Source: Okeania sp.
GTDB lineage: Bacteria > Cyanobacteriota > Cyanobacteriia > Cyanobacteriales > Microcoleaceae
Reading direction: 5' to 3'
NCBI RefSeq assembly: GCF_035285525.1
Contig: NZ_JAYKGW010000140.1
Location: 22,565 to 54,564, forward strand
Length of the DNA stretch: 32,000 bases
A program made the position numbers and the translations under genes. Below, piece by piece: positions 1-32,000 of this stretch. Under the pieces are notes generated by a model that did no database searches, had not been told where the DNA came from, and saw only the letters and a program-made list of their open reading frames with translations. Within the stretch, counting starts at the first letter, position 1; the number at the start of each line of letters is the position of its first letter.

Positions 1-360
1 TACCCCTTCTAAATTATTTCTAACTTGGCGATCGCGTTCTTTGCTGTAAGGTTCAACATCTAGGTTCCAATAGACAGCTTTTGCTTCTAAAAAAGTGGCT
101 AATTTTGGTATGGTTTCTGTAGGTTTTCCGGAGATTATTAATAGTTGACTTCCTATTTGTTTATAGCGTTTTTGTAAATGTTGTAAACAACCAATCATAT
201 AGGTAACTCTTGCCGGAGCAATATCGTCTCGTTTAAGAATATTTTCATCCAGGCAAAATATGCCTACTACTTTTTGAGTTTCTTCAGATGCTTTTGTCAG
301 TCCGATATTATCTGAAATTCGTAAATCACGTCGATGCCAAAAGAGAATTAAGTTAGACAT
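1..360 (-). CDS. phr: Deoxyribodipyrimidine photolyase/cryptochrome family, N-terminal 120 codons; the gene runs off the window start
   Basis: My translation of the reverse strand from the ATG at 360-358 gives MSNLILFWHRRDLRISDNIGLTKASEETQKVVGIFCLDENILKRDDIAPARVTYMIGCLQHLQKRYKQIGSQLL... This matches the conserved photolyase N-terminal signature (FWxRRDLRxxDN, then CLD-ILK). The frame stays open to position 1. It is not listed in the ORF track. Confidence 0.8.
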   Translation of the reverse strand, partial: MSNLILFWHRRDLRISDNIGLTKASEETQKVVGIFCLDENILKRDDIAPARVTYMIGCLQHLQKRYKQIGSQLLIISGKPTETIPKLATFLEAKAVYWNLDVEPYSKERDRQVRNNLEGV

Positions 361-907
361 TTTGTTTTAGTTTACTGTTGGAAAAAGAAGGAATAAGGAA
401 TAAGGAAGGCAGAAAACAAGAATAATTTAGTTATATTTTTCTGATTAAATATTAAAGCATTGATAGATAAAAGTTTTAGCAATTTTAGGTCGGAAAAAAG
501 TACCATATTTGTGGCAAATAGAGCCTGAAAAATTTAGCATCTGGGTAAGAGTGTGGCAGAGTTGGGGAAGGGGTAATTTTTCCGATTTATCGGGAACCGT
601 GTATCTTTTCTATAACTTCCTACTACCTAACTTAGCAAAAAAAAACTTTTTCACCAAACCCTAGTTATCTAGAAGAGAAGGAAGAAATGAATTGTATTAG
701 CTATTTTTCAGTATATCAGAAAAAAATCTACTTTTTTTTGTAGGATTCTTTTTTCCAAATGCTATAATACCACTTTTAATAAAAGAGTAGATAAAATTCA
801 TTTCATACAGTTATCGCTATCATTTTTTCTTTTTTTTTAAATTTACACCTTTTCTCTTAGATCACTAAATTATTCACTCTTCATCCTTCATCCTTTCTCC
901 CTCTTCC

Positions 908-1450
908 TTACAAAAATGATTTAGCTAAGAAAAAACTACAGATTGATTTAGCATCTACAACCTCTCCATCTAAAATAGCCTTTTCTAACTCTTTAGGAGT
1001 CATCAAAACCGTTTCTATATCTTCATCAATATCTTGTGCTGGAGGATTTTCTAACTTCTCTAAATCTTGTGCCAAAAAAGCATAAATAAATTCATCTGAA
1101 TATCCAGGAGCAAGGGGAAATTCTCCTAATTTTTGCCATTTATTGGCTCGATAACCTGTTTCTTCTTCTATCTCTCGTTTGATAGTATCAGCAGGATTTT
1201 CATTTTCCTCTATTGTACCAGCAGGAAATTCTAAAATTCTACCTTGAACGGCAAATCTATATTGTTTTACTAATACTAATTTTCCATCTGAAGTAACAGG
1301 AATACATAAAGCGCCCCCAGGATGACGAATACATTCCCAGTCTCCTTCAACTCCATTAGGTAGACGTAAATGGTTAACTTGAAAATTAAATTTTCTGCCT
1401 TTATACAAGAGGCGTTCTTTAAGAATTTCGGGTGGTTCTTGATTTTCCAT
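908..1450 (-). CDS. NUDIX hydrolase (ADP-ribose pyrophosphatase-like)
   Basis: 180-aa ORF with a clear Nudix box, GTIEENENPADTIKREIEEETGY (Gx5Ex7REUxEExGU). Confidence 0.85.
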   Translation of the reverse strand: MENQEPPEILKERLLYKGRKFNFQVNHLRLPNGVEGDWECIRHPGGALCIPVTSDGKLVLVKQYRFAVQGRILEFPAGTIEENENPADTIKREIEEETGYRANKWQKLGEFPLAPGYSDEFIYAFLAQDLEKLENPPAQDIDEDIETVLMTPKELEKAILDGEVVDAKSICSFFLAKSFL

Positions 1451-1731
1451 AAAACTTAAGTAGGTTGGTAGATATAATTATATAATGAATAATGAAAACT
1501 TTCTCTAATTATCAATTAGAGTAATTTTATCCTAAAAAAGAGAGACTTTAAACCTCTAGGAATTAATTTAATTATCCATTAGTAAGCATTCAGCTATTAG
1601 CTACTAATTCATTATAGCTTTTGAACCAGAGTTAGTATTGAGAGAATTAAGGAGAATTAACAGTATTGGAAAAAACTTACCTTGACGAGGAAAAGTATAT
1701 TTTCATTCTGGGCGAAATAGCTAAAAGCTGA

Positions 1732-2670
1732 ATGCTTAAATCAATTATTCATTATCAATTATCCATTATGAAAGATTTATCTGACAATCAAACAAACATA
1801 TTTAGCAAAATAATTTGGGGTATAATTGGTGGTACTGTTTGGGGTATTCTATTTTTTGCTGCTTTAGCTGGTTTATTTATCGGCATGAATCAAAATTTAA
1901 CGACTATTATAAGTGCATTATTAATGGGTGTTTTGTGGTGTACAATTATCAGCTTAATTTGGAAATCATTAATGAGTAGAGAAGATGAATCTAGCAAAAA
2001 TTATGTAATAGGCGGAATTGTTAGTGGTCTTCTTCTAGGTGCTGCTGTTGGAGGATTAATGTTAGCAATATTAAACCGAGATGCTAGCTTTGGTAGAGTT
2101 TATATATTAGGAGCATTTCTCGGAGGAAGTTTTGGTTTAGTTTGGAGTTTATTTAAACCTCCTATGTTGTTGGGAGGTGTGAGAATTTGGGGAATATCTG
2201 GAGCAATTTTAGGTGGAACTTGGGGTTCATTTTTTGGCTCAATTATAGGTATAGCTGCTACAGTTTGGTTAGTATTTTTAAGTCAAACAAATATTGATAT
2301 TAGTAATAGTAATTCAACTCAATTATTAATAGCTGCTTTGATTTTTGGTGGTGGAAATGGTGCTATTGGTGGCATAATATCGGGAATTATATTTGGAGGA
2401 TTAATTATGGCTCCTCCTTTACCTTTAGCATTAGAATTAGTTGGCATAAGAGGTGGACTTGTTGGAGCAATTTGGGGTTCTTTTGTGACGGCGATCGCTG
2501 GAGGTATTATTAGCAGTATTTTATCTATAACTATTGGTGATGATTTATTTTTTAATCTGGGAATTAATGGTGAAATAACTTTGCTAAAAGCGATAATTAT
2601 TGGCGCAGGTATTGGTACAGTTTGGGGAATGATTTCTGGTGCTTTTTGGGGTAGTTTTGGTAGATGGTAA
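1732..2670 (+). CDS. Hypothetical Gly/Trp-rich polytopic membrane protein
   Basis: 312-aa ORF, almost entirely hydrophobic and glycine-rich, with a recurring WGxxxG/GGxxWG motif (IWGIIGGTVWGILFF, GGTWGSFFGSIIG, AIWGSFVTAIAGG, TVWGMISGAFWGSFG). An alternative start is M13 at 1768. I recognise no family. Confidence 0.55.
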   Translation: MLKSIIHYQLSIMKDLSDNQTNIFSKIIWGIIGGTVWGILFFAALAGLFIGMNQNLTTIISALLMGVLWCTIISLIWKSLMSREDESSKNYVIGGIVSGLLLGAAVGGLMLAILNRDASFGRVYILGAFLGGSFGLVWSLFKPPMLLGGVRIWGISGAILGGTWGSFFGSIIGIAATVWLVFLSQTNIDISNSNSTQLLIAALIFGGGNGAIGGIISGIIFGGLIMAPPLPLALELVGIRGGLVGAIWGSFVTAIAGGIISSILSITIGDDLFFNLGINGEITLLKAIIIGAGIGTVWGMISGAFWGSFGRW

Positions 2671-3028
2671 TTTTTGAAGGCAGAAGGCAGGAGGATTAGA
2701 AAGGAAGATGGAAAAATCACCTTTTAATAACTTGATTTTGTATCATAACTTATACAAAGTCTTATAAAAAACAGGATGGATATTAGTTTAATATAGTTTT
2801 GATAAAGGGGGTGGTTTTATCTTACTAAATGTAAAAACTCATTAATTTAACAGGGAAACCTGTCCCTACTATTGCAAAATTTGAGGTATGTTACGCTAGC
2901 GTGATTTTAGTCACTAAACTCAAACAAAAAAGGTGTTTGGAAGCCAAACCCCTATAGTTTTCTTTGACTAATTATTTAAGATTACTCAGTAGGAAAAAAG
3001 CTTCAACTTCTTACTTCTTACTTCTCCC

Positions 3029-3904
3029 TTAATTTCTAAATTTAGGGTTAACAAATTCATTCAATCCTTCCCCTAATAAAGATAACCCAATTACCATTAA
3101 AGTTAAAGCACAACCGGGAAAAAAAGCAGTCCACCAAATACCAGTTGGTAAAGCATCTAAAGCCAACCTTAAATCATTTCCCCATTCCGCAGTTTCTGGA
3201 GGTAATCCTAATCCTAAAAATCCTAATCCTCCTAATACTAAAACAGCATCTGCCGCATTAAGAGTAAATAATACAGGAACGCTCTGAATAACATTTAAAA
3301 ATAAATAACCAGTTAAGACTCTCCAAGTATTAGCACCCATCGCTCTTGCTGCTTCAATAAAAAGTTCTGTTTTGACACTAACTGTATGGTTTCTAACGAC
3401 TCGATAATACTGAGGAACATAAGCAATACTTAAAGCGATCGCTGCATTTAAAATGCCTTTTCCTACTACAAAAGCTAAAGTTATGGAAAGTAATAATCCA
3501 GGCAAAGTATAAACAGTATCCATAAAAAATATTAAAATTTTATCAATTCTGCCGCCAATATAACCACTTACCATTCCTAATGGTACACCAATAATTAAAC
3601 TTAATAAAGTTGCTAAAATTACAACTTTCCAAGCAACTTGTGCGCCGAATAAAGTTCGGGAAAATACATCATAACCTTGACGACTTGTACCAAACCAATG
3701 TTTGAAAGAAGGTGGTTGATGTATAGGGTTACTTAGAAATTCTTGAGGGTCTTGAATTAAGTTTATATTTTCTAATGATGGAGATAAAGTAGCAATTAAT
3801 ATAAATAAAATTGTAATAGTTAAACCTGCCCACATCATCTGTGTTGAAATACTAGGTTTACTAAATAAACTGGAAGATTTTACTCGTGAAAATATACTTG
3901 TCAT
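3029..3904 (-). CDS. ABC transporter permease, peptide/nickel (DppC/OppC-like) type
   Basis: 291-aa, 6-TM-like protein with the EAA loop of binding-protein-dependent permeases (IEAARAMGANTWRVLTGYLFLN). No partner ABC genes are adjacent. Confidence 0.85.
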   Translation of the reverse strand: MTSIFSRVKSSSLFSKPSISTQMMWAGLTITILFILIATLSPSLENINLIQDPQEFLSNPIHQPPSFKHWFGTSRQGYDVFSRTLFGAQVAWKVVILATLLSLIIGVPLGMVSGYIGGRIDKILIFFMDTVYTLPGLLLSITLAFVVGKGILNAAIALSIAYVPQYYRVVRNHTVSVKTELFIEAARAMGANTWRVLTGYLFLNVIQSVPVLFTLNAADAVLVLGGLGFLGLGLPPETAEWGNDLRLALDALPTGIWWTAFFPGCALTLMVIGLSLLGEGLNEFVNPKFRN

Positions 3905-4394
3905 AATCTGATAATTGGTTAAGTTAGGAAATATAATTTTAGCATAAATTGAATTAAAAAAGGGAGTAGAGAGTATTTAAGGACATTCCATGGAACCTCC
4001 TTACTCTGTAAGGATAAGCAGGAAGTTATATAGGAAGTAGTTGAAAAAATAGTTCCTTAATTTTTCTGTCCTAGTTAACCTAAAATACTAAAATTCCTGA
4101 ACCTGAGCAGGCTAAAAATTTCCACTTTTTCAGCTACTAGAAAGACTGAAACTTTTTTGTATCAATACTTTTATATTTATTTAGCAGAGCAATATTTATG
4201 ATTGCTATATAATTGAGAAATTAACAATGAAAAATTGATAATTAATAATTACCCATTCTTAAAAGAAGGAGATTAACTAAAAGGAAAATTTTTTTATTTA
4301 TCCCCTAGGATAGGGGAGGCTTCCAGGGGTGAATTGTTGAATGAATAATTATTGACTATAAATTCTTGATTATTAATTGTTTGGTAAATGATTC

Positions 4395-5039
4395 TTACTT
4401 CTTCCTTCTTCCTTCTTCCTTACTTTTCCATACCCAACCATTAATAGTAAAGCGACTATCTGCAAAATTTTTAGAAGGGCAATTTATTGGTAAAACTTCA
4501 TGCCAATAACGACTAAGAAAGAATACAATAGTGTTATTTTTTACTGCAATCTTTTTAAATGAGTTAGCCTGTTGATAGAGATTATTATTTATTTTTTCAT
4601 CATATAAAACTAATTCTCCCCCAGAAAATTGTTTGGGTTGTTGATAAAAATAATAAACGTAGGTAATTTCTCTTTGAGCAACATTTGGTGTTCCATTATC
4701 ATCATGTGCATGATAATAATTACCATGATTATGAGCTGTTACTTGTGCTTCTATTTTAGCGATAGGAAATTTTTGACGAGCGAGTTTAGCTAAAACTTGA
4801 GGTAAAACTAATTTAATTCGATTACTAATTCTAGCTTTAGAAATAGGTGCTAAATATAATACTTTTGATTTGCGAATATTGGTGTCAGTCAAGCCTGAGC
4901 TAGTGGTACTTTTTTCAAAATAAGGTTCTAGTTTAATTGCAGATTCGAGAATTTTTTGATTTTCTGTCTGAGTTAAAAAATTCTCAATTTTTACACATTT
5001 TGATGGCAGCAGATTTTGATTATATTTGTTTCTAAACAT
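4395..5039 (-). CDS. 2OG-Fe(II) oxygenase superfamily protein (prolyl-hydroxylase/Tpa1-like), short paralog
   Basis: Candidate HxD...H facial triad (HAHDDNG ... RYWHEVLP) and a 2OG-binding Arg context (SRFTINGW). The C-terminal 200 aa align closely with the neighbouring ORF 5389..6306. The last residues (KEEGRRKK) are encoded by a CTTCTTC-type heptamer repeat. Confidence 0.7.
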   Translation of the reverse strand: MFRNKYNQNLLPSKCVKIENFLTQTENQKILESAIKLEPYFEKSTTSSGLTDTNIRKSKVLYLAPISKARISNRIKLVLPQVLAKLARQKFPIAKIEAQVTAHNHGNYYHAHDDNGTPNVAQREITYVYYFYQQPKQFSGGELVLYDEKINNNLYQQANSFKKIAVKNNTIVFFLSRYWHEVLPINCPSKNFADSRFTINGWVWKSKEEGRRKK

Positions 5040-5388
5040 AATTATTAATGTTTCTCCTTAAAAGGTGGGGTGGCGCCACCCAATTATTTTAATAAAATTG
5101 TACAACCTAAGTGCAAATTTATATAGATAGCATTTCTGAAGTTAGTGAAGTATAGTTGTTTTTCTTCTTTTATATTTCCTGCTCCTTAATACCAATTCTC
5201 ATCCATTAATGCTATACTTAGGCAATACTTCAGCAAGCCCTAATTAGTAAAATTAGTAAAAGCAGAATCAATTTTTTTGCTAATTTAATATTAATTATTC
5301 TTATTTTTACCTCTCCTCCACTCCCCTACTTAATAAAATGTAGAAAAGTTTTTGAGAAATCGTGTTACTCCCTACTCCCTAAAGAAAA

Positions 5389-6306
5389 TTAATTATTTCT
5401 CCGTATCCAACCATTAATAGTAAAGCGACTATCTGCAAAAGCTTGAGAAGGACAAGTTACTGGCAAAACTTCGTGCATATAACGACTGAGAAAAAATATA
5501 ATACTATTATTGATAGGTTCTATAGTTTTAAATGTTTCAGCTTTAACATAATGTTTTCCTTTAATTTTACTATCATAAATTATTAATTCGCCTCCGGTAA
5601 ATGCTTTAGGTTCTCGATAGAAATAGTAAACATAAGTCAGAGTTCTCGTAGCAGTATCAGGAGAACCATTATCATTATGAATTTTATAGAAATTATTATC
5701 GTTATGAGCTGTTAACTGACTTTCAATTTCAGCAATTGTAAATGGAGAAATATTTAATTGTTTTAAGACATCAGGAAAGATTTCTGCAATTTTTTTGATT
5801 ATTAATTCTCGAAATTTTGGGAAATAATGCAATACTAAAGAACGACGATAATTTTCAGCTTTAGTTGATGTTGTAGTTGGCACAAAATCTGATTTACTTT
5901 GTAAAATATAGTCTAATAATTGTTGATTTTCTGATTTGGTGAAGAAATTTTCTATCTGTAAATAACGAGATTCTAAATTATCTTTTGTAGGAGTATAAGT
6001 TTTAATATTAGATATACTTTCTTGTGGTTGTAAATTCTGCAAATAAATTGGTGGTTCAGTTACCATTCCGACTAAATTTTCACTAGGAAAACATAAAGCA
6101 GCATGACCTTCTGCTAGAGGAATTTGAAATAGGGTAGAATTTTCAGTTTTTTGATGTTTAGATAATAATGTTTTAGCTAAAAGTTGGAGTAAGGGTGCAT
6201 CAGATTTGAGATAAATAGTATATTGATGTCCTCCCATTAATAATAGTTGAATTTTTATTTCTTGTGCTATATTTTGTGGTGATGTAGCTGTCATAATTTT
6301 TGCCAA
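5389..6306 (-). CDS. 2OG-Fe(II) oxygenase superfamily protein, long paralog with an N-terminal extension of about 100 aa
   Basis: KIHNDNG ... RYMHEVLP ... SRFTINGW. LTYVYYFYREPKAFTGGELIIYD here parallels ITYVYYFYQQPKQFSGGELVLYD in the downstream paralog. Confidence 0.7.
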   Translation of the reverse strand: MAKIMTATSPQNIAQEIKIQLLLMGGHQYTIYLKSDAPLLQLLAKTLLSKHQKTENSTLFQIPLAEGHAALCFPSENLVGMVTEPPIYLQNLQPQESISNIKTYTPTKDNLESRYLQIENFFTKSENQQLLDYILQSKSDFVPTTTSTKAENYRRSLVLHYFPKFRELIIKKIAEIFPDVLKQLNISPFTIAEIESQLTAHNDNNFYKIHNDNGSPDTATRTLTYVYYFYREPKAFTGGELIIYDSKIKGKHYVKAETFKTIEPINNSIIFFLSRYMHEVLPVTCPSQAFADSRFTINGWIRRNN

Positions 6307-6584
6307 ATTATCAATTTTTTAAGTTAGTTAATAAACTGTAATAGTTCAAAGATCTTATATACTATACTAATATGTCTTTTTACCAAAAAATTCGGCTTCA
6401 AATTTCCCCTTTCAACCAGTTATATAAAATCCGGTTGAATACTCGTTATATAGTTGTGGGAGATGGGGAGATTGAAGTGTAGATAAAATTATGAATATAT
6501 ACACTTGTAACCGGATATATTAACCACTGAAAAAAGACCCTTGACTGCCCAAGTTGTCAGTCCAGGTCTAGAAACTAAGACGCC

Positions 6585-6735
6585 TAAAATGGTGCAGATC
6601 AAACCCGACCCTACTAGACCGTTTGATCTAAAATGGTGCATTAGGGAGTAGGGGAGTAGGGAAGTAGGGGAGTAGGGGAGTAGGGGAGTAGGGGAGAAAC
6701 ATTTTTGTAACCTACAGCTATTGCACCATTTAAGG
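6585..6735. repeat. Composite repeat: AAAATGGTGCA arms, an 8-bp hairpin and an internal octamer tandem repeat
   Basis: TAAAATGGTGCA occurs at 6585 and again at about 6629, with the inverted copy TGCACCATTTAAGG at 6722-6735. GATCAAAC...GTTTGATC forms a hairpin. The (GGGGAGTA)n tract spans about 6643-6696. Confidence 0.7.
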
Positions 6736-6882
6736 TGAAGCAATGCACTACAAAAATTCTTTAATGCACATTCATTAGTTGTCCCATTCCAGTCATGTGT
6801 AAATATACCAGCGCACTTTGCTATAGAATTTTTAACCAGTATCCACCATTCCCTGCTAAAAGTCTGGGAAGATTTTTTTCAC

Positions 6883-6966
6883 AGGACTTACGCAGAAACT
6901 GGGTTTATCAACAAAATCTTGTGGTTTGAACTGAACCCAGAAACCGGGTTTCTTTGCGTAAGTCCT
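6883..6966. mobile_element. MITE-like element with AGGACTTACGCA / TGCGTAAGTCCT terminal inverted repeats
   Basis: AGGACTTACGCAGAAACTGGGTTTATCAAC...AAACCGGGTTTCTTTGCGTAAGTCCT. Related copies lie at 11240, 16807 and 31543. Confidence 0.75.
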
Positions 6967-6997
6967 ATTTCACTTATAACTTTGAACTTTTCAGAAT

Positions 6998-7195
6998 ATG
7001 AAAAATATCGAAAAATATGTAGAATTAACGGCAGAATTAATTAACTTGCCATTACAGTCAGAACATCTTCCAGGTGTAGTAGCAAATATGGAAAGAATAG
7101 CAGCGATCGCTCAATTAATAATATACTTTCCTCTGCCACCAGAAATAGAACTTGCACCAAAATTTGACTTAGAAAAATGGGAAGATAGGGAATAG
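6998..7195 (+). CDS. AtzG-like small protein (DUF4089-like), probable partner subunit of the downstream amidase
   Basis: The 65-aa sequence ...YVELTAELINLPLQSEHLPGVVANMERIAAIAQLIIYFPLPPEIELAPKF resembles, from memory, the small AtzG/DUF4089 proteins encoded upstream of AtzE-family amidases. The C-terminus runs into a GGGAATA heptamer tract. Confidence 0.6.
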   Translation: MKNIEKYVELTAELINLPLQSEHLPGVVANMERIAAIAQLIIYFPLPPEIELAPKFDLEKWEDRE

Positions 7196-7303
7196 GGAAT
7201 AGGGAATAGTACAATATCAAAAGGTTCAGGATTTAAAAATGTCCGCGCCCTTTGCTTCAACTGCTATATTAATTATTAATTCTTGAAAACATGACCAAGA
7301 AAT

Positions 7304-7462
7304 AAGCTCTCAAGCTTCCCCTTGACTGCGCTACGAGCTGTCGCTCTACAAGGGGATGAAAAAAATTGATTCAGTATTTCAAGCTTCCTACTTCAGGAGG
7401 AGGTGCTGATAACTAATAACTGATAACTGATAACTGATAACTGATAACTGATAACTGAAATG
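7304..7462 (+). repeat. Composite 'two-hairpin + (CTGATAA)n' element, copy 1
   Basis: Hairpin 1 is CCCCTTG(7318)...CAAGGGG(7355), followed by ATGAAAAAAATTGATTCAGTATTTCAAGC. Hairpin 2 is TCCTAC-TTCA-GGAGGA. Seven CTGATAA/CTAATAA units (7406-7454) end in CTGAAATG, whose ATG is the amidase start codon at 7460. Confidence 0.85.
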
Positions 7463-8863
7463 ACTATCAACCTCAACCAAATAGACGCAGTAGCGATCGC
7501 CACTGCCATTAAAACTGGAAAAACTACCGCTGAAAATGTAACCAAAAAATGTCTCGAACAAATTTACCAGCGCAACCAAACTCTAAACTGTTTCACCGCC
7601 ATCACCAGAGAAAGCGCACTCAATAGCGCCAAACAAATAGATCAAGATATTGCTCAAGGCAAAACCCCCGGCATTCTAGCAGGAGTTCCTTTTGCCGTCA
7701 AAAATCTCTACGACATTGCAGGTATAACCACCCTCGCTGGAGCCAAAATAAATGCCGAAAACCGACCCGCTACCCAAGATGCAACCGCCGTTGCTAAACT
7801 CAAACAAGCAGGTGCTATCCTAGTTGGCGCTCTAAATATGGACGAATACGCCTACGGTTTCGTCACCGAAAATAGTCACTATGGTGCCACACCCAACCCC
7901 CATGACCTCACCCGCATCTCTGGGGGTTCCTCCGGTGGTTCCGCTGCTGCCGTTGCTGCGGGTTTAGTCCCCATTACTCTCGGTTCCGACACCAACGGTT
8001 CCATCCGCGTACCTGCTTCTCTGTGTGGTGTCTTCGGGTTCAAACCAACTTATGGACGCTTATCACGAGCAGGAGTATTTCTGTTTGCCAGTAGTTTAGA
8101 TCATGTTGGATCTTTTGCTCGTTCTGTGCAAGATATTACCACAGTTTATGATATTTTGCAAGGGTCAGATGCTAGAGACCCAGTTTGTACTAACCGCCCT
8201 CCTGAAAGTTGTTTGCCTCAACTAAACCAAGGTATTGCAGGTTTGCGCATTGCTGTCGCTGACGGTCACTTTGCCAAAGGTGGAGAACCAGAAGTGTTCG
8301 CAGCAGTGGAACAGGTAGCAGAAACATTGGGTGTGACTCAGCGGGTGACAATACCAGAAGCACATCGAGGGCGAGCTGCTGCTTATATTATTACTGGTGC
8401 TGAGGGGGCAAATTTGCATTTAGATAATTTACGCACCCGTCCCCAAGATTTTGATCCAGCAACTCGCGATCGCTTTTTGGCAGGTGCTTTAATACCGGGA
8501 GACTGGTATATTCAAGCTCAACGTTTCCGTCGTTGGTATCAAGGTTGCGTTGAGGAAATATTTAAGGAGGTAGATATTATTTTGGCTCCTACTACTCCTT
8601 GTGTTGCACCATTATTGGGGCAGGAAAAAATGACGATTGCTGGAGAAGAAATGTTAGTGCGTCCGCATTTGGGTTTGTATACGCAACCCTTGTCTTTTAT
8701 TGGGTTGCCAGTTTTGTCGGTTCCGGTTCGTCGTACTAATGGTTTGCCTTTAGGAGTACAAATTATTGCTGCACCTTATAATGAAGCGTTAATTTTGCGA
8801 GTGGCAGCATTTTTGGAGCAAAACTCTCAAATATTGGATGTTGCTGAATTAAACGATGAATAG
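7460..8863 (+). CDS. Amidase-signature family amidohydrolase, AtzE-like
   Basis: 467 aa with the amidase signature GGSSGGSAAAVAAGLVPITLGSDTNGSIRVPA and Ser-cisSer-Lys context. The gene pairs with an upstream AtzG-like ORF. GC content is visibly higher than in its neighbours. Confidence 0.85.
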   Translation: MTINLNQIDAVAIATAIKTGKTTAENVTKKCLEQIYQRNQTLNCFTAITRESALNSAKQIDQDIAQGKTPGILAGVPFAVKNLYDIAGITTLAGAKINAENRPATQDATAVAKLKQAGAILVGALNMDEYAYGFVTENSHYGATPNPHDLTRISGGSSGGSAAAVAAGLVPITLGSDTNGSIRVPASLCGVFGFKPTYGRLSRAGVFLFASSLDHVGSFARSVQDITTVYDILQGSDARDPVCTNRPPESCLPQLNQGIAGLRIAVADGHFAKGGEPEVFAAVEQVAETLGVTQRVTIPEAHRGRAAAYIITGAEGANLHLDNLRTRPQDFDPATRDRFLAGALIPGDWYIQAQRFRRWYQGCVEEIFKEVDIILAPTTPCVAPLLGQEKMTIAGEEMLVRPHLGLYTQPLSFIGLPVLSVPVRRTNGLPLGVQIIAAPYNEALILRVAAFLEQNSQILDVAELNDE

Positions 8864-9552
8864 AAGTGGGATGCGCATCCTACCCATCCGAAAATATCAA
8901 GACCGGGCAAGACGTCTAATTCTTCTACCTTCTGACTTTTCCTTTATTTTAAATAGTAAATCTCTCTTCCAAACAAGATTTAGTCAAGACTTAGGTACTA
9001 TCTATAGAGTTCAAAAACTATTGCACAATGGTTGTAGACTCTATATATAGCGTTTCTGTGTAAGTCCTATTCAAAATGGTATAAGTTCTGTTACTATAAC
9101 TTAAGCATAGATTCAGATATCATACTAAATCTGGTTATCAAAAGCTACTTGGTCTAAATCATTCTAACCGTTCTACCTTTTGCCCTACCCTTCAAATAAA
9201 CTTCCTATCTAAATAAAATAGAGTTTATTATTATCCCTTGACTATTTCCAACTAAGATTTAATAATAAAGCTCAATAAGTAAATACCTTCTGACCAGTCT
9301 TTCAAAGCAGTCATATAGAACCCCTAAACGGGTATCTAAAATTAGTTGGGGAGATGGGAAGATAGGGAGATGGTGAATATAAAGCTCTAATTCTAGCTTT
9401 TTCCCTATTTCCCCTCCAGGGAGGGGTTAGGAGTAGGTTGACTCCTGACTTACTTCTTTGGCAAAAAAAACACACCTTTGTAAAGATACGGTTAGGAGTT
9501 CTATAGAATTTTATTTGCTTTTTTTGGTTTTTACCCTTTAATTTGGTAACAA

Positions 9553-11232
9553 ATGACAGAAAAATTAACAGCTATGAGTCAAAATTCAATAAAAATTATT
9601 TTCAACAAGCTGAGAAAATATAGTCCAACTATTCTCAGTACCACATTATTTATTGCTAATCCTGCTCAGGCTATTCCCCCAGCACAAATTACCCAAACAT
9701 CTGGTTCTCTACCAATAGATGACTCCTCATTAACAATACCTGGTGTATCAGAGCTAGAAGCAGAACAGCTAATGGAGCAGGTAACATCTGTCTCTCAATT
9801 ATCAGACGTACAACCTACAGATTGGGCATTTCAAGCATTACAATCATTAGTCGAACGTTATGGTTGTATCGCAGGTTATCCCGACGGAACCTACAAAGGC
9901 AACCGCGCCATGACTCGCTATGAATTTGCAGCAGGTTTAAATGCTTGCCTAGACAGAATCACAGAATTAATTGGAGCAAGAGACGATCTAGTTACCAGAG
10001 AAGACTTAAGTGTATTGCAACGTTTACAAGAAGAATTTGCGGCCGAACTAGCAGCATTGCGAGGGCGTGTAGATGGTTTGGAAGCACGCACAGCAGAATT
10101 AGAAAGTAATCAATTTTCTACAACCACCAAACTTAATGGAGAAGTTCTGTTTTGGTTGAGTGATACCTTCGGAGACAGAGCAGAAGCAGGTGGAGTATCT
10201 TCTGCTAACGATCCAACTCAAACTTTCTTTGCTTATCGCGTTAGGTTAAACTTTGAGACTAGCTTTACTGGAGAAGATTTACTCTTCACTCGTCTACAAG
10301 CAAATAATACTCCTGACATCAGTACACCGGAATTAACCAATACTTTAATGACTCTTTCCGGTATTGATGAAGGCGATGGTAGTAATAATGTTGGTCTTGA
10401 CCTGATGTTCTATAAGTTTCCCATTAGCGATCGCCTCCAAGCTATAATTGGAATTGTGGGAACTGGTTTAGATGACCTTTCTGAAGTTCTTTCACCCTTT
10501 ACCGATGAAGGAAACGGGACAATTTCTAGATTCGGGCGACGTAACCCCACCAGTTTCCGGGGACCAGCTAATGCAGGTGTAGGTTTTAGCTACGCATTTA
10601 ATGATGTGTTTCGCGTCAATATAGGTTATTTAGGAGACGATCCAGCAAATCCTGGTGATGGTGCCGGATTATTCAATGGTGCTTACAGTGCATTAGGTCA
10701 AATTGTCGTTGAACCATCAGATAGTTTGGCATTTACCCTGGGTTATGTGCGTAAATATTGGGGTAAAGATGGGGTTGATATTACTAACGGTACTGGTAGT
10801 TTCAATGCTCAAGATCCTTTTGATGGTGCTGCGACTACTGCTGATAACCTTGGTTTCCAAGTTAATTGGAAAGTGAGTCAAAAGTTTGAAATAGGAGGTT
10901 GGTTTGGTTCTACCTGGGCACGTCCTGTATCTGGAGATAGTGATGATGTGACTATTCTGAATGGAATGTTTTATCTTGCTTTCCCAGATTTGTTCAAAGA
11001 AGGAAATCTGGGTGGTTTGATGGTTGGTGTACCTCCTACTATTACTAATGGCGGTGATAATAGTTCATTGGAAGATGATAATACATCTCTACATATAGAA
11101 GCAATTTATCGTTTTCAAGTTAATGATAATATTTCTGTGACTCCTGGTTTATTTGTGATTACTAATCCTAATCACGATGATGTTAATGATACTATTTGGA
11201 TTGGTACTCTCCGCACTCAGTTTGTGTTTTAA
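9553..11232 (+). CDS. Outer-membrane porin: SLH domain, coiled coil and OprB-type beta-barrel
   Basis: Signal-like N-terminus, an SLH motif (VQPTDWAFQALQSLVERYGCIAGYPDGTYKGNRAMTRYEFAAGLNACLDRI), a coiled-coil stretch (LQEEFAAELAALRGRVDGLEARTAELE), an aromatic/Gly-rich barrel and a terminal Phe. Confidence 0.85.
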   Translation: MTEKLTAMSQNSIKIIFNKLRKYSPTILSTTLFIANPAQAIPPAQITQTSGSLPIDDSSLTIPGVSELEAEQLMEQVTSVSQLSDVQPTDWAFQALQSLVERYGCIAGYPDGTYKGNRAMTRYEFAAGLNACLDRITELIGARDDLVTREDLSVLQRLQEEFAAELAALRGRVDGLEARTAELESNQFSTTTKLNGEVLFWLSDTFGDRAEAGGVSSANDPTQTFFAYRVRLNFETSFTGEDLLFTRLQANNTPDISTPELTNTLMTLSGIDEGDGSNNVGLDLMFYKFPISDRLQAIIGIVGTGLDDLSEVLSPFTDEGNGTISRFGRRNPTSFRGPANAGVGFSYAFNDVFRVNIGYLGDDPANPGDGAGLFNGAYSALGQIVVEPSDSLAFTLGYVRKYWGKDGVDITNGTGSFNAQDPFDGAATTADNLGFQVNWKVSQKFEIGGWFGSTWARPVSGDSDDVTILNGMFYLAFPDLFKEGNLGGLMVGVPPTITNGGDNSSLEDDNTSLHIEAIYRFQVNDNISVTPGLFVITNPNHDDVNDTIWIGTLRTQFVF

Positions 11233-11239
11233 CTAGGAC

Positions 11240-11378
11240 AGGAATTACGCATTGGGAACAAATTTTGGTCATTGTAAGATTGCTTTCCTGAGGTCATGCT
11301 CCGCAAACGCACCTCGCAAGAATATCGCCAAGCTGCGAGTCGCGCCATGACAGAAATAGGTTGCTTTGCGTAAGTCCT
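11240..11378. mobile_element. MITE-like element of the AGGA(C/A)TTACGCA...TGCGTAAGTCCT family
   Basis: AGGAATTACGCA at 11240 and TGCGTAAGTCCT at 11367-11378, starting 8 nt after the porin stop codon. Confidence 0.65.
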
Positions 11379-11728
11379 ATAGAAAAAGGTTGAGACAGAA
11401 ACCGGATTAATTCTTTATATAGACTAAGTGTATCTATAAAATTAGGTGGGGAGATGGGGGGATGGAGTGATATTAAATCCGCTAGCTTCGGAGTAATATA
11501 ATTCTATCTTCAGTAGGGGCGAACGGCCGTTTGCTTCGCATACTTCGTAACGCCCCTACAATATAGACTATTTTCCCCTAATGCTGAATTATACCAAAGT
11601 TAACCCACCCCTAACCCCTCCCAGGAGGGGAATTTAGGAAGAATAGTATTGATAATTTCAGTATTTTTCATACCAGGTGTCGGCAGGTGTCAGTCCTTAA
11701 ATTTTATTATAACTGATTATCCGAACAT

Positions 11729-11868
11729 GATATTAGACATCTCCAGAAAAGAGGGAGTAGGAAGTAGAGAGTAGGAAGTAGGCAGTAGGAAGTAGACAGT
11801 AGGGGGAAAGAATAGATGATTTCTGTTCAATAATTGATTTAATTTTTTATTCTTGGAGATGTCTATTG
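11729..11868. repeat. Inverted-repeat element with an internal heptamer tract, copy A
   Basis: The left arm GATATTAGACATCTCCAGAAAAGAGGGA pairs with the right arm TTCTTGGAGATGTCTATTG. The interior holds GTAGGAA-type heptamers. Confidence 0.75.
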
Positions 11869-11899
11869 TAGAACGTTATTCTTTAAAGCAAGCAAATTT

Positions 11900-12019
11900 G
11901 ATATTAGACATCTCCGGAAAAGAGGGAACAGGAAACAGGGAATAGGGAATAGGGAAGAGTAATTGATTCTTTATGGATAAGAATTGATTCTATTTTTTAT
12001 TTTTGGAAATGTCTATTAG
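11900..12019. repeat. Inverted-repeat element with an internal heptamer tract, copy B
   Basis: The arms match copy A (GATATTAGACATCTCCGGAAAAGAGGGA ... TTTTTGGAAATGTCTATTAG), but the interior carries GGGAACA/GGGAATA heptamers. Confidence 0.75.
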
Positions 12020-12457
12020 TTCCTGAGAAAAATTCAGAGAAAATTGTTCCAACTAATACCTCTATAACTCCTATTCATTCTCACTCTTAACTACTCCCTA
12101 CTCCCTATCCTAAAAAAAAGACTTATTCAGCAAACCCTAGTAGTATTTTGGAAATAAAAAAACGTTAATATTTATAAATATTAAGCATTTATCATTTATC
12201 TGGAAAGAATATTATTTTTTTTAGATACTTTTTCTTTTTTTATCTAAATAAAGTCTTAATACTTCATTTTTATCACAACATTAATCTTCATTTAACCAAA
12301 ACTTATCCTTATTTAACCAAGATTTATCCTTTTGATATAGTTCCCTTAAATTCAGTATGAGATTGTTAATTTATACGAGGTTTATTAATAGTAATTGTCT
12401 CTTCAAAATTCAATTACCAGAAACCTTTTTTGTTGTCCTAAAATAACGGTCTATATT

Positions 12458-14626
12458 ATGGTATTAACAACTCAACCTGCTCAAATGAGAGGTCTGAATA
12501 GTTATGAAACTTTCCCTCTGTTCACTATTGGTGAAACTGTTAACGATTACACTCCTCCTGGTATCCTAGATGGTATCGGAGCTTATGAACTTGATGACAA
12601 TACTGTTCGAGCTTTAGTAAACCATGAGTTAAGTAGCGGTACTGGATATGCTTACACTCTAGCTAATGGAACTGAACTAACTGGTGCTAGAGTTAGCTAT
12701 TTTGACATAGATAAGGATACCCTGGAAATAGTCGATACTGGTCTTGCTTATGACACTATTATCGCTCGTAATGGTGAGGAAGTAGATGAGGCATCTGACC
12801 TAGAATTTGGAGAATTAGTAGATGAAGACGGAAGCACTATACTTGGAGGCATCAATCGTCTATGCTCTGCTATCTACGTTGAAGCTAATCAGTTTGATAG
12901 TGGTTCAGGTATTGTTGATGGCATATTTTTCACAGGAGAAGAAACCGGTAGTGGTGGAACTGAGTTTGCTTTAGACGTTGAAACTAACACTCTATATGCT
13001 CTCCCTTGGTTAGGAAGAGCTGCTTGGGAGAGCGTCACTCAGATAGATACTGGAAACTCTGATACAGTAGGGATATTAATCGGAGATGACCGTGAAGCTG
13101 CACCTCTACTTTTTTATGTGGGTGAAAAAGATGAAACAAGTGATGATTTTCTAGAACGTAATGGTTTAGCTCAAGGTAAGATCTATGTTTGGGCTCCTGA
13201 TGAAGAACTAGGCGATACTCCAGATAGCGTAGTAGATGATGAAGGAAACCCAGAAGACCCAGATGATTATCCAGATCCAGCAGGATTTAACGGAACTGGA
13301 AACAGTGAGTCCGGAACATTTGTTGAGATTGAATACTATAACCCTGATGAAGCAGGAAGTGCGGTAGATACTGATGATGATGGCAGTATTCAAGATGAGT
13401 TAGGTTATGATGAGTTAGGATTTGCTACTCAAGCTCAACAAGATTTCCTAGCATTTGAAGCAGGTGCTTTCCAATTCTCTCGTCCTGAAGATGTGGCCAC
13501 AAATCCTGAAGATGGTACAGAAGCAGTTCTAGCTTCTACTGGTCGTCCTGGTCGTTTTCCTACTGATTCTTGGGGAACAATTTATAATGTTGACATTGAA
13601 TTTGGTGACAACATAACTGCTAACCTGGAAATTCTCTACGATGGAGATGATGCAGGTGACGGACAGTTTGCAGGTCCTGATTTTGGTCTACGTAGTCCAG
13701 ATAACTTAGATTGGGCAGATAATGGCAGTATCTATATCAATGAAGACCGTTCCATTGGTGATTTTGGTCAGACATCTGGACAGGAAGCATCTATCTGGCG
13801 CTTAAGACCATCAGATGGCAATTTGGCTCGTTTTGCTCAAATGGATCGTTCTGCTTTGCCAGGAGACCCTATTCCTCAAACTGATGGAGACCCTGATGAT
13901 ATAGGTAATTGGGAATCATCTGGTATTTTAGATGTTTCTAACTTATTCGATAAAGCTCCTGGTAGCTTCTTCTTATTTGATGTTCAAGCTCACAGTTTGA
14001 GAGATGGAGTTATTGAAGAAGAAGGTCTAGTGCAAGGTGGACAGTTAGGTATTCTTGCCAAAGTTAACGGAACAGTTATTGACCCTGATGCTGATAATAT
14101 CTTCCGTGGAGGCAATGGTGACGATAAAGCTGCTACTGGTGGCGGTAACGATCGCCTCGTTGGTCGTGGCGGTAATGATCGCCTGATTGGTGGTAGCGGT
14201 AACGATGTACTTAACGGAGGTAATGATAACGACAGACTCTTTGGACAAAGTGGCCGCGATCGCCTCATTGGTGGTAAGGGTAACGATGTACTTAACGGAG
14301 GTAATGGTAACGACAGACTCTTTGGACAAAGTGGCCGTGATAACCTAAATGGTGGTGCAGGAAACGATATTCTTGTAGGTGGTCCTGGTCGCGATAAGTT
14401 TATCTTCAATACCAATCAGCAATTTGCATCAAAGGATTTAGGTGTAGATACAATTCGTGACTTCCGTCCTGGTGTAGATAAAATTATACTTGACGGAGAT
14501 ACCTTCACAGACGGCCTAGGTTCTGTTGTATATGAAGCAGGTGCTTTATCCTACAATGGTGTTGAATTTGCTACTCTCAATGGTGATCCAGACCTGACAG
14601 CAGGTGAAGACTATCTAATCAGATAA
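12458..14626 (+). CDS. Probable secreted PhoX/DUF839-like protein with C-terminal RTX (hemolysin-type) calcium-binding repeats
   Basis: The N-terminal and central region resembles PhoX/DUF839 (TIGE..Y.PPGILDGIGAY...LVNHE...GARVSYF; FSRPEDVATNP; RSPDNLDW). The C-terminus has GGxGxD nonapeptides (GGNGDDKAATGGGNDRLVGRGGNDRLIGGSGNDVLNGGNDNDRLFG...). There is no signal peptide, which fits type I secretion. The ORF track starts at a TTG at 12395; I prefer the first ATG at 12458. Confidence 0.65.
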   Translation: MVLTTQPAQMRGLNSYETFPLFTIGETVNDYTPPGILDGIGAYELDDNTVRALVNHELSSGTGYAYTLANGTELTGARVSYFDIDKDTLEIVDTGLAYDTIIARNGEEVDEASDLEFGELVDEDGSTILGGINRLCSAIYVEANQFDSGSGIVDGIFFTGEETGSGGTEFALDVETNTLYALPWLGRAAWESVTQIDTGNSDTVGILIGDDREAAPLLFYVGEKDETSDDFLERNGLAQGKIYVWAPDEELGDTPDSVVDDEGNPEDPDDYPDPAGFNGTGNSESGTFVEIEYYNPDEAGSAVDTDDDGSIQDELGYDELGFATQAQQDFLAFEAGAFQFSRPEDVATNPEDGTEAVLASTGRPGRFPTDSWGTIYNVDIEFGDNITANLEILYDGDDAGDGQFAGPDFGLRSPDNLDWADNGSIYINEDRSIGDFGQTSGQEASIWRLRPSDGNLARFAQMDRSALPGDPIPQTDGDPDDIGNWESSGILDVSNLFDKAPGSFFLFDVQAHSLRDGVIEEEGLVQGGQLGILAKVNGTVIDPDADNIFRGGNGDDKAATGGGNDRLVGRGGNDRLIGGSGNDVLNGGNDNDRLFGQSGRDRLIGGKGNDVLNGGNGNDRLFGQSGRDNLNGGAGNDILVGGPGRDKFIFNTNQQFASKDLGVDTIRDFRPGVDKIILDGDTFTDGLGSVVYEAGALSYNGVEFATLNGDPDLTAGEDYLIR

Positions 14627-14804
14627 TACAGCGGATTCCACCAGGCGTAAGGTACACCCATAGGAGCTAGAAAGCTCGCACTGGTAATATTTATGTAATT
14701 ATTAATATTTGTACTTCATCTAGTTGGAATTTGCTGTATCTCTGGTGAATAAAACAGGAGGCAAATTCTCCTGTTTATAGTAATTTTCACTTAGATAGAC
14801 CAAA

Positions 14805-14832
14805 GTAGGGACGTTCCATGGAACGTCCCTAC
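14805..14832. repeat. Perfect 28-bp palindrome GTAGGGACGTTCCATGGAACGTCCCTAC
   Basis: Read directly from the sequence. It lies between convergent genes that end at 14626 and 14874. A related half-copy (GCAACGTCTCTAC) follows at about 14843. Confidence 0.8.
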
Positions 14833-14873
14833 AACGTTGAATGCAACGTCTCTACTAGATGCTCTACTAACTC

Positions 14874-16508
14874 CTAAACACCCATTAAACTTAGCTCTTC
14901 TGACAAAGCATCTATAGTGAAGCGGATTTGCTCCTCTGTATGATTACAAGTGATAAAAAAGCGTAGTCTGGCTGCATTTTGTGGTACAGATGGGTAAAAC
15001 ATAAACGGAACATTAATCCCTCGTTTAAATAAACTTTGGGATAACATTACCGACTTAGTAGACTCCCCTACAATAATAGGTATCACTGGAGAATCTTTAC
15101 TCATACCAGTATTTAACCCTTGTTCGCGAGCGCACTGCAAAAATAGTCGAGACCTTTCCTGTAGTCGCGCGACTCTTTCTGGTTCCCTCTTCAATAGTTG
15201 AATAGAAGCTAATACTGATGCTGTATCTGGTGGAGAAATACCTACACTATAAACAAATCCTGGAGAAGTATATTTAAGATATTGTACTAATGCTTTACTG
15301 CCAGCAATATAACCACCACAACTAGCAAAAGATTTACTCAGAGTACCCATCCAAATATCAACATCATTAGGATTGATCGCACAATACTCACTCACACCGC
15401 GACCAGATTTCCCAATAGTACCGATAGAGTGAGCTTCATCTACCATCAAAAAAGCCTTATAATGTTTTTTGATCTCAATAAACTTTGGTAAGTCTGGAAT
15501 ATCACCATCTGTACTATACACACCTTCGACCGCAATAAGTACCCGCTTATAACGATGACGGCGATCGCTTAATAACTTATCTAAAGCTTCCCAGTCATTA
15601 TGAGGAAAAGCAATAATAGTTGCCCCTGATAATAAACAACCTTGGAAAATACTATTGTGACTTAAAGAGTCATGGAGAATTAAATCATTTTGTCCGAACA
15701 AATGACTAATAGTAGTTACATTAGTTGCATGACCACCCACATAAAGAATGCTATCTTCAACCCCAATAAAATCAGCAATTTCTCTTTCTAATTCCTGATG
15801 TAATGGCTTTTCTCCTGATAATAACCTACTAGCAGAAACGGAAGTTCCATAAAGGTTAATAGCTTCCTTTGCAGCATTAGAAACAAAAGGGTCGCCACAC
15901 ATACCTAAATAATTATAGGTCGCATAATTTATTAGCTCTTTACCACCAATAACTGTAGTATTATTATTAATCCGTTCTTGAGGTATAAAAAAAGGATTTC
16001 CAATACCAGTAGAATTAAAATAAGCTAATTGCTGTTGCAGTTGTACATATTCTGGATAGAGGTGAAAATTATAATAATCTAAAGGAATTTCTTTAGTTTC
16101 TGTAGTTGGATTAGAAGTTGAGACCTCAACCTCATCTTCTAATTTTTTATGGATATTTGGCCCTGTATCCTCGGAAGTATCTTCTACTAAATATTCAGCC
16201 AAGGACTCAATGGTAGGATAATCTAACAAAAGAGTAGGAGGCAGTCGCCGACCCAGAAGATTTTCTAATTCTCCAGAAAGATTGACCACTTCAATTGAGT
16301 TAAGACCATATTCAGTAAAATCCCGCTGAATATCTATCTCATTGGTTTCCAATTCTAGCCGTTCAGCTAATTGGGAGACCAACCAGGATTTGATATTTTC
16401 TCTGACTGGAGATGATTGTGGGACTTGCAAAGCAGGGTCTCGATCATTTTTCACTATAGTCAGGTTTTGGCCGTCTTGGTCATTCATAAGCTGGTTCAAC
16501 AGTTTCAT
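14874..16508 (-). CDS. ACP-fused alpha-oxoamine synthase (8-amino-7-oxononanoate synthase/serine palmitoyltransferase family, PLP-dependent)
   Basis: The N-terminal carrier domain has a phosphopantetheine-site motif (FTEYGLNSIEVVNL). The C-terminal domain carries alpha-oxoamine synthase motifs (GGHATN, MVDEAHSIG, PLP-lysine GTLSKSFASCGGY, RLRFFITCNHT). Confidence 0.85.
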   Translation of the reverse strand: MKLLNQLMNDQDGQNLTIVKNDRDPALQVPQSSPVRENIKSWLVSQLAERLELETNEIDIQRDFTEYGLNSIEVVNLSGELENLLGRRLPPTLLLDYPTIESLAEYLVEDTSEDTGPNIHKKLEDEVEVSTSNPTTETKEIPLDYYNFHLYPEYVQLQQQLAYFNSTGIGNPFFIPQERINNNTTVIGGKELINYATYNYLGMCGDPFVSNAAKEAINLYGTSVSASRLLSGEKPLHQELEREIADFIGVEDSILYVGGHATNVTTISHLFGQNDLILHDSLSHNSIFQGCLLSGATIIAFPHNDWEALDKLLSDRRHRYKRVLIAVEGVYSTDGDIPDLPKFIEIKKHYKAFLMVDEAHSIGTIGKSGRGVSEYCAINPNDVDIWMGTLSKSFASCGGYIAGSKALVQYLKYTSPGFVYSVGISPPDTASVLASIQLLKREPERVARLQERSRLFLQCAREQGLNTGMSKDSPVIPIIVGESTKSVMLSQSLFKRGINVPFMFYPSVPQNAARLRFFITCNHTEEQIRFTIDALSEELSLMGV

Positions 16509-16562
16509 TGTTCACTCCTGCACCACGTTAAAATTGCTTGTCACTTAGTTTTGCCTAGTAGC

Positions 16563-16583
16563 TTATCAGTTATCAGTTATCAG
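16563..16583 (-). repeat. (CTGATAA)3 heptamer tract, sense with gene 14874..16508, about 55 nt upstream of its start
   Basis: The + strand reads TTATCAGTTATCAGTTATCAG. Confidence 0.85.
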
Positions 16584-16806
16584 TCAAAAAGTCCATGAAT
16601 AAAATCAGAAATAAAATTTCTGGGTTTATGGAGAGTAACTTTCTGACTGGCAATTACCTAAAATTGCTAACTATTTCCACTGATTGACCCAAAAAAAAAC
16701 ACTAGGGGAAGTTACGATGGCTATTGTGCCATCATCTTATACAAAGTAGGAAGGAAGAAGGAAGAAGGAAGAAGTTTTTTGAAGTTAGAAGTCAGAAGTT
16801 AAATTC

Positions 16807-16895
16807 AGGACTTACGCAGAACCACCATATTTAGTAGGGGCAAATGGTATTTACCTCTACAGATAGCGCATTATTTCAGAATTTGCGTAAGTTCT
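16807..16895. mobile_element. MITE-like element (AGGACTTACGCA...TGCGTAAGTTCT)
   Basis: The terminal inverted repeats are read directly. It sits in the spacer between the alpha-oxoamine synthase and FAAL genes. Confidence 0.7.
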
Positions 16896-16906
16896 GATTA
16901 TAGTGG

Positions 16907-17096
16907 ACTGACACACCTAAAAATCTAGTTTGGAATGTAGGTTGGGTTGAGGGACGAAACCCAACAAAACCTTAATATTTTTGGCTTTCATCCCATGCTG
17001 CGCAACGCTGACGGGTTTCCTGACGGAATACTCCACAAACAAACATATCGCGGAGTGCGAAACAACCCAACCTACGCTTATTGCACTAGCTCTCTT
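16907..17096 (-). mobile_element. MITE-like element, second family (ACTGACA-ACCTAAAAAT ... AACCCAACCTACGCTTATTGCAC)
   Basis: Its ends and the internal GTTGGGTT..GGGACGAAACCCAAC core match the element at 23570-23695 in inverted orientation. Confidence 0.65.
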
Positions 17097-17202
17097 AACC
17101 GAAAAGTACCAGCTTTTCACAACATAAAAAGGCTAAAACCTTTATATGTAAAGACTTTTAGATTTAATTAACAAGCCCTAATTATTAATTATTAATTATT
17201 AA

Positions 17203-19041
17203 TTATTCAAATACTTGTAAAGTTCCGTTTAAAAAGCCTTCCCGACAAGCATAACGCTGGACTTTTCCACTAGAAGTTTTGGGGATAGCTCCTGGTTTCA
17301 GGAACAATATTCGATAAATCTGTAAATCGTGATTTCTGGATACAGACCTTTGGATAGATTTAATTAAGTCTTCATAATTATCAGGATTTTCTGTCCCATA
17401 CTTACCATTACGCTCACTGAAAAAATCAATCTCTATTGACGCAAGAGATTCATTAGTCAATCCGTACTTTTGACTTTTGACTTTTAATTTTTGACTTCCA
17501 TAGAGTAATTGCCGAAAATTACGTTCTACCTCAGCTACTATAACCAAACGTTCCTCTCCAGCAACTTCTAAAGAAAAACTAGCAGTACAACCTGGTCTAA
17601 TCAGAGGGTGACTTTGTTCTACAGTATATTCAATATCTTGAGGATAATGATTCCGACCATTAATAATAATCACATCTTTAAGACGACCAGTCACAAATAA
17701 TTCCCCTGCTTTCAGAAAGCCTAAATCTCCAGTTCTCATAAATGGTTGGGGAGCTTCAGCTAAATAAGCCTCAAAAATTTGCTTCGTTTCTTCTGGTTTG
17801 TGCCAATAACCCTGAGCAATACTTGGCCCCGATACCCAAATTTCTCCCACCTCTCCCTCCGCACAAAGAGTTAATTTTTGGGGATGGACAATTCTAATCT
17901 GTTGCTCTGATAAAGTTTGTCCACAACCGACTAATGTTTTGGTTCCTTCTGTTTGAGAAACTGAGACGATCTGGTTTTGTTCTAATCCACTAGCTGCAAT
18001 AGTAGTTTTTACTGGTGGAGAAAATTTATTACCTCCAGAAATAATTAGGGTGGCCTCTGCCATCCCATAGCATGGATAAAAAGCTTCTGGACGAAAACCA
18101 CAAACAGCAAAAGTATTAGTAAATCGTTCTAAAACTTCGGCACTAATAGGTTCTGCACCATTAAAAGCTACTTCCCAACTACTTAAATCTAAAGTTTGTA
18201 TCTGTTCTGGCTTAATTTTACGGACACATAAATCATAAGCAAAGTTGGGTCCACCACTGGTAGTACCTCGGTATCGAGAAATAGCTTGTAACCAACGCAC
18301 TGGACTTTGGAGGAACATTAGGGGAGACATAAGAATGACAGGGAAACGTCCATATAAAGGTTGTAATATTCCACCAATTAAACCCATATCGTGATATGGA
18401 GGTAGCCAGATTATGCCTTTACTTTGGAGAGAATGTCCAAAACATTGATGGATTAGACCAGAATTATGTAAAAGATTCTGATGGGTAATCATTACGCCTT
18501 TGGGTGTGGCGGTGGAACCGGAAGTATATTGAAGAAAGGCAAGGGTCTTTTCGTTAATAGTGGGTTTTTGCCATTTCTCAGCCAAACTTTCAGGAATATG
18601 GTCAGTGGCTAACCAACCTAAATTATCTAATTCTGGAGTTTCTGAAGCGCGACGTTCGAGACTAGAGATGATAGACTTAGTTGTTAAAGCTATTGTGGCC
18701 TTGCTGTCTCTAATAATTGTTTGGATACGTTCTAAGGAACGATTTGGTCTAGGTGGATAGGCGGGAACTGCTATGATTCCGGCATAGAGACATCCAAAGA
18801 AGGCGGTAATATATTCGAGTCCCGGTTGATAGAGGAGTAGGGCAACTTCTCCTGGTGGACATACTGATTGGAGGTAGGCGGCGATCGCTCGTGAATATTG
18901 GTCTAGTTGTTTATAGGTAAGGTTAATTGTGTCTTTTTCTCCATCTATTAAGAAGCTATAACCTATTTGTTTGGGGTTTTGGATAGCTCTGTTTTGTAAT
19001 AAATCTACTAATGTTTTAATTTTTTTATCTAAACTATTCAT
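17203..19041 (-). CDS. Fatty acyl-AMP ligase (FAAL; adenylate-forming enzyme family)
   Basis: 612 aa with adenylation motifs (LQYTSGSTATPKGVMITH; GYWHKPEET; TGDLGF; IPKTSSGKVQR) and the typical FAAL N-terminus (LVDLLQNRA...YSFL.DGE....LTYKQLD). Confidence 0.85.
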   Translation of the reverse strand: MNSLDKKIKTLVDLLQNRAIQNPKQIGYSFLIDGEKDTINLTYKQLDQYSRAIAAYLQSVCPPGEVALLLYQPGLEYITAFFGCLYAGIIAVPAYPPRPNRSLERIQTIIRDSKATIALTTKSIISSLERRASETPELDNLGWLATDHIPESLAEKWQKPTINEKTLAFLQYTSGSTATPKGVMITHQNLLHNSGLIHQCFGHSLQSKGIIWLPPYHDMGLIGGILQPLYGRFPVILMSPLMFLQSPVRWLQAISRYRGTTSGGPNFAYDLCVRKIKPEQIQTLDLSSWEVAFNGAEPISAEVLERFTNTFAVCGFRPEAFYPCYGMAEATLIISGGNKFSPPVKTTIAASGLEQNQIVSVSQTEGTKTLVGCGQTLSEQQIRIVHPQKLTLCAEGEVGEIWVSGPSIAQGYWHKPEETKQIFEAYLAEAPQPFMRTGDLGFLKAGELFVTGRLKDVIIINGRNHYPQDIEYTVEQSHPLIRPGCTASFSLEVAGEERLVIVAEVERNFRQLLYGSQKLKVKSQKYGLTNESLASIEIDFFSERNGKYGTENPDNYEDLIKSIQRSVSRNHDLQIYRILFLKPGAIPKTSSGKVQRYACREGFLNGTLQVFE

Positions 19042-19317
19042 TATTATTAAGGCAGAAGAAAGAAGGAAGAGGGAAGGAAATTATATGAGTCTATGGATCG
19101 ATACCTTATGAGTTTTGGTATTATTAGAACTCTATCGTAGAGTAATTAGAATTTTGTACTTTTTAATCATTTTTTTGAGTAATTTCTAGAGAGTACATTT
19201 GCCAAGATAATACTAACAAAATTAACACAGATAAATTTTTCATTTAGTTTCATGTTTAAGTCTCTCTTTGACTTTTTTTTAAATCGGTAAATCTAAATAT
19301 TTGCCAAAATACTTTTT

Positions 19318-19364
19318 TTCCTGTTCCCTGTTCCCTGTTCCCTGTTCCCTATTCCCTATTCCCT
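19318..19364. repeat. Heptamer tandem repeat (CCCTGTT/CCCTATT)n
   Basis: TTCCTGTTCCCTGTTCCCTGTTCCCTGTTCCCTATTCCCTATTCCCT lies in the divergent FAAL/MEKHLA spacer. The same tract type occurs at 22541-22578. Confidence 0.9.
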
Positions 19365-19443
19365 AAAAATGAAATATTATTTCCTTTTCAAAGGTAAGAA
19401 GTCAAGATAGAATTTATGATCATTAATTGTTGAAAAATTATCA

Positions 19444-19923
19444 ATGACTGAAAATATCTTACATCCCTGGAAACAAGAAACTATAATTCGCCATACTCAA
19501 AGATTATTATTGAGTTATAAATATTGGACTGGTAAATCTCTACTGGATACAGATGGAACTCCAGAATTGATAGCTCAAGCATTATGGGAAGCTCCATTTA
19601 TTGTTTTTTCTCATGGTATGGAATCAGATCCAATTTACAACTATGGTAATCGGAAAGCTCTAGATTTATGGGAAGTCGATTGGGAACAATTAACTCAAAT
19701 GCCTTCAAGATATTCAGCTGAACCAATGGAACAAGAGGAACGTGTGCGAGTTCTTAACGAAGTAACTAGCAATGGTTATATTAGTAATGTTGGAGGTGTG
19801 CGTGTTTCTCGGAGTGGTAAACGAATAAGAGTTTCTAATTTTACCATCTGGAATCTTCTAGATGAAAATCAACAAAAATGTGGTCAAGCTGCTACTTTTA
19901 ATGAGTGGGAGTATATTCAGTAG
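19444..19923 (+). CDS. MEKHLA domain protein
   Basis: The 159-aa sequence ...AQALWEAPFIVFSHGMESDPIYNYGNRKALDLWEVDWEQLTQMPSRYSAEPMEQEERVRVLNEVTSNGYISNVGGVRVSRSGKRI...NFTIWNLLDENQQKCGQAATF matches my recollection of stand-alone cyanobacterial MEKHLA (PAS-like) proteins. Confidence 0.7.
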   Translation: MTENILHPWKQETIIRHTQRLLLSYKYWTGKSLLDTDGTPELIAQALWEAPFIVFSHGMESDPIYNYGNRKALDLWEVDWEQLTQMPSRYSAEPMEQEERVRVLNEVTSNGYISNVGGVRVSRSGKRIRVSNFTIWNLLDENQQKCGQAATFNEWEYIQ

Positions 19924-20271
19924 TTGTGAATTAAGATTAGGGAAAAAATATTAAGTATTTTAGACTTTATTTTCTGTGTAATACTTTACCATTAGAATAC
20001 TGAAGTTAAACAATCTTAAATTGATAATTTTTTTGTTTTTTTTATCTAATAAAACTACTATAAATACTAAGATTAATTTAAATGTTATAATGTCAGTAGT
20101 TAAATAGATACTTTGCCGAAATTACCTGATAAATTAACGAAAAAAATCAATTTAACAGATGGTAAATTAGCCTTACTTAAACCATCAAATCATTAAAATT
20201 AAACTATTGGGAGTGGTCAAAGTTTTCCTGCCGAATGCAGAAATAATAACCATTTTTAGGAATTAAAAAGA

Positions 20272-21655
20272 ATGAAAATTAAAATCCAAAATTTAGGTGT
20301 TTTAAAGGAAGCTGAATTTACTCTTGCCGATTTGACAATTATTTGTGGAGGTAATAATACTGGCAAGACTTATGCTACTTATGCTTTATTTGGATTTTTA
20401 TCTACTTGGAAACGGATACTTTCTATTGATGTTGACGATAAAATTGAGGAGTTACTTGCTGAAGGTGTAATTCACTATTGACATACAAAAATATATTAAA
20501 CAGAGCAAAAAAATAGTTGCTAAAGGTTGTCAAGTATATAGCAAGCAATTACCAAATATTTTTGCAGCAGCACCTGAACGGTTCAAAAAAACAAAATTTG
20601 ATATTATTTTTAATCTGAATAACATTCATTTGAAGAAGGAAGTTAAGGGTAAAATTAGTCTTCCAAGTGGAGAGCTTTTTTCACTTAATAAAAATGATAA
20701 TAGTACAGAACTAGTTGTGACTCTTTTAGTTGAACAAGAAAAAGTAAAAATTCCTACTGAGATTCTTCAACATGTTATTGCAGACGCTCTCAAAGAAATT
20801 ATTTTTTCTCAACTTTTTCCTAGACCTTTTATCGCTAGTGCAGAAAGAACAGGTGCTGCTATTTTTCGTAAAGAGTTAAATTTTGCTCGCAACCGTTTGC
20901 TTGAAGAAATAGGCCAGGCAGATTATAAAATAGATCCAAGAGAGCTTTTATTTAGAGGATATCAAGATTATCCACTTCCAGTTGAACAAAATGTCGAGTT
21001 TACACGGGAACTAGAGACAATTTTCAAAAAACGTAGTTTTCTTTATAATAATCATCCTGAAGTTTTGAATGATTTCGCCGATATTATTGGAGGTGATTAT
21101 ACAGTTACTTCTAATGATGAACTTTATTATCTTCCACAAGGGAAAAGAGTCAAATTATCTATGCTTGAAAGTTCTAGCGCTGTACGTTCTTTACTAGATA
21201 TTGGTTTTTATTTAAAGCACGAAGCTCAACTAGGAGACTTACTAATAATAGATGAACCTGAGTTAAATCTACATCCTGAAAACCAGCGTCGTGTTGCTCG
21301 ACTGTTTGCTCGACTTATTAATCTAGGAATTAAGGTTTTTATTACTACTCATAGTGATTATATTATTAAAGAATTAAATACACTAATTATGCTGAATCAC
21401 GATAAACCTCATCTTAAACGCATTGCTGAGGAAGAGGGTTATCAAAAATCAGAATTAATATCTGCTGAACAGATTAAGGTGTATATTGCGGAAGAAAAAG
21501 ATATTCAACGAGAAGGTAATAAAAGAAAAACTAAATGTCAGAGTTTAACTCTAGCAAATATTGACCCAGAAATGGGTATTGAACCTCGTAGTTTTGATAC
21601 AACTATTGAACAGATGAATCGTATTCAGGAAGCAATAGTCTGGGGCGAAGATTAA
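20272..21655 (+). pseudogene. ABC/AAA_15-AAA_21-type ATPase, interrupted by a +1 frame change near 20468-20481
   Basis: ORF 20272..20481 carries the Walker A motif (ICGGNNTGKTYA). ORF 20630..21655 carries a signature-like SSSAVRS, the Walker B/D-loop LLIIDEPELNLHPENQ and the H-loop ITTHSD. My back-translation of the second frame stays open from 20471 (FTIDIQKYIKQSKKIVAKGCQVYSKQLPNIFAAAPERFKKTKFDIIFNLNNIH-LKKEV...). One missing or extra base therefore joins both parts into one protein of about 460 aa. Confidence 0.7.
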
Positions 21656-22230
21656 TGGTTGATTCTGATATTTCTATCCTTAAAAAGATGATTCAACAGA
21701 CAACTATAGAGAAATTAAAATTTAAAGATAAGAAGAATATTGTCGAACTTAAAGAAGAATCTGATGATTACACTCTAACTATTCATAGAATGCCAGATGA
21801 TAAAGAAGTTATTGTGATTAAGGTAGATAATTTTAGCGCACCAACCACAATTTTTCAGGGAACTAAAAGTGAATGTAAACGTACAGATTTTGTTATTATT
21901 GCTGATATTATCAACAAAGAAAAATTCATCGTCTTTATTGAAATGAAGGCAAAAAAAAAGACATCTAAAGAAAAGGAGATTATTCAGCAATTAAAAGGGG
22001 CACAGTGTTTTGTTGAATATTGTCAAGCAATTGGTAAATCATTTTGGGAGAAACGAAATTTTCTTGATGATTATAAATACCGTTTTGTCAGTTTTAAGAA
22101 TATTAAAATTCCTAAGAAACCAACACGATCTAAATCTAAAAATGCTATTCACGATACTCCAGAAAATATGTTAAAAATTAGCTCCCCAGACTACATTTGT
22201 TTCAATCATGTGATATGGCGCAAAAAATAA
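21655..22230 (+). CDS. Hypothetical 191-aa protein with a PD-(D/E)xK-like nuclease motif, translationally coupled to the ATPase
   Basis: Its ATG overlaps the ATPase stop codon (TAATG at 21653-21657). A candidate restriction-endonuclease-fold core is TDFVIIAD...FIVFIEMKAKK...QQLKGAQ (D ... ExK ... Q). The gene is lysine-rich and AT-rich. Confidence 0.45.
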   Translation: MVDSDISILKKMIQQTTIEKLKFKDKKNIVELKEESDDYTLTIHRMPDDKEVIVIKVDNFSAPTTIFQGTKSECKRTDFVIIADIINKEKFIVFIEMKAKKKTSKEKEIIQQLKGAQCFVEYCQAIGKSFWEKRNFLDDYKYRFVSFKNIKIPKKPTRSKSKNAIHDTPENMLKISSPDYICFNHVIWRKK

Positions 22231-22413
22231 TTCGGGCAATCTGATTAAATTATGAAAAAATTGACAAATAAAAATTTTACCATTTTTAGACTGATAAAAG
22301 GTAAGCGTTTCCTGCGGAATGTTGTGAAACAGCTATTCGCTATCAGCAATAAAAACCTCAACCTTACAACGCTTTTCACTCTCAATGAACCACATCGCCA
22401 TAACCAAAATCTT

Positions 22414-22451
22414 GTAGGGACGTTCGCATTTTTGTTATGCAACGTCCCTAC
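22414..22451. repeat. GTAGGGACGTT...AACGTCCCTAC hairpin repeat
   Basis: GTAGGGACGTTCGCATTTTTGTTATGCAACGTCCCTAC belongs to the same family as the palindrome at 14805. Confidence 0.8.
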
Positions 22452-22582
22452 TCTGGTTTACCGAAATGAAAACCGCTGTAGAACATTTCTAAATCCTGTT
22501 TGCGGAGCATTTCCCTATAGGAAAAATCCTTTGATAATCTCCTGTTCCCTGTTCCCTATTCCCTATTCCCTATTCCCTAGCA

Positions 22583-23446
22583 CTATAAAAATTGTTGCAT
22601 CATCCTTTCTGCTTGAGAATCATAACCACCACCAAATAAATTAAAATGATTCAAAATATGATAGAGATTATAAAGAATTTTCCGTTGCTTATACCCATCA
22701 TCTAAAGACCAAGCTTCATTGTAACCACGATAGAAAGCAGTGGGAAAACCACCAAATAATTCCGTCATCGCCATATCAACTTCGCGATCGCCCCAATAAG
22801 TCGCCGGATCAAAAATCACTGGTTCCCCATCCGCACTCACCGCAGCATTTCCCCCCCATAAATCTCCGTGAACTAAAGAAGGTTGAGGTTGATAACCTGC
22901 TAATATTTCTGGAATAACTTTCAGGAAGCGATCGCCCTGACTAAAACTCCCACCCCTACGTTTTGCTAACTTGAGCTGATAACCAATGCGATATTCTGCC
23001 CAAAATTTTGCCCAGTCTCCACACCAAGTATTTATCTGCGGTGTCGAACCGATAGTATTATTAATATCCCAACCAAACTCATTTTTTCCTTGATAGCGAT
23101 GTAAAGCAGCTAAGTTACGCCCCATCTGTTCCCAAGATTTATCGTTACCGCGACCACCTAAGTCTAACCATTCCAAAACTATATAACAACTATTTCCCTC
23201 AGTTCCATAACAGATAGGTTGAGGAACGCGAATAGTCTGAGTTGAATACATTTGCTTTAATCCTAATGCTTCTGCTCGAAACATTTCCACTAGGGAAGCT
23301 TGATTAATTTTCACAAAATAGTTACGACTGCCATCAGTTAGTTTGTAACCATTATTGATGCAACCTCCACTGACGGAACTATGGTTAGTGACTTCAAAAT
23401 TTTCTCCAGTGACTTCGGTAATATGTTCGGCAATTTTTTTCCACAT
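22583..23446 (-). CDS. Fructosamine/ketosamine-3-kinase family protein
   Basis: 287 aa with GGCINNGYKL, FVKIN, EALGLKQM and the catalytic region LVHGDLWGGNA...DPA.YWGDREVD, all typical of this family. Confidence 0.85.
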   Translation of the reverse strand: MWKKIAEHITEVTGENFEVTNHSSVSGGCINNGYKLTDGSRNYFVKINQASLVEMFRAEALGLKQMYSTQTIRVPQPICYGTEGNSCYIVLEWLDLGGRGNDKSWEQMGRNLAALHRYQGKNEFGWDINNTIGSTPQINTWCGDWAKFWAEYRIGYQLKLAKRRGGSFSQGDRFLKVIPEILAGYQPQPSLVHGDLWGGNAAVSADGEPVIFDPATYWGDREVDMAMTELFGGFPTAFYRGYNEAWSLDDGYKQRKILYNLYHILNHFNLFGGGYDSQAERMMQQFL

Positions 23447-23569
23447 AATATTGTTACTAGACTGAAACAGTTAATTTTCTGGGTAAGTTTCATAAATGAA
23501 GACCTCTCCCCCAACTCCTCTCCTGCTTTTGAGAGAGGCGAAGTCTTCTCCCCTTTCCCTTGTAGGGAA

Positions 23570-23695
23570 GTGCAATAAGCGTAGGTTGGGTTGTTCCCGT
23601 TAGGGTTGCGCAGCAAGGGACGAAACCCAACATTAGTAAAGTTCTGTTGGGTTTTACTTCGTTTAACAAGGGCCTACATTTTTAGGTATGTCAGT
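23570..23695 (+). mobile_element. MITE-like element, second family
   Basis: GTGCAATAAGCGTAGGTTGGGTTG ... GGGACGAAACCCAAC ... ATTTTTAGGTATGTCAGT. It ends 3 nt before the leuB stop codon. Confidence 0.65.
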
Positions 23696-23698
23696 TTA

Positions 23699-24781
23699 CT
23701 ACAAACTCAAAACCTTCAACAAAACTTCTCCCATTTCCTTACATCCCACCTGTTTCATACCCTCCGACATAATATCCCCAGTCCGATAACCCTGCTCCAA
23801 TACCTCAAAAACTCCATTTTCAATTTTGTCTGCTGCCACAGGTTGCTCCAAAGCATAACGTAACATCATTGCTGCACTCAAAACTTGCGCCAAAGGATTA
23901 GCCTTATCCTCCCCTGCAATATCTGGCGCAGAACCATGAACAGGTTCAAAAACCCCTGGCCCAGAAGCACCTAAACTCGCCGAAGGTAACATCCCAATAC
24001 TACCCGTTAACATAGCAGCAGCATCAGACAGAATATCCCCAAATAAATTGCCCGTAACAATAGTATCAAATTGTTTTGGCCAACGAACAAGCTGCATGGC
24101 CGCATTATCTACATATAAATGAGATAATTCCACATCTGGATATTCTGGAGCAAGTAGAGTAAGGCGATCGCGCCACAACTGAGACACTTCCAAAACATTT
24201 GCCTTATCGACGGAACACAACTTACCCCCTCGTTTCTGGGCAGTTTCAAACCCCACCTTAGCAATACGGTCAATTTCTGACTCAGAATAGGCCATCGTAT
24301 TGACACCTCGTTTTTCTCCAGTCTCTGTTTCAAAAACGCCCTTGGGTGTCCCAAAATAGACCCCACCTGTTAATTCTCGGACTACCATGATGTCCACTCC
24401 TTGAACTATTTCTCGTTTGAGAGTCGAAGCATCTATTAATTGGGGCAAAATTTTAGCAGGCCGTAAATTAGCAAATAATCCTAATCCGGCCCTTAGTCCT
24501 AATAGTCCAGTTTCTGGCCGTTGATGGCGAGGTAAGTTATCCCACTTATAACCACCGATGGCTGCTAATAATACGGCATCGCTGTTGCGACACATTTCGA
24601 GAGTTTTTTGAGGTAGAGGTTCTCCAGTAGCGTCAATAGCTACTCCACCGATGGGAGCTTCTTGAAATTCAAAGTTGAAGTTAAATTGGTTGCCAACCAC
24701 TTTCAAAATATCTACCGCCACTGTCATAATTTCAGGGCCAATGCCGTCTCCGGGAAGTAGAGTAATGCGGTAGTTCATCAT
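23699..24781 (-). CDS. leuB: 3-isopropylmalate dehydrogenase
   Basis: 360 aa: [60 protein letters not shown]. Confidence 0.95.
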
Positions 24782-24858
24782 GTTTTTTTATCTATAATTT
24801 TCTATGAAGTTATCAAGATTATAATATTAAATAATGAGTTCAATTAAGTAAGTTAAAA

Positions 24859-25245
24859 ATGAAGAAATTATTATTTATTCAGAATAAATTAATTACAACT
24901 CTAGTTATTTCTATAATATTAGTAGGCTGGGTTGGTTTTAATAATAAAATTCAGGCTAAAACTGAAGAAAAGCGTGCAGCTTGTGTTCTTATTGATTTTG
25001 ATGGTAGAGTTAGAAGTTCAGGACCTTGTAATGTTATTTTAACTACCACTAATTCTGCCGTTGAGTTTGATATTGAATGGGATGGTACTTATAGAACTCA
25101 ATTTTCTATGCGTAAATTTCCTACTGATGGAACTTATAATGTAAAAATTAAGGATGGAGGAAGAGCTAGTCTTATAGTTGAAAAAGAAGGTAGTGTATTT
25201 ATTTTTAACAGTCGCGATTTTAGAGGTAGAGTAATATTTCCTTAG
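24859..25245 (+). CDS. Hypothetical small exported or membrane-anchored protein
   Basis: 128 aa with an N-terminal hydrophobic segment (LITTLVISIILVGWVGF) and then a beta-rich soluble part. I recognise no family. Confidence 0.45.
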   Translation: MKKLLFIQNKLITTLVISIILVGWVGFNNKIQAKTEEKRAACVLIDFDGRVRSSGPCNVILTTTNSAVEFDIEWDGTYRTQFSMRKFPTDGTYNVKIKDGGRASLIVEKEGSVFIFNSRDFRGRVIFP

Positions 25246-25325
25246 AATAAAATACAAAGAAAATTGATTAAGTATTAGTAGAGTTTGTTTTGAGATAGTC
25301 AATTCAAAATCCTAATATCAGGGTG

Positions 25326-25453
25326 CATTAATTAACCACAATACAAAAATATTTGCCATCCTCCCAAGTCCGCCATGGAATTTATTCTATGGTTCAAAGC
25401 AGAACTCATCTTTAGTCATCTAAAGATAGCTGATTTATTATGGTTAATTAATG
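25326..25453 (+). repeat. 128-bp element with CATTAATTAACCA / TGGTTAATTAATG terminal inverted repeats (left flank of the array)
   Basis: The inverted repeats are read directly. The head CATTAATTAACCACAATACAAAAA is shared with the array units and with the element at 26068. Confidence 0.8.
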
Positions 25454-25497
25454 AAACTTGATCTAATAGCTGAATGTTTACTTATAACATCAGGCTC

Positions 25498-26067
25498 CAT
25501 TAATTAATTACAATACATCAAGATAGAATAGATAATTTAGTCATATGAAAGATAATTTCATCTCTGAGTCAATGATGAAAATCCTGAACAGATTTCTGAT
25601 AACATTAGACGGCATTAATTAATCACAATACATCAAGATAGAATAGATAATTTAGTCGTATGAAATATAACTTCATCTCTGAGTCAATGATGAAAATCCT
25701 GAACAGATTTCTGATAACATTAGACGGCATTAATTAATCACAATACATCAAGATAGAATAGATAATTTAGTCGTATGAAAGATAACTTCAGCTATGAGTC
25801 AATGATGAAAATCCTGAACAGATTTCTGATAACATTAGACGGCATTAATTAATCACAATACATCAAGATAGAATAGATAATTTATTCATATGAAAGATAA
25901 GTTAAGCTCTGAGTCAATGATGAAAATCCTGAACAGATTTCTGATAACATTAGACGGCATTAATTAATCACAATACATCAAGATAGAATAGATAATTTAG
26001 TCGTATGAAATATAACTTCAGCTATGAGTCAATGATGAAAATCCTTGGCGGTATTTGTCATCCGCTT
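25498..26067 (+). repeat. Tandem array of five 115-bp units; the last unit is truncated and fused to the flanking element
   Basis: Units start at 25498, 25613, 25728, 25843 and 25958. Unit consensus: CATTAATTAATCACAATACATCAAGATAGAATAGATAATTTAGTCGTATGAAAGATAACTTCAGCTATGAGTCAATGATGAAAATCCTGAACAGATTTCTGATAACATTAGACGG. Confidence 0.95.
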
Positions 26068-26195
26068 CATTAATTAACCACAATACAAAAAGATTTTTAA
26101 TCCACCAAATTCGCCAAGAAATAAATTTCTACAGCCAGTAGCTAAAGTCATCTAATATGACTCGCATATATCTAATTTGTTATGGCTAATTAATG
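26068..26195 (+). repeat. 128-bp element with CATTAATTAACCA / TGGCTAATTAATG terminal inverted repeats (right flank of the array)
   Basis: Same length and same ends as the element at 25326-25453, with a diverged interior. Confidence 0.8.
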
Positions 26196-26232
26196 AGAGT
26201 TAATATAACTGAATAATTCATAAATCTTAAAG

Positions 26233-26253
26233 CTAATAACTGATAACTGAAAC
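26233..26253 (+). repeat. CTAATAA-CTGATAA-CTGAAAC heptamer tract
   Basis: Read directly. It lies between the array and the stop codon of the convergent ABC gene. Confidence 0.8.
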
Positions 26254-26258
26254 TCCTC

Positions 26259-28013
26259 CTATTCTAATAAATTTTTCAATTTTTGTTGCTCCCAAAGTAG
26301 CTGATATAAACCAAATTTCCCTACTAACTCCACATGATTTCCTACTTGCACAATTTTCCCTTTATCCATCACAAAAATTCTATCGGCAGTAGCAGCAGCC
26401 GACATTTGATGAGAAATAAAAATTACAGTTTTCTTTTGAGTTCCTGTTGATAAATTTTGCAAAATATTAGTTGCTGTTTGATTATCAACACTGGAAAGTG
26501 CATCATCTAAAATTAATATTGGTGCATCAACTAATAATGCTCTTGCTAATGCTGTTCTTTGTCTTTGTCCGCCTGATAAAGTAATTCCTCTTTCTCCAAC
26601 TATGGTTTCATATTGTTGGGGAAAATTGAGAATTTCTGAATGAATTTGTGCTTGTTTGGCAGCAAATTCTATTTCCTTTTGTTCTCTTAACGGCTCTCCA
26701 TAACAAATATTATTTTTGATAGTTGTACTAAACAAAAAACTTTCTTGAGGAACATAAGCGATCGCCCGACGTAAATCTTTTAATTTGACTTGAGTCACAT
26801 CATAACCATCTATAAATAATTGGTCAATATCTATATTTAAAAGTCGAGGTAATGTATTTGCCAAAGTTGATTTTCCCGAACCAATAGATCCAACAATAGC
26901 AATAGTTTCTCCTGGTTTAATCAGAAAATTAATGTTGTCTAAAGCAGGGGTTTGACTACCAGGATAAGTATAAGTTAATCCTTTGCTTTTTATCCAACCT
27001 TTTACCACTTCTGGAAAAGGTAAAGGTGATTCATGGTCTTTAATTTTTGGTTCAACTGTCAGAATAGCTTCTATACGATCAATACTTACTTCTCCTCTTT
27101 GATAAGCAGTAATTGTAAAACCTAATAATGCGGTAGGAAAAACTAAACGTTCAATATAAAGAACTAAAGCTACAAAATTACCAACTGTTAATTCACCACT
27201 TTCCAAGTAACTTGAACCACTAACCAATAATATTAACAAACTTGAACTTGCTAAACTAAGGAGAATAGGAAAAAGAATATTACGAGTTCTAGCTAAATCT
27301 AAATTAACATCTAAAAGTTGTTGATTTATTTTCCGAAAAGCTTGTCTTTCATTTTCTTCTTGAGCATATATTTTGATTAGAGAAATACCATTCATATCCT
27401 CTTGAATCAAATCACTTATATTAGAAAGTTTTTCTTGCACAGCTAATTGTTGACTTTGCAATTTCTGGCTAAATATTTTTACCAAAATTAGCATGACAGG
27501 ATAAACAGAAATTGCGAATAAAGTTAACCGCACATTAATAGAAAGCATAACCGGAATAGTTAAACCATAAGCAAAAATTGTATTGCTAATACTTAAAACT
27601 GCAAAACCTAATAGTCTACGAATATTATCAACATCACTTGTGGCGCGATTAATTAAATCTCCAATTCTATTATTATTAAAGTAGGATGGTTCTAATTTTA
27701 AAAGTCGATTAAAAATTTTTTGTTTCAGGTCAAATTCTACTTTTCTCCCTACTCCAAATATGAGAATACGGGAAAGTATTCTTATTACCCACATAATGGA
27801 GGCAAAAATTACAATTGTTAGGACATAAAATAAAAATTCATTAAATTTAGTTGCTACCTCCAAATCATCTATAGCTTGACTGATTAATTTAGGAATATAG
27901 ATTCCTAAAGTATTGACTATAAGTAGGAAAAAAACCCCCAATAAAGACTGTCGGTAATGAGGACGCAAATAGGAGACTAATTTTTGGAATCGTAATTGAG
28001 AAGATTGAGTCAT
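26259..28013 (-). CDS. ABC exporter with fused permease and ATPase (MsbA/MdlB-type)
   Basis: 584 aa: a 6-TM N-terminal half, Walker A GSIGSGKST, signature LSGGQRQR, Walker B ILILDDALS and H-loop ISHQ. There is no N-terminal C39 peptidase domain. Confidence 0.9.
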   Translation of the reverse strand: MTQSSQLRFQKLVSYLRPHYRQSLLGVFFLLIVNTLGIYIPKLISQAIDDLEVATKFNEFLFYVLTIVIFASIMWVIRILSRILIFGVGRKVEFDLKQKIFNRLLKLEPSYFNNNRIGDLINRATSDVDNIRRLLGFAVLSISNTIFAYGLTIPVMLSINVRLTLFAISVYPVMLILVKIFSQKLQSQQLAVQEKLSNISDLIQEDMNGISLIKIYAQEENERQAFRKINQQLLDVNLDLARTRNILFPILLSLASSSLLILLVSGSSYLESGELTVGNFVALVLYIERLVFPTALLGFTITAYQRGEVSIDRIEAILTVEPKIKDHESPLPFPEVVKGWIKSKGLTYTYPGSQTPALDNINFLIKPGETIAIVGSIGSGKSTLANTLPRLLNIDIDQLFIDGYDVTQVKLKDLRRAIAYVPQESFLFSTTIKNNICYGEPLREQKEIEFAAKQAQIHSEILNFPQQYETIVGERGITLSGGQRQRTALARALLVDAPILILDDALSSVDNQTATNILQNLSTGTQKKTVIFISHQMSAAATADRIFVMDKGKIVQVGNHVELVGKFGLYQLLWEQQKLKNLLE

Positions 28014-28447
28014 AGAAGTAATATTGAGATGTTTAATAATGCTATAACTGTAGATAGTTAAATATAGAAAAAATTGATATTTGATTCAACAAAAATTCTC
28101 TGAATTTTTGCTTAAACCAATTTGTACCAAGTACATGTATCACTACTAAATAATCTTGTCTGAGATTAAACTCAAAATATTACTGCTGGACTAACACAGT
28201 TAATTGTGTAGATTAGGGCGATTATTTAGTCTTGCGTTTGAGCATTAAAATTTTCACTAAAATCTGTCCCTACTATTACATAATTTTAAGTTTGTTAGTC
28301 TAGTACAATCTTTTAATATAACATTTTTCATGTTACAGAAGTAAAGTTGTTTTGTTGGTTTTTTATCGAATAATTAATAACTATTAATTGCTGAATCCCC
28401 TACTCCCTAAAACCAAGGAATTTTTTACCGAAAATTTGGGGTATGTG

Positions 28448-28532
28448 TTTCCCCTTTCAAGGGTATGAAAAAAATCAATTCAGTATTTAAAAGCTACGAG
28501 ATACTAATAACTGATAACTGATAACTAAAATG
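28448..28532 (+). repeat. Composite 'two-hairpin + (CTGATAA)n' element, copy 2 (degenerate)
   Basis: TTTCCCCTTTCAAGGGTATGAAAAAAATCAATTCAGTATTTAAAAGC...CTAATAACTGATAACTGATAACTAAAATG. The terminal ATG is the start of ORF 28530. Confidence 0.7.
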
Positions 28533-28886
28533 CATGAGAATTGCTATATATTCACTATAATATTTGCCACAATAGGATTAACAAATATGAGCAAAGAATT
28601 TTCTCTTAAATTTAATGTCAATGATGATGACACTATTGATACTAATTCTATTAAAATTAAACTTGAAAAACCCAAAAAGAGACCACCAAAAACACCACCA
28701 GGACAGGATTTTACTATTATATTATTAATGATAATTTTAGGTATTATCTTGATTGTTAGATTTTTCATACCAGCTAGTGTAGAGAATACAACCGAACAAT
28801 CACCTGAACCTGAACCTACTAACTCTCAAAATAATTCAACTGCTAAATCTTCTAATAGTCTTCTAGTAGAAACCGGGAATAGATAA
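28530..28886 (+). CDS. Hypothetical single-pass membrane protein
   Basis: 118-aa ORF with one strong TM segment (FTIILLMIILGIILIVRFFI), a basic or Pro-rich segment before it and a Ser/Asn/Pro-rich tail. An alternative start is M20 at 28587. The coding status is uncertain. Confidence 0.4.
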   Translation: MHENCYIFTIIFATIGLTNMSKEFSLKFNVNDDDTIDTNSIKIKLEKPKKRPPKTPPGQDFTIILLMIILGIILIVRFFIPASVENTTEQSPEPEPTNSQNNSTAKSSNSLLVETGNR

Positions 28887-29459
28887 GATATTCTTGAGAA
28901 GAATGTAGGGATTTTTTTTACTTTTACTTTGGCAATAATTCTCATACCAATTTCATACAATTTTGCTATATTCACGATGCAGAGAATAAGGAAAATGGAG
29001 AATAAAAATATAATAAAAAAGAGGAAAAAGTTTAATTATTACAATTCAAAAAAGCCTTAAAGTTAAGGTTAACGTTGGCATTAGTGCAGCTCCTATGCAA
29101 GAGGCAGTATTCCGTAGGAAAGTTCCTCTGTTAGGGAAGTTCATCCACAGGAGGAAAGAGACAGCTAACTTCTGTTTGCGGAGAATTAAGGAGGAAAAAA
29201 TTCACGAAAATTGATTTTCGCTAACAGTAAAATTTTCGTTTTTTATTTCTCCAATTTTTTTCATCAAATAAAAATGCCCATCTCTCAAAAAGTTTTTTAA
29301 GCAGGGCATAAACTCTATAGCAGTCCTATTTTATTTGTCAAAAATATTGGCACTTTTTGGGAATTAGCAATTGGCAACAATTTCGGTGTTTATTTCTAAT
29401 TTTTTAATTCTTACATCCTATCTAAGATTGCTATGTTTGTGATGAAAGAAAAAAGTTAT

Positions 29460-30446
29460 TTAGAAACCAGGAGCTAACCAACCACGGAGGAAATAGTAAA
29501 ATAATGCCAAATATTCTTCCCAAATATCAGTAGTAAGTAAAAGTGCTTCTGTGTTCGGAAGAAAATCTGCTAGTACAAAACGATAAGAAGAATCTTCATA
29601 AGGGTTAACAGTATTAAAATCTGTAGGAGCTGGAATAACCTTCATACCTAAATCAGTAAAAGTTAAACTAGCACGACGAATTTGAATAGCAGAAGTAACC
29701 AGAATAACTTTAGGTTCTAAACCTCTTTCATCTAATATTTCACGACTTTCAATAGCACTGTCATGTACCGTAGAGCTATTTGGTTCAATAATAATAGCAG
29801 AACTTGGCACATTCAATAAAGCTAAAACTCTTTTAATATCCTGAGCTTCAACTGTATTCAGGTCTTCTCCAATTCTTGGACCAGCACTAACAATAATATA
29901 AGGAGCTAAACCTTTTCTATATAATTGAGCTGCATGAATAATTCGCTCTGAAGTTTTAGTTAGCTGAACTTGTATTCTATCAGGTATTATTGGTTGAGTT
30001 GTTCCTTGACCTAATAATACTATTGCATCTGCTCTTTCATCACAACAAGCTGAAGCAGAAACAGCCTCTATCGCATCCTCTTCTGCTTGTTGAGCTGCCC
30101 ATATCGCAAATACTGGTGCGCTAGTAATTATGAGAACTATCAAGGCCGTAATAATTAGACTTGGTGCCGGATTTTTTATTCCCCCACCCGATATTAGAGT
30201 AGTGGCATAAATCAACAATATAATCGAAAAACCAAGTGGTTTAAATGCAAAAGCTAGAAACCTAAAAACAGCAGCTCCCACTGGACTATCTGGTGCATAA
30301 AATGCCAGTATTAATAGAATAACTGAAAATACCAGTAACAACTTAGAAATTAAGTGTTTCTGATCACCACCTGAATTGTCCCAAAGTGATTTAAGTATAG
30401 AAATTAATAGTATGCAAAATACTATTCTAGTTAAGATTATCAGCAT
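29460..30446 (-). CDS. DUF218 (YdcF/SanA/ElyC-like) membrane protein
   Basis: The N-terminus has several TM helices. The C-terminal domain has DUF218-like motifs (ADAIVLLGQG..., APYIIVSAG, ILVTSAIQIRRA). Confidence 0.7.
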   Translation of the reverse strand: MLIILTRIVFCILLISILKSLWDNSGGDQKHLISKLLLVFSVILLILAFYAPDSPVGAAVFRFLAFAFKPLGFSIILLIYATTLISGGGIKNPAPSLIITALIVLIITSAPVFAIWAAQQAEEDAIEAVSASACCDERADAIVLLGQGTTQPIIPDRIQVQLTKTSERIIHAAQLYRKGLAPYIIVSAGPRIGEDLNTVEAQDIKRVLALLNVPSSAIIIEPNSSTVHDSAIESREILDERGLEPKVILVTSAIQIRRASLTFTDLGMKVIPAPTDFNTVNPYEDSSYRFVLADFLPNTEALLLTTDIWEEYLALFYYFLRGWLAPGF

Positions 30447-30556
30447 AATTTTTTGGATTTTTGTCTTGAGAAAATAGTAATTTTTGGTTTACTAAATATA
30501 AGCATTCAGCACTCAGCTATCAGTTATCAGCTAATAGCTTCATTACCAAAAAAAAA

Positions 30557-30670
30557 GAGGTATAAAGCCTCCCCTTGTTCGGGGATGAAAAAAATAAATT
30601 TCATTGTTTCAAGCCTCTAGCTGAACCCAGAGGTACTGATAACTGATAACTGATAACTGATAACTGAAAT
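30557..30670 (+). repeat. Composite 'two-hairpin + (CTGATAA)n' element, copy 3
   Basis: GAGGTATAAAGCCTCCCCTTGTTCGGGGATGAAAAAAATAAATTTCATTGTTTCAAGCCTCTAGCTGAACCCAGAGGTA(CTGATAA)4CTGAAAT. Confidence 0.85.
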
Positions 30671-30935
30671 TACCTTTGATTGATAACTAGAGCTAGTCGC
30701 TATTGTGCTTCAATTCTCTGGTTAAAAATATAGTAGTATAGTAGAAGTTAAGCAAATGTTTACTTTATTAATTAAAAAGCTAATAGCTAATAGCTGTTTG
30801 CGCAGTATTCCCTAGGAAATACTTACTACTAAACTAACTGGGTTGATATAATATTGCCCCTAAATTAAAAATAAAAATCAACTGCTTTTAGCGAAACTTC
30901 AGTTAATAATTAGTTGCTTCTGTTACCAAAAAAAT

Positions 30936-31058
30936 AGGTATAAATCCTCCCCTTGTTCGGGGATGAAAAAATTTTAACTCAGTATTTCAAGCCTCTGACT
31001 AAATTCGGAGGTTTACTCTCTACTGATAACTAATAACTAATAACTGATAACTGAAATG
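30936..31058 (+). repeat. Composite 'two-hairpin + (CTGATAA)n' element, copy 4
   Basis: AGGTATAAATCCTCCCCTTGTTCGGGGATGAAAAAATTTTAACTCAGTATTTCAAGCCTCTGACTAAATTCGGAGG...CTGATAACTAATAACTAATAACTGATAACTGAAATG. Confidence 0.85.
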
Positions 31059-31124
31059 ACTGCTTGGATTACTTTAACATGACCATAACGTATATTATCA
31101 TTCACAATTACAATTAAAGTCCAA

Positions 31125-31326
31125 TATATAGCAATCCTATTTGATTCGTTTATAAAATTTCATTCCTTTTAGGGAGTAGTGGTGCGACCCCGCGTAGGTG
31201 AAAATTGCAAGTGGTCAGACCCCTTGCCAGCCTTCCCTGGCGCTGGCCAAGAGAGAAAACAGGTGGGAGTTTCAGTTTATTATTTACTTTATTAATTTGT
31301 CACAACCTATTTAGGATTGCTATATA
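31125..31326. repeat. Inverted-repeat-bounded element of about 200 bp with a GC-rich core
   Basis: TATATAGCAATCCTA at 31125-31139 is the exact reverse complement of TAGGATTGCTATATA at 31312-31326. The core at about 31175-31270 is markedly GC-rich in a very AT-rich region. Confidence 0.6.
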
Positions 31327-31542
31327 GTTAGGTGTTTTATACCCTAACCCTAAATCACAAGTTCATACTGTAATTAAAACACAGATATTTTTGATGACAC
31401 GCCCTAGAAATAAAAAACAATAATTTTCAACTATACCAGGGCTTAGGCAGCGACCCTAGATATAGTGCTTTTAACCCCATGCGCAATAGTTTTTTAACTC
31501 TATATCATAGTACTTTTGTGTAAGTCCTGTATACTTTGTATT

Positions 31543-31642
31543 AGGAGTTACGCAGAAACCGGGTTTATCAACGAAATTTTGTGGTTTGAACAACAATATC
31601 ACGGCAATAAACCGGGTTGATTGGTTGTTTTGCGCAAGCCCT
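31543..31642. mobile_element. MITE-like element (AGGAGTTACGCA...TGCGCAAGCCCT), related to 6883-6966
   Basis: The interior CAGAAACCGGGTTTATCAACGAAATTTTGTGGTTTGAAC is nearly identical to 6893-6931. A solo end, TGTGTAAGTCCT, lies at 31518-31529. Confidence 0.7.
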
Positions 31643-31659
31643 ATTTATGTGAAGTATGT

Positions 31660-31780
31660 CATTTCAGTTATCAGTTATCAGTACCTCCTACTGAAGTAGG
31701 AAACTTCAAATAAATCAATTTTTTTTTCATCCCCTTGTAGAGCGACAGCTCGTGGCGCAGCCAAGGGGAGGCTTGAGACC
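31660..31780 (-). repeat. Composite 'two-hairpin + (CTGATAA)n' element, copy 5 (inverted)
   Basis: The reverse complement reads GGTCTCAAGCCTCCCCTTGGCTGCGCCACGAGCTGTCGCTCTACAAGGGGATGAAAAAAAAATTGATTTATTTGAAGTTTCCTACTTCAGTAGGAGGTACTGATAACTGATAACTGAAATG. It belongs to the same long-loop subfamily as copy 1. Confidence 0.85.
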
Positions 31781-32000
31781 TTATTTATTCGTCAAAATAC
31801 TCATTCATTCTTTATTGACTTTTAAACTTTATTGTGTTATAGAGAAAATTTTTTAATATTGTAGTGTATTAATAAAACTTATAAATAAATTAAAGAATAA
31901 ATTACTTAACACCCCTTTACAAATAGAAATAAACTAGCTAAAGTAATATTAACGGTCAAGGAAAAAAAACCGAAGACCGCCGTACCTCGAAAATTTCATA

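Follow-up and report, generated by a model that had tools for sequence, protein, structure and literature searches.

A PDC-M47-type gene pair for an ATPase and a probable nuclease in Okeania, related to PD-T4-4 and WonAB and probably inactivated by a frameshift

Several defence systems that couple an ABC ATPase to a separate nuclease have been described, and those closest to the gene pair considered here are PD-T4-4 of Escherichia coli and WonAB of Vibrio cholerae. PD-T4-4 was recovered from strain ECOR58 by an anti-phage functional selection (Vassallo et al. 2022, PMC9519451), and consists of an ABC ATPase and a PD-(D/E)xK nuclease (bioRxiv 2025.07.10.664194; PMC10952713). It was placed by the authors of the WonAB study in a wider family in which OLD-type ABC ATPases are paired with nucleases (PMC12137116). 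Defence by WonAB is lost with ATPase mutants of WonA and with the WonB variant K71A, the toxicity of WonB depends on active WonA, translation stops, and the genomic DNA is left intact (PMC12137116). DNA cleavage in vitro is absent for the EcPD-T4-4 complex. A further name, PDC-M47, stands for a 'phage defence candidate' made up of several genes (Payne et al., bioRxiv 2024.01.29.577857). It comes from bioinformatic, guilt-by-embedding analysis, the PDC families having been defined by their location within BREX, DISARM or type I R-M systems. A literature search for the name 'PDC-M47' returned no report, experimental or other.

The block that is the subject of this analysis lies at positions 20272-22230 on the plus strand of the window, by which is meant the whole 32,000-nucleotide stretch of Okeania sp. 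DNA that was analysed. According to the list of open reading frames it holds an ATPase gene (A) and then the gene of a 191-aa protein (B), both at the positions given in the initial annotation. The pair could not be assigned to a named system at that stage, but full-length PADLOC-DB models exist for A (PDC-M47A) and for B (PDC-M47B) and, judged by these sequence matches, the pair is of an already catalogued kind, the candidate system PDC-M47 of PADLOC, to which PD-T4-4 and WonAB are related. The features of the block and its surroundings are as follows.

14805: second copy of the hairpin element
19320-19364: sister heptamer array
19444-19923: MEKHLA gene (Pfam, 1.4e-55)
20272..20481, plus strand: 5′ part of the ATPase gene, PDC-M47A/PD-T4-4_A-like, 69 codons, with a premature TGA at 20479-20481
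20347-20370, plus strand: Walker A motif GGNNTGKT, invariant in 71 homologues
20473..20475, plus strand: one-base insertion, ATTCACTATTGAC as against ATTCG-TATTGA or ATTCA-TATTGAC in relatives
20476..21655, plus strand: rest of the ATPase coding sequence, read in the +1 frame, ~393 open codons, with TAA at 21653-21655
20834-20854, plus strand: ASAERTG part of the FIASAERTG motif
21167-21199, plus strand: ESSSAVRSLLD motif
From 21239, plus strand: Walker B and D-loop, LLIIDEPELNLHP
21350-21352, plus strand: His codon of the H-loop ITTHSD
21653..21657, plus strand: TAATG stop/start overlap, TAA at 21653-21655 and ATG at 21655-21657
21655..22230, plus strand: B, 191-aa small protein, PDC-M47B (PADLOC, alignment, AF2 model)
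21886-21888, 21940-21942 and 21946-21948: codons of D78, E96 and K98, the catalytic-type residues of B
~22364-22480: hairpin or MITE-like element, right of the module
22541-22579: CCTATTC heptamer array, right of the module
22583-23446, minus strand: fructosamine kinase gene (1.9e-122)

In its frame-repaired form, A matches PDC-M47A with an E-value of 1.2e-236 (784 bits), residues 1-461 aligning with positions 1-460 of the 461 in the profile. It also matches two PD-T4-4_A models, PDLC04033 (E 1.3e-160, residues 1-460 on profile 1-457 of 460) and PDLC04032 (6e-72), as well as AAA_15 (3e-25) and AAA_21 (4e-17) in Pfam. The motifs of an ABC/AAA-type ATPase that had been read from the sequence earlier are present, and CGGNNTGKT, FIASAERTG, ESSSAVRSLLD, LLIIDEPELNLHPENQ and ITTHSD each show conservation of 98% or more across 71 homologues. 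The homologue search with the ATPase listed relatives above 70% identity. In addition, A carries a C-terminal extension of ~80 residues, at about residues 380-460. There is no solved structure of the A family, and comparison of the ATPase with PDB sequences gave weak Walker B/H-loop matches to UvrA and PtuA alone. The AF2 model of P0122 from Dapis sp. BLCC M229, which is 88% identical to A, has an ABC-ATPase fold, and its best PDB matches in Foldseek, with E-values down to 4e-10, are PtuA, Rad50, RecN and SMC heads, PtuA (4e-10) being the closest solved structure.

The small protein B matches PDC-M47B (PDLC04668) with an E-value of 3.4e-74, residues 4-187 aligning with profile positions 2-183 of 186, and four more PDC-M47B models at 1e-34 to 2e-11, while its match to PD-T4-4_B (PDLC04037), though significant, is distant and covers only the core residues 70-171 (E 5.8e-6, 24 bits). 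The D...ExK string on which the first suggestion of a nuclease was based is present, as D78 followed by E96-M-K98 (21940-21948). The expected conservation of these residues in 52 homologues was found for the acidic pair (D78 in 51/52, E96 in 52/52) and just partly for the lysine, position 98 being K in 37/52, Q in 13 and T in 2. A Q in place of this K also occurs in genuine members of the PD-(D/E)xK superfamily, such as BglII. The same homologues all have E73 and R76 (52/52 each) and an invariant Q112, K114 is kept in 49/52, and a conserved QQLKGA helix spans residues 111-116.

The AF2 model of B (pLDDT 88.2, pTM 0.87) consists at its core of strands 79-84 and 90-97, helix 106-129 and strand 141-148, which is the beta-beta-alpha-beta topology of the PD-(D/E)xK superfamily, with D78 just ahead of the first of these strands and E96-x-K98 at the end of the second. 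Foldseek searches with this model gave a best E-value of 0.036 in the PDB, where the top matches are McrC, FokI, BsmI, DdmD, Mus81, Avs3, Bse634I and EndoMS, and of 9e-3 in BFVD, where bunyavirus cap-snatching endonucleases, UL24 and phage PD-(D/E)XK proteins are among the matches. The fold and Pfam matches of B are sub-threshold (Foldseek has none at 1e-3) and fall almost all within the PD-(D/E)xK clan. In Pfam, HSDR_N_2 weakly matches 20 of the 52 homologues (best 0.0044), and others match DUF2726, VRR_NUC and PDDEXK_9 weakly. A profile of the B family, run against PDB sequences, gave only noise, such as lactate dehydrogenase. Models of HNH (in Pfam and PADLOC), AriB and Toprim had zero matches to B. 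PD-(D/E)xK, as originally proposed, is still the best reading of the fold, with a confident AF2 model and sub-threshold matches, and the effector does differ in class from the HNH nuclease of Septu and the Toprim of PARIS. The most likely identity of B is therefore that of a nuclease on a divergent branch of this superfamily, with D78 and E96 as its (near-)invariant residues and K98 as a less strictly kept one.

A and B are a co-transcribed pair of an ABC/OLD-type ATPase and a small, probable nuclease, of the type found in defence systems, as the initial annotation had held. The TAATG overlap of the two genes is real and is also kept in relatives, the junction being TAATG or TGATG in the related loci inspected. 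The proposed check of co-occurrence gave an essentially absolute result, with A directly upstream of B on one strand in 79 of 80 related loci and the exception interrupted by a contig end.

The block is flanked, as noted before, by the genes for MEKHLA and fructosamine kinase (Pfam). Its description as an AT-rich islet holds in a relative sense, since the GC content of the module (29-32%) is below that of its immediate neighbours (36-44%), but the contrast is modest against a window mean of 35.1%, and GC contents of 29-34% occur in nine further genes of the window. Similarly, repeats are found on the right side, but they are generic cyanobacterial intergenic repeats that do not bracket the module, and a search for bracketing repeats, as a signature of insertion, gave just short AT-rich direct or inverted pairs with 75-78% identity, which is at chance level. 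There are 14 promoter-like sites at 19900-22700 where 13.1 are expected, and no terminators in that interval, and Rfam gave zero matches at E<=0.1 in 19000-24000. No other defence or mobility genes were found within the window, so that neither a defence island nor a mobile element, as had been considered for this locus, was found there.

The Okeania copy does not have both genes intact as a PDC-M47 pair would, because the reading frame of A is broken. A one-base insertion after codon 68 shifts the frame into the TGA at 20479-20481, and the NCBI annotation of A is a 341-aa fragment only (P0173 = MEB3341688.1). The extra base, a C at ~20475, is not within a homopolymer run, and is missing from 6/6 Okeania/Dapis relatives in a DNA alignment; programmed frameshifting was rejected because all six of these close relatives are without it. 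The break is either recent or an error, since the ~393 codons beyond it stay open in DNA of 32% GC. Given the insertion, the module is most likely inactivated here, and the locus is most likely a recently inactivated ATPase pseudogene next to an orphan nuclease. The earlier picture of an active system is not supported for this copy.

Related loci show the pair in various settings. In two proteobacterial loci (L068, L074) it is nested between mod and res of a type III R-M system, where the flanking genes encode an N6_N4 methylase and a ResIII helicase, so that homologues do occur, in some cases, inside defence loci, as had been anticipated. The pair is also present on one Annamia plasmid, and searches for B gave 1 match in 72,556 plasmids and 0 matches in 50,697 records of phage genomes. 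In 34 mostly cyanobacterial loci the immediate neighbours are mainly housekeeping genes (Mfd, HEAT/PBS lyase, DUF2656) and few are defence genes. In Okeania and Dapis the module is syntenic, with a DNA identity of 84-88% as compared with 84-90% for its neighbours, and in one Okeania genome the corresponding site (L081) is empty. In relatives the module has sulfotransferase genes on its flanks. An apparent 33-bp flanking repeat, seen on comparison of L005 with the empty L081, was considered as an att site and is probably accounted for by the ends of paralogous genes, the metabolic cluster there being variable. Disruptions have arisen independently in L006, L023, L028, L052 and L069. In L006 a MITE has disrupted A, in L023 the 5′ part of A has suffered a deletion and in L069 A is truncated, and B is intact beside a broken or truncated A in L006, L023, L028 and L069, as it is in the window.

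The reading that we favour, and consider to be quite likely, is that the block is a chromosomal, translationally coupled anti-phage module of the PDC-M47 kind, with an ATPase sensor and a nuclease effector, that is probably inactive here. Its closest tested relatives are PD-T4-4 and, by architecture, WonAB. In an intact module, A would act as an OLD/SMC-type ABC ATPase that presumably both senses infection and activates B, the putative effector, a small divergent PD-(D/E)xK nuclease. By analogy with WonAB and PD-T4-4, an A dimer would hold B on its C-terminal extensions and a phage cue, together with ATP binding or hydrolysis, would license B. By abortive infection, B would then halt the infected cell, probably through cleavage of an RNA that translation requires and not through degradation of DNA. 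It is also conceivable, if improbable, that the cyanobacteria-centred PDC-M47 clade is a functionally distinct branch of the PD-T4-4/WonAB family in which B cuts RNA and not DNA, and that in lineages like this one, where A has been lost, the orphan B has been retained for a separate function, such as stress-induced translation arrest, and is not just on its way to decay.

Whether the module is inactive depends on how the insertion is to be read. The system could be intact and functional in the organism, the insertion being an error of MAG assembly or consensus or a minority variant, and this is a real possibility, although the less likely one. The sequence does come from a MAG (MEB3341689.1, 'MAG: hypothetical protein VKJ25_13120'), the B gene is intact and, the single indel aside, A is clean, with its further open codons in AT-rich DNA and all catalytic motifs kept. 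However, the insertion is outside any homopolymer, and the other long genes in the window are full length when compared with their homologues, for example FAAL (612 aa, 100% coverage), and therefore the assembly is not generally indel-prone. Moreover, A does become lost in relatives, independently, through the MITE, deletion and truncation described above.

An inactivated anti-phage module is also to be weighed against other functions for the pair. In a classical toxin-antitoxin or addiction module, B would be the toxin and A a neutralising antitoxin, and the purpose would be stabilisation of DNA instead of sensing of phage. The Pfam text for AAA_21 ('putative AbiEii toxin, Type IV TA system'), the tight coupling of the two genes, the toxicity of WonB on overproduction and the HicB antitoxins that are occasionally near related loci are in line with such a role, but an orphan B with a broken A should be lethal were A an antitoxin, and the copies in the window and in the four loci listed above, where B is intact beside a damaged A, count against it. 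In addition, the toxicity of WonB needs WonA and its ATPase activity, and simple sequestration is ruled out according to the authors (PMC12137116), so that we regard an addiction function as very unlikely. It is also hard to believe that the pair is a housekeeping ABC ATPase and nuclease for DNA repair or recombination, like SbcCD or RecN, and is not immune. The resemblance of the A model to Rad50, RecN and SMC heads would fit this, as would the chromosomal and solitary nature of the module, its synteny in Okeania and Dapis with neighbour-like DNA identity, and its place close behind an Mfd/TRCF-type gene in seven or more of the Nostocales-type loci that were sampled. Against it stand the patchy distribution, one genome of the same genus having the site but not the module, the recurrent loss-of-function alleles, the embedding of the pair in type III R-M operons, and best HMM matches that are all to defence families, of which PD-T4-4 comes from anti-phage selection (PMC9519451).

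As a discovery the anti-phage module has little weight, since PADLOC profile models and tested relatives (PD-T4-4, WonAB) already exist. Its genes, which so far go under 'AAA family ATPase', for a truncated call of A, and under 'hypothetical protein', for B, can now be named, and the PDC-M47 family is common in filamentous cyanobacteria, a group with few characterised defence systems. The repeated natural loss of A with retention of B provides a genomic argument against a simple toxin-antitoxin reading, and agrees with WonAB, where the nuclease is harmless without the ATPase.

Compared with known systems, the pair has in common with Septu and the retron-associated PtuAB the logic of an ABC ATPase with a small nuclease, and PtuA is the closest solved structure, but PtuB is an HNH nuclease, which B is not, and the PtuA HMM matches A only weakly (1e-10 to 1e-8) and mostly with partial coverage. 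PARIS, Gabija and OLD have the AAA_15/AAA_21 ABC module in common with A (AriA 2e-27, Old 4e-16, GajA 1e-12), but these systems use a Toprim domain as effector, as a fusion or within AriB, and the Okeania pair is without Toprim. As in WonAB, the first gene encodes an ABC ATPase of the OLD type that ends in a C-terminal extension and the second a small protein of variant, here probable, PD-(D/E)xK type, and the invariant Arg of the A-E-R-T-G motif may, by analogy, be equated with the essential R182 of WonA. WonAB, which was found in the WASA-1 prophage (Adams et al. 2025, PMC12137116), is prophage-borne, unlike the Okeania copy, and the kinship with WonA and WonB (AWB73975.1, AWB73976.1) is drawn from the grouping of PD-T4-4-like operons with WonAB in PMC12137116. 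The 'OLD-ABC ATPase + novel REase' operons (Krishnan et al. 2020), as far as they are presented in PMC12137116, are grouped beside WonAB. PD-T4-4 has the same two-gene architecture of ABC ATPase and PD-(D/E)xK nuclease, with a full-length ATPase match (1.3e-160), but B is a distant relative of PD-T4-4_B, the host here is a cyanobacterium, and the surroundings differ, PD-T4-4 having an ICE-like locus rich in defence genes around it and the Okeania copy lying among metabolic genes. In PDC-M47, finally, the family models are matched end to end by both A and B, in the A-then-B order on one strand, and the Okeania copy differs in that its A gene is frameshifted.

Within the window, the ORFs and Pfam confirm the block claimed in the initial annotation, two genes at 20272-22230 between MEKHLA and fructosamine kinase genes, and its TAATG stop/start overlap is present, the ATPase TAA (21653-21655) sharing an A with the ATG of the small gene.

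Features of the module and its flanks (window positions)
19444-19923, MEKHLA-domain gene (Pfam 1.4e-55), one flank of the module
20272-22230, + strand, module of two genes
20272-20481, + strand, 5' ORF of the ATPase gene, 69 codons, bearing the Walker A motif GGNNTGKT
~20476 to the TAA at 21653-21655, + strand, remainder of the ATPase gene in the +1 frame (frame translations)
21655-22230, + strand, small-protein gene, 191 aa
22583-23446, - strand, fructosamine kinase gene (Pfam 1.9e-122), other flank

The ATPase gene is split over two frames and is not a single ORF (ORF list, frame translations). DNA alignment with six Okeania/Dapis relatives places one extra base at ~20475, where the window reads ATTCACTATTGAC and the relatives ATTCA-TATTGAC or ATTCG-TATTGA, and its deletion yields an ATPase of 460 aa (the repaired ATPase) in a family of 460-465 aa. 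As assembled, the window copy of the module is frame-broken and probably inactive, and GenBank annotates only a 341-aa fragment, starting at TTG 20630 and derived from a MAG (P0173 = MEB3341688.1, 'AAA family ATPase [Okeania sp.]'). A 130-aa ORF downstream (22252-22644, + strand), which crosses the repeat-rich spacer and runs over the 3' end of fructosamine kinase, has no hit in Pfam and probably does not represent a gene.

The initial annotation could not assign the pair to a named system, yet it is assignable because PADLOC-DB models match both proteins. For the repaired ATPase the top model is PDC-M47A, matched over its full length (E 1.2e-236), followed by PD-T4-4_A (E 1.3e-160), with far weaker matches to AriA, NsnB, HEC-02A, Old, GajA, and PtuA. 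The small protein matches PDC-M47B (E 3.4e-74), four more PDC-M47B models, and, over core residues 70-171, PD-T4-4_B (E 5.8e-6). Judged by sequence, the pair belongs to the already catalogued family PDC-M47, with PD-T4-4 and WonAB as tested relatives, and the first functional guess, a defense-type ATPase and nuclease pair, was essentially right. In Pfam the ATPase hits AAA_15 and AAA_21 and the small protein has no match, and NCBIfam gave ABC-type matches only, all sub-threshold. The PDCs are 145 'phage defence candidates' that Payne et al. drew from genes lying within BREX, DISARM, and type I R-M loci and entered into PADLOC (bioRxiv 2024.01.29.577857). PD-T4-4, a two-gene system, was recovered in E. 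coli by functional selection against phage and sits in an ICE-like element (PMC9519451); its class combines a P-loop/ABC ATPase with a PD-(D/E)xK nuclease (PMC10952713; bioRxiv 2025.07.10.664194). The authors of the WonAB study count PD-T4-4-like operons in one group with WonAB and the operons that Krishnan et al. 2020 describe as 'OLD-ABC ATPase + novel REase' (PMC12137116).

Among 71 full-length ATPase homologs drawn from related loci, five motifs are at least 98% conserved (CGGNNTGKT, FIASAERTG, ESSSAVRSLLD, LLIIDEPELNLHPENQ, and ITTHSDYIIKELN), and the window retains all five intact. An AF2 model of the Dapis ortholog (88% identical; pLDDT 75, pTM 0.76) gave 206 Foldseek matches in the PDB at E<=1e-3, led by PtuA of Septu and retron systems (4e-10) and then the retron Eco8 effector, Rad50, RecN, and SMC heads; by these matches the modeled ATPase has an ABC-ATPase fold. 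A search of PDB sequences found no solved structure of a close relative.

The small protein had been read as a PD-(D/E)xK-like nuclease. A homolog search returned 128 relatives; among 1.84 billion cluster representatives, a profile search found 806 at E<=1e-3, nearly all of them stand-alone and 175-200 aa long. Across 52 diverse members E73, R76, E96, Q112, L113, G115, C118, and Y122 are invariant, D78 (51/52), K75 (50/52), and K114 (49/52) nearly so, and at position 98, 37 members have K, 13 have Q, and two have T. The AF2 model is confident (pLDDT 88.2, pTM 0.87): D78 starts strand 79-84, E96-x-K98 ends strand 90-97, and a long helix with QQLKG (106-129) and strand 141-148 follow, the element order expected of a PD-(D/E)xK core, with an extra three-stranded sheet N-terminal to it. 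Foldseek against the PDB and BFVD returned nothing at E<=1e-3. The sub-threshold tops of both lists are mostly PD-(D/E)xK proteins (PDB: McrC, FokI, BsmI, DdmD, Mus81, Avs3, Bse634I, EndoMS, EcoO109I, and hantavirus endonuclease; BFVD: bunyavirus L endonuclease, UL24, and phage PD-(D/E)XK nucleases), and 20 of the 52 homologs gave weak Pfam HSDR_N_2 hits, others hitting DUF2726, VRR_NUC, or PDDEXK_9. Core order and conserved D78/E96 thus speak for the proposed fold, while Foldseek and Pfam stay sub-threshold and K98 varies; this convergent weak evidence suggests a divergent restriction-endonuclease-fold protein. The small protein, at ~55% identity, is conserved far less than the ATPase.

The proposed co-occurrence is borne out. 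With one genome scanned per species, relatives of the small protein turned up at 237 loci, and in 79 of the 80 taken for neighborhood analysis the gene directly upstream, on the same strand, encodes an ATPase homolog, while the one exception is cut by a contig end; the junction is TAATG or TGATG in nearly all loci. Hosts are mainly filamentous cyanobacteria, but also Gallionella, Methylococcales, Nitrosomonas, Thiotrichaceae, and Chloroflexi; phage genomes gave no match to the small protein. The expected defense or mobile context is found only in part: the pair lies inside a type III R-M operon, between N6_N4 methylase and ResIII genes, in a Nitrosomonas (L068) and a gammaproteobacterium (L074), and also occurs on an Annamia plasmid, but the two nearest ORFs per side in 34 loci are mostly housekeeping genes (HEAT/PBS lyase 11, Mfd/TRCF 7, Uma2 7, DUF2656 6, PDC-S03 5, C5 methylases 3, HicB 3). 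The window copy is in no defense island; a Pfam scan of the window found no defense or mobility genes besides the module, consistent with the remark of Payne et al. that PDCs are mostly 'solo' systems (bioRxiv 2024.01.29.577857). In nine Nostoc-type loci (L012, L014, L017, L018, L020, L021, L033, L034, and L040) a 1144-1199-aa ORF lies just upstream on the same strand, with Mfd/TRCF domains where scanned (7 members), an arrangement that could be synteny conserved through common ancestry or a favored place of insertion.

The description as an AT-rich islet flanked by repeats holds only locally. GC is 29-32% in the module against 36-44% in its immediate neighbors, but the window mean is 35.1% and nine further genes are as AT-rich. 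Repeats do lie to the right of the module, but with copies elsewhere (19320-19364 and 14805) the heptamer arrays and hairpin element are dispersed intergenic repeats and not module boundaries.

Repeats (window positions)
14805-14832, second hairpin copy of the MITE-like element
19049-19076, AAGGAAG x4, intergenic
19320-19364, CCTGTTC x6.4, intergenic, left of the MEKHLA gene, sister of the CCTATTC array
22364-22480, MITE-like element of ~120 bp, hairpin at 22414-22451, palindrome GTAGGGACGTT...AACGTCCCTAC
22541-22579, CCTATTC x5.6, intergenic, right of the module

The arrays resemble the short tandemly repeated sequences of filamentous cyanobacteria. Around the module, the search for flanking direct or inverted repeats gave nothing convincing, promoter-like and terminator-like sites did not exceed chance, and Rfam gave no match. 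Elsewhere, two neighboring 2OG-Fe(II) oxygenase paralogs (4395-5039 and 5389-6306, - strand) in a very AT-rich stretch (29-30% GC) lie beside ABC permease and NUDIX genes.

In nine genomes (Okeania, Dapis, or related) the module lies right of the same FAAL and ACP-aminotransferase genes, usually with MEKHLA as well. Its DNA identity (84-88%) is like that of the flanking genes (84-90%), which points to vertical descent in the genus and not recent acquisition; synteny stops just past the small gene. The sister-strain comparison also yielded an absence: on a 693-kb Okeania contig (L081), FAAL, SDR, SDR, MEKHLA, and SDR genes are followed directly by the FAD-monooxygenase gene that comes after the module in L005. 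With no trace of either module gene there, L081 is an empty site. A marine metagenome stretch with a FAAL ortholog (L083) has NiFe-hydrogenase genes on that side, neither module gene being found within it. Other loci show decay.

Decayed copies in related loci
L006 (Okeania sp. SIO2C9), ATPase gene, related copy of the ~120-bp MITE-like element at L006 9695-9822
L023, ATPase gene, only the last 81 codons left
L028, frame change
L069, ATPase gene, first 119 codons missing
L052, small gene, truncated, ~1 kb inserted ahead of it

In L006 the insertion inactivates the same system independently. Given the empty site and recurrent decay, the module is thus accessory and dispensable, and the nuclease gene commonly outlasts ATPase loss.

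The module stands at the edge of a gene cluster (window 14874-19923; L081, L005, L009) of FAAL, ACP-aminotransferase, MEKHLA, tandem SDR paralogs, sulfotransferase, and FAD monooxygenase, whose content varies among Okeania genomes and which looks like a lipid or secondary-metabolite cluster with paralog turnover. Window 20097-20210, ~110 bp just upstream of the ATPase gene, matches Sulfotransfer_1 genes (~300 aa) over their 3' end and the DNA that follows; these genes immediately precede the module in L002, L009, and L010, and the window stretch looks like the remnant of a lost sulfotransferase gene; L009 has the stretch three times (8465, 10648, 12046), after two sulfotransferase paralogs flanking the module. 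ATPase identity between Okeania and Nostocales or Microcoleus is 72-76%, whereas the neighboring FAAL is only 59-63% identical to homologs outside the Okeania/Trichodesmium group, which hints at horizontal spread among cyanobacteria or unusually strong constraint.

Domain identities, gene coupling, catalytic-residue conservation, and dispensability come from this analysis, and the mechanism is drawn from WonAB and PD-T4-4. WonAB defense requires both genes, the ATPase motifs, and the nuclease Lys; WonB is toxic only alongside active WonA, and its instability is Lon-dependent; phage DNA replication begins, host DNA stays intact, and translation halts, rRNA or tRNA being the target suggested by the authors (PMC12137116). 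The purified EcPD-T4-4 complex formed higher-order assemblies and cut none of 11 DNA substrates (bioRxiv 2025.07.10.664194). On these data the most likely arrangement would be an ABC-ATPase dimer that holds the small nuclease and, upon a phage cue, licenses it to arrest the cell, possibly via RNA cleavage. A toxin-antitoxin arrangement with the ATPase as antidote is argued against by the natural alleles that lack the ATPase and keep the nuclease. PDC-M47 is a candidate defense system, and the window pair is a further copy of this catalogued family.

Follow-up and report, generated by a model that had tools for sequence, protein, structure and literature searches.

IS608-like miniature elements with conserved hairpins and heptamer arrays in Okeania and related Microcoleaceae, probable non-autonomous single-strand transposons

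The insertion sequence IS608 of Helicobacter pylori moves by a "peel and paste" route in which it inserts 3' of the tetranucleotide TTAC with no gain or loss of sequence, TTAC being left in the flank (PMC3201880, PMC5934647). Its left cleavage site lies 19 nt 5' of the foot of the left hairpin, the guide AAAG immediately precedes that hairpin on its 5' side, and the right cleavage site is internal, 3' of a second hairpin with a guide of its own; guides and cleavage sites pair 1-2, 2-1 and 4-4, with 3-3 as A.A (PMC3201880, PMC5934647). Y1 transposases of the IS200/IS605 subclass have a strong presence in Cyanobacteria (PMC6006769). The PATEs of Haloquadratum walsbyi have neither inverted terminal repeats nor target duplication, carry near-terminal palindromes and are too short for a transposase; their ends resemble IS605-type ends, and they are often hit by, or nested with, other small repeats (PMC3119063).

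Here we compare with these systems a repeat present in five copies in a 32,000-nt stretch of Okeania DNA (the window) and in at least 123 copies distributed across 116 loci in genomes of Trichodesmium, Okeania, Dapis and related Microcoleaceae, a copy set biased by the search pattern, in which GGGG, the A-run and the first heptamer were all fixed. Comparison of the copies makes it quite probable that the repeat is a non-autonomous transposable element (a PATE) derived from, or mobilised like, an IS608-type IS200/IS605 insertion sequence. No description of the family was found in the literature on Trichodesmium mobile elements and on cyanobacterial small or heptameric repeats, and the Trichodesmium primary-transcriptome paper does not mention it.

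The element is 125–170 nt long and encodes neither tnpA nor tnpB, the longest internal ORFs reaching about 20–30 codons. The strand on which it was originally written is taken as the top strand, along which it reads from left end to right end. Its boundaries are sharp: in the copy alignment, among the matches listed, information starts at T(T/G)AC|CAAAAAAT and stops after CTGAAATGAC. The left end, C(A/G)AAAAAT, lies directly 3' of the flanking T(T/G)AC. Both subterminal hairpins are on one strand (hairpin 1 CCTCCCC..GGGG, hairpin 2 CCTCCGAC..GTCGGAGG), and the right end runs in the order guide CAAG, hairpin 2, CTGATAA spacer and TGAC, the last forming its final four bases. Terminal inverted repeats are lacking, the consensus ends CAAAAAATGAGG... 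and ...CTGATAACTGAAATGAC (from 110 and 96 copies) not being complementary. All four of the PATE points (Dyall-Smith et al. 2011) are found in the element, which differs from the PATEs in its cyanobacterial rather than haloarchaeal host, in the microsatellite built into its right end, and in having several sister families with a common left-end module and different right ends. From IS608 it differs in the right cleavage site (TGAC with CAAG here, TCAA with GAAT in IS608), in the variable heptamer array that takes the place of a 10-nt interval between right hairpin and cleavage site, in hairpins that have only the CCTCC start in common whereas those of IS608 are near-identical, in the small size and lack of tnpA and tnpB, and in some subfamilies that break the guide code.

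The original prediction of a repeated hairpin and CTGATAA element in the window proved real, all five copies being present with the proposed module order close to where they had been placed. The anchor pattern GGGGATGAAAAAAN{30,60}CTRATAACT has five matches (two overlapping, in copy 5) in copies 1, 3, 4 and 5, as against 0.00 expected in 100 shuffles of the window, and GGGGATGAAAAAA with at most two mismatches occurs at eight sites as against 1.95 expected, among them degenerate copy 2 and, at 4293-4305 (minus strand), a relic resembling hairpin 1. A repeat search of the window joins the copies through direct repeats D11, D14 and D19 and inverted repeats I1 (74 nt, 92%) and I4. The extents first given for the copies were roughly right in position and short at both ends: when refined by the alignment of 110 copies and by empty sites, the 5' end moves outward by about 10–30 nt and the 3' end by two bases, to CTGAAATGAC.

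Copy 1 (7296..7464, plus strand; 169 nt), delimited by alignment, repeats and empty sites, belongs to the long-loop subfamily. It follows a TGAC at 7292..7295, which is now its left flank and was originally within the ATGAC start of an amidase gene. A 19-nt leader ending in the guide CAAG (7311-7314) is followed by hairpin 1 (7315-7355), the ATGAAAAAAA spacer, a second guide CAAG (7380-7383), an imperfect hairpin 2 (7384-7403), seven CTGATAA-type units (7406-7454) and the terminus CTGAAATGAC (7455-7464), with the terminal ATG at 7460-7462. Copy 5 (31658..31790, minus strand), of the same subfamily, has its target TGAC as the reverse complement of 31791-31794, a 19-nt leader ending in CAAG, hairpin 1 with a 24-nt loop block, hairpin 2 as TTTCCTAC/GTAGGAGG, two CTGATAA units and the terminus CTGAAATGAC.

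The short-loop form is represented by copies 3 and 4, both on the plus strand. Copy 3 (30547..30673; target TTAC at 30543-30546) begins with a 21-nt leader whose last bases are AAAG (30564-30567), followed by hairpin 1 (30568-30584), the guide CAAG (30610-30613), hairpin 2 (30614-30633), four units of CTGATAA (30636-30663) and a terminus, CTGAAATTAC, in which the right cleavage site is mutated to TTAC. Copy 4 (30927..31060; 134 nt; target TTAC at 30923-30926) begins with a 19-nt leader whose last bases are AAAT, followed by hairpin 1 (30946-30962), the guide CAAG (30988-30991), hairpin 2 (30992-31011), the heptamers (31023-31050) and the terminus CTGAAATGAC (31051-31060). In the degenerate copy 2 (28428..28531, plus strand; TTAC at 28424-28427), TGTG occupies the guide position, hairpin 1 has weakened to CCCCTTTCAAGGGT, nothing is left of hairpin 2, the array consists of three heptamer units and the terminus reads CTAAAATGCA. 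The window also holds a decayed sister-family copy of B/C type (4215..4330, minus strand), recognised by inverted repeat I21 and by likeness to family B copies, in which GCCTCCCCTATCCTAGGGGA, similar to hairpin 1, is still present together with a spacer rich in A, a second hairpin in decay, a TAATTAT-type array and a ...TTGTTAA terminus. A solitary CTAATAACTGATAACTGAAAC tail without hairpins (26233..26253, plus strand) may be a right-end remnant, and a solitary (CTGATAA)3 array without flanking hairpins lies at 16563..16583 (minus strand).

A comparison of orthologous loci, proposed earlier as a check on presence or absence, revealed empty sites at copies 4 and 1 and thus points to mobility. 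Removal of copy 4 (30927-31060) makes the window collinear with a Trichodesmium locus (L118), the site reading TTCTGTTAC|TGCTTGGATTAC in the window and TTCTGTCAC|TATTTAGATTAC in L118, and the empty orthologous sites of copy 1, at the amidase orthologs L123, L125 and L126, read ...aaaaacATGACTATCAA. The Trichodesmium ortholog at the copy 2 site lacks about 340 nt, its exact junction obscured by intergenic divergence, and a Trichodesmium ortholog without copy 3 has a junction likewise blurred by divergence. Among paralogs, family-B elements, reverse-oriented, hold copies exactly at ...ATTAC|CTCTCC, a site filled in L026, L034, L057 and L106 and empty in L006, L030, L071, L028, L088, L082 and L080; L004 is filled where L010, L033 and L100 are empty, and L104 where L055, L094, L041 and L014 are empty. 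Insertions are precise at these two orthologous and three classes of paralogous empty sites, which carry T(T/C/G)AC, and no target duplication was seen at them.

Among the matches listed, the 5' flank is TTAC in 51/80 copies and TGAC in 14/80, the 3' end is TGAC in 69/80, and the 4-mers on the two sides are the same in only 16/80 and different in 64/80. Target duplication and inverted repeats were ruled out by this comparison together with the end consensus; because the junctions are ambiguous by two bases (AC), a formal 2-bp duplication is still compatible with them. A classical MITE moved by a DDE transposase, which would end in short inverted repeats and duplicate 2 bp (AC) or 4 bp of its target, would draw on exactly this ambiguity, since a 2-bp duplication fits every empty/filled pair, and the element resembles MITEs in being small, abundant, intergenic and clustered. 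Terminal inverted repeats are, however, absent (CAAAAAATGAGG... and ...CTGAAATGAC), the differing side 4-mers, among the matches listed, go with a 3' TGAC that is invariant like an element end, and the IS608-type spacing and guide code would be left as an unexplained coincidence; we consider movement by a DDE transposase extremely unlikely. The Nezha MITE of Anabaena and Nostoc, which Zhou et al. reportedly described in 2008, is likewise a small, non-coding, multi-copy cyanobacterial mobile element, but is said to have terminal inverted repeats and direct-repeat target duplications, neither of which is found here.

The likeness to IS608 extends to the spacing and the guides. Among the matches listed, 56 copies have 19 nt and 33 have 20 nt between the target and the foot of hairpin 1, the left guide 5' of hairpin 1 is AAAG in 46 copies and CAAG in 7, and the right end of family A carries the guide CAAG (39/44) with TGAC. 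The right ends of families B and C carry CAAT (43/44) with TGAA, and homology stops right after TGAA. Left ends flanked by TGAC carry CAAG (T/A 43, G/C 5, discordant 6), an association between flank and guide with Fisher p = 0.0007, shared ancestry being uncorrected, and window copies 1 and 5 fit this pattern. The pairing code is broken in 24/91 left ends with a T(T/G)AC flank, where CGCG, TGCG, TGTG or TGCA stands as the guide, and in an abundant subfamily in the MAG JAXHSW, where hairpin 2 (CCGGC..GTCGG) is preceded by TTCT or TGAT, not CAAG; the latter subfamily has clearly multiplied despite the absent CAAG guide.

Taken together, the TTAC target, the 19–20 nt spacing, AAAG and the guide/cleavage pairs at three kinds of end appear too specific for chance. 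This specificity bears directly on the suggestion that the family is a very small dispersed cyanobacterial repeat of unknown mechanism of spread, its likeness to IS608 being coincidental. Small blocks do lie nested within hairpin loops and heptamer arrays (L004, L086, L099, L109), the element is tied to heptamer tandem arrays, and very small dispersed repeats were reportedly found in Nostoc by Elhai et al. in 2008; given the match in target, spacing and guides, we hold a coincidental likeness to be very improbable. An IS608-type miniature would provide a natural example of the IS608 guide/cleavage code outside Helicobacter, including natural "retargeted" variants: AAAG with TTAC, CAAG with TGAC, and CAAT with TGAA.

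In the mechanism that we propose, a Y1 (HUH) transposase TnpA, supplied in trans, would bind both hairpins in single-stranded DNA. The guides would pair with the cleavage sites, cleavage-site position 1 with guide position 2, 2 with 1 and 4 with 4, and position 3 with guide position 3 as A.A. Cleavage of the top strand would follow TTAC or TGAC at the left end and TGAC at the right end, and the excised strand, made circular, would re-insert 3' of a further TTAC or TGAC within single-stranded DNA with no duplication. The heptamer array would act as slippage-prone spacer DNA, and we speculate that the ATGAAAAAAA block and the stop-rich tail might be leftovers of a deleted transposase gene.

The same chemistry would apply to a REP/REPIN-like element maintained by the host through a single-copy domesticated Y1 enzyme (RAYT, TnpA-REP). 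Such an element would share the Y1-type features set out above; REP, BIME and REPIN sequences are likewise abundant intergenic hairpin repeats with a conserved tetranucleotide 5' of the hairpin, and a Y1 HUH enzyme presumably acts on them in single-stranded form. The very high copy number, the intergenic position of the copies and the lack of an IS-borne tnpA in the loci searched would also fit, and several TnpA-REP subclasses are found in Cyanobacteria (PMC6006769). However, REPs have a 5' GT[AG]G beside a single type of palindrome and usually form inverted pairs (PMC6006769), whereas here AAAG or CAAG is found, the ends are asymmetric, and two different hairpins in direct order with a defined target correspond to the left-end/right-end layout of an insertion sequence. 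Host maintenance by a domesticated enzyme therefore seems improbable to us, and mobilisation in the manner of IS608 is preferred.

The window and about 0.9 Mb of loci yielded neither a Y1 gene nor a full-length parent sharing these ends, and a Y1 search by motif and phmmer over all ORFs of at least 50 aa returned nothing with a query that was an approximate IS200 TnpA sequence. TnpB-type ORFs are multi-copy in some loci and were considered as parents; the one that was inspected, in L036, differs in its left end, although it begins directly after a solitary ...CTGAAATGAC tail. Left ends 1.2–1.7 kb apart were likewise rejected as full-length insertion sequences, the pairs merely bracketing ordinary genes. 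No local strand bias of the elements was seen in the 8-kb loci, which come from draft contigs.

The two loop forms originally distinguished in hairpin 1 are both real, and the long form, CTGCGCC(A/G)CGAGCT..CGCTCTAC, is confined to hairpin 1 in 12/12 occurrences. The claim that hairpin 2 keeps its pairing despite changed sequence holds in an alignment of 122 copies, with compensatory stems CCGAC/GTCGG, CCGGC/GCCGG, CTGG/CCAG, CCTAC/GTAGG and CAGAC/GTCTG, the hairpin of copy 1 being imperfect. A 3' arm reading (G/A)GAGG is not universal, as had been supposed, one large subfamily having GTCGG. In the fixed register, 72.9% of the cells of hairpin 2 are paired as against 69.5% in shuffles, and its covariation score in the copy alignment, 0.215 as against 0.178 in shuffled alignments, was reached by 1/500 shuffles; slid-register controls gave at most 52% paired and a score of at most 0.118. 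The 92 distinct hairpin 2 variants have a mean folding z-score of -2.5, and the consensus element folded as single-stranded DNA has z = -4.66.

The original prediction had put forward selection for structure, in either RNA or single-stranded DNA, as the alternative to simple decay of a repeat. That structure is kept, and the single-stranded DNA side of the proposal stands; the RNA side does not, in view of the precise insertions, the IS608 geometry, the random orientation and the lack of an Rfam match. Since the architecture of the element resembles that of IS608-type single-strand transposon ends, the most likely role of the conserved hairpins is in DNA transposition rather than in RNA regulation. 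Under the transposon model, the hairpins would be conserved with compensatory changes because the transposase reads hairpin shape. The converse expectation, that random orientation without covariation would mark an ordinary decaying MITE, was half right: orientation is random and the element is probably a miniature transposon, but its hairpins appear to be working parts of the transposition apparatus.

Placement relative to gene orientation, a further check proposed at the outset, is random: among the matches listed, the downstream ORF is on the same strand in 51 cases and on the opposite strand in 57, and the upstream ORF in 47 and 44, respectively. Within the same set, 0/123 copies lie inside an ORF of at least 120 aa and the median distance to a co-oriented downstream ORF is 289 nt. 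These values do not favour a cis-acting RNA element, e.g. a 5'-UTR riboregulator in which hairpin 2 hides an SD-like GGAGG, CTGATAA stops upstream translation and the terminal ATG starts the gene. Such a reading could call on the 3' arm of hairpin 2, which is usually (G/A)GAGG, on the stop codons that the CTGATAA repeats hold in all three frames, on the terminal ATG of copy 1, which is a start codon, and on the 8/51 co-oriented cases, among the matches listed, in which the downstream ORF as called starts within 5 nt of the element end. These eight close starts are expected, because ORF calling resumes right after the stop-rich array. One large subfamily is without GGAGG, short ORFs from the internal ATG are not conserved, and a Rfam 15 gathering-threshold scan of the whole window gave 0 matches, as did a tRNA/tmRNA scan. 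We regard the RNA reading as largely refuted already and rate it as highly improbable. Two related candidates were also rejected: a small peptide from the internal ATGAAAAAA, whose frames and stop positions differ between copies, and an intrinsic terminator, the pattern for which was matched only by the left end of copy 3, on the minus strand (1 site as against 0.9 expected).

The start codon in question belongs to an ORF for an AtzE-family amidase (7460-8863), whose ATG is the terminal ATG of copy 1 (7460-7462). Because all of the orthologous proteins (L123, L125, L126) begin with MTIN and empty sites exist, this start is explained by insertion into a pre-existing ATGAC. More specifically, the ATGAC at which the amidase gene originally started was the insertion site of copy 1, whose own terminal ATGAC rebuilds the start codon; the native upstream region was moved 169 nt away with the reading frame intact. 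The combination of an SD-like GGAGG and a terminal ATG is not a conserved translation signal. Elsewhere in the window, exact-protein look-ups for the DUF218 protein, P0001 and P0002 returned no record.

The CTGATAA array, a microsatellite, separates the right hairpin from the right cleavage site. Among the matches listed, it has 1–18 units per copy, mostly 3–4 and never 0, and it places the right hairpin about 20–70 nt from the cleavage site. The sister families have a single left-end module in common and differ in their right ends and arrays, the units at the same array position being CTGATAA, TAATTAT or CAATTAT/CCATTAT, and tandem arrays of 7-nt units, with many different units, occur in the intergenic DNA of the window. 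The STRR heptamer repeats, which Mazel et al. reportedly described in 1990 from heterocystous strains, with different units and without a known mechanism, are similar in being 7-nt tandem arrays in intergenic DNA; the array described here differs in being fixed inside a mobile element, between right hairpin and right cleavage site. To our knowledge, STRR-type heptamer arrays in filamentous cyanobacteria have been unexplained since 1990. We raise, as a tentative and on balance unlikely idea, that such arrays were born in this clade as the right-end spacer of IS200/IS605-type miniatures, solitary arrays being the remains. If so, single-strand transposon ends would be a main builder of the unusually large non-coding fraction in Trichodesmium-type genomes, and the ATGAC terminus could re-create start codons upon insertion, as at the amidase gene.

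Intergenic miniature elements form dense mosaics, in which they are nested in one another and lie in clusters, a few hundred bases apart at most. Only about 60% of the genome of T. erythraeum is coding (PMC4143802), and the family and its sisters are part of the unusually large non-coding fraction in Trichodesmium and its relatives. They also pose a risk for annotation: an element may pass for a regulatory RNA motif, a terminator or a 5' UTR structure, and the stop-rich array with its terminal ATG can mislead ORF start calling. Short-read assemblies are broken by the elements as well: contig L117, the only one with an exact-protein match to the amidase, ends inside a heptamer array.

The original prediction described five copies of one composite element, and all five could be read directly with the stated module order at 7.3, 28.4, 30.5, 30.9 and 31.7 kb of the window, the last on the minus strand. 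The predicted coordinates were about right, but the information content of the aligned copies places the true element ends slightly outside them (copies 1–5 at 7296–7464, 28428–28531, 30547–30673, 30927–31060 and 31658–31790). The anchor pattern GGGGATGAAAAAAN{30,60}CTRATAACT, built on just three fixed parts (hairpin-1 3' arm, A-run and first heptamer), matched five times in the window, in copies 1, 3, 4 and 5 (two overlapping matches in the last), with none expected from 100 shuffles; degenerate copy 2 was found with one mismatch permitted. Independently, a repeat finder recovered a 74-nt arm shared by copies 1 and 5 at 92%. The longest ORF from 30447 to the window end is at most 55 codons, indicating that the three clustered copies occupy a long intergenic region; it lies upstream of a DUF218/YdcF gene. 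The window derives from an Okeania-like genome: its YdcF protein shares 100% identity with an "Okeania sp." protein and 86% with the Trichodesmium ortholog.

A survey with the anchor pattern, one genome per species, returned at least 116 loci and at least 123 copies of this element, here termed family A. Hosts among the matches listed were Trichodesmium, Okeania, Dapis and Microcoleaceae MAGs, the single exception being one Calothrix MAG. The consensus of these copies, none of which lies inside an ORF of 120 aa or more, reads TTAC|CAAAAAATGAGGTCTAAAG CCTCCCCTTTTAAGGGG ATGAAAAAATATTCAGTTCAGTATTTCAAG CCTCCGACTTTAGTCGGAGG T(TC)A (CTGATAA)n CTGAAATGAC. Along the alignment, information content climbs steeply at T(T/G)AC|C(A/G)AAAAAT and is zero immediately past CTGAAATGAC, and the element is therefore sharp-ended. 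Heptamer arrays comprise 1–18 units, most commonly 3–4 and never 0, in copies collected with a pattern that requires the first heptamer. The fold predicted for the consensus pairs the first units of the array with a conserved TTCAGTTCAGTA block, so the right end may be an imperfect palindrome of greater length. Searches of the accessible literature turned up no account of the family, and a scan of the window gave no Rfam match. A profile of the left module detected 243 sites in the collected loci, 110 of them without the family A right half; these are sister families on the same plan. Family B combines the left module with an A-rich spacer, a CCTCTTC..GGAGAGG hairpin, a (TAATTAT)n array and a terminus ...TTGTTGAA, while further sister families have CAATTAT or CCATTAT arrays and end ...ATTGAA. 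One decayed sister-family copy is present in the window (approximately 4215–4330, minus strand).

Aligned family A copies lack terminal inverted repeats. The left-flanking 4-mer is TTAC in 51 and TGAC in 14 of 80 copies, and 69 copies themselves end in TGAC, the two 4-mers being identical in only 16 of the 80, which argues against target duplication. Three classes of empty sites were recovered. Firstly, orthologous loci: without 30927–31060 (copy 4), the window is collinear through the junction with the Trichodesmium ortholog (TTCTGTTAC|TGCTTGGATTAC in the window vs TTCTGTCAC|TATTTAGATTAC), and at copy 1, which precedes an AtzE-family amidase whose orthologs all start MTIN, three orthologous loci read ...ttaattattaattctcaaaaacATGACTATCAA where the window has ...ttaattattaattcttgaaaacATGAC, a 169-nt element ending ...CTGAAATGAC, and TATCAACC. 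Secondly, family A copies of at least two subtypes lie within reverse-oriented family B elements, exactly at ...ATTAC|CTCTCC, and the many uninterrupted family B copies represent the corresponding empty sites. Thirdly, insertions occur at ...AAACT(C/T)TAC|CTGTTCC within yet another repeat family, represented in the window at 31120–31340 (bounds ATATAGCAATCC... and ...GGATTGCTATAT) and present in 17 loci among the matches listed. These comparisons establish where the element begins and ends, which targets it prefers, that it inserts precisely and without duplication, and that it has been mobile on the time scale of Okeania–Trichodesmium divergence. In the repeat at 31120–31340, some 80 nt of GC-rich DNA (GGTGCGACCCCGCGTAGG...) separate the two halves, which adjoin in other loci. 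The amidase start codon is now drawn from the terminal ATGAC of copy 1 (7460–7464); the original ATGAC (7291–7295) forms the left flank 169 nt upstream, so that the native upstream region, with any ribosome-binding signal, has been displaced.

IS608 inserts 3' of TTAC with no DNA gained or lost; its TTAC lies 19 nt 5' of the left hairpin foot, which is directly preceded by the 4-nt guide AAAG. At the right end the cleavage site, TCAA, is internal to the element and pairs with GAAT, a guide located 5' of the right hairpin (PMC3201880; PMC5934647); T-4 is paired to A+17 (PMC5934647). Family A resembles IS608 in its TTAC target, its spacing of about 19 nt (19 nt from T(T/G)AC to the CCTCC foot in 56 copies and 20 nt in 33) and its guide at the left hairpin foot (AAAG in 46 copies), but differs in that the heptamer array places the right hairpin much farther from the cleavage site. 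Under the IS608 rule, pairing site positions 1, 2 and 4 with guide positions 2, 1 and 4, and position 3 with guide position 3 as A.A, the code fits at family A right ends (TGAC with CAAG, 39 of 44), at family B/C right ends (TGAA with CAAT, 43 of 44, homology stopping directly past TGAA) and at the left-end variant flanked by TGAC, whose guide is CAAG. Within the window, copies 1 and 5 combine TGAC with CAAG and copy 3 combines TTAC with AAAG. Two hairpins on one strand and complementarity of guide and cleavage site are thus both evident. The covarying Watson–Crick changes, which link sites and guides separated by 20 to 70 nt, are in our view the most persuasive individual argument for a putative IS608-type element. 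Exceptions are 24 of 91 left ends, which carry CGCG, TGCG, TGTG or TGCA at the guide position and are still flanked by T(T/G)AC, and, on the right, a hairpin-2 subfamily of MAG JAXHSW that lacks the CAAG guide though clearly multiplied.

Hairpin 2 had been proposed to keep its pairing despite changed sequence. In fixed register, 72.9% of cells of a 122-copy alignment are paired vs 69.5% after shuffling, and the covariation score of 0.215 vs 0.178 was attained in 1 of 500 shuffles, which ignore shared ancestry; slid controls, with the partner moved 1–3 columns, gave pairing of at most 52% and scores of at most 0.118. Because of this limit of the shuffle control, and because one large subfamily has a shifted register, each of the 92 distinct variants was folded singly, yielding a mean z-score of -2.5, with 59 below -1.5. 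Clearly different stems are nevertheless complementary (CCTCCGAC/GTCGGAGG, CCTCCGGC/GCCGGAGG, CCTCTGG/CCAGAGG, CCTAC/GTAGG, CAGAC/GTCTG, CCGGCAA/TTGTCGG), confirming that pairing is upheld through sequence change. Hairpin 1 is mostly conserved: of about 110 copies with the short loop, 65 have CCCC as the 5' arm (GGGG being imposed by the search pattern), and the 24-nt block of its long-loop form is present in that position only (12 of 12 occurrences).

The original prediction attributed this structure to selection on RNA or single-stranded DNA. Its single-stranded DNA form stands, while its RNA or regulatory flavour is contradicted by precise insertion, IS608 geometry and random orientation: downstream ORFs are on the same strand in 51 cases and the opposite in 57, upstream ORFs in 47 and 44, such randomness being one of the two findings that the prediction itself had named as together counting against it. 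An SD-like GGAGG with the terminal ATG was rejected as a conserved translation unit, the ATG starting a real gene only after insertion into ATGAC, and internal ATGAAAAAA opened no conserved frame as a peptide start. Given the absence of terminal inverted repeats and target duplication, the precise empty sites and the IS608 geometry, family A is probably an IS200/IS605-derived miniature element, and as such a new family within an established kind. The best-fitting published class is that of palindrome-associated transposable elements (PATEs), defined by near-terminal palindromes without inverted terminal repeats or target duplications, no room for a transposase and kinship to IS605-type ends (PMC3119063). 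The built-in microsatellite, the left ends modularly common to sister families and a terminus able to regenerate ATGAC start codons are unusual. We posit that a Y1 transposase supplied in trans would cut out the top strand as a circle, which would then be pasted 3' of TTAC or TGAC in single-stranded DNA. Such transposases are common in Cyanobacteria (PMC6006769); none was found in the window or in about 0.9 Mb of collected loci.

Further small repeats accompany these elements. In locus L036 (3992–4016) a solitary family A tail, AACTGATAACTGAAATGAC, is followed immediately by a TnpB-encoding IS, which suggests that the terminal TGAC can itself be a target for other IS605-type elements. Blocks of 25–60 nt, for example TTCCTCCGATAGGAGGCTAA and GCGGT(C/T)G..GGATGG..CCATATCCAATC, are nested in heptamer arrays (L004, L086, L099) or after hairpin 1 (L035, L038, L078, L114, L074), which suggests that other very small mobile modules use these elements as targets. 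A perfect small palindrome family, GTAGGGACGTTCCATGGAACGTCCCTAC (14801–14831, 3978–4008 and 22437–22472), occurs in 14 loci among the matches listed, one copy being nested in a family A CTGATAA array in L109. A 115-nt tandem unit (25484–26045; 4.9 copies, 95% matches), between an isopropylmalate/isocitrate dehydrogenase gene and an ABC transporter gene, was matched in none of the at least 116 loci, and the syntenic locus L118 of Trichodesmium has no counterpart to it. Intergenic DNA of the window also contains about 40 different short heptamer or octamer tandem arrays, such as CCTGTTC x6.4 at 19320, CCTATTC x5.6 at 22541 and GGGAGTAG x6.6 at 6644; several of the arrays belong to other repeat families. 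An inverted pair 6.5 kb apart (16957–17087 and 23569–23654; 59 nt at 83% complementarity plus 27 nt at 100%) matches L046 and L060 over short stretches. Two adjacent 2OG-Fe(II) oxygenase genes (4395–5039 and 5389–6306) are paralogs with 300 nt in common at 71% identity, 973 nt apart.
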